A DNA stretch of 64,000 nucleotides from a bacterium (lineage in GTDB: Bacteria; UBA8248). A program made the position numbers and the translations under genes. The notes beneath the pieces are model-generated. The model ran no database searches. It was not told the DNA's origin and was given only the letters and a program-made list of their open reading frames with translations. Positions 1 to 64,000 of this stretch are shown here, piece after piece. Each line of letters begins with the position of its first letter. The stretch's first letter is position 1. The DNA is taken from assembly GCA_965219955.1 (NCBI GenBank), contig OZ244799.1:160001-224000 (forward strand), given 5' to 3'.

Positions 1-776
1 TTCACCTTGATCCCGATCTGGGGGATCATGACCGCGTTGTGCGGCGCTTTTTTGAGGTCGAGATAGCCGCGCCTGCCCGCCTTGTAGGAGGGGCCGTTGC
101 CCGCGTTCCAGGCCACCATGTCGCCGATGGTGAGGGGGCCGCGGAGCATGGCCGGGAGTTCATCGCCGACGGACACGTCCGCGAAACGGCGCTTCTCGCC
201 GCCTCGTCTTTCCTCCGCCTGGTAGGCGTTTTCGATTTCTTGGAATTCCGCCTCATCATACTTCTTGACGGGCCGCTCGTAGAGGAGCGCGTTTCCCTCC
301 TGCAAGGTGCGGATCATCGTGCCGATGCCCCTGGCGACGACTTCATCCGCCTCGTTCCAGTAGGTGCACTCCGAGATGATGAAGATGAGCTGTCGGCCCG
401 CCTTGTTCGTCTTGACGAAAGAGTCTTTCTGGACCGACTCCGCGCGGAGCTTTGTGCCCCGGGAGACGGGTTTTTCCCACTCGAATTCCACGCCCCCGAT
501 GAGGGAGGAGAGGGGCGCCTCCATGGGCGCGCCGTGGAGGATCGGGTAGAGGACCGACACCAGAAACGCGGGCGGCGCCATGATGCCCTGGTGAGATGTG
601 CCCGAAGCGTATCCGGCGTCCAGCCAGAGCGGGTTATCGTCGTCGATGCCGTAGGCGAAATGGCGGATGGCGTCTGCGCTCGCCTCGTTGTTCCACGCCT
701 CGCGCTCGCGCACGGGCTTGCCGTTCAGTGCTTGTGTTTTCTCGATGAACTCATCGATGCGTGCTTGATTCGACAA
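1..776 (-). CDS. MaoC-like (hotdog-fold) dehydratase, 3' end runs off the window
   Basis: Not in the ORF track. Manual translation from TTG at 776 (AGGAG upstream) gives MSNQARIDEF...IRHFAYGIDDDNPLWLDAGYA...GIMAPPAFL...GGVEFEWEKPV, typical of the MaoC N-terminal dehydratase domain. Confidence 0.75.
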   Translation of the reverse strand, partial: MSNQARIDEFIEKTQALNGKPVREREAWNNEASADAIRHFAYGIDDDNPLWLDAGYASGTSHQGIMAPPAFLVSVLYPILHGAPMEAPLSSLIGGVEFEWEKPVSRGTKLRAESVQKDSFVKTNKAGRQLIFIISECTYWNEADEVVARGIGTMIRTLQEGNALLYERPVKKYDEAEFQEIENAYQAEERRGGEKRRFADVSVGDELPAMLRGPLTIGDMVAWNAGNGPSYKAGRRGYLDLKKAPHNAVMIPQIGIKV

Positions 777-893
777 TGTAGGATGCTCCTGTGTCTGTTG
801 TGCGAGGGTATATTGAATTGTGCGGTGAATTTTGCTTTCAGGATGAGTTATGTAGCAGGAATTCGAGAGGGCAACAAGGCGGCCCGGGCCACT

Positions 894-1979
894 TTATTCG
901 AGAAGGGATTTCATTTTCTCGAGAAACCTCCGGGTCCGCGGGTGGGTGGACGGCGAGGAGATTCTCTGGAACTCGGCCAGCATTTCACGCTGGCGCTCGC
1001 TGAGCTTGGTGGGCGTTTCGATGATGACGCGGATGCATAGATCGCCCGTGTTCCGCCCGCCCGCCGGCGAGAGACCTTCTCCTTGCAGGCGAAATTCCCG
1101 GCCCGACTGGGTTCCCGCGGGGATCTTGATCGTCCGCGTTCCCCTGAGCGTGGGTACTGTGGCTTCGTGGCCGAGGGCGGCCTGGGAGAAACTCACCGGC
1201 AGGTCGAAGAGGATGTCGTTGCCCTCCCTCCGGAAAAGGGGGTGCGGTTTCGCGCGCGCAGTGACGATGAGGTCTCCCGCCTCGCCGGTGCGCGCGTCCT
1301 CATCGCCCGTGCCCTTGATCCTGATTTGAGCGCCCTCTTTGGCCGCGGCGGGAATCGCCACCCTAACGTTCTCCTGCCTGCTCGTGACGCCCTCTCCCCC
1401 GCAGGCCCGGCAGGCCTCGCCCGTGTGTTTCCCGCTGCCGTCGCAAGCGGAGCAGGGAACCCACAACTCCGCGAGTCCCTGCCTGTAGCGAACCTCGCCC
1501 GCGCCCTTGCACGCGGGGCAGGCGCCCACCCGCGCGCCCGCCTCAAAGCCGCTTCCTTCGCAAGAGGCGCAGCGGACGCGGCGCGAAACGGAGACCTCCT
1601 TTTCGGAGTCGCGCGTCAATTCCTCGAGCGTCACTTCTATCTGGGCGTGCAAGTCCCGAGACTTGGGTTTTTTCTCATCCGCAGGCTCACGCGCGCTCCG
1701 GAAGATATGGGAGAAGATGTCCTCCCATTTTTCCTCGTACTCGCCTCTTTGGCGCGCCGATTTCCGCCCCCGAGGAGTAGCGCGGTCAGCGGAGCGTTTC
1801 GGGTTTTTGAGGGTTTCGTGGGCGATGACGATCTGCTTGAAGCGCCTTTCGGCCTCGGGGTCGCCGGGGTTTCTGTCCGGGTGGAATTCGAGCGCCAGTT
1901 TCTTGTAGGCGCTTTTGAGTTGGGATGCCGAGGGGTTTTTCTCCAGGCCCAGAATCTTGAGGGCGTCGGTGATGTTCAA
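894..1979 (-). CDS. dnaJ: DnaJ chaperone
   Basis: J-domain with HPD, four CxxCxGxG zinc motifs, C-terminal substrate-binding domain; directly downstream of hrcA. Confidence 0.9.
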   Translation of the reverse strand: MNITDALKILGLEKNPSASQLKSAYKKLALEFHPDRNPGDPEAERRFKQIVIAHETLKNPKRSADRATPRGRKSARQRGEYEEKWEDIFSHIFRSAREPADEKKPKSRDLHAQIEVTLEELTRDSEKEVSVSRRVRCASCEGSGFEAGARVGACPACKGAGEVRYRQGLAELWVPCSACDGSGKHTGEACRACGGEGVTSRQENVRVAIPAAAKEGAQIRIKGTGDEDARTGEAGDLIVTARAKPHPLFRREGNDILFDLPVSFSQAALGHEATVPTLRGTRTIKIPAGTQSGREFRLQGEGLSPAGGRNTGDLCIRVIIETPTKLSERQREMLAEFQRISSPSTHPRTRRFLEKMKSLLE

Positions 1980-2028
1980 GGAATCATGACCTCCGCCGGG
2001 GAACCTGGGGTTGAAAGCGCTTTTTTGT

Positions 2029-3081
2029 CTATCGTTTTCCGGAGGAGAGGAATTTCGACACCGAATCCGCCGTCCATTCCACGAGCGAGACGGCGCGGTC
2101 GTAGCGCATGCGCTTGGGGCCGATGATGCCGATGCTGCCCAGCGGGCGATCGTCCATGTAGTAGCGCTGGGCTACGACGCTGCAATCCTTCATTTCCTCG
2201 AAGTCGTTCTCCGAGCCGATGAGAATGGTGATGTCCGAGGAGCCCAGGCACTTGTCCAGCAGGCGCACGAGTTTTTCCCTTTCCTCGAACGTGCGGTAGA
2301 GGGACTGGAGCTTTTCCGCGTTGGTGGCGAAATCAGGCTGTGAGAACACGCGCGAGGCCCCTTCCACGAAAAGAGGTTCCTGCGCGGCTTCGGATTCCGA
2401 GAGCGCCTCCTTGCTGAGCTTGAGGGCCTGCCGGTAGAGGGTGTCGAGGCTGTCCCGCGCATGGGCCATTTTCTGGATAATCTTCTCGCGCACGTCCCTC
2501 AGGGCGAGGCCGCTGAACTCCTCGTTCAGGAGGTTCGAAATCCTGTTCAACTCTTCCTGGTCGATGGGGGTTTCGGTCGGGATGACGCGGTTTTGCACCA
2601 CCCCGCTCATGGAGACGATGACGGCCAGGGTCTTTTCTTCCGACATCTTCACGAAGTTGATGTGCTTGAAGTGGAGCTGTTCCCCTGCGGGCAGGAGCAC
2701 GAGCCCAGCCGTGTTGGTGAGTTCCGAAAGTATGCGGGTGGCCTGCGCGAGCACCTGTTCGATCTGAGCGGCCTGCGCGGAGGCGCCGAGGCGCATGGAC
2801 TCCTCCTCCTCGCTCGTGAGGGTGTGCGAATCCATCAGGTCGTCGACGAAGATGCGATACCCCAGGTCGGTGGGGAGCCTGCCGGAGGAGATGTGGGGCT
2901 TGGTGAGGAAGCCCGCGTCGGCCAGGTCGCTCATGATGTTGCGGATGGTGGCGGGGCTCAGGGCGATGTCGGTGTACTTCGAGAGCGTGCGGCTCCCCAC
3001 GGGTTCGCCCGTATCCACGAAAATGTTGATGATGGCGCGCAGGATTTCCCGGTTTCTCTGGGCAAGTTCCAGGGCATCCAT
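2029..3081 (-). CDS. hrcA: Heat-inducible transcription repressor HrcA
   Basis: C-terminal third of the 1138-aa track ORF; real start MDALELAQRNREILRAII...GEPVGSRTL...SPATIRNIMSDL...PHISSGRLPTDLGYR, ending IIGPKRMRY. Confidence 0.95.
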   Translation of the reverse strand: MDALELAQRNREILRAIINIFVDTGEPVGSRTLSKYTDIALSPATIRNIMSDLADAGFLTKPHISSGRLPTDLGYRIFVDDLMDSHTLTSEEEESMRLGASAQAAQIEQVLAQATRILSELTNTAGLVLLPAGEQLHFKHINFVKMSEEKTLAVIVSMSGVVQNRVIPTETPIDQEELNRISNLLNEEFSGLALRDVREKIIQKMAHARDSLDTLYRQALKLSKEALSESEAAQEPLFVEGASRVFSQPDFATNAEKLQSLYRTFEEREKLVRLLDKCLGSSDITILIGSENDFEEMKDCSVVAQRYYMDDRPLGSIGIIGPKRMRYDRAVSLVEWTADSVSKFLSSGKR

Positions 3082-3125
3082 ATCGCGAGTCTCCCGGTGA
3101 GGCGTCTTTCGCGCTGAATTTTGGT

Positions 3126-3152
3126 GTGGCACTCCGGCGCATGGAGTGCTAA
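3126..3152. promoter_or_regulatory. CIRCE operator (HrcA site) upstream of hrcA
   Basis: GTGGCACTC-N9-GAGTGCTAA versus consensus TTAGCACTC-N9-GAGTGCTAA. Confidence 0.9.
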
Positions 3153-3159
3153 TTTGTTC

Positions 3160-3188
3160 AAGATATGGGGGGATTTTCCCCGTGTCAA
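3160..3188 (-). promoter_or_regulatory. sigma70-type promoter of hrcA
   Basis: Minus strand TTGACA-17 nt-TATCTT immediately upstream of the CIRCE. Confidence 0.7.
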
Positions 3189-3294
3189 GCGGGCGGCGCC
3201 GGGACGGGGTAGCGGTTTTCAGAGCCGGAAACGCAAAACTCCGGCGCCCGGCGCCAGGGCTGAGCGAAAGCCGCCGATATTCTAAGGGAAGCCG

Positions 3295-5523
3295 ATGCCG
3301 AACGCATGGACGAGGGCCATTCGGGTGAATTTGAGACGATGGTTCGGGCGGCGGACGCCGCCGCGCCCGGGGTCGGTCCATGAAGCCGGGGATTCGGCGC
3401 GCTCGCGCATCGCCCGTTCGCGCCGGGCGAACCGGAAGTTCCAGTACTGCACGATAAGCGCGACGTTCGTTCTGATCGTGTTGTTGAGTTTTCTCTCCTA
3501 CCGCCTCTACGCGGACACCAAGGCCGAGACCGAGGAGAGGTCCAACCGCCGCCAGCTTCTTCTCGTGGAGCAGGCCGGCGACCGGATCGCCTCGTTCCTG
3601 GAGGCGCTCACGGCGACTTTGCGCTACAGCGCGGGTTTCCTGCGCACCATCGAACCCGACCATCCCGGACGAATGGCGGTGATGATGGGTTTGTACGAAA
3701 GGCTTGGCGGAAGGTTTCGCGTGAGCGAACTGGGCTACCTGCAGGGAGCGGATGAGCAGATCGCCGCGATTCCCAGGGAATACCTCGAAAAACTGGCGAA
3801 CTGTTTTTGGCCGGAGGGCGCATGTATACTCGTGATTCGCGATAAAGCCCAGAGGGTCTCCTCCCTGTTGGCGGCGGTGCCCGTGGCGTCCAAAGGAGAC
3901 GGGACCGAAGGATCCGAGGTGCAGCGGAAGCGCGACTGGCTCTACGCGCAAATTTCCATGACGGATCTGGCGCGCGCCTTCGTCGAGCCCGTTCAATCGG
4001 GTGGCCGCGAGCGGGCGTGGCTCGTGGACGGCGAGGGCAGAATCATCCTCCCTCCTGGCATCCCCCGGCTGGAAGGGGTTCGATTGTCCATCCTCGCGCG
4101 CGAGTTGGGGGATGGAAGACTGGAAAAACTCGCCGGGCGCATGAAGAAAGAAGTGAATGGTTTCGATTGGCATCTCGACTTGAGACCGGGGAATAAAGAA
4201 AAACGCTTGCGGTACCTGACGGCTTTCAGCAACTTTCCCGTAGGGCATGAGAAGTGGACGTTCGCCCTCACGGCGCCCTCCACCGAATTCGTCGGATTGA
4301 TCGGAAGCCTGTTCCGGAAGGGTCTGCTCCTGACGGCTTTCGGTTTCATCGCCTTGATACTGGCCGCTCTCTTGATCCTCGATCGCGAGCGCAGGCGCAT
4401 ACGGGCCGAGGACAGAATCCACTGGTCCGAACAGGTGCTGGAGAGCAACAGGCGGCTTCAGGCGTTGTTCGACGGCATCACGGACGCCATCGGCATTCTG
4501 GACAAGGATTTCCGCATCCGGATGCTCAATCGCTCGATGGGAAGGCTCTTCGGGCGCGAGACGTCCGATTTGCTGGATCAGAAATGGGAGAGAACGCCGC
4601 TCAGCGCGGTGCCGGAGTCGTTCGTCGAACGCTCCATCGTGGTCGATACGTTCGCGACCGGCGAGCCGGGATTTATCGAAAAGTCGATTTTGTGGGAAGA
4701 TGAGCGACGGATGGATATGGAATACTATACCTATCCGATTCTCGACGCCTCGGGAGCGACGCTTCAGGTGATTTTGTATTTGAAGGACGTGACCGGGCGC
4801 AAGGCGCTCGAAAAAGAGGTTCTCTACCGCGACAGGCTCTCGATCGTCGGAAAGATGAGCGAGCAGGTGGCGCATTCCATACGCAATCCCCTCTCGGCCA
4901 TCAGCCTGAACTCGGAATTGCTCGGCGATGAGTTGTCGCAATTCAAGGAGTCGGACACCGCCGAGGCATGGACGCTGCTCAAATCCGTCAGGGCGGAAGT
5001 GGACATCCTCAGCCAGGTGACGGCCGATTATCTCAAGTTCGTGCGGATGCCCAGCCTGGAGAAGACGCCTATCGACTGCAACGAGATGCTCGAGGATTTG
5101 CTGGACCTGCACGCGGAAGTGGCGGCGAGCAGGAGGATCCGGATCGAAAAGGAGTTCGAAAGAGATATCCCCGAGGTCATCCTGGATGAAACGCAAATGC
5201 GCGTCGCCATTCAGAACCTCATCTTGAACGGCTTCGACGCGATGCCCGACGGCGGCCGCCTGCTCGTGAAAACCGAACTGGAGAATCAACACCTCGCCAT
5301 CCGGATATCGGACAGCGGCAAGGGCATCAGCCTCGAGGAGCAGGCCTCTTTGTTCACGCCGTTTTTCACGACGAAGGCGAACGGAACCGGCCTCGGCCTC
5401 GTGTTGAGCCGGCAAATCATCACCGAGCACAACGGTAGCATCCACTTCGAGAGCGAGGGGGGGACGGGCGCCACCTTCATCGTCGAACTCCCTCTCGCCG
5501 TTGCGCAGGAGGCGAGAGCATGA
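3295..5523 (+). CDS. Membrane sensor histidine kinase (periplasmic Cache-like domain, PAS, HisKA, HATPase)
   Basis: Two TM segments, H-box VAHSIRNPL, N-box NLILNGFDAM, DSGKGI, FFTTK, GTGLGL; start codon uncertain. Confidence 0.9.
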   Translation: MPNAWTRAIRVNLRRWFGRRTPPRPGSVHEAGDSARSRIARSRRANRKFQYCTISATFVLIVLLSFLSYRLYADTKAETEERSNRRQLLLVEQAGDRIASFLEALTATLRYSAGFLRTIEPDHPGRMAVMMGLYERLGGRFRVSELGYLQGADEQIAAIPREYLEKLANCFWPEGACILVIRDKAQRVSSLLAAVPVASKGDGTEGSEVQRKRDWLYAQISMTDLARAFVEPVQSGGRERAWLVDGEGRIILPPGIPRLEGVRLSILARELGDGRLEKLAGRMKKEVNGFDWHLDLRPGNKEKRLRYLTAFSNFPVGHEKWTFALTAPSTEFVGLIGSLFRKGLLLTAFGFIALILAALLILDRERRRIRAEDRIHWSEQVLESNRRLQALFDGITDAIGILDKDFRIRMLNRSMGRLFGRETSDLLDQKWERTPLSAVPESFVERSIVVDTFATGEPGFIEKSILWEDERRMDMEYYTYPILDASGATLQVILYLKDVTGRKALEKEVLYRDRLSIVGKMSEQVAHSIRNPLSAISLNSELLGDELSQFKESDTAEAWTLLKSVRAEVDILSQVTADYLKFVRMPSLEKTPIDCNEMLEDLLDLHAEVAASRRIRIEKEFERDIPEVILDETQMRVAIQNLILNGFDAMPDGGRLLVKTELENQHLAIRISDSGKGISLEEQASLFTPFFTTKANGTGLGLVLSRQIITEHNGSIHFESEGGTGATFIVELPLAVAQEARA

Positions 5524-6899
5524 GCGATCACACCGGGGCGCGCGTGATGGTGGTGGACGACAAGCGCGGCAGCCGCGAGGCCCTTCAGAAGATGATCGCC
5601 AAGGAGGGGTTCGACGTCGCCATGGCGCACGACGCGGAAACCGCCGCCGAGATGTTCGGCGCCGATCCCGTGAATCTGGTGATCACCGATCTCAGAATGC
5701 CCGGGATGGACGGCATCGGTCTGCTCAAGGAGGTGAAGCGGCTCAGCCCGGATACGGAAGTGATTCTCATCTCCGGCGCAGGGAACATCGAGTCGGCCGT
5801 CGAGGCGATGCGCGAGGGGGCGTATGACTTTCTCACCAAGCCTCTGGAGCGGGTGGTCGTCTTGAAGGCGATAGACAAGGCGCTCGAAAAACAGGCCCTC
5901 ATGCGCGAGAACGCGGATTTGAGGGCGCAGCTTCAGAGCCTCAGGGACACCTCCGGCATGATGGGGGACCACCCCTCGATTCGCCGGGTGAAGGACATGG
6001 TTCGCCAGGTCGCGCCGACCTCCGCCACGGTTCTGATCCTGGGCGAGAGCGGAACGGGCAAGGAACTGGTGGCGAACGCCCTCCACGAGGGGAGCGAGAG
6101 GGCGGGCAAGGCGATGGTGAAGGTGAACTGCGCGGCGCTTCCGGAAACGCTCCTCGAGAGCGAACTCTTCGGCTACGAGCGCGGGGCGTTCACGGGCGCC
6201 GTGGGCCGCAAGGAGGGCCGCTTCCGGATCGCGCACGAGGGCACGCTGTTTCTCGATGAAATCGGGGATATGCCCCTCGTTTTGCAGCCGAAGATTCTCC
6301 GCGTCCTTCAGGAGGGAGAATTCGAGCGCGTCGGCGGAACGGAGACCTTGAAGGTGGACGCGCGAATCGTGGCTTCGACCAACGCGGACTTACAATCCGC
6401 CGTGGCCGAGAAGAGGTTTCGCGAGGATCTCTACTATCGTCTGAACGTGATCACCATCCACATGCCCGCGCTCAGGGATCGGCGAAGCGACATTCCGCTG
6501 CTCGCCGAACATTTCCTCCAGCGCTTCGCCGCGAAGAACAACCGGCCCGTTCTCGCGTTCTCGCGCGAGGCGCTTGGTGCGATGTCGAACTACCATTGGC
6601 CGGGAAACGTGCGGGAACTCGAAAACATGGTGGAGCGCGCCGTGGTGCTGGGCCGCGGAGAGATTCTCTCGGTGGATGATTTGCCTGCGCAAATCGCCCG
6701 GGGCGAGTCCACGAACGGGGAGCAGTCCGTGGCGTCGGACTCGCCGCTCATCAACCTGGAAGTCGGCACCCCGCTCGCGGAAGTCGAGCGTCGGGTCATT
6801 CTGGAGACCCTCCGGCATACGGGCGGCGACAAGAGCGCCGCCGCACGCCTCCTGGGTATCGCCACGCGCACCATTTACCGGAAGCTGGACGGGAGTTGA
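5520..6899 (+). CDS. sigma54-dependent response regulator (NtrC/AtoC family)
   Basis: Receiver domain (DLRMPGMDG), Walker A GESGTGKE, GAFTGA, WPGNVREL, Fis-type HTH; ATGA overlap with the kinase. Confidence 0.95.
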   Translation: MSDHTGARVMVVDDKRGSREALQKMIAKEGFDVAMAHDAETAAEMFGADPVNLVITDLRMPGMDGIGLLKEVKRLSPDTEVILISGAGNIESAVEAMREGAYDFLTKPLERVVVLKAIDKALEKQALMRENADLRAQLQSLRDTSGMMGDHPSIRRVKDMVRQVAPTSATVLILGESGTGKELVANALHEGSERAGKAMVKVNCAALPETLLESELFGYERGAFTGAVGRKEGRFRIAHEGTLFLDEIGDMPLVLQPKILRVLQEGEFERVGGTETLKVDARIVASTNADLQSAVAEKRFREDLYYRLNVITIHMPALRDRRSDIPLLAEHFLQRFAAKNNRPVLAFSREALGAMSNYHWPGNVRELENMVERAVVLGRGEILSVDDLPAQIARGESTNGEQSVASDSPLINLEVGTPLAEVERRVILETLRHTGGDKSAAARLLGIATRTIYRKLDGS

Positions 6900-6969
6900 T
6901 CGCCCGCGCATTCGCGCGATGCGCCTGTCTCATCGGCAATGGACGGATTCGGGCGAACCCTCCCTCATC

Positions 6970-7249
6970 GGGGTTTTTGAAAAATCCCGTCTGTGACCCC
7001 CGCAAACCGCCAACGCCTCTTTCCTCACCCTGAGTAGCCGCCGAAGGCGGCGTATCGAAGGGCGAGGGGAGTCGAACGCTTCGCGCCGGGACGGAGCAAT
7101 CGCTTCCGGATTGGGCGCGATTGACCTTCGATACGGCGCTTCCGTGCCTACTCAGGATGAGGGGTGTCGGGGAACGGCGGAGCCTGTCCCGAGCGAAGTC
7201 GAGGGGCCGCTACTCTGGATGAGGCGGAGAGGGGTTTTTCAACAGCCCC
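6970..7249. repeat. MITE-like composite repeat, family A copy 1
   Basis: Bounded by GGGGTTTTTGAAAAA...TTTTTCAACAGCCCC; internal CCTGAGTAGCCGCCGAAGGCGGCGTATCGAAGG palindromic unit; colinear with 37501-37797. Confidence 0.75.
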
Positions 7250-7299
7250 ATATGTGACCCCTGCAAAACCGAACCCGCGCGCCTCAAATTGGGTTTCGC

Positions 7300-7635
7300 C
7301 CGTCATTCCGGCATTCGCCGGAATGACGATCAAAAACCATCGTTCTTCATTCGTGAACTCTCAGGGCGCATCGGGAGCCCGCCTCGAACGCGCCGAGGGG
7401 AAGCCTTTTTCGAGGGGGTCGGAACATGGCCCTTCGATACGCCGCCTTCGGCGGCTACTCAGGGTGAGGCCGGTATGGCGGTTGCTCAGGGTGAGGAAAA
7501 AAATTGTGGCGGCTGCCCGGGACGGGGGGAACGCGCCCGCCTTGGAGACCGTAGGGGCGGACTTGGGTGTCCGCCCCATCGTCGTTTCGCGGGTGTTCGC
7601 ATCCGCAAGGGAGAGCACACGGGTTCTCCCCTACG
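7300..7635. repeat. Cluster of REP-like palindromes
   Basis: GTCATTCCGG..CCGGAATGAC, CCCTTCGATACGCCGCCTTCGGCGGCTACTCAGGGTGAGG, and a GTAGGGGCGG.../...CCCCTAC pair. Confidence 0.65.
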
Positions 7636-7784
7636 CAACCACACCTTCCGTGCGGCGCGCCGTCCCTCCCCGTCTCGGGCGCAAAATATCCATACGCCGA
7701 ATCGCGGACGCGGGGGAGTTCGGCGACCCCTCCATGAGCGGGTTGTGGTAAGGTGTGGCGCGGGAATTTTCTGGGGGTTCGCCG

Positions 7785-8438
7785 ATGCGCGGTCGTTTCA
7801 TCACGTTCGAGGGTGTGGAGGGTTGCGGCAAGTCGACCCAGATGGGGTGCCTGCTGGAATGGATGGAGAAGGCGGGGCTCCCGGTTCTCGCCACGCGCGA
7901 GCCCGGCGGCACGAAAGTCGGGGAGGGTATTCGCGAGTTGCTCCTCACCCCGCGCGAGGAGGGTCTCGACGCCGGGGCGGAACTCCTGCTCTACGAGGCG
8001 GCGCGCGCGCAGCACGTGGGCGAGGTGATCCGGCCGGCCCTGGAGGCGGGCACCCACGTTCTCTGCGACCGGTTCTTCGACTCCACCACGGCCTACCAGG
8101 CGTTCGGGCGGGGGCTGGACGAGGAGATGGTGCTGGAACTCAACCGGTTGGCGAGCGGGGGGCTCGTTCCCGATCTCACGCTTTTGTTCTCCGTGGCGAT
8201 TGAGGAAGGCCTCGGCCGCGCGCGCGGCGATAGCGCGGGCGACCGGCTCGAAGGCGAGAGTCTGGCGTTTCACCGCAAGGTGCAGGCGGGCTTCGAGGCG
8301 CTGGCGCAGTGCGAGCCCGGGCGGTTCCGCGTCCTGGACGAGGGCGCGATTGAACAGGTGCACGAAGAGGTGGTGAGCATCGTAAAGGAAAGATTCGAAT
8401 GGGCTGGGAATCCATCCGCGGCCAGGACGCGGCCCTAG
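7785..8438 (+). CDS. tmk: Thymidylate kinase
   Basis: FITFEGVEGCGKSTQ, TREPGGT, LCDRF motifs. Confidence 0.95.
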   Translation: MRGRFITFEGVEGCGKSTQMGCLLEWMEKAGLPVLATREPGGTKVGEGIRELLLTPREEGLDAGAELLLYEAARAQHVGEVIRPALEAGTHVLCDRFFDSTTAYQAFGRGLDEEMVLELNRLASGGLVPDLTLLFSVAIEEGLGRARGDSAGDRLEGESLAFHRKVQAGFEALAQCEPGRFRVLDEGAIEQVHEEVVSIVKERFEWAGNPSAARTRP

Positions 8439-9424
8439 ACCTCCTGCGCAGGGACTTATCCTCCGGGCAGGCGGCGGGCGCTTACCTGTTTTACGGGCCC
8501 GACGGGGTCGGCAAGGCGAGCGCGGCGCGGCTGTTCGCCCGGGCCCTGCAATGCGCGGGAGATGCTCCTCCATGCGGGGGCTGTGCGGCGTGCGGGAAGG
8601 TTCTCGCGAACGCACACCCCGACCTCGTCTCCATCCGCCCGGCCGCGGGGTCTCGCTCCATCAAGGCGGAGGAGATCAGGGAGGAGGTGATCCGGCGCGC
8701 CCATCAGCGTCCCAACGAGGGGATGCGGCAGATTTTCATCATCGAAGACGCCCATCTGCTGACGCGGGTCAGCCAGAACGCCCTGCTCAAGACGCTGGAA
8801 GAGCCGAACGCGGCCACGATTCTGATTCTGGTGACGCCGAACCTCCACACCCTGCTGCCGACGATCATCTCGCGTTGCCGCAGGCTCAGGTTCCAGGCCC
8901 TGTCGCGAGCGGACCTGGCCGCCATTCTCGGGGAGCGACTGGGGGAGGAGGGCGCGGACGTGGACAAGCTCGTCTCCCTCAGCATGGGCAGGCTGGGCGT
9001 CGCCATGACTTCCGACGTCGAGGCCCTCTCGGGGCGCCGGGACGGGGCGATGAGGTTCCTGGAGGAATTGAGCGCGCCGCCCGGCCGGGCGGACGAGGTG
9101 ACCCTCATCACGCTCGCCTCCGAGCGGGCGGGAAGCGGGGCTTCGGGCAGAAACGAAACAATTCTCTTTTTGGAAATGCTTCGCGGGCTGCTTCGCGATA
9201 TACTCATCACCCGGGAAGCGCCCGAGGCGATAGATTTGTGGCACACGGACATTCGGGCGGCGTTGGCCGCCATGGGAGAGCGCTGGGGAAGCGCAGGCCT
9301 GACCCGTGCCCTCGATAGGGTGGGGGAGGCCATGCGCGACGTGGGCGGCGGGAATACCAACCCGTCCCTGACGCTCGAGACTTTGGTATATTCCCTGCGG
9401 GAGACGGTTCCCGCCGGGGTTTGA
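8399..9424 (+). CDS. holB: DNA polymerase III subunit delta'
   Basis: AYLFYGPDGVGK, CxxCxxC, HPD, NALLKTLEEP, LLPTIISRC; follows tmk. Confidence 0.93.
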   Translation: MGWESIRGQDAALDLLRRDLSSGQAAGAYLFYGPDGVGKASAARLFARALQCAGDAPPCGGCAACGKVLANAHPDLVSIRPAAGSRSIKAEEIREEVIRRAHQRPNEGMRQIFIIEDAHLLTRVSQNALLKTLEEPNAATILILVTPNLHTLLPTIISRCRRLRFQALSRADLAAILGERLGEEGADVDKLVSLSMGRLGVAMTSDVEALSGRRDGAMRFLEELSAPPGRADEVTLITLASERAGSGASGRNETILFLEMLRGLLRDILITREAPEAIDLWHTDIRAALAAMGERWGSAGLTRALDRVGEAMRDVGGGNTNPSLTLETLVYSLRETVPAGV

Positions 9425-9433
9425 GGTGAGCGA

Positions 9434-10372
9434 ATGAGTGAAACATCGAATGGCGGCGTCGCCGTCGAGGCGCCGCCCGAGACGCGCAAGATCGGCGTGG
9501 TCGGGGTCAAGACGCGCTTCGGCGCGCGGCCGGTACACCACACCTACGGGGCATTGCGCCTTCGGGTCGGCATGAAGGTCATGGTCAAGACCAGGAGCGG
9601 GGATACGGAGTTCGGCGAGATTTCCGAAAACCCCCGGGTCATGGATTCGCGCTATTATCCCGAGTCCCTCCCCGAGGTGCTGCGGACGGCCACCGAGGAT
9701 GACGAGAAAAAAGTGGCCCGCACCGAGGCGAACGAGAAGAGCGCCTATGATTTCTGCCGGATGAAGATATCCGAGCTCAAACTGCCCATGCGCCTCATCG
9801 AGGTCCGCTACATTCACTCGAACAAGAAGGCGACGTTTTATTTCTCCTCCGACGGCCGCGTGGATTTCCGCAAGCTGGTGCGGATACTCGCCGAGCGACT
9901 CTCCGTCCGCGTGGAGATGCGCCAGATCGGCGTGCGCGACGAGGCGGGCATGAAGGGCGGCTGCGGGGATTGCGGGCGCACCTATTGCTGCAGCTCCTTT
10001 CTCAAGTCGTTCGATCCCATTTCCGTCCGCATGGCGAAGGACCAGAACCTGAGCCTGAACCCCGTCAAGCTCTCCGGCGGCTGCGGGCGGCTCAAGTGCT
10101 GCCTCCGCTTCGAGCATTCCCACTACGTGTCGGTGAAGAAGAAATTGCCGGCGTGCAAGAAGAAAGTCGGCGGCTGCGACTGCGGCGCGACCGTCGTGCG
10201 CCAGGACCTGCTCAAGGAAGAGGTGACCCTGGCTCTCGAGACGGGAGACTTCATGACGGTGCGCGCGGAGGATCTCATGCGCTTGCCTACGGGCCAGTTT
10301 TCTCTTAAAACCGGCGTCCAGAACGATACGTCCCTAAACGTCCTGCCCAAGGAAAACGGCCCCAGACGATGA
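9434..10372 (+). CDS. PSP1/RicT (YaaT) family Fe-S protein
   Basis: RVDFRKLV...RVEMRQIGVRDEA..GGCGDCGRTYCC..MAKDQNLSLNPVKLSGGCGRLKCCL; conserved holB-PSP1-metG order. Confidence 0.9.
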   Translation: MSETSNGGVAVEAPPETRKIGVVGVKTRFGARPVHHTYGALRLRVGMKVMVKTRSGDTEFGEISENPRVMDSRYYPESLPEVLRTATEDDEKKVARTEANEKSAYDFCRMKISELKLPMRLIEVRYIHSNKKATFYFSSDGRVDFRKLVRILAERLSVRVEMRQIGVRDEAGMKGGCGDCGRTYCCSSFLKSFDPISVRMAKDQNLSLNPVKLSGGCGRLKCCLRFEHSHYVSVKKKLPACKKKVGGCDCGATVVRQDLLKEEVTLALETGDFMTVRAEDLMRLPTGQFSLKTGVQNDTSLNVLPKENGPRR

Positions 10373-12318
10373 GCCAAAAACCATTTTACGTCTCCACGCC
10401 GATTTATTACGTCAACGACAAGCCGCACCTCGGCCATGCCTACACGACGGTGGCGTGCGACGCCAAGGCCCGCTTCCACAGGCTGCGCGGCGAGCCGACG
10501 CAGTTTCTCACCGGAACCGACGAGCACGGCCAGAAGCTCGAGCGCGCGGCCCGCGAGGCCGGCATGGACCCCCTGGCGTTCTGCGACATGAACAGCGCGA
10601 AATTCCGCGAACTCTGGGAGAAGCTCGACATCTCCTATGACGATTACATCCGCACGACCGAGGAGCGTCACATTCGCGGCGTGCAGGAACTCTGGCGGCG
10701 CGTGGAGGCGGCGGGCGACATCTACCTGGGCGCCTACGCCGGCTGGTACGCCGTCCGGGACGAGGCGTTCTATACCGAGAGCGAACTCACCGAAGGCCCC
10801 GGCGGCGTGAAACTCGCGCCCACGGGCGCAGAGGTCGAATGGGTGGAGGAGCCGAGCTATTTCTTCCGCCTGAGCAAGTACGCCGAGCCGCTTCTGGAGT
10901 ATTACGAGAAGCATCCCCGGTTCGTTCAGCCCGAGAGCAGAAGAAACGAGGTGATGAGCTTCGTGCGCGGCGGCCTCAAGGACCTCTCGCTCTCGCGCAC
11001 GAGCTTTCAGTGGGGAATCCCCGTGCCGGGGGATGAGAAGCACGTGATCTACGTGTGGTTCGACGCGCTGAGCAACTACCTGACCGCTCCGGGCTTCGAT
11101 GAGAACGGGGTTCGCGAGGGAAGCCCCTGGCCGACGGATCAGCACTTCATCGGCAAGGACATCCTGAGGTTCCACGCGGTCTACTGGCCGGCCTTTCTGC
11201 TCTCCGCAGGCGTCCCGCTGCCCGGCCAGGTCTTCAGTCACGGGTGGTGGACGGTCGAGGGCCAGAAGATGTCCAAGAGCCTGGGCAACGCGGTCGACCC
11301 GCACTGGCTCATCGAGGAATACGGCGTCGACGCCATCCGCTATTTCCTGCTCAAGGAGATTCCCTTCGGGCTGGACGGGGATTTCTCCCACGGCGCGCTG
11401 ATCGACCGCATCAACAGCGATCTGGCGAACGATCTGGGCAACCTGCTCTACCGCACCCTGAACATGGTGAAGCGCTACAGCGAGGGCCGGCTGGAGCGCT
11501 CCCCGGCGGGCGAAACCGAGGCGGAGAGCGCGTTTTGCGAGTTCGTCGCCGATGCGGCCGCGCGATACGAGCGCGGCATGACGGCCACGCACTTTCAGCA
11601 TGGCCTGAGAGCCGCCTGGGAGGTGATTTCCTCCGCCAACAAATACATCGACTCGAGCGCCCCCTGGACGCTGGCGAAAGAGAACAGCGAGGCCCGCCTG
11701 AATTCCGTGCTCTGGCACGCCGTGGCGGCGATTCGCGTCGTCGCGGCCATGATTTCGCCCGTCATGCCCGCCTCAGCAGAGAAGATAGCGGCGCAAATCG
11801 GGCTGGCCGGGGATTGGGCGAGCGCGCCTTATCCGGAATTGATGGACATGCGGAGGCTGCCGGAGGAGTTGGTCACCAACATCGGCGCTCCCCTTTTCCC
11901 GCGCATCGAGGATGAGGCGAAAGAAGCCATTCAGGAGAAGGTGGCCCGCCGCATCGCCGGCGGGGCCGATGCCGCGCCTCAGGAAGATGAGAAAGAAGAG
12001 ATATCCTTCGAGGAATTTCAAAAGATGGATTTGCGCGCCGCGCAGGTCCTGGAGGCCGAGCGGATACCCAAGTCGAAGAACCTGCTGAAGCTCACCGTTT
12101 CCCTGGGAGGGGAAACCCGAACCGTCGTGGCGGGTCTGGCGAAACACTACGCGCCCGAGGATTTGGTGGATCGTAAGGTGATCCTGGTGGCCAACCTCGC
12201 GCCCGCCAGGCTCATGGGCGTGGAATCGCAGGGCATGGTCCTCGCGGCCGAAGACGGCGAGCATCTCCTGCTCGCGGGCGTGGACGAGACGGTAACGCCG
12301 GGCGCGCCGATCCGGTAG
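10369..12318 (+). CDS. metG: Methionine--tRNA ligase with C-terminal tRNA-binding domain
   Basis: HLGH (HIGH) and KMSKS motifs, TGTDEHGQK, C-terminal EMAP-like domain. Confidence 0.97.
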   Translation: MSQKPFYVSTPIYYVNDKPHLGHAYTTVACDAKARFHRLRGEPTQFLTGTDEHGQKLERAAREAGMDPLAFCDMNSAKFRELWEKLDISYDDYIRTTEERHIRGVQELWRRVEAAGDIYLGAYAGWYAVRDEAFYTESELTEGPGGVKLAPTGAEVEWVEEPSYFFRLSKYAEPLLEYYEKHPRFVQPESRRNEVMSFVRGGLKDLSLSRTSFQWGIPVPGDEKHVIYVWFDALSNYLTAPGFDENGVREGSPWPTDQHFIGKDILRFHAVYWPAFLLSAGVPLPGQVFSHGWWTVEGQKMSKSLGNAVDPHWLIEEYGVDAIRYFLLKEIPFGLDGDFSHGALIDRINSDLANDLGNLLYRTLNMVKRYSEGRLERSPAGETEAESAFCEFVADAAARYERGMTATHFQHGLRAAWEVISSANKYIDSSAPWTLAKENSEARLNSVLWHAVAAIRVVAAMISPVMPASAEKIAAQIGLAGDWASAPYPELMDMRRLPEELVTNIGAPLFPRIEDEAKEAIQEKVARRIAGGADAAPQEDEKEEISFEEFQKMDLRAAQVLEAERIPKSKNLLKLTVSLGGETRTVVAGLAKHYAPEDLVDRKVILVANLAPARLMGVESQGMVLAAEDGEHLLLAGVDETVTPGAPIR

Positions 12319-12356
12319 CGACGAGACGACCCGCCCGGGAGATTGGAGTTTGTGGA

Positions 12357-14087
12357 GTGAACGAATCTATGGAATCCGGGCCGGATTCATCCGGCGATAA
12401 GGACTCATTCGCGGGCAAGGACAGAAGGGGACGCTCCCAGCGCCGCAGAAGAAGACGCGGCCGGAGGGGCGGAAAACGTCCGGAACACAAAGAAAATCAG
12501 AATACATCCGGGAGAGCCGAACCCGCCGCGCAATCGCAAAACGGGGAGAAAGCCGCCCAGCGCCCTGAAAACGGGGGCGCGCGCGACCCCGATTCCCGGC
12601 GCAGGCGAGGCGGGCGCAAGGGGAGGAACCGCTCGCGCGGGGAGCGGAGGCAACGGCCCAAACCCCAGGTCATCATCGCCGATCTGCCCGATACGAACGG
12701 CGCGCCCGTTCTGGTGGACACCCACGCCCATCTCATCGACAAGGCGTTCGATCCGGATCGCCAGGGGGCGGTGGAGCGCGCCATCGAGGAGAGGGTGCAC
12801 TACATCATATCGATGGGCACCTGCCTGGAGTCGAGCCGCCAAACCCTCGACCTGGCAGCCTCCTACGCCGGCGTCTACGCGGCGGTCGGCGTTCATCCGA
12901 GCGACGTCAAGGACGTGAACGAGCGGACCATCCGGGAGATCGCCAGGCTCGCGGAGGAACCCAAAGCGGTGGCCGTCGGCGAGATCGGGCTGGACTACTA
13001 CCGCGAGGGCGCCCCGCGCAAGACCCAGCGCAGGTGGTTCCGGGAGCAAATCAGGGTGGCCGTCGATGTGGGCAAGCCCATCGTCGTCCATTGCCGCGAC
13101 TCTGCGGATGACATCTATGAGGTTCTGGAAGAAGAAAAGGCGTGGCGCGCGGGCGGCGTCATCCACTGCTTCACGGGCGATGACGAGCAGGCCCGGAAAT
13201 TCCTGGACATCGATTTTCACCTGGGCGCGGGCGGGGCCATCACCTTTTCGCGCTCGGAAGAGTTGAGGGAAGTCTTCGAGCGGGTTCCCGTAGAGCGCGT
13301 GCTGCTCGAGACGGACAGTCCCTATCTCGCCCCGCCGCCGCACCGGGGCAAGCGGAACGAACCGGCCTACGTCGCTCGCGTGGCGGAGACCCTGGCCGAG
13401 CTCCACGGAATAACGACGGAGGAGGTCACGCGCCTCACCACCGAGAATGTGCGCCGCCTGTTCGGGATAGGGCCGGAGCCTGATGGGGGGAGCATCGCCT
13501 ACGCGGTCGGCGAGACGCTCTACCTCAACGTGACGAACGATTGCCAGAATTCGTGTTTTTTCTGCGGGCTCCTGAGCGATTGCGTCTACAAGGGCCACAA
13601 TCTGAAACTCGAAAAAGACCCCGACGCGGCTGAGGTGCTCGCCGCCGCCGGCGACCCGACCCGCTTCGCCGAGGTCGTCTTCAGCGGATTCGGCGAGCCG
13701 ACGCTCAGGCTCGACGTGGTGAAGGAGGTGGCCGGCGAACTCAAGCGCCGCGGCGCCAGGCGGATCCGCCTGGTGACGAACGGGCTCGCGAACAAGACGC
13801 ACGAGAGGAACATCCTGCCCGAGCTGGGCGGCCTCGTGGACGCGATATCCATCAGCATGCAGGCGGAAAGCCCGGAAGCCTACGCGAAGGTCTGCAAGAC
13901 CAAAGACATCGAAGAACCCTACCCGCTGGTCAAGGAATTCGTGAGGTGGTCCAAGAACTACATCCCCGAGGTGGAGGTAACCGCCGTCAAGATGAGCGGC
14001 CTCATCGACATCGAAGCGTGCGAGAAGGTGGCGACGGAAGAACTGGGCGTGCCCTTCCGCGCGCATGATTACGTGAGGATGGATTAG
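12357..14087 (+). CDS. tatD: TatD nuclease fused to a radical SAM domain, with Arg-rich N-terminal extension
   Basis: DTHAH, GVHP, GEIGLDY, VIHCF, LETDSPY, then LYLNVTNDCQNSCFFC (CxxxCxxC) and FSGFGEPTLR. Confidence 0.9.
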   Translation: MNESMESGPDSSGDKDSFAGKDRRGRSQRRRRRRGRRGGKRPEHKENQNTSGRAEPAAQSQNGEKAAQRPENGGARDPDSRRRRGGRKGRNRSRGERRQRPKPQVIIADLPDTNGAPVLVDTHAHLIDKAFDPDRQGAVERAIEERVHYIISMGTCLESSRQTLDLAASYAGVYAAVGVHPSDVKDVNERTIREIARLAEEPKAVAVGEIGLDYYREGAPRKTQRRWFREQIRVAVDVGKPIVVHCRDSADDIYEVLEEEKAWRAGGVIHCFTGDDEQARKFLDIDFHLGAGGAITFSRSEELREVFERVPVERVLLETDSPYLAPPPHRGKRNEPAYVARVAETLAELHGITTEEVTRLTTENVRRLFGIGPEPDGGSIAYAVGETLYLNVTNDCQNSCFFCGLLSDCVYKGHNLKLEKDPDAAEVLAAAGDPTRFAEVVFSGFGEPTLRLDVVKEVAGELKRRGARRIRLVTNGLANKTHERNILPELGGLVDAISISMQAESPEAYAKVCKTKDIEEPYPLVKEFVRWSKNYIPEVEVTAVKMSGLIDIEACEKVATEELGVPFRAHDYVRMD

Positions 14088-14255
14088 GGGGGATAATTCC
14101 CAGCGGCAAAGAACATTGGAGTGATAGTTGTTTCAGGTGGTCAAACTAATCCCAGAGTCTCTCTCACAATTTGCTCTATGGGATGTGTATCCACCGCTTC
14201 TCGTGTTCGGAAAACTCCTTGTTCCCGATCATGATGTAAAGATAGAGACTATTGC

Positions 14256-15086
14256 ATGAGCAGTCTAACGGCCGTCGAGAAACTGTATCTTGAAAAAATT
14301 TTGGACATGGGTGGTGGCTATGTTCTGAATTTCACCGATGCGACATTCGCAGAGTTTTTTAAGCGCTATAAAGTTAACATTCATGGTAACCAATATCTGA
14401 CTTACGGCACATCCAAAGCCAAAAAAATGCGCGCATTTTGGGAGCGGGAATCAGATGCACTTGTTGGACGTGTTTTATCCGAAATGCTCGACAACTATGA
14501 GGCAGAATGCGACTTAAATGATCGCAAACGTGATAACGACTTACTCTTAAAGAGCCGAGAGATTGTTTCTAGGCTCTCCGGTAAAACAACTGCGGCAGAG
14601 CCCATGGCCGTCGAAGGCTTCATGAACAAGGACTTCGAAATACCAAATATTCGGAGATTACCTGTCGAACCCCATGTGGCCGATATCATTGATGGCCGAT
14701 TGAATGAAGCGCGGAAAGCTTTGTCGGCTGGCGCACATCTATCCGTTATTTTTCTGTGTGGCAGTGTTTTAGAGGGTGTTCTTGTTGGGGCAGCTCAGAA
14801 AGAACCCGAAAGATTTAACCGATCTAAAGTTGCTCCCTGTAAAGATGACGGCAAGGTAAAACCATTTCATGAATGGTCTCTAGCGCAGTTCATCGACATC
14901 GCATGTGACATAGGTTTATTGAAACCTGATGTTAAAAAATTCAGTCATGGGCTACGTGATTTTAGAAACTATATACATCCATACGAGCAAATGCTCTCAG
15001 GATTCACTCCTGATGAGCACACTGCTAAGCTTTGTTTCCAGACATTGAAAGCAGCTCTTGCCGACGTAGTTGGCGACCGCAAATGA
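14256..15086 (+). CDS. Putative abortive-infection protein (AbiJ/Abi-type N-terminus plus HEPN-like C-terminus)
   Basis: GGYVLNFTDATFAEFF..YGTSKAKKMRAFW N-terminus; CGSVLEG helix and RNYIH (Rx3-4H) motif; clearly AT-richer than the flanks. Confidence 0.6.
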   Translation: MSSLTAVEKLYLEKILDMGGGYVLNFTDATFAEFFKRYKVNIHGNQYLTYGTSKAKKMRAFWERESDALVGRVLSEMLDNYEAECDLNDRKRDNDLLLKSREIVSRLSGKTTAAEPMAVEGFMNKDFEIPNIRRLPVEPHVADIIDGRLNEARKALSAGAHLSVIFLCGSVLEGVLVGAAQKEPERFNRSKVAPCKDDGKVKPFHEWSLAQFIDIACDIGLLKPDVKKFSHGLRDFRNYIHPYEQMLSGFTPDEHTAKLCFQTLKAALADVVGDRK

Positions 15087-15249
15087 CATCATAGCTGCTA
15101 ATCCACTAAGCGTCGTTAGATGCCTGAATCCGCAAGATATAATCCTTATCTTTGGGGTAAAATGCCCCCATGACTAACCAGCATTCCTCGAAAAGATTTC
15201 TCAAGCCTGACGGATGCAATCTGCAAATGATTATCTGGAACGCCCATAG

Positions 15250-16182
15250 ATGAGCAAGCCCTTCTACATCCTCTCGCTCGACGGCGGGGGATCGCTCGGG
15301 GTCTACACGTTAGGCGTGCTGGCCGGGATCGAGCGCGCCCTGGGACGCCCCCTGCACGAGGCCTTCGACCTCGCCTACGGCGTCAGCACGGGCTCCATCA
15401 TCGCCACGATGATTGCGCTGGGCGATGAGGTCGAGCCGACGATTGCGGATCGCTATTTCGAACTCGCGCCCGACGTGCTGGGGCCTTTGCTCGCGCGCAA
15501 CAAGACGAACGCGCTCGAGCGGCACTCGGAGAGAATCTATGGCGACAGGACCTTTGAGGATTTCAAGCTGGACGTCGGAATCCTCGTCACCCATGAAGAG
15601 TACGACCGCCCCATGGTGTTCAAGCGCACCATCAATCCATCTGGAGGCTGCCCCGATTGTTTTCTCTCCGGTGAGGGCCTGAAAATATCGGATGCGATCA
15701 TGGCGTCTTGCGCCGCGCATCCGTTCCTGAAGCAAAAGCGCATCGCCGCGCCCCGTATCGAGGAGCGCACGGCGCTCGACGGAGGTTTTACGGCGAACAA
15801 CCCGGCCCTTTTCGCCATCGCCGATGCCACCGGCCCGCTCGGAATCCCTCCCGAGAACATCCGCATCCTGAGCGTCGGGACGGGCAGTTATCCCGAATCG
15901 CGAAAATGGACGCGGCGGATCATCGCAGGCATCCGGCCGCTCAAGACCTACATGACGCTCTCGAGAACGAGTTCGAACACCGTCGATACGCTGCGGGAGC
16001 TGTTCTTCCCGGACGTCCGGACCGTGAGGATCAACGACTCTTTCACCGAGCGCGCCTATGAGACGGATTTCATGGAGCACGACCCGCGCAAGCTCCGGGC
16101 CATATTCGGGCTCGGGCGCAAATCCTTCGAGAAAGCGGAGGCCGAGGTACGGGAGTTTTTTGGGGATGCGCGCTCTGAGTAG
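15250..16182 (+). CDS. Patatin-like phospholipase
   Basis: LSLDGGG oxyanion loop, GVSTG (GxSxG), DGG-ANNP, ILSVGTG. Confidence 0.9.
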   Translation: MSKPFYILSLDGGGSLGVYTLGVLAGIERALGRPLHEAFDLAYGVSTGSIIATMIALGDEVEPTIADRYFELAPDVLGPLLARNKTNALERHSERIYGDRTFEDFKLDVGILVTHEEYDRPMVFKRTINPSGGCPDCFLSGEGLKISDAIMASCAAHPFLKQKRIAAPRIEERTALDGGFTANNPALFAIADATGPLGIPPENIRILSVGTGSYPESRKWTRRIIAGIRPLKTYMTLSRTSSNTVDTLRELFFPDVRTVRINDSFTERAYETDFMEHDPRKLRAIFGLGRKSFEKAEAEVREFFGDARSE

Positions 16183-16325
16183 TGTGAGGTTTTGACTTTG
16201 TAGGGGAGGACCTGCGTGTCCTCCCTTTTTGTTTGCCGTTCTGTTCGGATTGTATCCATTGTGGCGGGCGGACAGGCAGTCAGACATATATGTCTGACCC
16301 CTACGAAAACCGCAAACCCTGCCCC

Positions 16326-16537
16326 GTCATTCCGGCGAAAGCCGGAATCCATTTTGATTTTTACCGGGCGGGGTGGCCACGACCTTGTTGTCGCGCGGCG
16401 TCCGAATGCGGAACCCAGAGAATTCGCCTTTCGTTTTTATGTTCGATTCCGATCCTCCCCGCCCGGGCGTAAAGACGGACGAACGAGGAGGCGAAAAGGC
16501 AAAGGCGAAAATGGATTCCGGCTTTCGCCGGAATGAC
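16326..16537. repeat. MITE-like element family B copy 1
   Basis: Terminal inverted repeats GTCATTCCGGCGAAAGCCGGAATCCAT; interior nearly identical to 32353-32589. Confidence 0.8.
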
Positions 16538-16745
16538 GGCCAAAACCCGAAACCGGGCGGAGGCGCAGGCGTCACTTTTTTCTTGAAGGGGTTTCTCAAC
16601 AACCCCCCTCAAGGGAGGAGTTGATTTTGAGGCTCATCACAAGGGGGGTATTTGTTGCAACTCATCCCCGACGGAGAAAGAGCCGCCGACTAAAAGAAAA
16701 GCCCCCCCTTCCATCGCGCCTGGTTTGGGGTAGAATACGCCCGCT

Positions 16746-19700
16746 ATGGACAGACACTCCTTTCATCCTTTGATCGCGCGCTGGTTCGGTGAGAAATTCG
16801 GTGAGCCGAGCGCTCCCCAGGATGCGGGCTGGCCCGAAATCGCCACCGGGCGCGACACGCTCATCGCAGCGCCCACGGGCACGGGCAAGACGCTGGCCGC
16901 CTTCCTGTGGTCGCTCGACGGCCTGATCCGCGACGCACTCGCGGGCGAACTCGATGATGAGTGCCGCCTCGTCTACATCTCTCCGCTCAAGGCGCTCGGC
17001 AACGACATCCAGAAGAACCTGCAGGAGCCTTTGAGCGAGATGCGCGCGCTCGCGAAAAAAGAGGGCGTGGAGTTGCCTGAGATCCGCGTGGCGGTGCGCT
17101 CCGGCGATACGCCCGCGCGCGAGCGCAGGCTCATGCTCAAAAAACGCCCCCACATCCTCATCACCACGCCGGAGTCGCTCTACATCCTCCTGACGGCCGA
17201 GCGCAGCCGAAAAGTATTGGAAACCGCGCGCGCCGTCATCGTGGACGAGATACACGCGGTCGCGGGGGACAAGCGCGGCGCGCACCTGGCGATATCTCTC
17301 GAGCGGCTCGACGCCCTTTGCGATAGGCGGCTCCAGCGCATCGGCCTCAGCGCCACGCAGAAGCCGATCGGGGAGATCGCGCGCCTGCTCATCGGTGCGG
17401 AAAGGCGAGGGGAGGACGGCGCTCCCGATTGCGCTGTCGTGGACGTGGGCCACAAGCGCGAGATGTCGCTCACGGTCGAGGTGGCCGATCAGGATATCGG
17501 CCCCATCGCCTCGCACGAGTACTGGGCCGAAGTGTTCGACCGCATCGCCGCCCACATCGAGGCCCACCGCACGACCATCGTGTTCGTCCACACGAGGCGG
17601 CTGGCGGAGCGCGTCTCCCACCGGCTCACGGAGAGGCTCGGCGAGGGGCGCGTGGCCGCGCACCACGGCTCCCTGTCGCGCAAGATCAGGCTCGACGCCG
17701 AAGAGCGGCTGAAATCGGGCGCGCTTTCCGCCATCGTCGCCACGGCGTCGCTGGAGCTCGGCATCGACATCGGCCACGTCGATCTCGTCTGCCACCTGGG
17801 CGCACCGAGAACCCTCGCCTCGCTGCTCCAGCGCGTGGGGCGCTCGGGCCACTGGAAGGGCGCAATCCCTAAGGGAATCGTCTTTCCCATGACGAGGGAC
17901 GAACTGCTGCAGAGCGCCGCCGCGATCCGCTCGGTACGTGGAGGCGCGCTCGACCGCGTCATTTTCCCCGAAGCGCCGCTCGACATCCTCGCCCAGCAGA
18001 TGGTGGCCGAGGCCGCGGCGCAAGAGGAGATAGGAGAGGAGGCGCTCTGGTCGCTCATCAGGCGCGCGCAGCCATACGGGGCGCTTGAAAGAGATGTTTT
18101 CGAGGACGTGCTCGAGATGCTGTCCGAGGGCATTTCCACCAGCCGGGGCAGGCGCACCGCCTATCTGCACAGGGACCGCGTGAACGCCCTCTTGAGGCCG
18201 AGGCGCGGTGCTCGGCTTTGCGCCATCACGTCGGGCGGCGCGATTCCCGACACGGCGGATTACGACGTGGTGGAGGGTGCTGCGGAGACCTTTGTGGGCA
18301 AGGTGAACGAGGATTTCGCCATCGAGTCGAACGCGGGCGACATTTTCCTGCTCGGCAACCACTCCTGGCGCGTCAAGCGCGTGGAGCGCGACAAGGTGCG
18401 CGTGGAGGACGCCGAGGGGCTTCCGCCGAACATCCCCTTCTGGCTGGGCGAGGCGCCCTCGCGCACGGCGGAACTCTCGGAGGCCGTCTCCGCGCTGCGG
18501 ACCGAACTGGCGGGGCGTCTCGATGCGCCTGCCGAGGCGATGCGCTGGATGCGCGCGGAATGCGGGCTTTGCGCACAGGGAGCGTCGCAGATTCTCGACT
18601 ACGTCCGCGAGACCGTTCGCGTGCTGGGGCGCGTCCCCACGCAGGAAGAGGTAATCGCGGAGCGGTTCTTCGACGAGGCGGGCGGGATGCAGCTCGTCAT
18701 CCACTCGCCCTTCGGGGGCCGCATCAACCGTGCGTGGGGCCATACGCTGAGAAAACGCTTTTGCCTCACGTTCGATTTCGAGCTCCAGGCCGCCGCGACG
18801 GACGACGGCATCGTGCTTTCGCTCTCCTCGCAGCACAGCTTCCCGCTCGAATCGATTTTCGGCTTCGCGCGCCTGGCGTCTCTCAAAAAGGACATGCTCC
18901 AGTCCGCGCTCCAGTCGCCCATGTTCACCAACCGCTGGCGCTGGAACGCCACGCGCGCATTAGCACTCCCCAGGCACAGCGGGGGCAAGAAGGTGCCGGT
19001 CGCGATCCAGCGTATGCGGGCGGAAGACTTGCTCGCCGCCGTATTCCCGGCCCAGCTTGCGTGCCAGGACAACCACCACGGCCCCATCGAGCCGCCCGAC
19101 CACCCCCTCGTGAACGAGACGGTGGAGAACTGCCTGACCGAAGCGATGGACATCGAGAGCTTGAGGTCGCTCATCGCGGACGTGGAGAGCGGGAAGATCA
19201 AGACCTATGGCGTGGAGACGCCCGCGCCCTCGCCGATGTCGCACGAGATACTGAACGCGAACCCCTACGCCTTCATCGACGACGCCCCGCTGGAGGAGCG
19301 CCGCTCGCGCGCGGTGCCGCTGAGGCGCGCCCTGCCCGATGACGCCGAGGGCGCCCGGCTCGACCCGGACGTCATCGAGGAGGTGTGCGAGCAGGCCCGG
19401 CCGGCCCCGCGCGACGCGGACGAACTGCACGACGCGCTGCTCTCCCTGTGTATTTTGCCGGTGGAAGAAGCGGGCGAATGGTCCGCCTGGGTGGATGAAC
19501 TCCTTGATCAGAACCGCGTGGCGAAAGCGGTTTGGAAGGCGGGCGGCGTCGAACGGGAGGGCTGGGTTCCTGCGGAGAGAATGGCGCTCATGCGCGCGGC
19601 GATTCCGGGAATCAGGCTTCATCCCGAGACGATCCCCTTCCAGGGGGATGAGGCGGAGCTGCCCGCGCAGGATGAGGCGGCCCTCGCTGTAGTCAGAGGC

Positions 19701-21068
19701 TGGATGGAGGCGTCAGGCCCCGTAACGGCGGGTGAACTCGTCTCGCGCGTCGGCCTCGCGCGGTCGGACGTGGAGATCGCCCTGGCCGCCCTGGAGGGAG
19801 AAGGAGCGGTTCTGCGGGGCCGCTTCGTCAATCTCACGCCGGAGGCCGAAACCGAGTGGTGCGACCGCGTGCTTCTCGCCCGCATCCACCGCATGACGCT
19901 CGGCAAGCTGAGGCGCGAGATAGAGCCCGTGACGGCGGCGGAATTCGTCCGCTATCTGCTCAGGTGGCAGCACGTGCACGAGGACGCCATGCTCCACGGG
20001 CGCGACGGCGTGTTGGAGGTCATCCGCCAGCTTCAGGGGCTGGAACTGCCCGCGCCCGCCTGGGAGGAGCAGATTCTTCCCGCGCGAATCAAGAACTACG
20101 ACCCTGATGACCTGGAGGCGCTTTGCCTCTCGGGCCTGGTCGCCTGGGGACGCCTGCGCCCCGGCGCTCCGCCCGAGCCGTTTGATATTTCGGAGAATGG
20201 TAGCCGATCCAGAGGAACCCAGAAGGCGCAGCCCACGCGGCGGGCGCTCCTGGCCTTTTTGATGAGGGAAGACCTGGGGCTGTTCCTGAAACCACGCGAA
20301 GCCGAAGATGCCTGGCGGGGGAATCTCTCCCGCGCGGCGTGCGAGATACTCGACTTTTTGAAGGAGAGGGGCGCGTCTTTCCTCGCGGACATCACGGCGG
20401 CGACGGGCAGGCTGCGCACCGAGGCCGAGGAGGCGCTCTGGGAACTCGTCGCGCGCGGTCTGGTGACGGGCGACGGCGTGGCGGGACTCCGGGCCTTGAT
20501 AGCGGGTGCGAACGAGAAGAAAAAGGGCGAGCGCAGGCTGCGCGCCCTGCCGGGCGGACGGGCCATATCGCGCGAGGCGAAAAAGCGCTTCATGCCCGTG
20601 GGGCGCTGGTCGCTCTGGGGGAGTGCGGAAGACGCGCTCGACGCGGAAGCCGGCCGCGAGGCCCATGCGCGGCAGTTGCTGAAACGCTACGGCGTCGTGC
20701 TCCGCGAGCTGGCCGTTCGCGAGAGCGGCGCTCCGCGCTGGCGCGAACTGGTGCGGGAATTCAGGCGCCTGGAGGCCAGGGGCGAGATTCGCGGCGGGCG
20801 CTTCGTATCCGGCTTCATGGGCGAGCAGTTCGCCCTGCCCGAAGCGGTGGAGGCGCTGCGCGCCGTGCGGCGGATTCCGGCGCGGGGCAAGCCCACCATC
20901 GTCCATGCGAGCGACCCGATGAATCTGATGGGTATCGTCGTCCCGGGAGCAAAAATTTCGACAAGGTCCCGCGAGGTCATCCTCTACCGCGACGGACTCG
21001 CGGTCGACAGCGGCCCCCTCGGCGAGGTGCGAAGCCGGATGCGGAACGAATCGCTTGGTGGAGGGTAG
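16746..21068 (+). CDS. lhr: Lhr-family DEAD/H helicase with C-terminal winged-helix (glycosylase-associated) region
   Basis: APTGTGKT, TTPESL, DEIH, GLSAT, HHGSL, ATASLELGID, QRVGRSGH; C-terminal RGGRFVSGFMGEQFA. Confidence 0.9.
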   Translation: MDRHSFHPLIARWFGEKFGEPSAPQDAGWPEIATGRDTLIAAPTGTGKTLAAFLWSLDGLIRDALAGELDDECRLVYISPLKALGNDIQKNLQEPLSEMRALAKKEGVELPEIRVAVRSGDTPARERRLMLKKRPHILITTPESLYILLTAERSRKVLETARAVIVDEIHAVAGDKRGAHLAISLERLDALCDRRLQRIGLSATQKPIGEIARLLIGAERRGEDGAPDCAVVDVGHKREMSLTVEVADQDIGPIASHEYWAEVFDRIAAHIEAHRTTIVFVHTRRLAERVSHRLTERLGEGRVAAHHGSLSRKIRLDAEERLKSGALSAIVATASLELGIDIGHVDLVCHLGAPRTLASLLQRVGRSGHWKGAIPKGIVFPMTRDELLQSAAAIRSVRGGALDRVIFPEAPLDILAQQMVAEAAAQEEIGEEALWSLIRRAQPYGALERDVFEDVLEMLSEGISTSRGRRTAYLHRDRVNALLRPRRGARLCAITSGGAIPDTADYDVVEGAAETFVGKVNEDFAIESNAGDIFLLGNHSWRVKRVERDKVRVEDAEGLPPNIPFWLGEAPSRTAELSEAVSALRTELAGRLDAPAEAMRWMRAECGLCAQGASQILDYVRETVRVLGRVPTQEEVIAERFFDEAGGMQLVIHSPFGGRINRAWGHTLRKRFCLTFDFELQAAATDDGIVLSLSSQHSFPLESIFGFARLASLKKDMLQSALQSPMFTNRWRWNATRALALPRHSGGKKVPVAIQRMRAEDLLAAVFPAQLACQDNHHGPIEPPDHPLVNETVENCLTEAMDIESLRSLIADVESGKIKTYGVETPAPSPMSHEILNANPYAFIDDAPLEERRSRAVPLRRALPDDAEGARLDPDVIEEVCEQARPAPRDADELHDALLSLCILPVEEAGEWSAWVDELLDQNRVAKAVWKAGGVEREGWVPAERMALMRAAIPGIRLHPETIPFQGDEAELPAQDEAALAVVRGWMEASGPVTAGELVSRVGLARSDVEIALAALEGEGAVLRGRFVNLTPEAETEWCDRVLLARIHRMTLGKLRREIEPVTAAEFVRYLLRWQHVHEDAMLHGRDGVLEVIRQLQGLELPAPAWEEQILPARIKNYDPDDLEALCLSGLVAWGRLRPGAPPEPFDISENGSRSRGTQKAQPTRRALLAFLMREDLGLFLKPREAEDAWRGNLSRAACEILDFLKERGASFLADITAATGRLRTEAEEALWELVARGLVTGDGVAGLRALIAGANEKKKGERRLRALPGGRAISREAKKRFMPVGRWSLWGSAEDALDAEAGREAHARQLLKRYGVVLRELAVRESGAPRWRELVREFRRLEARGEIRGGRFVSGFMGEQFALPEAVEALRAVRRIPARGKPTIVHASDPMNLMGIVVPGAKISTRSREVILYRDGLAVDSGPLGEVRSRMRNESLGGG

Positions 21069-21143
21069 GTAGGGGAACTGTGGTTTGCACCTGCGGTTTG
21101 GACTCCTTTCGAAATTACCTGCTTTCTTTTGTTTCCCGGTTTT

Positions 21144-21298
21144 AATTCACTCCCCCCTTGAGGGGGAGTCGAAGAGGCCGAGCCCTTGGGCGAAGGCCGA
21201 TTCGGTGGGGGGAGTTTTTCTGTGGCATGTCCCCCCACCGACTCGCTTGCGGGCTTCGCCCTTACCTCGTCGACTCCCCCTCAAGGGGGGAGTGAATT
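21144..21298. repeat. Palindromic repeat family C copy 1
   Basis: ACTCCCCCCTTGAGGGGGAGT...ACTCCCCCTCAAGGGGGGAGT; related to 46425-46602 and 54871-55052. Confidence 0.75.
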
Positions 21299-21333
21299 CT
21301 CCTCTCTTCTCGCTCGGGTTTGTCTCACAAAAG

Positions 21334-21370
21334 AAAACCCCGGCGATTCCGCCGGGGCTTCTCTTTTTCT
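21334..21370. terminator. Bidirectional intrinsic terminator
   Basis: CCCCGGCG-attc-CGCCGGGG with A-run before and T-rich run after, between convergent lhr and cytochrome genes. Confidence 0.7.
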
Positions 21371-21381
21371 CTTGAGCGCCG

Positions 21382-21918
21382 CTATCTTTTCTTCTTCTTC
21401 CGGAACGACTTGTGGCATGCGCCGCATTGCCTGCCGATGAGGCCCACCGCTTTCTTGATGGCCGCAGGCCCCCGCTTGTAGTGGATCTGCGCCAGGGCGG
21501 CGGCGTTCGCGGCCAGACCGTCCGCGATGATATCGAACTTCCCCTTCTCCTTCCAGATGGCGGCGACCGAGGTCGTCTTGCCCGCCAGGGTGTTCTTCTT
21601 GAACGCGCCCTTGATCTTGCTCGCCTTCTTGTACATGTCGCCCGCGGCCTGGCGCACCTGCTCCTCGACCACCCAGCCGCTGCCTTGTTTTATCGCGGTT
21701 CGAAGCCGCTTCATATCGGCGCCGATGCCGCGCATGAGCTTCCTGCGCGCCTTCACCGCCGCCTCATCGCCCTTCATCATCTTTTTCTCGCCCGTCATCT
21801 TCTTGTCCTTCATGGCCATCTTTTTCTTGTCCATCATCCCCTCGCCCGCGCAGCCCGCGGCGAGCGCGCCGGCCATCATCAGGACAGCCAGGCTAATGAA
21901 TACGTCTCGTTTTTTCAT
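21382..21918 (-). CDS. Class II cytochrome c (c'-like), probable lipoprotein
   Basis: Signal peptide ending LAAGC, C-terminal CGACH heme motif, AIWKEKGKF helix. Confidence 0.85.
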   Translation of the reverse strand: MKKRDVFISLAVLMMAGALAAGCAGEGMMDKKKMAMKDKKMTGEKKMMKGDEAAVKARRKLMRGIGADMKRLRTAIKQGSGWVVEEQVRQAAGDMYKKASKIKGAFKKNTLAGKTTSVAAIWKEKGKFDIIADGLAANAAALAQIHYKRGPAAIKKAVGLIGRQCGACHKSFRKKKKR

Positions 21919-22047
21919 GACCGGATTTCCCCCACGATATCAGAAACGAAAAAGACAAACAGGCGGACCTGTATGAAACCCTCTTGCGCGTAATAACCAA
22001 CCATGGGCGGTGGTCTGCTCGACTCATTGTGTATGGCTTCATACTAG

Positions 22048-23662
22048 CAGCCTGTCGGGCTTTGGCCTGCCAAGGAGTTCGAAGCACCAATCGTGGGAGT
22101 GATTTTCGGGGTTCTTCTCGGTAATCGATTCTTGTTGGCCGGCGATTCGGTGTCAGGAGCCATGATCGGCCCTCACAGGCCCGGTGGGAGTCATAGCGGC
22201 CGGCAACAGGCCACGGGACGAGGGCGTTTATCCTCCGATCACGCCGACTTCAGGTTGTGCAGACGCTTGCAGTTATAAGCCAGCATCACCAGGACCCACT
22301 CGCCCTGCACCTTCTCGAGACCGCGCAAGAGGAACTGCCGGAAGCCCATCGCCTGCTTGACGATGCCGAACACCGGCTCCACCGTCTGCCGCCGCAGGCG
22401 ATAACGGGCGCGCTCTTCCGGCTTCGCCATCTTCGCGCGCATCGCCGCAATCCACTCCGCTCGAACTTCCGGACCTGGCCGGGAAGCCACCGGTGGCCGG
22501 AAGTCGTGCCGACGGCGCCCCCCTTCGGCTTGCGTGGCCACCAGAACCTCGACGCCCCGTCTCTCGAGTTCTTCCACTTCGCTGCCCGTCGCGTAGCCGC
22601 TGTCCGCCAACACACGCGCCGGCGCGGCAACCGAAGGCGGAATCGCCTCCACGTCCGCCACCAGTTCCCCGCGGTCGCTCGCGTTGTTGCTCACACGCGC
22701 TCCCAGCACCAACTGGCTGCCTTCGGCATCCACCACCGCCTGCGCGTTGTACGCCTGGCGATACTCGTGACGCTTGCTCTTGCGCATCAAGGCGCTGTCC
22801 CCATCCGTCAGGTTGATCTGCCGCCCCTCTTCGGGCTTCTCCCGAGGGGGCTTGATGCGCGGACCCTTCCTCCGACCTGAACGGCGCTCCCGAGACGCCG
22901 CCTTGCGTTCATATTCCGCCCGACCCGCCTCGGCCGACCTCTTCGCGCGGCGCTCCAGTTCCGCGCACGCCGCATCCAGCTTCGACTTCAACTCCTCGCG
23001 ACGCGCCAACTCCTCCGGCAGCGCCTGCGGATCCCCTACCTCCTGCGCATCTTCGCTCTCCGCACGCTCCAGCAACTCCTCGACCTCTCCGCGCAATTGA
23101 GAGCCCAACGCCTGCGCACGGTCATACCGGACGTTGTTGTGCTTGCTCGCGTTCGCGTCCACCTTCGTCCCGTCCACGCTCACCGTCCCGACCCGCAACA
23201 ACTTCAACTCCTTCGCCAGCAGCAAAACCTGCTCGAACGTCTCCGCTATCGCCTCGAAGTTATCGCGACGGAACGCGCAGATCGTGTCGTGGTCCGGGTG
23301 TGTGTTCGACGCCACGTATCGAACCCCGATATCCCGGTACGTCGCGCGCTCGATCCGGCGCGAACCGAATATCCCGTTCGCGTAGCAGTAAATCAGCAGC
23401 GCCAGCATCATCCGGGGATGGTACTGCGCTGAACCCGTGCCGCGCTCGTTCACGCGGAATGACCCCAGAGGCACCCGTTCCACCGCCTCCACTACGAAGT
23501 GCGCCAGATCGTCCTCCGGCAACCACTCCCGCATGTCCACAGGAAGAAGATACAACTGCGACTGATTACAATCTACAAACTTCGCCACCCCAATCCCCTC
23601 CCTTAAAAATACCTCGCGAGAACGACATATTATAAAAGGTAGGGCCTAAGTCCGACAGGCTG
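22048..23662 (-). mobile_element. Complete IS1182-family insertion sequence with CTAG target duplication
   Basis: Ends CAGCCTGTCGGGCTTTGGCC and GGCCTAAGTCCGACAGGCTG (18/20 inverted match), flanked by CTAG at 22044-22047 and 23663-23666. Confidence 0.9.
22239..23588 (-). CDS. IS1182-family transposase
   Basis: YHPRMMLALLIYCY..SRRIE..PDHDTI..DGTKV..AYNAQ..ADSGY..RRQTVEPVFG. Confidence 0.93.
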   Translation of the reverse strand: MAKFVDCNQSQLYLLPVDMREWLPEDDLAHFVVEAVERVPLGSFRVNERGTGSAQYHPRMMLALLIYCYANGIFGSRRIERATYRDIGVRYVASNTHPDHDTICAFRRDNFEAIAETFEQVLLLAKELKLLRVGTVSVDGTKVDANASKHNNVRYDRAQALGSQLRGEVEELLERAESEDAQEVGDPQALPEELARREELKSKLDAACAELERRAKRSAEAGRAEYERKAASRERRSGRRKGPRIKPPREKPEEGRQINLTDGDSALMRKSKRHEYRQAYNAQAVVDAEGSQLVLGARVSNNASDRGELVADVEAIPPSVAAPARVLADSGYATGSEVEELERRGVEVLVATQAEGGRRRHDFRPPVASRPGPEVRAEWIAAMRAKMAKPEERARYRLRRQTVEPVFGIVKQAMGFRQFLLRGLEKVQGEWVLVMLAYNCKRLHNLKSA

Positions 23663-23729
23663 CTAGCCCAAAAGAGACCCGGCGGCCAGTACCGGAAGAA
23701 GGGGAGGCCGACCGAGAATAAAGGGGTTT

Positions 23730-24110
23730 GTAGTAAGGACAACTCTTTTGGGTTGTCCTGCCCCGGTCCCCCGCGGTTGTTCCTTGCCAGGACAGGCACG
23801 GAGGCCTGTCCCTACGAAAACCCTGCGAACCGAACGAATGCGTAGGGACAACCCTCCGTGGTTGTCCTGGTTCAAGGCGGATCCGATCGGGACAGGTCGC
23901 GACCTGTCCCTACAAAACCGCTTAGGCGCGTTTAGTCTTTGCTCGTCATTCCGGCGAATGCCGGAATCCAGGCGGACGGAAATGGGAGATGAGCGGGTAT
24001 GCGGCGATCCGGTCCGTAAGGGGGGCGCTCCCAGTCCCCGGTTTCTCACATCGGTTCTGGATTCCGTCGAACCCTCATTTATCAATCGGCTCCGACACCG
24101 GAATGACGGC
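23730..24110. repeat. REP-like palindrome cluster
   Basis: GTAGGGACAACCCTCCGTGGTTGTCC, GGACAGGCACGGAGGCCTGTCCCTAC and GTCATTCCGG...CCGGAATGAC units. Confidence 0.7.
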
Positions 24111-24360
24111 TATTTGCCGCAATCCCGACCAAGGCGCAGAAGCTCGCAGGCCTTCACTCCCGCAACCCTCCAGGCGGCGTTGATCCCGAAGGCCATTTGT
24201 GAAACCTTGGGATATCCTGAGGGATTCATGGATGCTTTGGTTTCAACCCCGGCGAAGGCCGGTCGGTGAGGAGACATGAGAGGCGCCGCGATGCCTGCGG
24301 CGTGAAATCCTTATTCCATTTGCCGCCGGGCAGGCGGCTCCATCTTCGAAAGGAGCGGAC

Positions 24361-24654
24361 ATGGGCGCATACGTGGTCGGACACATCACCGTCAAGGACG
24401 AAGAGGGATTCAACAGCTACGCCGAGCAGGGACTCGCGATAGTCGCCTCCGTCGGGGGCGAGGTGGCGGCGAGCGGACAACTCGTGAAAGTCCTCACCGG
24501 CGAACACGACAGGCAGATGTTCGTCCTCCTCAAGTTCCCCGACCAGGAGGCGGTGGAGAAATGGTATTACTCGGACGGCTACCAGGCCCTCATTCCCGGC
24601 CGCAACGAGGCGGTGGACATCACGTTCATCTCCTATGACGAGCCGGAGGAATAA
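24361..24654 (+). CDS. DUF1330 family protein
   Basis: AYVVGHITVKDEEGF..Y..GGE..LLKFPDQEAVEKWYYSDGYQ pattern; AGGAG RBS. Confidence 0.85.
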   Translation: MGAYVVGHITVKDEEGFNSYAEQGLAIVASVGGEVAASGQLVKVLTGEHDRQMFVLLKFPDQEAVEKWYYSDGYQALIPGRNEAVDITFISYDEPEE

Positions 24655-24732
24655 GCGTTTCCCGGGGGAGCGGGCGCGGGCGAACGCGCCCGTCTCCCCG
24701 GGTCGTTCCCTCATCAGGCATGGAGAACGGAA

Positions 24733-25200
24733 ATGGAGATTGAAAAGAGGCTGGAAGAGCTCGGGATCGAGCTTCCGGAAGTCCCGCCCGCCGTGGCGAA
24801 CTACATCCCCGGCGTGGCGGTGGGCGAGGTGCTCTTCCTCGCGGGCACCATCGGCCAGTACAACGGAGAGATCCCGGTCCGGGGCAAGCTCGGCGGCGGG
24901 GTCAGCGTCGAGGAGGGCTATCAATCCGCGCGCCTGTGCGGTCTCAACCACTTCGCCATGGCGAAAGCGTGCCTGGGGGGCGATTTGGACCGCATCGTGC
25001 GGGCCGTGCGCCTCGAAGGCTACGTGAACAGCGCGCCCGGCTTCCAGGAGGCGCCCTGGGTGGTGAACGGGGAGAGCGACCTGCTGGTCGAAGTGCTCCG
25101 CGAGGAGCGCGGAAAGCACGCGCGCGCGGCCCTGAACATCAACGAACTCACCTACGACGCGCCGGTGGAGACCATCCTCACCCTGCAGATTCGTCCCTGA
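24733..25200 (+). CDS. RidA/YjgF family protein
   Basis: IEKRLEELGIELP..VANYIP..GYVNSAPGF..VVNGESDLL..GKHARAA. Confidence 0.88.
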   Translation: MEIEKRLEELGIELPEVPPAVANYIPGVAVGEVLFLAGTIGQYNGEIPVRGKLGGGVSVEEGYQSARLCGLNHFAMAKACLGGDLDRIVRAVRLEGYVNSAPGFQEAPWVVNGESDLLVEVLREERGKHARAALNINELTYDAPVETILTLQIRP

Positions 25201-25247
25201 GCGTCCCATTGATGGAGACCGTTCATGGCCCGGCGGGGTATCCCGGC

Positions 25248-26897
25248 CTAAGCTCCCGTCTCAGGCGACCCCAGTTCCGAGAGACACGTGCTGACGATCA
25301 CGGCGCTCGTCGTGGCTTCCGCCGTGATGACCCTCGTGGCGCCGGCCGCCTTCAGTGAATCCTCGTCTATATCGTAGAGGGCGCGCGCAATGACGGGAAT
25401 GTCGGGAGCCGTCCGGCGAATTGTGCGAACCGCAAGCTCCGTGGCTCGCGTATCGTTTATCGTCACCACCACCAGGCGGGCATTTCTGCAGCCAAGCTCC
25501 TCCAGCACTTCCCTCTGCGTGATGTCTCCATAGACGGCCGGGTCTCCGGCCGCTTTTGCGACGCGGACGTTGTCGACGTTCACGTCGACCGCGATACAAG
25601 AGAACCCCGCAGCGCGAGCGGCCCGGCATACTTCCCGGCCTGCCCGGCCGTATCCGGCGACGATGACGTGGTCGCTGTGCGGTTCATGAGCATCGAACCC
25701 GGGTGGCTCGGCGCCCAGGATCCGGTTCAGCCAGGGGACGCGGTCCGCGCCGAGAGCCAGGTGAGGGCCGAATGCGATTACCATCGGCGTGAACAGCATG
25801 GACAGGATGATCGCGACCAGGAGATTGTGGGACAGCTCGTCACCGAGAAGACCGGTTCCCGAAGCCGCATTCAGGAGTACGAAGGAGAACTCGCCGATCT
25901 GGCACAATGTGGCCGCCGACAGGATAGCCACGCGAAGCGGCAATCGCAGAACCAGTCCCATGACGAGCATGATCGCGAATTTTCCGACGAGGATGAGGCC
26001 GAGAAGCCCGAGAATCGGCGCAAAATGATCGATTACGTCCGAAGCGTCCAGCAGCATGCCCACGGAAACGAAAAACACGCTGGCGAATACCTCTCGCACG
26101 GGAATCAGGTCCGACATCGCCTGGTGACGAAACTCGCTTCCGGCGACGATCAGGCCGGCAAGGAATGCCCCGAGCGCAAGCGAGATTCCCGCCAGCGACA
26201 GGCTCCAGGCGATCCCGAAGCATCCGAGAAAGACGGTCAGGACGAAGAGTTCCCTCTCCCTCGTCTTGGCCACGAACTCGAGCAGATACGGGACGACGCG
26301 GCTGGCTGCAACCAGCACGCCCGTGAGGATAAGAATACCGATGATGGCCGCGACAGCGATTTCCCGTGTGGAACTCTGTTGTCCCGCCAGAATGGGCACC
26401 GCCAGGAGCATGGGAACCACGCACAGGTCCTGGAAGACGAGGATGCCGACCGCCAGACGTCCGTGCGGCGAATCCACTTCCCCCCGCGTAGACAGGCCCC
26501 GCAGAACGACGGCGGTGCTGGAAACGGCGACGACGCAACCCAGGAATACCGCAGGCCCCGTTTCGAGTCCGTACCAGACGGCCAGGGCCGCGGTGCATGC
26601 GACCGTAGCCGCCACCTGAATGCTCCCGCCCAAGAGGATGGCTTTCCAGAGGCGCCGCAGGTGGCCGAGCGAGAGTTCGAGACCGATCCCGAACAGAAGG
26701 AGGACGATGCCAATCTCGGCCAGCACCTCGACCTGGTGGGTGTCTTCCACGAGGCTCAACGCCGTGGGCCCGGTAAGGACGCCCGCGAGGATGAACCCGG
26801 CGATCGACGGAACGCCCACGCGGCGCAGCACCGTAGCGACCACGACCGCCGCCCCGAGTACGATTACAAGGTCCCAGAGATACTCGATTTCAGGCAA
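25248..26897 (-). CDS. CPA2 cation:proton antiporter with TrkA-N domain (KefC-like)
   Basis: EIGIVLLLFGIGLE, SSTAVV, LVFQD, QIGEFSF, C-terminal GYGRAG and YGD. Confidence 0.9.
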   Translation of the reverse strand: MPEIEYLWDLVIVLGAAVVVATVLRRVGVPSIAGFILAGVLTGPTALSLVEDTHQVEVLAEIGIVLLLFGIGLELSLGHLRRLWKAILLGGSIQVAATVACTAALAVWYGLETGPAVFLGCVVAVSSTAVVLRGLSTRGEVDSPHGRLAVGILVFQDLCVVPMLLAVPILAGQQSSTREIAVAAIIGILILTGVLVAASRVVPYLLEFVAKTRERELFVLTVFLGCFGIAWSLSLAGISLALGAFLAGLIVAGSEFRHQAMSDLIPVREVFASVFFVSVGMLLDASDVIDHFAPILGLLGLILVGKFAIMLVMGLVLRLPLRVAILSAATLCQIGEFSFVLLNAASGTGLLGDELSHNLLVAIILSMLFTPMVIAFGPHLALGADRVPWLNRILGAEPPGFDAHEPHSDHVIVAGYGRAGREVCRAARAAGFSCIAVDVNVDNVRVAKAAGDPAVYGDITQREVLEELGCRNARLVVVTINDTRATELAVRTIRRTAPDIPVIARALYDIDEDSLKAAGATRVITAEATTSAVIVSTCLSELGSPETGA

Positions 26898-27028
26898 GCG
26901 CTTTTGCCTCCACAGCGCGGGGGCGTGGGCCGAATGTTGAGGCCCAGCTTATCACATCCGCATAGGGCCCGTTCCGCAAGACCGTGAGCGGGTGCGCAAG
27001 GCGGCTCGGGGTCGCGCTGGTGCGCCGC

Positions 27029-27496
27029 TCATTCGCGCAGGAGCGACATGATCTCGGCGCCGAGGGGGAGGTCTTCCACTCCGCCGAACTTCTGCTTCCG
27101 CAAGCGTCCCTCCCGATCGATCAGGATCATGGTCGGGGTGCCTTGCATGGCATAGCGGGTCATCGTCTTCGGTGTACCCGCGCCGTCCGATGGCGCATCG
27201 ATGCCCACCGGGAACGCGATCCTGTATTCATGGAGGAATGCGGCCAGCGCCTCTCGGGTACCCTGCGCGGCATGGTGCTCGAACACCGTATGCAAACCGA
27301 TTACGGCGACTTCGCCGGGGCTGAATGTCTGCCGCACGCGCATCGCTTGCGGCAAGGCGTGGGAGACGCATCCCGGGCAAAGCATCTGGAAGGCTTCAAT
27401 CAGCACGACCTGGCCGCGCAACGCTTCAAGCGTGACGGGGTTGTCGGTGTTGAGCCAGTCGGTGGTTTGCAATTCGGGCGCGATTTCGGGATTCAT
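27029..27496 (-). CDS. Redoxin / thioredoxin-fold protein
   Basis: FQMLCPGC, GLHTVFEHH, GTPT..LID. Confidence 0.85.
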   Translation of the reverse strand: MNPEIAPELQTTDWLNTDNPVTLEALRGQVVLIEAFQMLCPGCVSHALPQAMRVRQTFSPGEVAVIGLHTVFEHHAAQGTREALAAFLHEYRIAFPVGIDAPSDGAGTPKTMTRYAMQGTPTMILIDREGRLRKQKFGGVEDLPLGAEIMSLLRE

Positions 27497-27549
27497 CCGC
27501 TCTCTCCTCCTGCTTTTGCGGTGGCCCGCCTGTCCCGGCTATCTCCCTG

Positions 27550-27837
27550 TCACGCCGCCCCGAGCTTCTCGACCTTGATTTCGTCGACCCGGGCGCGCGC
27601 CCGCCAGAGATCGTAAGCCATCTGCAGGCCGAGCCAGGTCTCCGGCGTCGAGCCGAACGCCCTGGAAAGCCGGATCGCCATCTCGACGGAGACCCCGGTG
27701 CGCTCGTTGAGCAGTTCCGACAAGGTCTGGCGCGCGACACCGAGGCCCGCAGCGGCCTTCGTTACGGACAACCCGAGCGGTTCGAGACATTGCCGTCTCA
27801 CGATCCCGCCCGGATGCGGAGGATTTTTCATTGTCAT
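27550..27837 (-). CDS. higA: HigA family antitoxin
   Basis: PPHPGGIV..HTH..MAIRLSRAFGSTPETWLGLQ. Confidence 0.9.
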   Translation of the reverse strand: MTMKNPPHPGGIVRRQCLEPLGLSVTKAAAGLGVARQTLSELLNERTGVSVEMAIRLSRAFGSTPETWLGLQMAYDLWRARARVDEIKVEKLGAA

Positions 27838-27849
27838 CGTTTATCCTCA

Positions 27850-28128
27850 TCAATGGTAGTCGAGGTAATCCACGTCGACTACGTCCCCTTCTTCGAACCG
27901 AAAGGTCACCCGCCAGTTCCCCGAAACCGTCACGGCGTAATGGCCCCTCAGTTCACCCTTTAGTGGATGGAGCCGGAAACCGGGAATATTGACGTCCTTC
28001 GGTCGCCGACTCCTGTCGAGAACGGCTAGGATATCTCTCAGTTTCTCAACATGCCCCGGCGCCACCCGCCGCGCCGTTCGGCCATCGTAGAGTGCTTTCA
28101 GGCCCCGATGTTTGAAAGACGCGATCAT
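27850..28128 (-). CDS. higB: HigB (RelE-like) toxin
   Basis: MIASFKHRGLK..GFRLHPLKG..VSGNWRVTFRF..DYLDYH. Confidence 0.92.
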   Translation of the reverse strand: MIASFKHRGLKALYDGRTARRVAPGHVEKLRDILAVLDRSRRPKDVNIPGFRLHPLKGELRGHYAVTVSGNWRVTFRFEEGDVVDVDYLDYH

Positions 28129-28134
28129 TCTCGA

Positions 28135-28170
28135 ATGCTAGTATGTCAGGTGTCATCTGTCAACTGACAG
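28135..28170 (-). promoter_or_regulatory. higBA promoter with overlapping palindromic operator
   Basis: Minus strand TTGACA-17-TAGCAT; CTGTCA-N2-TGACAG overlaps the -35; the start codon lies 7 nt beyond the -10. Confidence 0.7.
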
Positions 28171-28301
28171 GCTGGTAACGATAACGCCGCAAGACGGCTC
28201 AGGGACTCCTGATAGAGATCACCTCGCGCGCGCCGTCGATTTTCGTCTTGCATGGGCCGCTCATCGTGTGGTATTTTCGTGTTTTATTCGTCAGGTGACC
28301 C

Positions 28302-29540
28302 ATGCGACAGCCAACCAGACCGAAGCGGCTCTATATCGATTTCGACGGCTTCTTCGCGTCCTGCGAGGAACAGGCGGACCCCGGCCTGCACGGCCGTCCC
28401 GTCGGCGTCATACCGTTTGCGGGGGCGCGCAACAGCTGCGTGATCGCCGCGAACGCCGCGGCCAAGCGGTTCGGCGTCACGACCGGGACCGGGATCGACG
28501 AGGCCCGCCGGTTGTGCCCCCGGATAACGCTCGCGCCGCAGCGCCCGGACCTGTACGTCCGGACCCACCACCGGGTCGTGGCGGCGGTGCTCTCCGTGCT
28601 TCCGGTCGACGTCGTCTGCTCGATAGACGAACTGGCCGCCGTTCTGGGGGAGCGGGACCGCCCCGAAGAGGTCGCCGGAAGGATCAAGCGCCGCATACGG
28701 AGGGCCGTAGGCGAGCGCATCACCTGCTCCATCGGCTGCGCGCCCAACAGGTGGCTCGCCAAGATCGCCGCCGACCTGGACAAGCCCGACGGCCTGACGG
28801 TGCTGCTTCCGTGCGATCTGCCGGGTCCTCTGCTCGACCTCGGACTGGATGCGCTGCCCGGGGTCGGCAAGCGCATGCGCGCTCGCTTGAAGCGGAGCGG
28901 GATGGCGACGGTCGAGGACATCTGGAACAGCGAGCCCGGACGGCTGAGTTCGGTCTGGGGCAGCGTGAACGGCGCGCGCTTCTGGTACGCGCTGCACGGC
29001 TACGCCGTGGAGCCGCCGGTGACGAAGCGCGGCTCGATCGGCCACGGCCGGGTCCTGCCGCCGGGGGAGCGCAGCGTGCAGCTCGCCCGGCCGATGGCGA
29101 GACAACTGGTGGTGAAGGCGGCCCGGCGCCTGCGGCGGGAGGGGTTCCTCGCCCGGAGGCTCAACCTCTCGGCCGAGTGTCTCGACGCGCCCGCCTGGAC
29201 GGCCTCGGCGCCCGTCGCGAGAGCGAACGACGATCTGACCTGCCTGGACGCCCTCTCGGGGCTGTGGGCCGCACTCGCCGGGGCGCGGGGCCGGGCCGCG
29301 CTGTTCCGGATCGCCGTCTCGTTCGACAGGTTCATCCCCTCGGATGAAGCGCAGCTCGAACTGTCTCTCGGCGAACCGGACGACAGGGGGCGGCTGGCGA
29401 GGCTTGCCGCCGCCGTCGATTCGATCAACGGCCGCTATGCGCGCACCCTCGTCGGTTACGGCGGGTGCGCCCCTCCGGGCGGCTACGCGGGGGCGAAGAT
29501 TGCCTACGGCCGCATTCCCCGGCTGGAGGATTTCCAGTAA
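28302..29540 (+). CDS. Y-family DNA polymerase (DinB/UmuC-like)
   Basis: YIDFDGFFASCE and CSIDE catalytic motifs, AKIAADLDKPDG, LPGVG. Confidence 0.88.
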   Translation: MRQPTRPKRLYIDFDGFFASCEEQADPGLHGRPVGVIPFAGARNSCVIAANAAAKRFGVTTGTGIDEARRLCPRITLAPQRPDLYVRTHHRVVAAVLSVLPVDVVCSIDELAAVLGERDRPEEVAGRIKRRIRRAVGERITCSIGCAPNRWLAKIAADLDKPDGLTVLLPCDLPGPLLDLGLDALPGVGKRMRARLKRSGMATVEDIWNSEPGRLSSVWGSVNGARFWYALHGYAVEPPVTKRGSIGHGRVLPPGERSVQLARPMARQLVVKAARRLRREGFLARRLNLSAECLDAPAWTASAPVARANDDLTCLDALSGLWAALAGARGRAALFRIAVSFDRFIPSDEAQLELSLGEPDDRGRLARLAAAVDSINGRYARTLVGYGGCAPPGGYAGAKIAYGRIPRLEDFQ

Positions 29541-29791
29541 TGGCGCTCCTTCTGGGCGATTACGCCGGGGGAGACTGGTATTTCATCGTGGTGTGCAAGG
29601 CCTGCGGCCGGGAGAAGATACTGGAGCCTGCCGAACTCCTGGCCCGGCCCGAGACGGAAAAAGTGCACCGTGGAATGCGCGTGGAAGATTTGGAGCCCCT
29701 CCTGCGCTGCCGGGAATGCGGCCGCAGGGAGGCGCATATCGAACCGGTCGCCAGGACCAGAAGGCAGGGTTTCGTCGGTGGAATGATCTGA
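29540..29791 (+). CDS. Small Zn-ribbon protein (83 aa)
   Basis: ATG overlaps the polymerase TAA (TAATG); CKAC...CREC. Confidence 0.7.
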   Translation: MALLLGDYAGGDWYFIVVCKACGREKILEPAELLARPETEKVHRGMRVEDLEPLLRCRECGRREAHIEPVARTRRQGFVGGMI

Positions 29792-30222
29792 CGGCGAGGC
29801 GCTTTTCGAGGATGCCGGGCGGCTCAGGCGGGCAGCGCGGCGGCCACGCTGATCTCGAACGCCTCGCCGCCGGGACTGCTGTTCCCGCTGGGTTCGATCC
29901 GGATCATCCATGCCCGGGTTACGCGCCAATCCGTGCCGGAATGTTTTCCGGCGACAGTCGTACCAGGCCTGGTCATCCCCCTGCGTCTGGAGAACTTCGC
30001 CATGATGCGGCATAATAAGGGCATCAGGATCGAGGAAAGCCGGAGTCCTGGCCGCTGCTGTACCCGGAGCGCGTCCTGGAGGCACTTCCGTGAACTCCAT
30101 GTTGAAGCCTGCGCCGATGATGATCCCCTTCGCGTGGATTCCCACGCTTCTGCCGGCCGCCTACGTCCCGGAGGCGCCGCTCGCGCCGCCCCGGCCGGCG
30201 CTCACGCCTTGAGGGCCGACGC

Positions 30223-31413
30223 ATGACCCATGAGTTTCTCGACGACCTCGCCGGCCGGATAGAGACGCTCAAGGCCGACGGTCTGTTCAAACAAGAGCAG
30301 GTCATCTCCTCGCCGCAGCAGGGCGAGGTCACCCTCGAGACGGGCGCGGCCTGCATCAACCTGTGCGCCAACAACTACCTGGGCCTCTCCAACCACCCCC
30401 GGCTCGTCGAGGCGGCGAGGGCCGCGCTCTCCCGCTACGGTTTCGGAATGTCGTCGGTGCGGTTCATCTGCGGCACCCAGGTTCCCCACAAGCAGCTGGA
30501 GGATCGCCTGAGCGCGTTCCTGGGAACAGAGGACACGATCCTCTTCCCGAGTTGTTTCGACGCCAACGCAGGGCTGTTCGAGAGCCTCCTGGGCGAGGAG
30601 GACGCGATCATATCCGATGCGCTGAACCACGCGTCGATTATCGACGGCGTGCGGCTTTGCCGCGCGAAGCGCTTGCGTTACGCGAACAACGACATGAAGG
30701 ACCTGGAAGCCAGGCTGCGGGAAGCGGCGGGCGCGCGCTACCGCCTGATCGCCACGGACGGGGTTTTTTCGATGGACGGCTATATGGCCGATTTGCCGGC
30801 CATCTGCGACCTGGCGGAAAGACACGACGCCCTCGTGATGGTCGACGACAGCCATGCCGTGGGCTTCGTCGGCGCCACCGGGCGGGGCACGCCCGAGCGC
30901 TTCGGCGTCGCAGGGCGGGTCGACATCCTGACGGGGACCCTCGGCAAGGCGCTGGGAGGCGCTGCCGGCGGCTACGTCTCGGCCCGCCGCGTCGTCGTGG
31001 AATGGCTGCGCCAGAGCGCGCGCCCCTACATCTTCTCCAACACGCCGGCCCCCGTCATCGCCCAGACCGGCCTGGCGGCGCTGGACCTTCTCGCAGGCTC
31101 GGCGGAACTGCGGGACCGCCTCTGGCGCAACGCGAAGCGCTTCCGCGCCGAAATGACCGCCCTGGGGTTCGAACTATTGGCCGGGGAACATCCCATCATT
31201 CCCCTGATGCTGCGCGACCCGAAGCTGGCGCAGAACTTCGCCGCCGGACTTCGCGAGAAGGGCGTACTGGTCACCGCGTTTTCGTTCCCCGTCGTCCCGC
31301 GCGGGGGAGACCGGATCCGCACGCAGATGTCGGCGGCCCACGAAATGGAGGAGCTCGACCGCGCCATCGGCGCCTTCGCCGAGGTGGGCCGCGACCTGGG
31401 AGTCATCACGTAG
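30223..31413 (+). CDS. kbl: Glycine C-acetyltransferase (2-amino-3-ketobutyrate CoA ligase)
   Basis: CANNYLGL, SVRFICGT, SCFDAN, DGVFSMDG, TLGKALGG, FSFPVVP..RIRTQMSAAH. Confidence 0.93.
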   Translation: MTHEFLDDLAGRIETLKADGLFKQEQVISSPQQGEVTLETGAACINLCANNYLGLSNHPRLVEAARAALSRYGFGMSSVRFICGTQVPHKQLEDRLSAFLGTEDTILFPSCFDANAGLFESLLGEEDAIISDALNHASIIDGVRLCRAKRLRYANNDMKDLEARLREAAGARYRLIATDGVFSMDGYMADLPAICDLAERHDALVMVDDSHAVGFVGATGRGTPERFGVAGRVDILTGTLGKALGGAAGGYVSARRVVVEWLRQSARPYIFSNTPAPVIAQTGLAALDLLAGSAELRDRLWRNAKRFRAEMTALGFELLAGEHPIIPLMLRDPKLAQNFAAGLREKGVLVTAFSFPVVPRGGDRIRTQMSAAHEMEELDRAIGAFAEVGRDLGVIT

Positions 31414-31423
31414 CGCACGGGAG

Positions 31424-32239
31424 TTGAGCATGTTCAACCTTGAAGGACAGACGGCCATCGTCACCGGCGGCGCCAGCGGCATCGGACTCGCCACCGCGCA
31501 TGCGCTGGCGGACGTGGGCGCAGCCGTCGTCATCGCCGACCTGAACGAGGAGGCGGGCGCGGGGGCGGCGGAAGAACTCAAGGCGCGGGGTGCTGCGGCG
31601 CTGTTCGTCAGAACCGACGTGGCCGAGGCCAGAGACGTCGAAGCGCTCGTCCAGGCGGTGACGGACCGGTTCGGCTCGCTGGAAATCCTGATGCATTTCG
31701 CAGGCGTCGGTGTGGAGATAGGCGCCCTGGAAACCACCCTTGAGGACTGGAACCGCATCATCTCCGTCAACCTCACGGGAAGTTTCCTGATGATGCAGGC
31801 CGCAGGCGCCGTCATGGTGGAGGCGGGATACGGCCGGATCGTGTCGATGTCCTCGGTGGCGGCGTTGCTTGGAGGGACGGCGCGCGCGGCCTATGGAGCG
31901 TCCAAGGGCGGCGTCGCGGCATTGACGCGGGTGTTGGCTCTGGAGTGGGCGGAGTCCGGCGTGACGGTCAACACCCTGGCGCCGGGACCCATCGAAACCC
32001 CGCTCGTGAAGGAAATGCACGACCAGGAGACCCGGCGGGCCTATCTCCAGAGCCTTCCGGCGAACCGCTACGGGGAGCCTGAGGAGGTGGCGGCCGCGGC
32101 CGTCTATCTGGCGCTGCCGCTATCGGGCTACATCAACGGCGTGACGCTGCCGGTGGACGGCGGTTTCGCCGCAAGCGGCGTCCTCAAACGCGGCCCGGGA
32201 CCGGGTGGACCCGAAGGATCCGGGACGACCGCCTCCTGA
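31424..32239 (+). CDS. Classical short-chain dehydrogenase/reductase
   Basis: TGGASGIG, YGASK, VDGG. Confidence 0.92.
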   Translation: MSMFNLEGQTAIVTGGASGIGLATAHALADVGAAVVIADLNEEAGAGAAEELKARGAAALFVRTDVAEARDVEALVQAVTDRFGSLEILMHFAGVGVEIGALETTLEDWNRIISVNLTGSFLMMQAAGAVMVEAGYGRIVSMSSVAALLGGTARAAYGASKGGVAALTRVLALEWAESGVTVNTLAPGPIETPLVKEMHDQETRRAYLQSLPANRYGEPEEVAAAAVYLALPLSGYINGVTLPVDGGFAASGVLKRGPGPGGPEGSGTTAS

Positions 32240-32352
32240 AGCGCGGCTGCCCAGAAACCCCTCGTAGGCAGCGAACGTTCCCACCCTGGTCCCGTTCGAC
32301 CTTCGATACGCGGCTTCACCGCTACTCAGGATGAGGCGGTGCGGTTTTGCTC

Positions 32353-32589
32353 GTCATTCCGGCGAAAGCCGGAATCCATTTTGACTTTTCACCGGGCGGT
32401 TGGCCACGACCTTGTTGCTGCGCGGCGTCCAGATGCGGAATCCAGAGAATTCGCCTTTCGTTTTTGCGTTCGAGTCCGATCCTCCCCGCCCGGGCGTAAA
32501 GACGTCCGAACGAGGAGGCGAAAAGGCAAAGGCGAAAATGGATTCCGGTCAATCCCTCCTTCCTCAGTCGGGACTGATGCCGGAATGAC
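32353..32589. repeat. MITE-like element family B copy 2
   Basis: Near-identical to 16326-16537 with an extra segment inside the right inverted repeat. Confidence 0.8.
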
Positions 32590-32731
32590 GGATGTTGCGA
32601 TCTCTCCAGAAGGGTGTCGTAGGGGCACTTCGGATTGAACGTGCGGGAGTCGTGTAGGGCCAGACATATATGTCTGACCCTACAAAAGAATCCTGACCGA
32701 GCCGCGAGGACTTTTTCAACAGCCCTTCCGG

Positions 32732-33574
32732 CTACCCTTTCACCGCGCCGGCCGTCATGCCGGCGATGATCTGCCGCGCGGAGAAGAAGGTGAAGACCAG
32801 CGGCGGGATGACGATCAGCGTGCCCATCGCCATGATGCGCCCCCACTCGGGGCCCGAGTCCGTCAGGAACAGGCTGGTGGCGACAGGCAGCGTGCGCGTG
32901 GTCCTGTCCGTCAGCAGCAGGGCCAGGATGAACTCGTTCCACGCGATCCGGAATACGAAGATGCCGGTCACCGCGTACCCGGCCTTCATCACCGGGAAGA
33001 GGACGCGGGTGAACACCTGCCAGGGCGTGGCCCCGTCGACGATGGCGGCTTCCTCGAGCTCGATCGGAACCTGCTTGACGAAGCCGTAGAGCAGCCAGAT
33101 GGCGAAGGGCAGGTTGAGCGCCGAGTAGAAGAAGACGAGACCCGAAAGCTGGTTCGCGATTCCCAGCACGATGGAGACCGCGAAGGCCGGGATCGCCAGC
33201 ACCGCCGGCGGTATCATGCGGACCAGGAGCGCCCCGTTGGCGATGGACTGGCGGCCGGGGAACTGCATGCGGGCCAGAGCGTAGGCCGCCATGCCGCCGG
33301 TCGTCAGCGTGATGAGGGTGGCCGAAACGCCCACGATGACGGAATTCAACAGATACCGGTCGAAGTGCGCATCGCCGATGATGTCGGCGTAGTTCTGAAG
33401 CGTGGGGAAGAAGAAAAACCACACAGGATTTCCGTCGAAGATCACCACCTCGTTTTTGAAGGACGTGCTGATCATGATGTAGATGGGCGTCAGGCATATG
33501 ATCGACAAGGCGATCAGCCCGGCGTAGTGAAATATCAGTCTCGCTTTCGTCGATTCGATGCGCATCGCCTTCAC
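32732..33574 (-). CDS. Carbohydrate ABC transporter permease (MalG-like)
   Basis: ELEEAAIVDGA EAA motif, AWNEF. Confidence 0.92.
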   Translation of the reverse strand: MKAMRIESTKARLIFHYAGLIALSIICLTPIYIMISTSFKNEVVIFDGNPVWFFFFPTLQNYADIIGDAHFDRYLLNSVIVGVSATLITLTTGGMAAYALARMQFPGRQSIANGALLVRMIPPAVLAIPAFAVSIVLGIANQLSGLVFFYSALNLPFAIWLLYGFVKQVPIELEEAAIVDGATPWQVFTRVLFPVMKAGYAVTGIFVFRIAWNEFILALLLTDRTTRTLPVATSLFLTDSGPEWGRIMAMGTLIVIPPLVFTFFSARQIIAGMTAGAVKG

Positions 33575-33575
33575 C

Positions 33576-34487
33576 TCACACGTCGGCGCGGGATTTCATG
33601 GGGTTGCTGATCAGCAGGATCGCCAGGCTGAGCGCGAAGACGATCAGCAGCAGGAGGACGGAGATGGCCGCCGCATAGCCGAGTTGCTGGGCGTCGAAGG
33701 CGGTCTTGTAGACGTGCAGCGACAGCAGTTCCGTCGCCAGTCCCGGCCCGCCTTCCGTCAGGATCAACATGACCTCCAGCCCCTTGAATACGTCGATGAG
33801 ACGGAGCAGGAGGGCGATGATCAGGATCGAGCGGATCATCGGCAGCTTTACCAGGAAGATCTGCTGCCACGTATTGGCGCCGTCGATGCGCGATGCTTCG
33901 AGCACCTCCGAGGGCAGCGCCTGGAGGCCGGCGATCACGATGATGAAGACGAACGGCGTCCACTGCCAGATGTCCGTGAAGACGATGGCGAAAAACGCGA
34001 GGTGCGGCTCCCCCAGCCAGATCAGCGGCTCGAAGCCGGCGAGCTCCAGGTAATGGTTGATCCAGCCCGCCCGGGCGTCGAACAGGTAGCGCCATACCAA
34101 TCCGACCACCACGGGCGAAATCATGAGCGGCATGATGAAGATCGTCCGGAATACGGACGCGCCGCGAATCGGTTTCTCGAGCAGCAGGGCCAGCGCGACC
34201 CCCAGCGTCATCTCGATGGTGATCGTGAAGAAGCCGAACTTGAACGTCACCCACATGGATTCCTGGACGTTTTCGTCGCCGAGCATGCGCAGATAGTTGT
34301 CCGCGCCAATGAACTCCGCCGTGGACATCGGCGTGCCGATCGCCCAGTCCTGCATGCTGAGCAACAGTCCCTGGAAGACGGGGTAGATGAGGCCCGCGCC
34401 CATGAGCAGGACGGCGGGCGCGACGAACAGGTAGCCGACGATCCACCGCCGCATGCCCGTTGCGACCGGAGGGGCAGGGTCGCTCAT
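33576..34487 (-). CDS. Carbohydrate ABC transporter permease (MalF-like)
   Basis: DIWQWTPF, EASRIDGA, TEGGPG. Confidence 0.92.
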   Translation of the reverse strand: MSDPAPPVATGMRRWIVGYLFVAPAVLLMGAGLIYPVFQGLLLSMQDWAIGTPMSTAEFIGADNYLRMLGDENVQESMWVTFKFGFFTITIEMTLGVALALLLEKPIRGASVFRTIFIMPLMISPVVVGLVWRYLFDARAGWINHYLELAGFEPLIWLGEPHLAFFAIVFTDIWQWTPFVFIIVIAGLQALPSEVLEASRIDGANTWQQIFLVKLPMIRSILIIALLLRLIDVFKGLEVMLILTEGGPGLATELLSLHVYKTAFDAQQLGYAAAISVLLLLIVFALSLAILLISNPMKSRADV

Positions 34488-34569
34488 GGTGAGCGTCCCG
34501 GGAGGCGGCTGCCTGCGAGCGAAGCGCCTCCCCCGGCAGGGCCGGGGGAGGCGGGATCAGGGGTTTCGG

Positions 34570-35925
34570 CTACTTGGAAGATATCGACTGCCACTGATAG
34601 TAGCCCTCGCGTTTCATGACGGCGCGCGCCTGCTCCGCCGCCTTGTCCAGAATCGGCTTGATGGGCTTGTCGGAGGTCAGGACCTGGTGCAGCGCGATGC
34701 CGAGCACCTTGATGTTCAGCTCGTTCCACTCGGGGATCAGCGGCCGCCAGTCCGGGTCGGCGCATTTGAGTTGTTCCGCGATCACCGGGTATTCCGGGAA
34801 CTTCTTGGAGAACACCGGATCGGTGAGCGTGGAAATGCGGATCGGGTCGCCGCCGAGCTCGACGATCCGCCGGTCGGCCTTCTTCGAGGTCATCCACTGG
34901 ATGAACAGGAACGCCGCCTCCTTGTTCTTCGAGTTGGCCGGTATGCCCATGGCGAAACCGCCCGTCTCGGAGCCGCACTGGACGTCGGTCGGGTGGAGCG
35001 CGTAGCCGACCTTGCCGACGACCTTCGATTGCTTCGGGTCGCGCGCCCGGGCGGCGATCTTCAGCGAGTCGATGTACATGGCGGCGTCGCCGTGCAGGAA
35101 CGCCTTGGACGCTTCGCCGTAGCTGTAGGAGGGAATGCCGCGCGGGCCGTACTTCACCGTCTCGCGCAGGAACTCCGCGGTCTTCACGCCGGCGGGGCTG
35201 TTGAAGACGGGCTCCCACTTGTCGTTGAAGACGCGGGCGCCCATGGGCGCCGCATGGAACAGCCAGGCGGCCGTGACCTGGTGTCCGGTCTTGCCGCGCA
35301 TGGTGAGGCCGCCCATTCCGGTCTTCTCCTTGATGGTCTTCGCCGCCTTGCGGACGTCGGCGTAGGTCTTCGGCACGGCGAGGCCCAGCTTCTTGAACAC
35401 GTCCTTGCGATAAGCCAGGATCGAGGTCTCGGCGCCGAACGGCAGGCCGTAGAGCGCACCCGACTTGCCGGGGAGATAGCCCTTCTTGCCGCCGACGATG
35501 CCGCCGTTCTGGATGTAGGCGTCGGAGATGTCTTCGATGTCGAAGTTCGGGTCGACGAACGCGGGGCTGGTGAAGAACTGCGAGAGGGGCGTCAGCAGGC
35601 CCTTCGCCACGTACTCGCCCTTCCACATCACCACCCAGGCGACGACGTCGAAGTCGCCGTCTTTCTTGCTCATCTCCAGAAGCTGGCGATTCCGCATCTT
35701 GAGGTACTGGGAGTAGTCGATCTCGACCTTGATACCCGTTTCCTTGGTGAATTCGGCGACCAGTTGCTTGGCCTTCTTGAAGTGCGAATTCGAGGGCCAG
35801 CTGACCACCAGCGTCTTGCCCTTGTACTTCTCGTAGGGGTTGGCCAGCAGCGTCGAGGCGCTGAGCGTCAGGGCCAGGGCCGCCGCAAGCGCGACCAGCC
35901 CTTTGATCCGGAATTTCGATTTCAT
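34570..35925 (-). CDS. ABC transporter substrate-binding protein (family 1)
   Basis: Signal peptide, EFTKETGIKV, LYGLPF..YRKD, operon context. Confidence 0.9.
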   Translation of the reverse strand: MKSKFRIKGLVALAAALALTLSASTLLANPYEKYKGKTLVVSWPSNSHFKKAKQLVAEFTKETGIKVEIDYSQYLKMRNRQLLEMSKKDGDFDVVAWVVMWKGEYVAKGLLTPLSQFFTSPAFVDPNFDIEDISDAYIQNGGIVGGKKGYLPGKSGALYGLPFGAETSILAYRKDVFKKLGLAVPKTYADVRKAAKTIKEKTGMGGLTMRGKTGHQVTAAWLFHAAPMGARVFNDKWEPVFNSPAGVKTAEFLRETVKYGPRGIPSYSYGEASKAFLHGDAAMYIDSLKIAARARDPKQSKVVGKVGYALHPTDVQCGSETGGFAMGIPANSKNKEAAFLFIQWMTSKKADRRIVELGGDPIRISTLTDPVFSKKFPEYPVIAEQLKCADPDWRPLIPEWNELNIKVLGIALHQVLTSDKPIKPILDKAAEQARAVMKREGYYQWQSISSK

Positions 35926-35950
35926 GGTTTCCTCCTTATCAGGTTAGTAA

Positions 35951-37075
35951 TTAAAACGTCCCGGCCCGAGCGGCAGGCTTGAGCGCGAGACCGGTCTCCT
36001 TCTCGAACAGGTAGAGCCTCTCCGTTTCGAAATAATAGGTGCCCGACTCCATCCGCCCGTGTTCGGGGCCTGCTTCCACGGAGACGGAAATCCGTTGCTC
36101 GCCAATGCGCGCGGCGAGAAACTGGTTGGAGCCGACATACTCGGCGACGTCGACCGTGAGCTGCACCGGGGCCGTGGCGCCGCCCGAATACCTCGCCCCC
36201 GTCGAGGAGAAATGCTCGGGGCGCAGGCCCGCGACGACTTCACGGGATTCGCCGCTGCCGAGGCTCTCGTGGAAGGCCCTGGGAACCGGCAGTTCGAAGC
36301 CGTCTCCGACGATTACGAGTTCCGAACCTTCCCGCCTGATCTCTCCGTCCAGCATGTTCATGGCCGGCGAGCCGATGAAGCCGGCGACGAACCGGTTGAC
36401 CGGATGATTGTAGACCTCGGGCGGCGTGCCGATCTGCTGAATGACTCCCTCGTCCATGACCACGATGCGGTCGGCCATGGTCATGGCCTCGATCTGGTCG
36501 TGGGTCACATAGATCATGGTGCGGTCGAGTTGCTTGTGCAGCAGCGCCAGCTCGGTGCGCATCTGGGCGCGGAGCTTGGCGTCGAGGTTCGAGAGGGGTT
36601 CGTCGAAGAGGAAGCAATAGGCGTCGCGCACGATGGCGCGGCCCATGGCGACGCGCTGGCGCTGCCCGCCCGAAAGTTCCCGCGGCTGGCGGTGCAGCAG
36701 TTCGGAGAGACCGAGCATTTCCGCGGCGCGCGCCACCCGTGCCGCGATCTCCGCTTTTGGAAACTTGGCGAGGCGAAGCGAGAACGACATGTTGCCCGCC
36801 ACGTCCATGTGCGGATAGAGCGCGTAGGACTGGAACACCATGGTGATGTCGCGGGCCTTGGGAGGCGCATGGGTGACGTCTTTTCCGGCGATCATGATCC
36901 GGCCCGCCGAGACTTCCTCGAGACCGGCGATCATGCGAAGCGTCGTGGACTTTCCGCAGCCCGAGGGGCCGACCAGCACCGCGAATTCGCCTTCTTCGAT
37001 CTGCAGGTTCAGATCGGTGATGACGGTGACCCGGCCGAACCGCTTCGTCACGTCGATGAGATCAACGGCAGCCAT
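35951..37075 (-). CDS. ABC transporter ATP-binding protein (MalK/UgpC-like)
   Basis: GPSGCGKST, LSGGQRQR, DEPLSNLD, VTHDQ. Confidence 0.95.
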   Translation of the reverse strand: MAAVDLIDVTKRFGRVTVITDLNLQIEEGEFAVLVGPSGCGKSTTLRMIAGLEEVSAGRIMIAGKDVTHAPPKARDITMVFQSYALYPHMDVAGNMSFSLRLAKFPKAEIAARVARAAEMLGLSELLHRQPRELSGGQRQRVAMGRAIVRDAYCFLFDEPLSNLDAKLRAQMRTELALLHKQLDRTMIYVTHDQIEAMTMADRIVVMDEGVIQQIGTPPEVYNHPVNRFVAGFIGSPAMNMLDGEIRREGSELVIVGDGFELPVPRAFHESLGSGESREVVAGLRPEHFSSTGARYSGGATAPVQLTVDVAEYVGSNQFLAARIGEQRISVSVEAGPEHGRMESGTYYFETERLYLFEKETGLALKPAARAGTF

Positions 37076-37500
37076 GACTCCCCTTTTCCGGCTCCGGCGA
37101 CCCCGATTTCCGCATGACGGAGAATCTTCCCGTATCGCTCAAGGCCGATCGTCGCATGCCCCGCACCTGTGCGAACCACGAGTTTGAGGAACTTCCTTTC
37201 GCTCTGATCTCTCTATTGTGCTTTATTGTGCGCGTGTAGGGCAAACCGGAAATAATTGCGATGGTCTGAAAATTGATGGAACCGGCCCCGGGCAGGTGGT
37301 TTGCGCATGCCGGAATCCGGAACCGGCGAGGCCGCCGGTATCGCAAGACGACGCGAAGGGAGGCCCCGGGACGATGAGGCGAAAAGGCGGCGGTCAAATC
37401 CCTGGATTCCGCATTCTCCTCCGCATCGGGCGGGAGCGGCGCCGGAAAGGCGCCTGAAGGCCGTGAATTCTCCCATCGGCCGGGGAGCCCCCCCCTCATC

Positions 37501-37797
37501 GGGGTTGTTGAAAAAGCCTGGCCTGCCTCTCCGCAAACCGCCAACGCCTCTTTCCTCACCCTGAGTAGCCGCCGAAGGCGGCGTATCGAAGGGCGCGGGG
37601 AGTCGAACGCCTCGCGCCGGGCGAGAGAGCATCCTTCGATACGGCGCTTACGCGCCTGTTCAGGATGAGGGCTGTCGGAGAACGGCGGAGCCTGCCCCGA
37701 GCGAAGTCGAGGGGCCGCTACCCAGGATGAGGCGGAGCGGTGGGCTGCGCAGGACGAGGAGGGGGATTGCGCCGCATGGGGGTTTTTTCAACAGCCT
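37501..37797. repeat. MITE-like composite repeat, family A copy 2
   Basis: GGGGTTGTTGAAAAA...TTTTTCAACAGCC ends; interior colinear with 6970-7249. Confidence 0.75.
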
Positions 37798-38423
37798 CTC
37801 ATCGGTCGGGTTTGATTTCTCGCAATCATGGAGGCCGTCCCCCCGGTCGGTAAACACTCGCTCCTCGGGGGATGTTGAAAAGCCCTGATTTCGTGATTCG
37901 GCACATGGAGCCGACCGGAGAGGGAGGAGTGGTTCCTCTCTCCCAGGACTTTTTCAACAGCCCTCCTCGCTCGCGTTTGACCCTGTATTTGCCGTCACGG
38001 GTTTTTCGCGTCGATGGAGTATGCTGGAGAGGCCGCCGCCGGCCTTCGTTTTTCTGGTCGCGGAGACGGCGCGGATCGCAGGAGTCGGGGGAACACTCCG
38101 GCAAGATGCAGAACCCGAAAAATGCAAAAAATAATATCTGAAAAATTCGATAAAATTGGATAAATTCACGGGGTTTTTCGATAAATAACCACAAATTATT
38201 TTAGGGGGATAAGACGCCGCGGAATCCGGGCGCAGGGGAATTCTGCCATGGCCCGCCAGGCCGGCGATAACGGCAAATGCGGGGAAGTGCTGCGAGTTGC
38301 GCCCCCGCCTAGCGTGTCCGCCCGGCGATTCCCGGGGAAAGTCAGTCGTCGCTGAATGGCGCGCGGCGCCCGCCTTTCGAGCGCAGCATCTCAGGGCATG
38401 ATGCCATAAGCATTTGATTTCGC

Positions 38424-39200
38424 TTATTTTCCCTGAAAATCAGCGGCTCTTTTCTCGAGGAACGCGGAGGCGCCCTCGACCTTGTCCTCCGTCGTCATGA
38501 GGCAGGCCTGGCCGAGGCGCTCGGCCACCATGCCCGCCTCGGGGCCGAATTTTAAGCCGGTGTTGATGGCGATCTTCGCGATGCGCACCGCCAGCGGCCC
38601 CTTGCTCATCATCTTTTTCGCGCATTTGCGCGCAGCTTCCAGCAGTTCCCCGGCCGGGACGACCTGGTTCACCAGCCCGATGCGGTGGGCCTCTTGCGCG
38701 TCGATGATATCGCCCGTCAGGATGAGTTCCTTCGCCTTGCCGACGCCCACCAGGGAGGCGAGCCTCTGGGTGCCGCCCGCTCCGGGCATGATGCCGAGAT
38801 TGACCTCTGGTTGCCCGAACCGGGCGGTTTCGCTCGCGATGCGGACGTCGCAAGCCATTGAAAGTTCACACCCTCCGCCCAAGGCGAAGCCGTTGACCGC
38901 GGCGATGACGGGTTTCTCGATCACCTCGAGCCGCATGAGGGCGCGTTGCGAGGGGGCCGCCAGCCCGTCGATGAGGCTTCGCTCCTTGATCTGGGCGATG
39001 TCCGAACCCGCGGCGAAGCATTTATCGCCGGCGCCCGTGAAGATGATGACCCCCACCCCATCGTCCGCTTCGAGTTCTTCCACAACGGCGCCCACTTCGC
39101 GCCAGGTCCGGGGGTCGAGCGCGTTTCTCTTCTCGGGGCGGTTGATGGTGATGAGCGCCATTCCTCCCGATTTCTCGATCAACAGGTTTTCGTACGGCAT
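38424..39200 (-). CDS. Enoyl-CoA hydratase/isomerase (crotonase)
   Basis: INRPEKRNAL, AAVNGFALGGGCEL, FGQPEVNLGIMPGAGGTQRL; AGGAG RBS before ATG at 39200. Confidence 0.93.
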   Translation of the reverse strand: MPYENLLIEKSGGMALITINRPEKRNALDPRTWREVGAVVEELEADDGVGVIIFTGAGDKCFAAGSDIAQIKERSLIDGLAAPSQRALMRLEVIEKPVIAAVNGFALGGGCELSMACDVRIASETARFGQPEVNLGIMPGAGGTQRLASLVGVGKAKELILTGDIIDAQEAHRIGLVNQVVPAGELLEAARKCAKKMMSKGPLAVRIAKIAINTGLKFGPEAGMVAERLGQACLMTTEDKVEGASAFLEKRAADFQGK

Positions 39201-39435
39201 TTCGATGAACTCCTTTCGCGTTGCGTATGTGAGGTTCTCCATCGCGGGGAGAAGTACGTAAGCCCTGATTCGGCGAGAAGATAGCCTATGGCGCGGCGTT
39301 CGTCATCCGGCGATGCGACAGGAGGGACGATTGCAAGGAGTTTCAGAAAATTTTCTCGCGCCGGGTTCCCCGCCCGATCGATCGCGCATCGCTAAATGAA
39401 GAAGAATCAGCGGTTTGGAAGGCAAGTCCATGTTG

Positions 39436-39462
39436 TTAGCAGCCGGGTACCTCGAGTGCTAA
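39436..39462. promoter_or_regulatory. CIRCE operator upstream of groES
   Basis: TTAGCAGCC-N9-GAGTGCTAA, followed by TTGACA at 39469-39474 and TATACA 17 nt later. Confidence 0.88.
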
Positions 39463-39613
39463 TAACGCTTGACAAACATTCTCATTTTCCATATACACTC
39501 GCTCAGAAACGAGGGGTCGAACATTCGGGTGGTGAGTTTCCGGAAACACGACTCCAGGCAACAAACGGCTTCGATGAAATCAGCAGCATTTTTCTACTGA
39601 CAAGGAGGAAGTG

Positions 39614-39916
39614 ATGGCAAAGACGAAAACCAGGATACAGCCTCTTCAGGATCGCATTTTGGTGAAGCGTCTGGATGAAGAAGAGGAACAGATCGGCGGG
39701 ATCATCATCCCTGATTCCGCAAAAGAAAAACCTCAGGAGGGGGAAGTGATCGCCGTCGGCCCCGGCAAGGTGACCGATGACGGGAAAAGGCAGGCGCCCG
39801 AAGTGAGCGAGGGCGACAAAATTCTTTTCGCCAAGTATGCGGGCACCGAGGTGAAGTCCGATGGCGAAGAGTATCTGATCATGCGCGAAGACGATGTGCT
39901 GGCGGTCGTCAACTAG
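39614..39916 (+). CDS. groES: Co-chaperonin GroES
   Basis: [34 protein letters not shown]. Confidence 0.97.
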
Positions 39917-41590
<1,674 letters not shown>

Positions 41591-41610
41591 GTTGTTGTCT
41601 TGAAGTTCGA

Positions 41611-41639
41611 AGGGGGCCTCCGAGAGGCCCCCTTTTTTT
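41611..41639 (+). terminator. Intrinsic terminator after groEL
   Basis: GGGGGCCTC-cga-GAGGCCCCC followed by T7. Confidence 0.9.
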
Positions 41640-41794
41640 GTGGAGAATTGTTACCGAGTGTCTTTTTGAGCATCTTTAACGGAAGTCGAGTGTCTGATAA
41701 AATTACAGTCCAGAGAGTTTCTGGTGGCTCACTCCTCTGGTTTACCTCCTCGTACGCATTCAGGCGATGACGGAGATCGGGTGGAGGGGAACAT

Positions 41795-43522
41795 ATGGGG
41801 AAAACTGAGTCGAAAAAGTTCTCTCTCTCGCTTTTCTTGCTCTCGCTATTTCTGCACCTGTTCGTATTCGCGGCATCGAGTCATGAATACGTTTGGAAAA
41901 TTCCTGATCGAGCGAGCCGTCCACTCAAATTTCGAGTCGTGTCCGTCGAGAAACCTGAGGAAAAACTCCCCCCGAACCTCCAGAGTCGGTTTTTATCGAC
42001 TGCCAACCGAAAAGAAAGTGGCGTCGGCAAACCCAGCAAGACCCCGCGCTTAAGGCGCGAAGATAGAGACCAGCTTCCTTCTCGCAGGGGTGTCGTTAGC
42101 CCTGAGGCAGCGTCTTTGGCGCCGGCTCCAAAGTCGAAGGCTCCACCTCCAGCCGTCCTGCCGGTGAGCCCCGAGCCCCCTGCAGTCGTAACGCCGAAAC
42201 CTGAACCGAAGAAGGTGGAAAAATTACAGGAAAGGAAAGCTCCTGAAACTTCGGAGATAACGGAAACGCCAAGGCCCATCGAAACGGCGAGTCTTGCCCC
42301 GGCGCCAGAGCCTTCGGTCAAGACCCCGCCGCCCGCGATTCCAGAAAAGGTGACACCGAAAGCAAAGCCGACGACAACCCAAAAGCCCGAGAGAGAAAAA
42401 AAAGAAGCCGAAGCGATTCCGAAGATCGAGAACAAACCCAGGCCGGTGGTCGAGAAAGAAACGGTGAATGTGGTTGCAGAGAAAAAGCCTCGAAAGGAGA
42501 GCCGGGAAATCGAGGCGAAGAAAAAAAACAAAGAGGAACTCAGCTTGGCCGCATTGCCCCCGGCCCCGAAGCCGAAGGCCCGAGTTCCAGCCGCCCTGCC
42601 GGTGAGTCCAAAACCCCCGGCAGTCGCAACGCCGAAACCTGAACCCAAGAAGGTGGAAAAATCGAAGGAAAAGAAAGCCCCTGAAACTTTGGAAACCAAG
42701 GAAACGCCAAAGCCGAAGGAAATGGCGGGACTTGCCCCGGCGCCCGAGCCTTTACCCAAGCCGTCGCCGCCTGTTCATAGAGAAAACATAAAACCAAAAC
42801 CAAAAGCAAAGCCGAAGGCAGAAGACAATCCGGAAAAGAAGAAAATAGAAACCAAAACGCTTCCCAAAAAGAAGCCCGAACCCGAGCCGGTGGTCAAGAA
42901 AAAAGCGGTAAAGAAGGTTGTCAAAAAGAAGGTTGCCAAGGAAAAGCCTCGAAAGGAGAGCGAGAAAGTCGAAGCGAAGAAACGGACGAAGGAGAAGGTT
43001 GAACTGGCCGCGCTGAAGCCGGTTCCTCGACCTGTCCGGCCGCTGCGACCAGCCCCCAAGCGCCCTCAACCACCTCAACCAAAGGATCCCTTGGCGCTGT
43101 TTCGAGTGAAGCCCCGGCCTGGTGGCAAACCCAAGCTACCTAAATTCGATCTCTCAGACGAGGTAGCGGACAGAATCGCCAAAAGAAGCTTATCGGATGA
43201 AGACCCGGGGAAAGAAGAAGGAGAAACCATTTCGCTGGACACCCGTGATTTTCGGTACGCTTCTTATTTCGCTCATATCAAGCGGAGAATCCAAAACGCC
43301 TGGATATGGCCTGCCGAGGCGCAAAAAAACAGGGGCGAGTTGTTGTTGCGCTTTAAGCTGCGAAAAAACGGAACTTTGGAGGAAGTGCGCCTGATCAAGT
43401 CCGCGGGGGTTCGCATCCTCGATGATCTGGCGATGGCCGCCGTCACCAAGGCGGCGCCGTTCAATCCGTTTCCAGAAGGTCTTGAACGCAAGTCGATTAC
43501 CGCCACGTTCGTCTATGAGTGA
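41795..43522 (+). CDS. TonB/TolA-family energy transducer with long Pro/Lys/Glu linker
   Basis: N-terminal TM with SLFLH, long PEK-rich linker, TonB_C-like end (YFAHIKRRIQNAW..SAGVRILDDLAMAAVTKAAPF). Confidence 0.85.
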   Translation: MGKTESKKFSLSLFLLSLFLHLFVFAASSHEYVWKIPDRASRPLKFRVVSVEKPEEKLPPNLQSRFLSTANRKESGVGKPSKTPRLRREDRDQLPSRRGVVSPEAASLAPAPKSKAPPPAVLPVSPEPPAVVTPKPEPKKVEKLQERKAPETSEITETPRPIETASLAPAPEPSVKTPPPAIPEKVTPKAKPTTTQKPEREKKEAEAIPKIENKPRPVVEKETVNVVAEKKPRKESREIEAKKKNKEELSLAALPPAPKPKARVPAALPVSPKPPAVATPKPEPKKVEKSKEKKAPETLETKETPKPKEMAGLAPAPEPLPKPSPPVHRENIKPKPKAKPKAEDNPEKKKIETKTLPKKKPEPEPVVKKKAVKKVVKKKVAKEKPRKESEKVEAKKRTKEKVELAALKPVPRPVRPLRPAPKRPQPPQPKDPLALFRVKPRPGGKPKLPKFDLSDEVADRIAKRSLSDEDPGKEEGETISLDTRDFRYASYFAHIKRRIQNAWIWPAEAQKNRGELLLRFKLRKNGTLEEVRLIKSAGVRILDDLAMAAVTKAAPFNPFPEGLERKSITATFVYE

Positions 43523-43563
43523 GCCGGGGGCATCGTTTCCGAATTTTGGGGCGATCTATTTGG

Positions 43564-43592
43564 TTGACACCTGCAAGTGCTGATTTTAGGAT
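43564..43592 (+). promoter_or_regulatory. sigma70-type promoter of the DtxR-family gene
   Basis: TTGACA-17-TAGGAT. Confidence 0.6.
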
Positions 43593-43631
43593 GATTTTTT
43601 TCCGATTCACTGCTAATCAGAGGGTCACCCT

Positions 43632-44303
43632 TTGTCCGAATCATCGCCGCGGTTGAGCAAGCAAATCGAAGATTATCTGAAGAACATCTTCAAGCTGCAG
43701 CAGGATGCATCTCCTGTTACCACGAGTGCGATCGCGGATTGCATGGAAATATCGGCGGCATCGGTAACGAGCATGGTCAAGAAACTCGATCACCAGGGGC
43801 TGCTCACATATACACCGTATAAGGGGGTCGTTTTAAGCTCAAGGGGAGAGAAAGTCGCCCTGGAGATTATTCGGCATCATCGGTTGCTCGAACTGTATCT
43901 CAACCAAAAGATGGGGATTGAATGGGACAAGGTGGATGTCGAAGCGGAAGAATTGGAGCATGTCCTGAGTGAGGAGCTGGAAGCAGTTTTGGACAAGGAA
44001 CTCGGCTATCCCACCCTGGATCCCCATGGGGATCCGATCCCCGCCAAAGACGGCACCATGATTGACACGAACGAAATCGTTCTCCTCTCTCTCGAGGTGG
44101 GGCGGGTAACGAAAATCACCCGCGTATTGCAGGATGATCCGAATATATTGCGGTACCTGGGAGAGCTTGGGTTTTTCCCCGAAATGCCCATAGAGGTCAT
44201 CGAACAATCACCCCTCGCCGGTACGGTAACGTTGCTGGTAAATGGAAACAGGCATACGTTGGGTCGTGATATCGCCTCTCGAATTTTCGCACTGAATGAA
44301 TAA
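43632..44303 (+). CDS. DtxR/MntR metal-dependent repressor with FeoA domain
   Basis: EDYLKNI, RHHRLLELYL, AEELEH, DPHGDPIP. Confidence 0.92.
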   Translation: MSESSPRLSKQIEDYLKNIFKLQQDASPVTTSAIADCMEISAASVTSMVKKLDHQGLLTYTPYKGVVLSSRGEKVALEIIRHHRLLELYLNQKMGIEWDKVDVEAEELEHVLSEELEAVLDKELGYPTLDPHGDPIPAKDGTMIDTNEIVLLSLEVGRVTKITRVLQDDPNILRYLGELGFFPEMPIEVIEQSPLAGTVTLLVNGNRHTLGRDIASRIFALNE

Positions 44304-44347
44304 AACCACCATCGTTGCGTTCTTAAGCAATTTCATGAGGAGAAGAC

Positions 44348-44911
44348 ATGCCCCCCAGGAAACAAGCAACCAAAAAGAAGCCCGCCCCAAAAGATTTTGA
44401 CCACCGCTTCCGCGCCATCTATGCCAAGGATGTCGAATGGCAGGAAGATGTGAGCAACGATCTGCTTACCCTGCCGCCGGGAGTGAAGGTGAAGATTTTC
44501 GCTCACGATCCGGTGATGAAGCGAATCGACATGAAGGTGAAATTCCCGAAAGGCTATGTAGAGCCCCGTCATACGCACAAGAGCTGGCATTCCATTCTGG
44601 TGACCCGGGGCAGGATGTGCGTGGCGGGCAAGGATTTGAGGCCGGGCGATTACGTTTTCGGGTGGGATTTGCCGCACGGCCCGTATGAATACCCCGATGG
44701 ATGTGAAGTGTTCGTCGTCTTCATGGGCGACGGCACGCAGCATGTCTGGGAAGAAGAAAAGCATCTGAAGCACAAACTGAAATGGGAGGCCGAATCGGCC
44801 GCGGGCAAAAAAGCCGTCGCCAAAGGCGATGCGGCCAGGAAACAGACGTTGGCGGAAAAGAGAGCGGCCGCGAAATCCAAAGCGAAGAGAAAAACACGTC
44901 GTTCGGGGTGA
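44348..44911 (+). CDS. Cupin-domain protein (ChrR-like) with basic tail
   Basis: EPRHTH..H..G..LRPGDY..PHGP metal-binding cupin motifs. Confidence 0.75.
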   Translation: MPPRKQATKKKPAPKDFDHRFRAIYAKDVEWQEDVSNDLLTLPPGVKVKIFAHDPVMKRIDMKVKFPKGYVEPRHTHKSWHSILVTRGRMCVAGKDLRPGDYVFGWDLPHGPYEYPDGCEVFVVFMGDGTQHVWEEEKHLKHKLKWEAESAAGKKAVAKGDAARKQTLAEKRAAAKSKAKRKTRRSG

Positions 44912-44915
44912 GGTG

Positions 44916-45935
44916 ATGAGGCCGCAGCGAATCGCCGTAATCGGCGCCGGCGCCTGGGGGACGGCGCTGGCGGATTCGTTCTCGGGAATCGGCCACGAGG
45001 TGATGCTCTGGGTGTTCGAGGCCGACCTTTGCGCCCGCATGGCGTCGAACCGCGAGAATGATTTGTACCTCCCGGGCATCGCCCTGCGCGATGATTTGCG
45101 TTTCACGTCCGATCTGGCGGAAGCCGCCTCGGCGGGCCAGGATTTCCTCGTGAGCGTGATGCCGAGCCACGTCGTCCGGGCGGTGTGGTCGAAGCTGGCG
45201 CCTTCGGTTCACGAGGAAACGCTCATCACAAGCGCCACGAAGGGCGTGGAAGAGAATACTCTGCTCCTGTCCACCCAGGTTATCGCAGAATGCCTCGCCG
45301 AGGCGGGCGGCGGCGGGCGCGCCCTCGCCTGTCTCTCGGGTCCTACGTTCGCCCGCGAACTCGCGGAAAGAAAGCCCACGGCCATCACGGCTGCGTCCGA
45401 AGATTCCGGGGCCGCGAAGGCGATCCAGGAGGCGCTCGCAGCACCCAATTTCAGGATATACACGGGCGCTGATCCAGTCGGCGTCCAGTTGGGCGGGGCG
45501 CTCAAGAACGTCATCGCCCTGGCGGCGGGAATCGCGGACGGCATGGAACTCGGCCACAACGCGCGGGCGGCGCTCATCGTGCGCGGGCTGGCGGAAATCG
45601 GGCGCCTGGGCGTGGCGATGGGCGGCAGGGCGGAAACCTTCGCGGGCCTTGCCGGTATGGGCGATCTGGTGCTCACGTGCACGGGAGATCTCAGCCGGAA
45701 CAGGACGGTGGGCGTGCGGCTGGGGAGGGGCGAGCCCCTGCAGAAGATCCTCGAATCCATGACGGCCGTGGCGGAGGGCGTCTCCACCGCGCCGGCGGCC
45801 GTGGGACTGGCGGACAAGTTCGGCGTGGAGATGCCCATATGCCGCGAGGTTCACGCCGTGTTGTTCGAGGGTCGGAGTCCCAGGGACGCCGTGCGCGACC
45901 TCATGGCTCGTCCGCTCAAGGCCGAACTGCCCTAG
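44916..45935 (+). CDS. gpsA: NAD(P)H-dependent glycerol-3-phosphate dehydrogenase
   Basis: GAGAWGTALA, LSGPTFA, GGALKNVIA, GDLVLTCTGDLSRN. Confidence 0.96.
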   Translation: MRPQRIAVIGAGAWGTALADSFSGIGHEVMLWVFEADLCARMASNRENDLYLPGIALRDDLRFTSDLAEAASAGQDFLVSVMPSHVVRAVWSKLAPSVHEETLITSATKGVEENTLLLSTQVIAECLAEAGGGGRALACLSGPTFARELAERKPTAITAASEDSGAAKAIQEALAAPNFRIYTGADPVGVQLGGALKNVIALAAGIADGMELGHNARAALIVRGLAEIGRLGVAMGGRAETFAGLAGMGDLVLTCTGDLSRNRTVGVRLGRGEPLQKILESMTAVAEGVSTAPAAVGLADKFGVEMPICREVHAVLFEGRSPRDAVRDLMARPLKAELP

Positions 45936-46424
45936 GCGGCCGCGCGCAAATGCGGGCAGTTGCGGGGAAATGCGCGGGAGGCGAAAAACTTTTTTTGCCG
46001 CTATATATGAGTGTGTGACGCTCATGTCTATATGATAACCCTTTATATTACAATCGCTTAAACGGGAAATAATTTTCAATAATTTATCGAAAAACCCCGT
46101 AAATTTATCGAATTTTACGGGAAATAGGATTATTTTCATTTCCATCGTTATCCATGAACCCATGAACGCAACTCCCTGGCGAGAAAAAGCCCCCCTGAGG
46201 AAGGTTGGGAGGTCCGCCGCCTTCACTCTCGCTCCAAAGCCTGATTCCATAAAAAAGCCTCCGCGTCTTCCTTTAATTCCAGCCAATGCGGGAAAAACCG
46301 TTTTCCCGCGTCGCGCGCACGATACCGAATCTTGGAAAATGCAGGGATACGGCAAATGCGGGGAAATGCGGGAAAAAGTCGGGTGAGGAGGGGTTGTTGA
46401 AAAATCTCCGAGGAGAGAGAAATC

Positions 46425-46602
46425 ACTCCCCCCTTGAGGGGGAGTCGATGAGGTGAGGGTGCAAACCCGAAACCGAATCGGTGGGGGGTATAATTCGGAA
46501 TGGCAAGAAAACGCATTCTCCCCCCCACATCGGCCTTCGCACAAACCGCTCGGCCTCTGTCGGGCTTTCCCCTCGGGAAGTCCGACCCCCTCAAGGGGGG
46601 AG
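46425..46602. repeat. Palindromic repeat family C copy 2
   Basis: ACTCCCCCCTTGAGGGGGAGT...CCCCCTCAAGGGGGGAG. Confidence 0.75.
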
Positions 46603-46811
46603 GGAGTTTTACCATCAATAGAGGGAAGAGATTCCGTAGGGGCGGCTCGCGAGCCGCCCGTGCTTCTTGGAGAACGCCGTCATTCCGGCGTCAATTCCGG
46701 CCGAGGTGAAGATTCCCCATAGGGGCGGACCCGCGTGTCCGCCCGCAAGGTTCCTCAATCGACTACCATCCCCCCTTGCTTCTCCCCGCGCAATCGGCGA
46801 AAAGATAACGC

Positions 46812-49800
46812 ATGAGTCCGGTCAACCGAAACTTGACGACGGCGGTGGAGAATTACTTCTCCGATCTCTCGCGCATCCGCGCATCGGGCGGAGCGACGGG
46901 GGAGCGATCATACTACCCGGCTCTCGACAACCTTATCGGGGCCGTTGGCGGTGTGCTAAGACCCAAGGTGTTTTGCATCCCCGAACTCGCGAATCAGGGC
47001 GCGGGCCATCCCGATTTCGGCCTCTATGCGGCGAAGCAGGTGCAAAGGGGCGAACCCCGCGCGGGCCAGACGCCAGAGCGCGGCGTGGTGGAAGTGAAGT
47101 CCGCAGAAGAAGACGCCTGGCTTACGATGGAATCCGATCAGGTGAGCCGCTACTGGAACCGCTACCACCTCGTACTGGTCACGAACACGCGCGATTTCCT
47201 CCTTTTGGGCGAAAAGGCGGGACAGCCGGCCAAGCTGGAATCTTTCCGTCTGGCCGAGAACGTGGAAGACTTCGAGCGGCGTCTGGAAAGACCCCGCGCC
47301 TTCGCCCGCAGCATGGGAGCCGGACTGGCGGAATACTTGACCCGCGCCCTGTCCCATCAGGCGGCCATCGCGGAGCCGAAGGATTTGGCGTGGCTTTTGG
47401 CGTCCTATGCGCGCGACGGTCTCTCACGTGTCGAGCGCATCGATGCGGCGGGAGACGCGCTGGCCGCGCTGCGGGGCGCGCTGGAAGAGGGCCTAGGCGT
47501 CCGCTTCGAGGGGGAGCGAGGGACGCGATTTTTTCACTCCACTCTCGTGCAGACGCTCTTCTACGGCGTCTTCTCCGCATGGGTGCTCTGGGCGAGACAA
47601 CCGACCCGGCAAACGGACGCTTTCAACTGGCGCGAGGCCGTCTGGCATCTGCGCGCGCCCGTCCTCGCCGCGTTGTTTCAGGAGGTCGCGGCCCCCAACC
47701 GCCTGCAACTTTTCGATCTGGTCGAAGTGCTCGACTGGACCGCCGCCGCACTGGATCGCGTGGACAGGGAGGCCTTCTTCGCACAGTTCAATGAGGGCGA
47801 GGCGGTTCCCTATTTCTACGAGCCGTTTCTGGAGGCCTTCGACCCTGCGCTCAGGAAGCAACTCGGCGTGTGGTATACGCCGAACGAGGTCGTGCGCTAC
47901 ATGGTCGCCCGCGTGGACAAGGCGTTAAAAGACGATCTCGAAATCGCCGAAGGCCTGGCGGCGGAAAACGTCTACGTGCTCGACCCTTGCTGCGGCACGG
48001 GGGCCTATCTGGCCGAAGTCCTGCGGCGCATCAATGCGAATCTGGCGGGCCAGGGCTTGGGCGCGCTCGCGGGCGCGCGGGTGAAGGAAGCGGCCCTGAA
48101 TCGCGTGTTCGGCTTCGAGATTATGCCCGCCCCCTTCGTCGTCGCGCATTTGCAGGTCGGCCTCGCCCTGGATGGACTCGGCGCGCCGCTGGCGGATGAG
48201 GAGCGCGCGGGCGTATTCCTCACCAACGCGCTCACCGGCTGGGAGCCCGGGGCGAACAGGCCGCTCCCCTTTCCTGAACTGGAAGAGGAGCGCGACCGCG
48301 CGGAGCGTGTAAAACAAGAGACACCCGTTCTCGTGATTCTCGGCAACCCGCCCTACAACGGCTTCGCGGGCGTGGCCGTGGATGAGGAGCGCGAGCTGTC
48401 GAACGCCTACCGGGCGACGCGGCGCGTCCGAAAACCCGAAGGGCATGGGCTGAACGACCTCTACGTGCGCTTTTTCCGCATGGCGGAACGGCGCATCGTG
48501 GAGAAGACGGGCCGGGGGGTGGTGTGCTTCATCTCAAACTATTCCTGGCTCGACGGACTTTCCTTCCCCGGAATGCGCGAGCGTTATCTGGAAGCCTTCG
48601 ACGCCGTGCGGATCGACAACCTGCATGGTGACCGCATTATCTCGGAATATGCTCCTGACGGGCGAACCAGTGAAACAGTCTTCGCGCTTCGTGGACAATC
48701 ACCAGGTATCAAGGTCGGCACGAGTATCGCTTTGTTCACCAAGTCGGGAGTCGCCGAGACATCGACGGAAGGGCGTGTTCAATATCGCGATTTCCACCAG
48801 GCCAAAGCTGAAGATAGACGACTGGCGTTGTTGGAGAGTCTCAACGCCGCCGACCTCGACGCAGGCTATTCGACCCTGGAGCCTAACCTTAAACTCGGTT
48901 TGCCGTTCAAGCCCGCGATAGTGAGCGAAAAATGGTTCGACTGGCCTGCCCTGCTCGAACTGTTTCCGACCGCGTTTCCCGGCGTCAAGACCAGCCGAGA
49001 TTCGTTTCTCGTAGATACCGACCTTGACCGACTTAAAGCCCGCATGGGTGATTACTTTGATCCGGATTTGAGCCACGAAGAGATCGCGCGGCGTTATCCC
49101 CGCGTGATGCAGACCACCGGGCGGTTTGACGCCCGCGCAACGCGCGACGCGCTCCTCGCGCGCGGCGGCCCGAGTGAGAGCGGCTTCATTCGTTTCGCCT
49201 ACCGGCCATTCGACACTCGCTGGCTCTACTGGGAGGCGGAAACAAAACTGCTTGATGAGAAGCGCGCCGAATACAAACCGCACGTGTTTGAGGAGAACAT
49301 GTGTTTTGTCCTACAAAACGCGGCGAGACCTGATCTGTCTCCTCCTTTACTTATTAAAGAGATAGGTGATCTCAATCAGATGAATAGTGGTGTCTATTGT
49401 GTCCCCGTATGGCTCGACGCAGACGAGCTAGACATGGCCAATGGTGGGCATCGCCCGAATCTTTCCGAAGCGGCGCAAGGCTACCTGAAGCGTGTCGGCG
49501 GGAGTATTGAGGATTTGTTCCACCATACCCTCGCTACGCTACACGACTTTACCTACCAAGAAGATAATGCGGACGCTTTGAGAGCAGAAGGCCCGCGTAT
49601 TCCACTCCCCGGCTGGCCGAACGGCGGAGGGAAAGACGCTGCGGAGATTTTGGCCGAATCCGCCGCGCGGGGCCGCGAACTCGCGGCATTGCTCGACCCC
49701 GAGACGCCCGTTCCGGGTGTAACCCAAGCTCCCCTGAGACCTGAGATGGCCGCCGTCGCCGTTCCCGCCACGGAGCGCGGAAGCCAGATGACGGGCGATG

Positions 49801-50165
49801 ATTTCTCCGTAACGGCAGGGTGGGGACACTTCGGAGCGGGAGACGCCGTGATGCCCGGCGCGGGCCGCGCCGTCGAGCGGGCCTGGACGGATGAGGAACG
49901 CGTCGCCCTGTGCGATGCGCTGTCCGCCCTCGGCGAGACGGCTTTCGACGTATATCTCAACGAGTGCGCCTTCTGGCGGGGCGTCCCTGCAAAGGTATGG
50001 AGCTACAAGCTCGGCGGCTACCAGGTTTTGAAGAAGTGGCTCTCCTATCGCGAGCAGACCATTCTCGAACGTCCCCTTAAGCCGGAAGAAGTCCGGCACT
50101 TCACCGACACGGCGCGAAGAATTGCGGGGATTTTGATGCTGACGGATGGAAATACGCAATGCTGA
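46812..50165 (+). CDS. Single-chain restriction-modification enzyme (nuclease, N6-adenine MTase, type ISP-like specificity domain)
   Basis: N-terminal PDFG...VEVK (PD-(D/E)xK), YFYEPFL..GVWYTP, LDPCCGTG, GNPPY, YRPFD, C-terminal GGYQVLKKWLSYR; no helicase motifs. Confidence 0.88.
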   Translation: MSPVNRNLTTAVENYFSDLSRIRASGGATGERSYYPALDNLIGAVGGVLRPKVFCIPELANQGAGHPDFGLYAAKQVQRGEPRAGQTPERGVVEVKSAEEDAWLTMESDQVSRYWNRYHLVLVTNTRDFLLLGEKAGQPAKLESFRLAENVEDFERRLERPRAFARSMGAGLAEYLTRALSHQAAIAEPKDLAWLLASYARDGLSRVERIDAAGDALAALRGALEEGLGVRFEGERGTRFFHSTLVQTLFYGVFSAWVLWARQPTRQTDAFNWREAVWHLRAPVLAALFQEVAAPNRLQLFDLVEVLDWTAAALDRVDREAFFAQFNEGEAVPYFYEPFLEAFDPALRKQLGVWYTPNEVVRYMVARVDKALKDDLEIAEGLAAENVYVLDPCCGTGAYLAEVLRRINANLAGQGLGALAGARVKEAALNRVFGFEIMPAPFVVAHLQVGLALDGLGAPLADEERAGVFLTNALTGWEPGANRPLPFPELEEERDRAERVKQETPVLVILGNPPYNGFAGVAVDEERELSNAYRATRRVRKPEGHGLNDLYVRFFRMAERRIVEKTGRGVVCFISNYSWLDGLSFPGMRERYLEAFDAVRIDNLHGDRIISEYAPDGRTSETVFALRGQSPGIKVGTSIALFTKSGVAETSTEGRVQYRDFHQAKAEDRRLALLESLNAADLDAGYSTLEPNLKLGLPFKPAIVSEKWFDWPALLELFPTAFPGVKTSRDSFLVDTDLDRLKARMGDYFDPDLSHEEIARRYPRVMQTTGRFDARATRDALLARGGPSESGFIRFAYRPFDTRWLYWEAETKLLDEKRAEYKPHVFEENMCFVLQNAARPDLSPPLLIKEIGDLNQMNSGVYCVPVWLDADELDMANGGHRPNLSEAAQGYLKRVGGSIEDLFHHTLATLHDFTYQEDNADALRAEGPRIPLPGWPNGGGKDAAEILAESAARGRELAALLDPETPVPGVTQAPLRPEMAAVAVPATERGSQMTGDDFSVTAGWGHFGAGDAVMPGAGRAVERAWTDEERVALCDALSALGETAFDVYLNECAFWRGVPAKVWSYKLGGYQVLKKWLSYREQTILERPLKPEEVRHFTDTARRIAGILMLTDGNTQC

Positions 50166-50689
50166 AACTGGACTGGGGCGACGCACAGATATGGATGGAC
50201 ACGGCGGAGATGCTGTACCTGCAGAATGCTAAGAATCCAGGAGAATTTTTTCCGAGGGCAGATTATCCGCGCATGAACGAGTTGAACGTAGCAAACGTAT
50301 GCGCCGGATATGCGTTTGAACTGATATTCAAAGTTCTGGCGAGAGCGGGCGGCAAGCAACCCGAACCCGTACACAAACCGAGCGTTGCCTATGGGTGTCT
50401 TGAGCAAGAAGGAAAAGATTTGGTCAACCGGATTGTCGTCGATCATGGGTGGAACAACCCCGATGAGTTGCTGGAATTTCTCGACGAAGAACTTTGCCAT
50501 AGGGATCGCAAATACTGGATGCGCCCACCGAAAGGCGGAAAGGCGCGGGGAACATTCCACTCCGGCGGACGAAAAGGATTGGATGCTCTCAAGAGATTGC
50601 ACAAGGAACTTTCTAAATTGGCGATAAAAAGAATAGAGGACAACCAGGATGGTTATGAAGATTGGTCGGGTACAGATCAACGCTTATAG
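50159..50689 (+). CDS. Hypothetical protein, possibly HEPN-like
   Basis: Overlaps the RM stop (ATGCTGA); AGYAFELIFKVL..H helix resembles HEPN N-terminal motif; lower GC. Confidence 0.5.
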   Translation: MLKLDWGDAQIWMDTAEMLYLQNAKNPGEFFPRADYPRMNELNVANVCAGYAFELIFKVLARAGGKQPEPVHKPSVAYGCLEQEGKDLVNRIVVDHGWNNPDELLEFLDEELCHRDRKYWMRPPKGGKARGTFHSGGRKGLDALKRLHKELSKLAIKRIEDNQDGYEDWSGTDQRL

Positions 50690-50706
50690 ATTTAGAGGAC
50701 GGGCAA

Positions 50707-50889
50707 ATGACTGACCCCATAATCGCCGAGGTCCGGGCCGCGCGGGATGCGCACGCGGCGCGCTTCAGTTACGACGTGGCGGAAATTTTCCGGGACATCC
50801 GGGCCATGCAGGAAGCATCCGGTTCCGAATACGTCCGCGATCCCGCGCGCCTCGTCGCCGCAATGCCCGACGATTCCCCATCGCCGTAA
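50707..50889 (+). CDS. Small conserved protein (DPIIAEVR type), antitoxin-like
   Basis: GAGGA RBS; MTDPIIAEVRAARDAHAARFSYD resembles small partners of PIN toxins. Confidence 0.55.
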   Translation: MTDPIIAEVRAARDAHAARFSYDVAEIFRDIRAMQEASGSEYVRDPARLVAAMPDDSPSP

Positions 50890-51002
50890 TGCCGGGCGCG
50901 GGCGGACACCCAGGTCCGCCCCTACACACCCCTGCAACCTTTTTGCTTCCTCCCCGGGATTGTTGAAAAAGCTCCCCCTCCTCAGGGGATAAAGGCAACC
51001 CC

Positions 51003-51446
51003 CTATCCCCCTCCCAGATACGCGCCGAGATTTTCGAGGCATTCGCCCCAGCCTCCGTGGTGCTCGTCGCGCATGTTCTCGTCCGGGAATCCCTCGTGCG
51101 TGAGGGTAACAGTGGTCTCATCGCCCTCTCCGGTGAAATCGATGCTCACGAGAGTCTCGGGATAATCCCACTCCCCCCGCTCCCAGCGGAAGGTGAAGAC
51201 GAGCCGCTCGGGAGGATTTATCTCGACGAACGCGCCGTTCAGGTAGAACGACTCGCCCTCGTCCGTCCGCATCTCCACGCGGTATTTCCCGCCGACCGTC
51301 AAATCCATCTCCACTTGAGGCACGGTGTGCCCCTCCGTTCCCCACCATTTCTTTAACGTCTCCGCCTGGGTCCACGCGGCGAAGACTTTCTCTATAGGCG
51401 CCTGGAAGGTTCGTTTGATGAGCAGCGTCGTTTTCGTTTCGATCAT
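51003..51446 (-). CDS. SRPBCC/AHSA1 domain protein
   Basis: RTFQAPIEKVFAAWT..WWG..DLTVGGKY..PPERLVFT..HHGGW. Confidence 0.9.
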   Translation of the reverse strand: MIETKTTLLIKRTFQAPIEKVFAAWTQAETLKKWWGTEGHTVPQVEMDLTVGGKYRVEMRTDEGESFYLNGAFVEINPPERLVFTFRWERGEWDYPETLVSIDFTGEGDETTVTLTHEGFPDENMRDEHHGGWGECLENLGAYLGGG

Positions 51447-51785
51447 TTCGAAGTCTCCGTGTCTGTTGTTTCATCGAGATAGCGGGCGAGGGCATCGAAT
51501 CCCTCCTCCCCAGAACCGCTGGTGGAAAGCGAGCCATTCGGACGCCTCGCGCATCGGTTCGGCTTCGAGTCTCAGGCGATGGACGCGGCCTTTCTTTTCC
51601 CTGCGGATGAGGCCGGCGCGTTCCAGAACGCGCAAGTGTTTCGAGACCGCCGGCAGGGAAATATCAAAAGGGGCGGCCAGGCCGGTGACGGTGGCTTCCC
51701 CCCGGGAGAGGCGCGAGAGGATGGCCCGTCTCGTGGGGTCCGAGAGCGCGGAGAAAGTGGCGTCGAGATCGGCTTGCGCGTTCAT
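51443..51785 (-). pseudogene. ArsR/SmtB regulator with a 1-nt frameshift near the 3' end (real or assembly error)
   Basis: FSALSDPTRRAIL..AVSKHLRVLERAGLI; removing one base from the run at 51508-51511 restores FWEEGFDALARYLDE... with ATGA overlap onto the SRPBCC gene. Confidence 0.75.
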
Positions 51786-51943
51786 GGGTCGGCATACCCT
51801 CCTTCCTGGGGGGGGCGGAAAAGCGATGTCCCCCTGACGAAGAGGTGGAAGAAAAGCCCCCCTGACAAGGGGGGTTGGGGGGTTGCTCCCTTGAAAAAAC
51901 CCCTCCAAGGGGTTGGTAACTCCCCCAATCGAGAGCGTTCACC

Positions 51944-52079
51944 GTCATTCCGGCGAAAGCCGGAATCCATTTTTACGCCTTTTGCCTTTCGCCCGGGTTC
52001 CCGCGCATCGGCGGGGAATGAAACGCCGCCGCGTATTCACCCGCACCCGCAAATGGATTCCGGCTTTCGCCGGAATGAC
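51944..52079. repeat. Family B inverted-repeat pair with a different interior
   Basis: GTCATTCCGGCGAAAGCCGGAATCCAT...ATGGATTCCGGCTTTCGCCGGAATGAC. Confidence 0.8.
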
Positions 52080-52124
52080 GAGCAAAAGCGGATTCGGCAT
52101 GCCTCCCTCCTCGGCGGGTTGATC

Positions 52125-52643
52125 TCAATACGCCCAGCCGAACCCGGTGATGTATCCCCGGAGGTAGCATATCTGCCCGCAGTGCTGGTGATAGTCGGAG
52201 GCCACTCTCCCCAGGTATTCTCCGGTTTTGATGGCGTTGCCGCCGATGTCGGTCATCTCCTTTTCGAGGTCCTCCGCCGAAAGCGCTTCCAGGGTGGAAA
52301 GCGTTCTCGCCCGAGTGGCGTTGGCGTATCCGATGAGGTCTTGTTTCGTGCATTTGAGGCTCATCACCTGCTCGAGCGAATCCCCGAAGCCGATTTGTTT
52401 CGGCTCGGGCGCCATATCGAATTTCTCGTGCCATTTCTCTGCGATCCAGATCTGCTCCTCTCCGGCGACGGCCGCCATCGCGCAATCCTCGACCCTCGTC
52501 TTGTGCCACATCAGCCAGCCGATGGGGTTGTCCTGGTCGCTGGGCCGTTTCATGAGGTCCGCATCGTCGAGACCCTTCAGGGCCCGTTTCACGAGGCCGT
52601 CGCTCATCTCGAAGGTGAAGGCGATCATCTGCGCTCCGTTCAT
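52125..52643 (-). CDS. DinB/YfiT four-helix-bundle family protein
   Basis: NPIGWLMWH..ED and HQHCGQICYLRG motifs. Confidence 0.85.
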   Translation of the reverse strand: MNGAQMIAFTFEMSDGLVKRALKGLDDADLMKRPSDQDNPIGWLMWHKTRVEDCAMAAVAGEEQIWIAEKWHEKFDMAPEPKQIGFGDSLEQVMSLKCTKQDLIGYANATRARTLSTLEALSAEDLEKEMTDIGGNAIKTGEYLGRVASDYHQHCGQICYLRGYITGFGWAY

Positions 52644-52722
52644 GGGAACTCCCTTTTTTGAGTAGTGCGTGGAATGATTTGGTGATTCACCATATAACTC
52701 CCGGTTTCCGGTTCTGTGTTCT

Positions 52723-53136
52723 TCAGATTAGCTTCTCTTCGCGGTGGATGACGCCGATGATCAGGCCGAACACGCCGAATTGCAGCAGCAGATAGAGCGT
52801 TTCCATCCAGATGAACGCAGGCGCTCCCGGCACCTCCTGCTTGGCGACGAAGGCGAGCACGTGGGAAGTCCAGAAAAAGGCGCCCGTTACGAGCGCGAAC
52901 CTGAACCCTCGCCCAAAAGTTGTCCCCTTGGTTTTCATCATCGGAAACAGGGCGCAGAGCAGAACGCCCTGGAGCACGATGGTCAGCAGACCGACAAGAA
53001 AGTTCGGCTCTCCCTCGAAGTAGCCGAACGATTCGTATCTCTCCTTGAATAGAAAGACATGCCAGACCACGGCGAGAAAGAACGTGCAGATCGTATAGGC
53101 GGCGGTTCCCAGGATCAGCTTTTTGGCGTCCATCAC
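52723..53136 (-). CDS. Four-TM membrane protein (DUF1761-like)
   Basis: Four hydrophobic segments, GGGAG RBS. Confidence 0.7.
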   Translation of the reverse strand: MMDAKKLILGTAAYTICTFFLAVVWHVFLFKERYESFGYFEGEPNFLVGLLTIVLQGVLLCALFPMMKTKGTTFGRGFRFALVTGAFFWTSHVLAFVAKQEVPGAPAFIWMETLYLLLQFGVFGLIIGVIHREEKLI

Positions 53137-53311
53137 TACTCCCTCATGCCCGGGCTCAGGGAGGACATCTCGTCTGCAGTTGAAACTGCGGCGGATGGCC
53201 TCTTCGGCGGGAAGCCTCCCGCCTGGATTGTTCGGCCCGGTAAGCCGGAAATGATTCTTGCGCCGCTCATGGAATGCTCCTGTATCAGGTTAGTTATGAA
53301 ATGCTTAATGA

Positions 53312-53355
53312 TTAACCATATGGTTAACTATATAGCATTCCGAACTAACGGTCAA
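53312..53355 (-). promoter_or_regulatory. sigma70 promoter with perfect 16-bp palindromic operator
   Basis: Minus strand TTGACC-17-TATAGT, then TTAACCATATGGTTAA (53312-53327). Confidence 0.75.
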
Positions 53356-53464
53356 CTTGCCGCCGGGACAGGATTTGCGATCGTCCGCCTTGTCGGGGAG
53401 CGGGTTATGGGCCATGCTTGCGTGGTGTTCGCCTCGCCGCCCGAGGACCGAGACGGGTGAGTCC

Positions 53465-54180
53465 ATGAAATCGTTTCTCTTGAGACCCCTGGCCTGGATG
53501 CTCGCCGTACTCCTGCTGCCCGCCTGCTGGGGGGCGGCGCTCGCGTTCGGCAAGAATCTCCCGGCCGCTTTTCTCTTGAGGAGCGGGAGTTCATATATGC
53601 CTGCGGCCGAGGGCTGGGCCTTCATCGCGGGCGCCTGCGCATACGCCGTCTGGCATCGCCTGGCGCCGCCTGAGTTTCTCTACGCCTTCGTGCACGAGTT
53701 CACGCACATGGCCTTCGCCCTCCTCACGGGGGAGAAGGTGCGTTCGTTCGAAGTGAACCGCGGGAGCGGGAAGGTGGGCTTGAGCGGCACGAACCCGATC
53801 ATCACGCTGGCGCCTTATTTTTTCCCGCTCCTGACGATAGCGGTGTTGATTCTGGGAGCGCTGCTCGACTGGACATTCGGATACGAGGAGATTCGCTGGG
53901 CGGTGGCGTTTCTCTCAGGCCTCACGCTGTGTCTGCACGTGCTCATGACGCTGCGCGCGCTGGGCGCGTCGCAGCCCGACATCGCGCGCGGCGGAAGGAT
54001 TTTCTCCTGGCCTTCATCTTTTTCTTCGGGCTCGTCTTCATCGGCGGCGCGGCGCTCGTCTCGGCGGGCGGGTGGAGTATGGCGGCCTTATACGGCGTCT
54101 CCATCTGGCGCGAAAGCCTGGATGCGTATGCGCTGCTCCTCGGCCTGGTGGAGCACGTCGCCTGGAGCCTCGGATCGTGA
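53465..54180 (+). pseudogene. M50-like membrane metallopeptidase with a 1-nt frameshift (real or assembly error)
   Basis: HEFTH (HExxH), ITLAPYFFP, QPD; adding one C at 54006-54007 joins to the hydrophobic LAFIFFFGLVF... frame ending at 54180. Confidence 0.7.
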
Positions 54181-54794
54181 AACAAAACGCCTTCGCATCG
54201 CGGCTTCGATCTTCCCTGATCATATTCGTGCTGGTGCTGGTTCCGGCCTGCGCCTATGAGGTGACGACGATACGGGTCGTCGCCAAGCCGGGGAGGATAC
54301 GGGCGCTCGAGCGGGTCGTCGTCGCGCCTTTTCGCTATCCGAGCGACTGGACGGGACTTTTCCGGCACGTTTACGCGCAGGCGGGGCTCGAGGCGCCCGA
54401 TGTGAAGAAAATCGAGATGATAGAGGGCGCCTTTTTGATTCGCGACGCCGTCACCGCCAAGGGGTACCTGGTTCTCCGTTGGCCGGAGGAACTCGAAAAA
54501 ATCAAGGCCGACGATTTGCGGGACGCAGGAGGTGAAATCGCGGAGGATCATCTGGCGGCGCTCAAGGGTTCGGGCGCGCAGGCGGTGGTCTTGGCCCAAG
54601 GCGGGCGCACCTGCGAAGACGTCGAGGTGTGCGTCGCCAGGGTGGAAATACGCCTGTTGGACTTGAGTTCTCAAGAGGATTTATGGAAATCAGAAGCCTC
54701 CGCGACGACGGCGCTCTCCCAGGGGGACGAGATGAAAGCCGCCGTCACCGAGGCGTTCGACGCCTTTCCCGGAAAATCGCCTCCTTCCCGCTGA
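54177..54794 (+). CDS. Putative lipoprotein
   Basis: GTGA overlap with the upstream stop; signal peptide with LVPAC lipobox; VEIRLLDLSSQEDLW resembles DUF799/LpoB-like folds. Confidence 0.65.
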   Translation: MKQNAFASRLRSSLIIFVLVLVPACAYEVTTIRVVAKPGRIRALERVVVAPFRYPSDWTGLFRHVYAQAGLEAPDVKKIEMIEGAFLIRDAVTAKGYLVLRWPEELEKIKADDLRDAGGEIAEDHLAALKGSGAQAVVLAQGGRTCEDVEVCVARVEIRLLDLSSQEDLWKSEASATTALSQGDEMKAAVTEAFDAFPGKSPPSR

Positions 54795-54870
54795 ACGCGG
54801 GGGCATTCGGATCTGTTGAAAAAGTCCCCTGAGGAAGCAATTTTGGGCTTCACGCACGCTTTTGAATTTC

Positions 54871-55052
54871 ACTCCCCCCTTGAGGGGGAGTCGAAGAGCT
54901 AAGGGCGTAAGCCCGCAAGCGATTCGGTGGGGGGTATAAGTCGGACTGACAATAAAACGCATTTTACCCCCCACCGCATCAGCCTTCGCAAAAAACGCTC
55001 GGCTTCTGTCGGGCTTTCCCCTCGGGAAGCCCGACCCCCTCAAGGGGGGAGT
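54871..55052. repeat. Palindromic repeat family C copy 3
   Basis: Same ends as other family C copies; interior colinear with 46425-46602. Confidence 0.75.
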
Positions 55053-55193
55053 GATTTTTCTCTCTCGTCGGTCGATTGCATACGACAAATCCAGAGTTCC
55101 AGACTTTTTCTACAGACCCCTCAAGGGGGGTGCTCCTTTGACAAAGTCTTTTTCAACGTCCTCGTTTTCGCCGGTTGGACACCCCCCCCGGCA

Positions 55194-55237
55194 TGACGAT
55201 TTGTCGTTTTCGTCGGGCATATCGTGACAAAATGTCA
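55194..55237. promoter_or_regulatory. Tandem palindromic enhancer-like sites for a sigma54 activator
   Basis: TGACGATTTGTCG (55194) and TGACAAAATGTCA (55225), 31 bp apart, upstream of the sigma54 site. Confidence 0.6.
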
Positions 55238-55301
55238 ATTTGACCGATCGTGTATATTTCTATCCTGTTGATAAATAAGGCATATTCCATCTTCATAGAA
55301 A

Positions 55302-55317
55302 TGGCACGGCTATTGCA
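55302..55317 (+). promoter_or_regulatory. sigma54 (-24/-12) promoter
   Basis: TGGCAC-GGCTA-TTGCA, exact consensus TGGCAC-N5-TTGCW. Confidence 0.88.
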
Positions 55318-55331
55318 TGTTATATGAGCAA

Positions 55332-55476
55332 GCTGATTGGGGCGTTCATAGGCGGCACGCCCCGGTTAGCCGGCGAGAGGAGTAGCTGATTGGGTCGGCG
55401 CTCCTCCGCCACGCAATCATACATCTCGCAACTACCCCTTGCGAGAGCCTCCTCCCGGAGACGGGAGGAGGTTTTT
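55332..55476 (+). ncRNA. Candidate sigma54-dependent structured sRNA, copy 1
   Basis: Three hairpins plus terminator (CCTCCTCCCG-GAGA-CGGGAGGAGG-T6), no credible ORF, paralog at 62672-62819 with compensatory changes. Confidence 0.75.
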
Positions 55477-55604
55477 TATTGGCCCGGTTTCCCTCCGCGC
55501 GGTTTTCAAGCGTACGCCTTTGGGTTATGGTGCGGCCCAAGTGAAATCACTCGGCGTATATTCGATGTTGAAAATTCATCCATTCAGTGATTAAGGAGTC
55601 GAAA

Positions 55605-56603
55605 ATGGCTACGGACAAGGTGCGCCTCGCCTCTATCGGGCTGGGCTGGTGGGGCGGCGTTCTGGTGGACGCCGTGAACCGCAGCGGTTCCGGCGAGGTG
55701 GTGACGGGTTTCGCGCGCAGCGAAGACGCCCGCAAGGCGTTTTCGGAGAAACACGGTTGCCGGACGGCGGGCAGCCTGGACGATTTATTGAACGACCCCG
55801 AGGTGGAGGGCGTCATCGTCGCGACGCCCCATTCCACGCACCTGGACATGATTTCTTCGGCCGCATCGGCCGGAAAGCACGTCTTCGTCGAGAAACCGCT
55901 CACCTTGACGGTCGATGAGGCCAGAAAGTCGGTCGAGGCGGCTTCCGCCGCGAACGTCACCCTGCAGGTCGGCCATCATCGCCGCCGCTTCGGCGCGAAC
56001 CGCGAGATGAGGCGGATGATCGACGCAGGCGAACTCGGCGTGGTGCACCAGGTGGAGGCGAACCTCTCGCTTCCCATGGGCTTCGAATCCAGGCCGGGCT
56101 GGCGTAACGACCCCGCCGAATGCCCCGCAGGCTCCATGACGGGCCTGGGCGTCCACATGATCGACAACCTGCAGTACCTGGCCGGACCCGCGAAGCGGGT
56201 GGCCGCCTTCAGCAAGAAGCTGCTCGGCAAGACGAACCTCGACGATGCGACGAGCATCATCATCGAATACGAGAGCGGCCCGCTCGGCCATATCGGAAGC
56301 TCTTTCGTGGTTCCCAAGATCTGCGACACGGCGGCCTTCGGCACGAAGATGAGGGCCTACAGCGAGGAAGAGGGCGGAAAGCTCTACGTGGCCAAGGTGG
56401 GCGAGGAAGCCCGCACCGAGGTCGAGGTCGTGGGCGGAGACGCCCTGGCGGATGAGATGGATGAGTTCTGCAAGTGCATCCGGGGCGAGGCGACGCCCGA
56501 AACCGGCGGGCCCGAGGGGCTCGAGGTCGTCGCCGTGCTCGAGGCTGTGGTGCAGAGCGCGACGACGGGTCAGGTGGTGGACGTGGCGGCCCTGCGCGGA
56601 TAG
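55605..56603 (+). CDS. Gfo/Idh/MocA oxidoreductase
   Basis: IGLGWWG, ATPHSTH, GKHVFVEKPL, GVHMID. Confidence 0.92.
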   Translation: MATDKVRLASIGLGWWGGVLVDAVNRSGSGEVVTGFARSEDARKAFSEKHGCRTAGSLDDLLNDPEVEGVIVATPHSTHLDMISSAASAGKHVFVEKPLTLTVDEARKSVEAASAANVTLQVGHHRRRFGANREMRRMIDAGELGVVHQVEANLSLPMGFESRPGWRNDPAECPAGSMTGLGVHMIDNLQYLAGPAKRVAAFSKKLLGKTNLDDATSIIIEYESGPLGHIGSSFVVPKICDTAAFGTKMRAYSEEEGGKLYVAKVGEEARTEVEVVGGDALADEMDEFCKCIRGEATPETGGPEGLEVVAVLEAVVQSATTGQVVDVAALRG

Positions 56604-56629
56604 TTCTCGATGATTTTCAGGAGGATACG

Positions 56630-58876
56630 ATGGCTCAGATGACGCACGTCGGCGCGTCGCCGACGAAAGAAGACGCACTCGCGAAAGCGGCCGGCGATAC
56701 GGTCTACGGCGATGACTTCCACATGCCGGGCGAGATATACGGGAAAGCCGTCCGCGCCTCGATGACGCCGGCGAGGATCGTGGAGATAGACGCGACGGAA
56801 GCGCTCGCCCTCCCGGGCGTGCACTGCGTTTTGACGGCGAAGGACATTCCCGGCCTGAACGCGGGCCGCTATCCCGATTACCCGGTGCTGGCCGAAGACG
56901 TCGTGGTCGATATCGGCGACGCGGTCGCTCTCGTGGCCGCCGACACGCGGGATCTGGCCGAAGAGGCGGCCTCGCTCGTGCGCGTCGCCTACGAGCCGCT
57001 GCCCGGCGCGTACGACTTCGCATCGCTCGAAGAGGGCGAGGTGGTCTGCGACTGGAAGGCGGACAAGGGCGACGTGAAGGCGGGCTTCGCCGAGGCGGAC
57101 GTGATCGTGGAGAACACCTATTTCTCCGCCTGCCTGGATCACGCCTTCATCGAACCCGAAGGCGGCGTGGCCTGGGTGGACGAGCGCGGGGTGGTGAACA
57201 TCCGCGTGCCCACGCAGATGATAGAGAACTACCAGAACGTGGCGCGGACGCTGGGCTTCCCCCTGAGCCGCGTGCGGTATGACTGTCCGATGCTGGGCGG
57301 GGCGTTCGGGGGCAAGGAGCACCCGCTGCTCGGCGCCTTCATGGCGCTTTTGTCGCTCCGGACGGGGCGGCCCGTGCGCATGGCCTACTCGCGCGAGGAG
57401 ACCATGAACACCGGCAGCAAGAAGCACCCCTTCCTGATGAAGTACAGGACGGGCGCGACGAAGGACGGAAAGCTCACCGCCATAGAAATCGACATCATCG
57501 GCGATGCGGGCGGCTACACGGCCAACAGCAAGGGTTTGCTGCTGGGCGCGCTCGTGGTGAGCGCGGGCCCCTATGAGATACCCAACGCGCGGGGCCGCTC
57601 GCGCGCCGTCAGGACGAACAACCCCTTCACCGAGGCGATGCGCGGCGTGGGTGCGAACCAGGTGTGCTTCGCCTACGAGGCGCAGATGGATGAGCTCGCG
57701 GAGCGGCTGGGGATGGACCCGCTCGAGTTCCGCGAGAGGAACTTCATCGCGAAGGGCCAGACCCTCATCCAGAATCAGCCCGTGCCCACGCGCGTGATGC
57801 TGCCCGAACTGGCCGAGGAGACGAAAAAGCTCATCGGCCGCTCGGCGGGCCGCGTCCCCGAGAAGGACCACGGCCCCTGGCGCGTCGGCGTCGGGTACGT
57901 TGCGAACATCGGCGGATACGGGAGGCCGAGGAACGAGGGCGAGGTCTATGTGTCGATCGATCTCGACGGCAGCGTGAACGTGCGCACCGGCGCCTCGGAC
58001 GTCGGCGCGGGCCAGACCCAGACGAACCGCCAGATCGCGGCGGAAGCCTTAGGCGTCGCCCTGGAAGACGTGACGGTCACGATGTCCGATTCCCACGTCA
58101 CCCCGCTCGTGGGCGTGACGGCGGGCTCGCGCCAGACGATGATCTCGGGCGGCTCGTGCTACCGCGCCTCGGCGGAGCTGAAAGACAGAATCCTGAAAGG
58201 CGCCGCCGAACTGCTCGAAGCGAACCCTGAGGATCTGGATATCCGCGAAGGCAGGGTGTACGTGAAGGCGGCCGAAGAGCGCGATGTCTCCTTCTCGGAA
58301 GCCGTGACGCAGTGCAGGAAGATGGGTATCGACCTCCACACGGTGGGCAAGACGAAGCTCGGCGTCCACGAGTACGAGGGCAACGAGCAATACGGCGACG
58401 CGGGCGGCTGGATGGATTACGTGTTCGGCATCCACGCGGCCGAAGTCGAGGTGAACGTCGATACGGGCGAGCTTCGCGTGCTCAACTACTGGTCGGGCCA
58501 CGACGTGGGCCAGTCCATCAACTTACAGCACGTGGAAGGCCAGTTCGAGGGCGGCACGATGATGGGCGTCGGCCACGCCCTGACCGAAGAGGTCCTGACG
58601 CAAAAGGGCGCGCTCGTGAACAACGAGTTCCACGGCTACCTCATCCCCACCTCGGTGGATACGCCCGAGTGGGACAACGTGATCCTGGAATCCGGCGAAG
58701 GCCTGGGCCCGTTCGGGGCGAAAGGCATCGGCGAGCCGCCCTGCACGGCGGGCGCCGCGGCGGTGGCCTGCGCGGCGGGCCAGGCGATAGGCGCGCGCCT
58801 CACGCGCATCCCCATCACGCCGGACCACGTCCTGGAAGTGCTGGGGCGGCTCAAGACGAACGGAAGCCAAGGCTAG
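56630..58876 (+). CDS. Xanthine dehydrogenase-family molybdopterin-binding subunit
   Basis: HAFIEPE, GGAFGGK, AMRGVG, GAGQ, AGSR, EGQFEGG, GAKGIGE; AGGAGG RBS. Confidence 0.92.
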   Translation: MAQMTHVGASPTKEDALAKAAGDTVYGDDFHMPGEIYGKAVRASMTPARIVEIDATEALALPGVHCVLTAKDIPGLNAGRYPDYPVLAEDVVVDIGDAVALVAADTRDLAEEAASLVRVAYEPLPGAYDFASLEEGEVVCDWKADKGDVKAGFAEADVIVENTYFSACLDHAFIEPEGGVAWVDERGVVNIRVPTQMIENYQNVARTLGFPLSRVRYDCPMLGGAFGGKEHPLLGAFMALLSLRTGRPVRMAYSREETMNTGSKKHPFLMKYRTGATKDGKLTAIEIDIIGDAGGYTANSKGLLLGALVVSAGPYEIPNARGRSRAVRTNNPFTEAMRGVGANQVCFAYEAQMDELAERLGMDPLEFRERNFIAKGQTLIQNQPVPTRVMLPELAEETKKLIGRSAGRVPEKDHGPWRVGVGYVANIGGYGRPRNEGEVYVSIDLDGSVNVRTGASDVGAGQTQTNRQIAAEALGVALEDVTVTMSDSHVTPLVGVTAGSRQTMISGGSCYRASAELKDRILKGAAELLEANPEDLDIREGRVYVKAAEERDVSFSEAVTQCRKMGIDLHTVGKTKLGVHEYEGNEQYGDAGGWMDYVFGIHAAEVEVNVDTGELRVLNYWSGHDVGQSINLQHVEGQFEGGTMMGVGHALTEEVLTQKGALVNNEFHGYLIPTSVDTPEWDNVILESGEGLGPFGAKGIGEPPCTAGAAAVACAAGQAIGARLTRIPITPDHVLEVLGRLKTNGSQG

Positions 58877-58908
58877 GCGAAAAGACGGAATACAGACTCT
58901 CCACACAT

Positions 58909-58940
58909 GAAACGCCCCGCACGCGCTGCGGGGCGTTTTT
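58909..58940 (+). terminator. Intrinsic terminator
   Basis: AAACGCCCCGCA-cgcgc-TGCGGGGCGTTTTT. Confidence 0.8.
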
Positions 58941-59014
58941 GCGTCTTAGGGCGCGTGGGCCTTCGCCAAGGCTCGGCCTCTTTGTCAGCCTTCCCGAGGA
59001 GGAGAGGCCTACCC

Positions 59015-59520
59015 TCAAGGGGCTGTTGAAAAACCGGTATGCGGCCCCTCCGAAGATCGCTCTTCACCGACAAGAATATCGAATCAACTCCCCCTTGAGG
59101 GACTTGTTGAAAAAGCCCTCGTCATGGGGGTTGGGGGTTCGGAGGGAATCATGGTTTTGTAGGGGCCGCATACATGCGGCCCGTCGCAGGGCGGCAAAAA
59201 ATCAGGGTCGCATATATACGACCCCTACACACAAACAAATTTCCTCTCTCCGGGTTCTTCAACTCCCCGCGTAGGGACAACCCTCCGTGGTTGTCCTTCG
59301 TTAGGACAGGCACGGAGGCCTGTCCCTACGGTGAATAATTCGATGATCGGGGTTCCTTCCCTCCCCAGGGGGACTTTTTCAACAAGCCCTTGTCAGGGGG
59401 GTATAAAAAGGCGATGCGCCCCCGCCGGGTAGAGGGGTTTTTGGTTTTTCTTACCCCCCTGACAAGGGGGGGTAGGGGGGGGTGCTTTTCAGTCGAGAGG
59501 GGTGTCCCCTCTACCCCCTT
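59015..59520. repeat. Mosaic REP/MITE cluster
   Basis: GTTGAAAAA/TTTTTCAAC ends, GTAGGG..CCCTAC pairs, CCCCCTGACAAGGGGGG units. Confidence 0.7.
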
Positions 59521-60765
59521 TTGCCTGTGCCCGTCATTCCTCCCCAACCCGAATTTTCATGGGTGGAACCCGGCCCCGTCATAACTCCAGATAGGCTGAA
59601 ATAAAGAAATACGAGGAGCGGCTGCCGTACGAGAATGTACGTCAACACCGCTTGTCGAGCGATACGGAGGAGATTGCGCCGCCTGGACGTGAGCGAACAG
59701 GGAGGAACACACCATGTACACCAGACTGTCGAAAAGGCGTCCGGCTCGCCGGGCATGGGCTGCATCGAGACCGTTCCGGACGTATGGCGTCGCCGTTCTC
59801 CTCGCCTGCGTCGTCGCAATCGGGCTGCCCCCGCCGGCGCCCGCCGCCGCGGCGGGGAAGGACTACCGCCTGAGCGGCCCCTACACGCAGAACAATCTCT
59901 CCATCTATCTGATTCACCGCGAAGGCCGAACAGGCGGCCCCGCGCCGATCACCCTGGGCGAGGCGATGAGGCGGGGCATCGTCAAGGTCGTCGAAACCGG
60001 CAGCGTAAGACGCCTCAAGGTCCGCAACCTGGGCGATCGCGAGGTCTTCATCCAGGCGGGCGACATCGTCAAGGGCGGCAAGCAGGATCGCGTCCTGCTC
60101 ACCAGCCTGATCGTCCCCCCGAAGTCGGGCTACATCCCCATCGGCGCCTTTTGCGTGGAGCAGGGCAGGTGGGCCAGGCGCGGCCTGGAGGATGTGATGG
60201 CGTTTTCGACCTCCGCATACCGCATGCCTTCGAGGGCCGGCAAGATTGCGATGATGAAAGGCATGGGCTACGAGACCGCCCCCGCAACCGGTCGAACGGG
60301 AACGTGGGGAGAGGACCTGCATGGGTTGAGCATTTGGGGGGGGATGCGGCGGCGGAGAGGCGCATCTCTTCAGGGCGAAATGTGGCGCTCGGTCGGGATG
60401 ACGCAGAGGGCGTTGGGCCGGGCCATGGGGGCGCGCGTCGCCGACCGGCGCTCGCGCACGAGCCTCCAGTTGTCATTGGAGAACAAGCGCTTGGCATCCG
60501 CCGTGGCGGACTATGAAAAAGCCCTGGGTGGACTGTCGGCAAAGCACCCGGATGCCGTGGGCTATGTTTTCGCGGTGAACGGCAGGATCAACAGCGGCGA
60601 TGAGTTCGAGAGCGCTGGCCTGTTCCGCAGGCTGTGGCAGCGGCAGCTCAAGGCGGCGGCGACGGAGGCGGTTGCCGAAAAAGGCGCGCACAAGCGCATA
60701 CAGCCGACGCTCGCCGAGGTCGGCGCGTTCATCGATTCCGCGCGCGCCGCGAAGCCGGCCACTAG

Positions 60766-62500
60766 CCCGGATATTTCACCGACAAATGGCATGGGGCCTC
60801 TGAATGTCGGATAATGTGAGTTGTCTCAATAACTTACACCCGTCCGACAGAGAGGCCCCATGGATACGCATTGTACACCGGAACAACTTCACTTTCACCC
60901 CCACGGAAGACGCGAGGTCATCGCCCGATTCGACGGCGGACGGATCACGTCGGACGCCGGCGGGGTGCTGCTTCGCGAGACGGATCTCCGCCTGGGTCTG
61001 ATGGCTCGTCTGGCGCGGTGTTTTCGTGATTGCCGCAAGCCCGGCAGCGTGGAGCACCCGGTGCGCTCGCTGGCGGCGCAGCGGGTGTACGCGCTGGCGC
61101 TGGGCTACGAGGACCTGAACGACCACGAGGATTTGCGCCGCGACAGGTTGCTGGCGCTGCTGGTGGGCAAGCGGGACCTGACGGGAGCCGGGCGGGTTCG
61201 CCTTCGGGACCGCGGCTCTCCGCTGGCCGCATCGAGTACGCTGAACCGCCTGGAGTTGGGCGGCGCCGAGGCGGCGACGGATCGCTACAAGCGCATCGCT
61301 GCGGACTTCGAGGCGATGGACCGCCTGCTGGTGGACGTGTTCATGGAGTCTTACGCCGAACCGCCCGAAGAGATATGGCTGGACCTCGACGCCACGGACG
61401 ACCCCCTGCACGGTCGCCAGGAGGGGCGCTTCTTCCACGGCTATTACGGCCGCTACTGTTATCTGCCGCTCTACGTCTTCTGCGGCGCGCATCTGCTGTG
61501 CGCGCGGCTGCGCCGCTCGAACGTCGACGCCTCGGCCGGCAGCGAGGAGGAGTTGGCGCGGATCGTGGCGCAGGTCCGCAGGCGCTGGCCGCGTACGCGG
61601 GTCGTGGTTCGCGGCGACTCGGGTTTTTGCCGCGAGCCGTTGATGCGCTGGTGCGAGGAGAACGGCGTCGGCTACGTGTTCGGCATGGCGCGCAACGCGC
61701 GGCTGGTGCGGGCGATTGGCCGGGACCTCTACCGGGCCGAGGTCGTCTGTCGCCGCACGGGTGAGCCGGCGCGCCGGTATCGCGACTTCCGCTATCGAAC
61801 GCGCAAGAGCTGGTCCAGAACCCGCCGGGTGGTGGGCAAGGCGCAATACCTGCCCAGGGGGGCGAACCCGCGGTTCGTGGTCACCAATCTCCGCCCCCGG
61901 CGGGCCGGCGCCAGACGCCTCTACGAAGAACTCTACTGCGCCCGGGGAGAGATGGAGAACCGCATCAAGGAACAGCAACTCGGCCTGTTCGCCGACCGCA
62001 CCAGCAGCGCCACCATGAGGGCCAATCAGTTGCGGCTCTACTTCGCCTCCTTCGCCTACGTCCTGATGCACGGACTCCGGCGCCTGGGGCTGGCGGGCAC
62101 GACATGCGCCAGGGCCCAGTGCGCAACGATCCGGCTGAAACTGCTCAAGATCGGCGCCCGCGTGAGGGTCAGCGTGCGCAAGGTCCGGCTGTCTATCTCC
62201 GAGGCCTGGCCCCATGCGGCGCTCTTCGAAAAGGTAGTGAACAACCTGCGTACGCACCCGCCCTGGCCGACGGCGGGGGAGAGTGACTGAGCGTAGAATC
62301 GGAGCGACATAGGTTGCCGCAGCGGGAAACCTGCGCCTGCGCGTCGGCCGGCACTCCCCGAAAGCCTTCGAAATCGACGAAAAAGCGCCGCTCGGGCGCC
62401 GTGCGTCATCGTATCGCGCCGACGAAGAAGGCCGCCTCCCGAATCAAGCCGTCCACGACTTCAAATCAGGCCGTTCCAAAGCCTCGGTGAAATATCCGGG
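60766..62500 (+). mobile_element. Complete IS1380-family insertion sequence with CTAG target duplication
   Basis: Perfect 17-bp inverted repeats CCCGGATATTTCACCGA / TCGGTGAAATATCCGGG; CTAG at 60762-60765 and 62501-62504. Confidence 0.93.
60860..62290 (+). CDS. IS1380-family transposase
   Basis: FDGGRITSDAG, GYEDLNDH, LDLDATDDPLHGRQEG, RGDSGF, YCARGEMENRIKE. Confidence 0.95.
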   Translation: MDTHCTPEQLHFHPHGRREVIARFDGGRITSDAGGVLLRETDLRLGLMARLARCFRDCRKPGSVEHPVRSLAAQRVYALALGYEDLNDHEDLRRDRLLALLVGKRDLTGAGRVRLRDRGSPLAASSTLNRLELGGAEAATDRYKRIAADFEAMDRLLVDVFMESYAEPPEEIWLDLDATDDPLHGRQEGRFFHGYYGRYCYLPLYVFCGAHLLCARLRRSNVDASAGSEEELARIVAQVRRRWPRTRVVVRGDSGFCREPLMRWCEENGVGYVFGMARNARLVRAIGRDLYRAEVVCRRTGEPARRYRDFRYRTRKSWSRTRRVVGKAQYLPRGANPRFVVTNLRPRRAGARRLYEELYCARGEMENRIKEQQLGLFADRTSSATMRANQLRLYFASFAYVLMHGLRRLGLAGTTCARAQCATIRLKLLKIGARVRVSVRKVRLSISEAWPHAALFEKVVNNLRTHPPWPTAGESD

Positions 62501-62671
62501 CTAGAGTGATGCCGGGAGGCTTGAACCTGGAGACGCGCAAGGCGAGCGGGTCGTTCTACATGGAAGTCCGGCGCGGGAACGACCACTGGGTGCACCGGAA
62601 CTTCGTCGCCCGCTAAACCGGCGCCCGTCGAACCGGTTGGACGGGCGGCGCTTGCCCCGGATACAGGAAAT

Positions 62672-62819
62672 GCCGGTCGGAGCGTTCTTTGGCGGCACGC
62701 CCCGGCTGGCCGGCGCGAGGAGCGCCGATAGGGTCGGCGCTCCTCCGCCACGCAATCCTCCGTCTCGCATCTATCCCCTGCGAGAGCCTCCCCCCGGAGA
62801 CGGGAGGAGGCTTTTCTTT
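62672..62819 (+). ncRNA. Candidate structured sRNA, copy 2
   Basis: Colinear paralog of 55332-55476 with the same four hairpins and GAGA-loop terminator. Confidence 0.7.
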
Positions 62820-62894
62820 CGGGTGAAGCGCCCCGCGTCCGGCGGAGCGTTTTGGGCGATCGGGCCGGAAACGACGATAAAAAACGAAAGGCGG

Positions 62895-63400
62895 ATGGAT
62901 TCCAGTTTTCGCCGGAATGACGGTGCGCATTCTCGAAGGTTGAGGATTATTCCCTCTTGAGGGGGTTATTGAAAAAGATCCGATGAAGAAGGGTTTGACA
63001 CCGGCGAGGAGCGAGCGGTTGTGTTTTGGTAGGGACAGGCCTCCGTGCCTGTCCTGATGGCAACCATCCTGCAAAGGACAACCACGGAGGGTTGTCCCTA
63101 CAACCGCCATTCCTCCTTCATCGAGGCTTTTTCAACAACCTCGATGAAGGAGCGTTTGTATCGAAGGATGGGGGGCGCATCGCCCTTCGATACGCGGCTT
63201 CGCCGCTACTCAGGGTGAGGCGGAGCGCCGGGCTGCGGGACGTTTCTGCGTCTTGAGACACGCGGACACGTATGCAAGCGAGGGCTTGTTCACTGTAGGG
63301 ACAGGCCCCCGTGCCTGTCCTGATTGAGGACAACCACAGGGGGTTGTCCCTACGGTTATAAATTCCCCATAGGCCTGCATTCCAGATGGCCGGAATGACG
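62895..63400. repeat. Mosaic REP/MITE cluster
   Basis: GTAGGGACAGGC..GGACAACCAC..GTTGTCCCTAC doublets (63028-63101, 63295-63353), CCCTTCGATACG..CTACTCAGGGTGAGG, CCGGAATGAC. Confidence 0.7.
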
Positions 63401-63490
63401 AGCGAAGACCGCGTAGGCCCGTCGTATCGCATCTTCCTGTCTTTCCCTGTAGGATGCGCCCGAAGCCCGCCCATACGTAGAGACGTGCGC

Positions 63491-64000
63491 ATGCTCTCGA
63501 CTCTGGACTGGTCGCTCATCCTCGCATACATCGCGTTCGCCTTGATCGTCGGTGTTCTCACCTCACGAGCGGCGTCTAAGAGCCTGGCCTCATATTTCGT
63601 GGCCGGGCGCAGCCTGCCCTGGTGGTGGATAGGCACCTCGATGGTGGCGACCACGTTCGCCTCGGACACCCCCCTCGTCGTGGCCGGCATCGTCGCCAAG
63701 CGCGGGATTTCGGGGAACTGGTTCTGGTGGGCGTGGGTCATCGGCAACGTGGGCGTCGCGGTCTTCTTCGCCCCCCTGTGGCGGCGCGCGGGCGTGGTGA
63801 CCGACGCCGAGCTCATCGAGTTGCGCTACGGGAGCGGCCCCGGCGCGTTCCTGCGCGGCTTCAAGGCCGTCTATTCCTCCCTCATCGTGAACATCATCGT
63901 CCTGGGCTGGGTGTTCCGCGCCATGGCGAAGATAGCCGAGCCCTTCCTCCGGTGGGAGGAGATTCTGCCCTCGAACCTGTGGACGGCCGTCGAGGCGAAC
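63491..64000 (+). CDS. Sodium:solute symporter family protein (partial)
   Basis: Manual translation MLSTLDWSLILAYIAFALIVG...YFVAGRSLPWWWIGTSMVATTFASDTPL...GISGNWFWW. Confidence 0.9.
   Translation, partial: MLSTLDWSLILAYIAFALIVGVLTSRAASKSLASYFVAGRSLPWWWIGTSMVATTFASDTPLVVAGIVAKRGISGNWFWWAWVIGNVGVAVFFAPLWRRAGVVTDAELIELRYGSGPGAFLRGFKAVYSSLIVNIIVLGWVFRAMAKIAEPFLRWEEILPSNLWTAVEAN

Follow-up and report, generated by a model that had tools for sequence, protein, structure and literature searches.

Organization of the locus

Positions 55194-55477 of the window (the whole 64-kb stretch of DNA analyzed in this work) contain two palindromic sequences, an A+T-rich tract, a sigma-54-type promoter, a stretch of about 150 nt and an intrinsic terminator. 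All of these elements had been listed in an earlier note on this DNA, and direct reading of the sequence located each of them where that note had placed it. The flanking genes encode a Peptidase_M50B-like membrane protein, a lipoprotein-like ORF, a Gfo/Idh/MocA oxidoreductase and a xanthine-dehydrogenase-family protein, and no activator gene is found among them.

The promoter, TGGCACGGCTATTGCA, lies on the forward strand at positions 55302-55317 and is an exact TGGCAC-N5-TTGCA, as the earlier note had read it, with TGGCAC (-24) at 55302-55307 and TTGCA (-12) at 55313-55317. The sigma-54 consensus places GG at -24 and GC at -12 in a TGGCAC-N5-TTGCW arrangement. Taken alone, this motif is at or below chance frequency: allowing up to one mismatch, it has 2 matches in the window versus 3.7 expected, and the genome holds 10 strict sites versus the 18.3 expected from its base composition. 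The significance of the locus stems instead from its conservation. A TGGYAY-N5-TTGC element is present in 38 of 39 homologous loci, 46-56 nt before an invariant GGCGGCAC (one locus carries a 69-nt insertion), so that the upstream -24/-12 site, the absence of which from homologues the earlier note had named as evidence against its model, is kept.

The two palindromes are predicted upstream activator sites. Site 1 (TGACGATTTGTCG, 55194-55206) is the weaker of the two, and site 2 (TGACAAAATGTCA, 55225-55237) is a perfect palindrome. As had been noted for these TGAC-N5-GTCR sequences, they are 31 bp apart (start to start); they lie 108 and 77 bp upstream of the promoter, in agreement with a spacing of about 80-150 bp for sites of this kind. 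A TGAC-N5-GTC-like site 1 is found in 34 of the 39 loci, mostly at the same position, and site 2 (GACA-N3/4-TG-N-CA) in 36 of them, about 76 bp upstream of the promoter. Furthermore, a search with the extended palindrome motif yielded 71 matches in 42 family genomes, compared to a single match for the reversed control. Between these sites and the promoter, the A+T-rich tract TATCCTGTTGATAAAT (55261-55276) includes the TATCAA on the minus strand that the earlier note had singled out (TTGATA at 55268-55273), and this TTGATA/TTGAAA element is conserved in the alignment. The tract resembles the IHF consensus and may be a site used by IHF. The genome yields 9 matches to HU/IHF-family genes.

The intrinsic terminator (55448-55477, forward strand) comprises a CCTCCTCCCG-GAGA-CGGGAGGAGG stem-loop at 55448-55471, with a 10-bp G+C stem, followed by T6 at 55472-55477. 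A T-run of at least 5 occurs at the corresponding place in 37 of the 39 loci, and the stem covaries in the RNAalifold alignment. A simple consensus scanner called neither this terminator nor the sigma-70-like promoter described below. The former was most likely missed because its stem can extend into the T-run via G-U and A-U pairs, as it does in the RNAalifold drawing, and the latter because it matches the consensus at just 8 of 12 positions. Spacing from the -12 element and the terminator T-run delimit an inferred forward-strand transcript of ~150 nt at 55328-55477, hereafter RNA-1, which scores 107.7 bits at these positions with its covariance model. In an RNA library of a relative, a 170-nt contig spans 55339-55477, with no cover upstream, and extends 30 nt beyond the T-run; as such contigs cannot show transcript ends, it is a weak hint. 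The parts of the stretch left uncovered in the RNA-library runs X1, X3 and X7 carry no weight.

The start codon of the next gene (ATG at 55605) lies about 128 nt past the T-run, close to the ~130 nt given in the earlier note. Across loci, the spacer between RNA-1 and this start codon measures 107-201 nt (also given as 127-200 nt), and its best-conserved block across genera g1, g3, g6 and g9 is a predicted sigma-70-like promoter for the next gene (TTTTCA, 17 nt, TATGGT; 55503-55531, forward strand), marking the 3' boundary of the RNA unit. RNA-library contigs from three studies cover this gene from 55573 or 55602 onward and do not cover RNA-1.

A small protein was considered and rejected because the sole ATG (55325) is not conserved, being lost in three relatives that have ATAAGAG in its place, and because indels break the reading frame (those in the linker and the P3 hairpin described below are not multiples of three), in keeping with the earlier report of ~150 nt without a credible ORF. 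ARAGORN finds no tRNA or tmRNA in 54800-55700.

Structure, conservation and distribution of RNA-1

The predicted fold of RNA-1 consists of four hairpins (-86.8 kcal/mol, z = -7.4, with none of 200 shuffled sequences as stable), reproducing the P1, P2, linker, P3 and GAGA-loop terminator that had been proposed from the sequence. P1 (55332-55370) pairs 55332-55345 with 55357-55370 and exposes a 13-nt apical loop with an invariant AGGCGGCA. Among 40 distinct sequences, 9 of its 16 pairs change on both sides and yet stay paired. P2 (55372-55410) has the form GGCG..GGAG..GCUGAUUGGGUCGGC..CUCC.CCGCC with both arms nearly invariant; of its 15 pairs, 8 are unvarying and 2 covary, with pairing in 97.8% of cells. 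It is followed by the linker ACGCAAUCAUACAU (55411-55424), which is unpaired in the folds and conserved as CACG..AUYAU in the alignments, and by P3 (55425-55445, with 55425-55431 pairing with 55439-55445), a hairpin with a C-rich loop seen in both fold and alignment. P3 is confined to genus g1, its place being taken in other genera by an unstructured pyrimidine-rich stretch, and is absent from the g9 and g3 loci. Overall, 96% of 1239 cells are paired, as compared to just 38-53% in slid controls, and 11 pairs change on both sides, a number reached by 2 of 500 shuffles. The covariation score (0.271 vs 0.176) is reached by none of 500 shuffles.

A covariance-model search of genomes, which the earlier note had suggested, detects the RNA core (P1, P2 and linker) in 36 of 41 other family genomes and in none of 9 sister-family genomes. 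BLASTN finds RNA-1 in 33 of 42 family genomes, including all 22 genomes of the genus, and the four genomes of genus g8 lack it. At least seven genera retain the enhancer sites, the promoter and the terminator, the architecture reaching the distant genera g3 and g9. In a scan of 185,579 species, the RNA core occurs solely in metagenome-assembled genomes (MAGs) labelled Nitrospinota, Nitrospinaceae, Tectomicrobia or 'bacterium'. The whole 64-kb window has no match in Rfam 15 at gathering thresholds, and E-value mode (E up to 10, 54800-55700) returns noise, the best hit being anti-hemB with 18.6 bits against a cut-off of 49.5 bits. GlmY, GlmZ, Qrr, CrcZ, NrsZ and Acido-Lenti-1, all represented in Rfam, are absent from these results for 54800-55700 at E up to 10, in line with the earlier statement that the sequence is not recognizable as GlmY, Qrr or CrcZ. 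The RNA-1 gene, with a sigma-54 promoter and its own enhancer sites, is found in only one family of uncultured bacteria and has no match among the described RNA families.

The window holds a second copy of RNA-1 at 62667-62820 (forward strand), 87% identical and scoring 94.6 bits, which shows compensatory changes in P1, closely follows a 35-codon ORF (62509-62616) and has no sigma-54 motif. Orthologous promoter-less copies exist in four close relatives. This copy shows that RNA-1 can exist without the sigma-54 promoter, which counts against the explanation favored below.

These data bear on what kind of element the locus is. Short REP-like repeats are abundant in the window, a 190-nt repeated element sits directly upstream (54866-55060) and the second RNA copy, 7.3 kb away, lies beside a transposase gene, as might be expected if the conserved block were a repeat, the remnant of a mobile element or a regulatory region acting at the DNA level and encoding no functional RNA. 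We regard this as highly improbable, given that the element has just two copies in the genome and one or two, always syntenic, in relatives, that its helices are maintained through compensatory changes and that promoter and terminator are conserved in register. A cis-acting role has more to recommend it. Wherever the contig reaches (g1, g2, g3, g4, g6 and g9), the primary copy always sits immediately before the same Gfo/Idh/MocA gene and shares its orientation, its invariant loop and helix nucleotides are aptamer-like, and the RNA-library contig running 30 nt past the T-run might reflect readthrough from a leader or attenuator, the sigma-54 promoter then driving the Gfo/Idh/MocA and molybdo-oxidoreductase genes and terminator formation being governed by a ligand or protein bound to the P1-P2 core, in the manner of a riboswitch or of protein-mediated antitermination. 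This explanation appears unlikely to us. The 107-201-nt spacer contains its own conserved sigma-70-like promoter, downstream of which the RNA-library contigs of the gene begin (a weak argument), the terminator stem is very stable, no antiterminator pairing conserved across genera could be seen by eye, and the Rfam searches returned no riboswitch. An alternative pairing of P2 with the terminator arms was rejected as a conserved switch, since the likeness between them is confined to genus g1. Furthermore, promoter-less extra copies lie 5.5-7.3 kb downstream in five genomes and G003 has a further, sigma-54-driven copy, in each case away from the Gfo/Idh/MocA gene, and a twin promoter elsewhere in the genome drives a second RNA (RNA-2, described below) that runs toward a convergent HAD hydrolase gene, with no gene downstream of it. 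Of the two possibilities left by the earlier note, the stand-alone transcript is thus supported, and the attenuator is weakened by the conserved sigma-70-like promoter before the next gene.

Taken together, the evidence as a whole is best explained if positions 55194-55477 are a complete and independent gene whose product is a structured non-coding RNA of ~150 nt, an interpretation that we hold with good, though not full, confidence. The earlier note's proposal of a stand-alone small RNA that depends on sigma-54 and has an enhancer, a promoter and a terminator is in this way supported by conservation across at least seven genera, by covariation and by the presence in the genome of rpoN and two activators.

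A candidate activator and a second small RNA

The genome encodes rpoN (Sigma54_DBD match, E = 2.5e-59) and presents two Sigma54_activat matches (E = 1e-72). One of these just two true sigma-54 activators is encoded in the window at 5520-6899 (forward strand) and is, according to Pfam, an NtrC-family response regulator with REC, sigma-54 AAA+ and HTH_8 domains. Its cognate sensor histidine kinase is encoded at 3295-5523 on the same strand, and combines two hydrophobic stretches flanking a region of ~270 aa, a topology assigned by eye, with PAS, HisKA and HATPase domains identified by Pfam. Full-length orthologues of the NtrC-type activator, at least 71% identical, are present in every RNA-bearing genus but not in g8, the genus without RNA-1, where activator matches are of the GAF type alone. 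The GAF-type activator lies ~7 kb from a third sigma-54 promoter, which has no TGACA palindrome. We therefore infer that the NtrC-type regulator is likely the activator of RNA-1, an assignment that draws on essentially one loss event (genus g8) and on elimination. At the level of single genomes, G032 (87% complete) has the activator with no RNA-1 detected, and G001 (91% complete) has RNA-1 together with a best activator match of just 47% identity. The NtrC-type gene lies 22-50 kb from RNA-1 in most complete genomes of g1, g5 and g9, and ~135 kb away in G017. Its equivalog scores fall below every curated cut-off (AtoC, 489 vs 714; NtrC, 434 vs 559; LuxO, 363 vs 800).

The 4.28-Mb genome contains exactly two copies of the 13-bp palindrome TGACAAAATGTCA. 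The other one, 2.9 Mb away, is upstream of the sigma-54 promoter of a second conserved non-coding RNA, RNA-2, so that both copies precede, by 77-175 bp, a sigma-54-type promoter and then a non-coding RNA; the chance of both doing so is about 9e-7. The RNA-2 promoter region likewise contains a second, weaker site 32 bp off, the same TATC-N3-TTGATAAAT block and TATCGCGTTGATAAAT, which is near-identical to the IHF-like site of RNA-1. Promoter and RNA recur in g1 (21 of 22 genomes), g4, g3 and g9, and RNA-2 has no match in Rfam. The two RNAs are not visibly related, sharing by eye a 9-mer at about chance level.

In the mechanism that we propose, sigma-54 RNA polymerase bound at TGGCAC-N5-TTGCA would remain in a closed state until contacted by the activator, which would bind at the TGAC-N5-GTC palindromes located 77 and 108 bp upstream and reach the polymerase through DNA looping, probably aided by the A+T-rich IHF-like site between them and the promoter. 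Transcription of RNA-1 would then start near 55328 and end at the strong intrinsic terminator (55448-55477). The regulator would be phosphorylated by the adjacent membrane PAS histidine kinase, and RNA-1 would in that case report an extracytoplasmic signal. The same activator most likely drives the unrelated RNA-2 from the same kind of enhancer architecture, so that the visible regulon of this two-component system would consist of two small RNAs. Since the genus has two activators and the enhancer motif two promoters, the path that leads from the kinase through the activator to the two small RNAs can be traced in the sequence and is testable in a heterologous host.

Proposed mode of action and comparison with known systems

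RNA-1 would presumably act in trans and post-transcriptionally, its effector part being the invariant core, made up of the apical loop of P1 (AGGCGGCA), the helix of P2 and the CACG..AUYAU linker plus the adjoining pyrimidine-rich stretch downstream. Pfam searches of the single-contig genome, 94% complete by marker genes, gave no match to Hfq, and neither CsrA nor a RapZ-like protein was found in the genome. Searches for targets found none. With blastn-short, RNA-1 matches the genome through 13-15-mers alone, at chance frequency, and plausible gene starts show no enrichment for the 9-mer that RNA-1 has in common with RNA-2 (complement GCGAGATGT). The best complementarity to the linker, antisense inside an ORF that by eye resembles a transporter-permease gene, was discarded as chance-level. 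Duplex energies with the start regions of the kinase, both activators, the oxidoreductase and the third sigma-54 operon were unremarkable, the best, that of the NtrC-type activator, falling in the 6th percentile of 200 random windows; this test is uninformative because the method ignores intramolecular structure.

We favor Hfq-independent base-pairing with mRNAs as the mode of action, with the binding or sequestering of a protein nearly as likely. The near-invariance of both P2 arms fits recognition by a protein at least as well as base-pairing, and while P2 arms and P1 loop hardly vary over at least seven genera, the P1 stem drifts freely by compensatory change. Few bases of RNA-1 are single-stranded, Hfq was not found and no convincing complementary target emerged, all of which would suit an RNA that, with its gene and regulation as proposed here, binds and titrates a protein in the manner of GlmY, CsrB or 6S RNA instead of pairing with mRNAs. 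As a complete account this is possible, if on the doubtful side: no candidate partner is apparent, with CsrA and RapZ-like proteins not found, the only loop GGA, that of the terminator, is not conserved, the neighboring genes encode a lipoprotein-like protein and oxidoreductases rather than RNA-binding proteins, and conserved stems also occur in base-pairing small RNAs. Going beyond base-pairing, and with considerable hesitation, one may speculate that the direct regulon of the NtrC-type system in this uncultured Nitrospinota-like lineage is limited to two small RNAs, highly structured and unrelated to each other, in a cell that has none of Hfq, CsrA and RapZ, and that the invariant P1-loop/P2 module of RNA-1 serves to bind a protein or small molecule, defining a new class of effector RNA and not a further base-pairing small RNA.

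RNA-1 is probably a new example of a kind already known, the sigma-54-dependent small RNAs. The closest parallel is with GlmY and GlmZ of Yersinia and Salmonella, which, as described in PMC3045617, are two small RNAs with sigma-54 promoters controlled by one response regulator (GlrR/GlrK, also QseF/QseE) through conserved upstream sites, IHF being needed at glmY. Two small RNAs likewise share an enhancer motif, an IHF-like block and a sigma-54 promoter here. GlmY and GlmZ are mutual homologues, whereas RNA-1 and RNA-2 show no visible relationship; they match no Rfam sequence or structure, their promoter regions have two TGAC-N5-GTC upstream sites rather than the three of GlrR, no RapZ-like protein was found and the lineage is not one of Enterobacteriaceae.

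The system also resembles LuxO and Qrr1-5 of Vibrio, in which an NtrC-family regulator acts with sigma-54 on small RNA genes as its main direct targets, and such genes may stand in several copies. Qrr RNAs depend on Hfq, whereas Hfq was not found in the genome studied here, RNA-1 has no Rfam match and the regulator scores below the LuxO equivalog cut-off. In Pseudomonadaceae, CrcZ and CrcY (CbrA/CbrB) and NrsZ (NtrB/NtrC) are sigma-54 small RNAs under two-component activators, as RNA-1 is proposed to be. Of these, CrcZ and CrcY titrate proteins, and NtrB/C induces NrsZ. RNA-1 differs from them in having neither A-rich Hfq/Crc motifs nor an Rfam match, in a genome where no Hfq was found and in a different phylum.

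In a non-exhaustive search of the open-access literature, none of the papers listed dealt with sigma-54 or small RNAs of Nitrospinae, Nitrospinota or Tectomicrobia, and the papers searched describe no riboregulator in this lineage. The covariance model of RNA-1 is ready for annotating a new RNA family on these MAGs, and RNA-1 prompts one to ask how structured small RNAs function where Hfq, CsrA and RapZ appear to be lacking. To our knowledge, Proteobacteria are the source of nearly all known sigma-54-dependent small RNAs (Qrr, GlmY/GlmZ, CrcZ/CrcY and NrsZ), to which RNA-1 adds a clean and strongly conserved example from a deep-branching uncultured lineage that includes sponge-associated and groundwater MAGs.

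Architecture of the RNA-1 locus

The putative non-coding RNA-1 (window 55328..55477) is preceded by two palindromes of the TGAC-N5-GTCR type (55194-55206 and 55225-55237) spaced 31 bp apart, by an A+T-rich tract 3' of them with an IHF-like TTGATA (55268-55273), and by a sigma-54-type promoter with an exact TGGCAC-N5-TTGCA match (55302-55317), all present on direct reading as the earlier note had described. Over the ~150 nt downstream of the promoter, which lack a credible ORF, the sequence and RNAfold agree on the four hairpins previously noted: P1 (55332-55345 pairing with 55357-55370), P2 (55372-55410), P3 (55425-55445) and a terminator with a 10-bp stem (55448-55471) followed by T6, with a 14-nt linker read between P2 and P3. 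The predicted fold (-86.8 kcal/mol, z = -7.4) was equalled by none of 200 shuffles. The downstream gene starts with an ATG at 55605.

Taken alone, the promoter motif does not stand out from chance: the window holds 2 matches (up to one mismatch) where 3.7 would be expected, and the genome 10 strict sites where base composition predicts 18.3. A simple consensus scanner missed the terminator and called no sigma-70 promoter at the locus; the terminator most likely escaped it because G-U and A-U pairs prolong the stem into the T-run, as RNAalifold likewise draws it. The claimed novelty was borne out by Rfam 15, which gave no match at gathering thresholds across the whole window and noise only for RNA-1 with E up to 10, and ARAGORN found nothing in the RNA-1 region.

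A ~190-nt element made of G/C-rich hairpins is inserted at 54866-55060, between a lipoprotein-like gene and the RNA-1 enhancer, and is found again at 46420-46610 (copies 86-94% identical). Between its genes the window is also full of short REP-like repeats from many further families.

Conservation and structure of RNA-1

The window's genome, a single contig of 4.28 Mb, carries two RNA-1 copies. BLASTN identified RNA-1 in 33 of 42 family genomes, including all 22 of the genus, and the covariance-model search proposed in the earlier note, using a model of the P1-P2-linker core built from 27 sequences, extended this to 36 of the 41 other family genomes. The same model detected no RNA-1 in nine genomes from three other families of the phylum, in genus g8 (4 genomes of ~2.1 Mb) or in genus g7 (1 genome, 87% complete). 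An exact-pattern scan of one genome per species (185,579 species) returned 32 stretches, all from MAGs titled Nitrospinota, Nitrospinaceae, Candidatus Tectomicrobia or 'bacterium'.

We surveyed 39 loci (L001-L031 and L084-L091), oriented before examination. In keeping with the sigma-54 dependence claimed earlier, the -24/-12 site is retained in homologues: TGGYAY-N5-TTGC occurs in 38/39 loci, 46-56 nt 5' of the invariant GGCGGCAC (one with a 69-nt insertion), and the sole locus without it is the window's own second copy. A GACA-N3/4-TG-N-CA site lies ~76 bp 5' of the promoter in 36 loci, a TGAC-N5-GTC-like site is found in 34, and a T-run occupies the expected 3' end in 37. The insertion, between promoter and RNA-1 in the relative G012 (L013:1428-1496), starts with a partial duplicate of the RNA-1 5' end; that assembly holds the same locus on two contigs.

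Among 43 sequences (40 distinct) in an alignment fitted to the model, standard pairs fill 96.0% of 1239 cells, falling to 38-53% when the 3' partners are slid. Both sides change in 11 of 31 pairs (reached by 2/500 shuffles), and the covariation score of 0.271, compared to a shuffled mean of 0.176, was reached by 0/500. An independent MAFFT alignment of 27 sequences is 97.7% paired, with 9 double-change pairs (0/500 shuffles). Covariation resides in P1 (9/16 pairs); P2 is near-invariant (8/15 pairs never vary), and no variation is seen in AGGCGGCA, the 3' half of the P1 loop. P3 is limited to the window's genus, other genera presenting a short pyrimidine-rich stretch 5' of the terminator. RNA-1 is non-coding, as the earlier note held, because three relatives lack the ATG at 55325 and indel lengths are not multiples of three.

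Stand-alone RNA or leader

RNA-1 is flanked upstream by a gene for a membrane protein of the Peptidase_M50B-like type and by an ORF of ~200 aa that is lipoprotein-like, and downstream by genes for an oxidoreductase (Gfo/Idh/MocA) and a molybdoenzyme of the xanthine-dehydrogenase family. The oxidoreductase gene directly follows the primary copy in every locus long enough, across all genera, a constancy that would fit RNA-1 being its leader. Against this, the best-conserved block of the 107-201-nt spacer is a sigma-70-like promoter (TTTTCA 55503-55508, 17 nt, TATGGT 55526-55531) common to genera g1 (the window's), g3, g6 and g9. RNA-library comparison (four runs, four studies) offers a weak hint of the same separation: a 170-nt contig from a relative covers only 55339-55477 before 30 unlike letters, and cover in the three other runs begins at 55573 or 55602, although such contigs cannot show transcript ends and the libraries may contain DNA. 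Also arguing against a leader, five close genomes carry promoter-less second copies 5.5-7.3 kb downstream, and G003, another family genome, has a second sigma-54-driven copy.

Within the spacer (55503-55604), the oxidoreductase gene's 5' untranslated region also carries a hairpin that covaries. At 62509-62820, the window's promoter-less paralogue (87% identity, compensatory P1 changes) lies 50 nt 3' of a conserved 35-codon ORF, is kept in 4 close relatives and could be a 3'-UTR-derived form. The copies are 7.3 kb apart here versus 5.5 kb in relatives because a DDE transposase gene (60860-62290) inserted between them; a Type ISP-like restriction-modification gene (46812-50165) is located upstream.

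The favoured reading for RNA-1 is a putative action in trans, in which base-pairing independent of Hfq is preferred by a small margin over protein binding; its invariant loop, helix and linker are likely the effector part. Hfq, CsrA and RapZ-like proteins were searched for in the genome and not found, and complementary-target searches were uninformative.

A shared enhancer, its candidate activator and known systems

The genome contains exactly two instances of the palindrome TGACAAAATGTCA, one upstream of RNA-1 and one (L093:4334-4346) ~160-175 bp upstream of a minus-strand sigma-54-type promoter at 3,130,173, with a second, weaker site 32 bp away and an IHF-like block, TATCGCGTTGATAAAT, matching TATCCTGTTGATAAAT of RNA-1. 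Downstream of this promoter, ~185 nt of non-coding sequence run up to and include a terminator; this putative RNA-2 (L093:3965-4173; G000:C1:3129965-3130173, minus strand) has no match in Rfam. RNA-2 is present in 21/22 genomes of the genus and in g4, and its core recurs with the same promoter geometry in g3 and g9. The extended enhancer motif GACAWWWTGNCAAT yields 71 matches in 42 family genomes versus 1 for a reversed control; in the window's genus they mark RNA-1, RNA-2 and a single position within coding sequence.

Besides rpoN, the genome has genes for just two true sigma-54 activators. One is an NtrC-type response regulator (REC, AAA+, HTH_8; window 5520-6899), adjoining a membrane PAS histidine kinase gene (3295-5523); the other is a GAF-AAA+-HTH protein at 3.62 Mb. 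Every RNA-bearing genus has full-length NtrC-type orthologues with an identity of at least 71%, and g8 shows GAF-type-like matches only, with no NtrC-type orthologue. A third good sigma-54-type promoter, TGGCACGATTATTGCT (L092:13034-13049; G000:C1:3628034), lies ~7 kb from the GAF-type gene and lacks the TGACA palindrome; it is followed by an ORF for a small membrane protein and by genes of the Usp, RimK-like ATP-grasp and aldehyde-dehydrogenase-like types. Since NtrC-type orthologues track the RNA-bearing genera and the GAF-type gene lies near a palindrome-free promoter, we infer that both RNAs would be controlled by the NtrC-type two-component system. Two genomes, both fragmented assemblies, are exceptions: G032 has the activator with RNA-1 not detected, and G001 has RNA-1 with a best activator match of 47% identity.

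Searches of open-access papers turned up no report on small RNAs or sigma-54 in this lineage. Sigma-54-dependent small RNAs as such are already described, with examples including Qrr with LuxO, CrcZ/CrcY with CbrB and NrsZ with NtrC. By Rfam, RNA-1 belongs to none of these families nor to GlmY/GlmZ, and the protein partners of the compared families were not found in the window's genome; RNA-1 is a new RNA family of an established kind. Its closest analogue in regulatory logic, together with RNA-2, is GlmY/GlmZ with GlrR, described in Yersinia and Salmonella as a pair of small RNAs with response-regulator sites upstream of their sigma-54 promoters and with IHF (PMC3045617).
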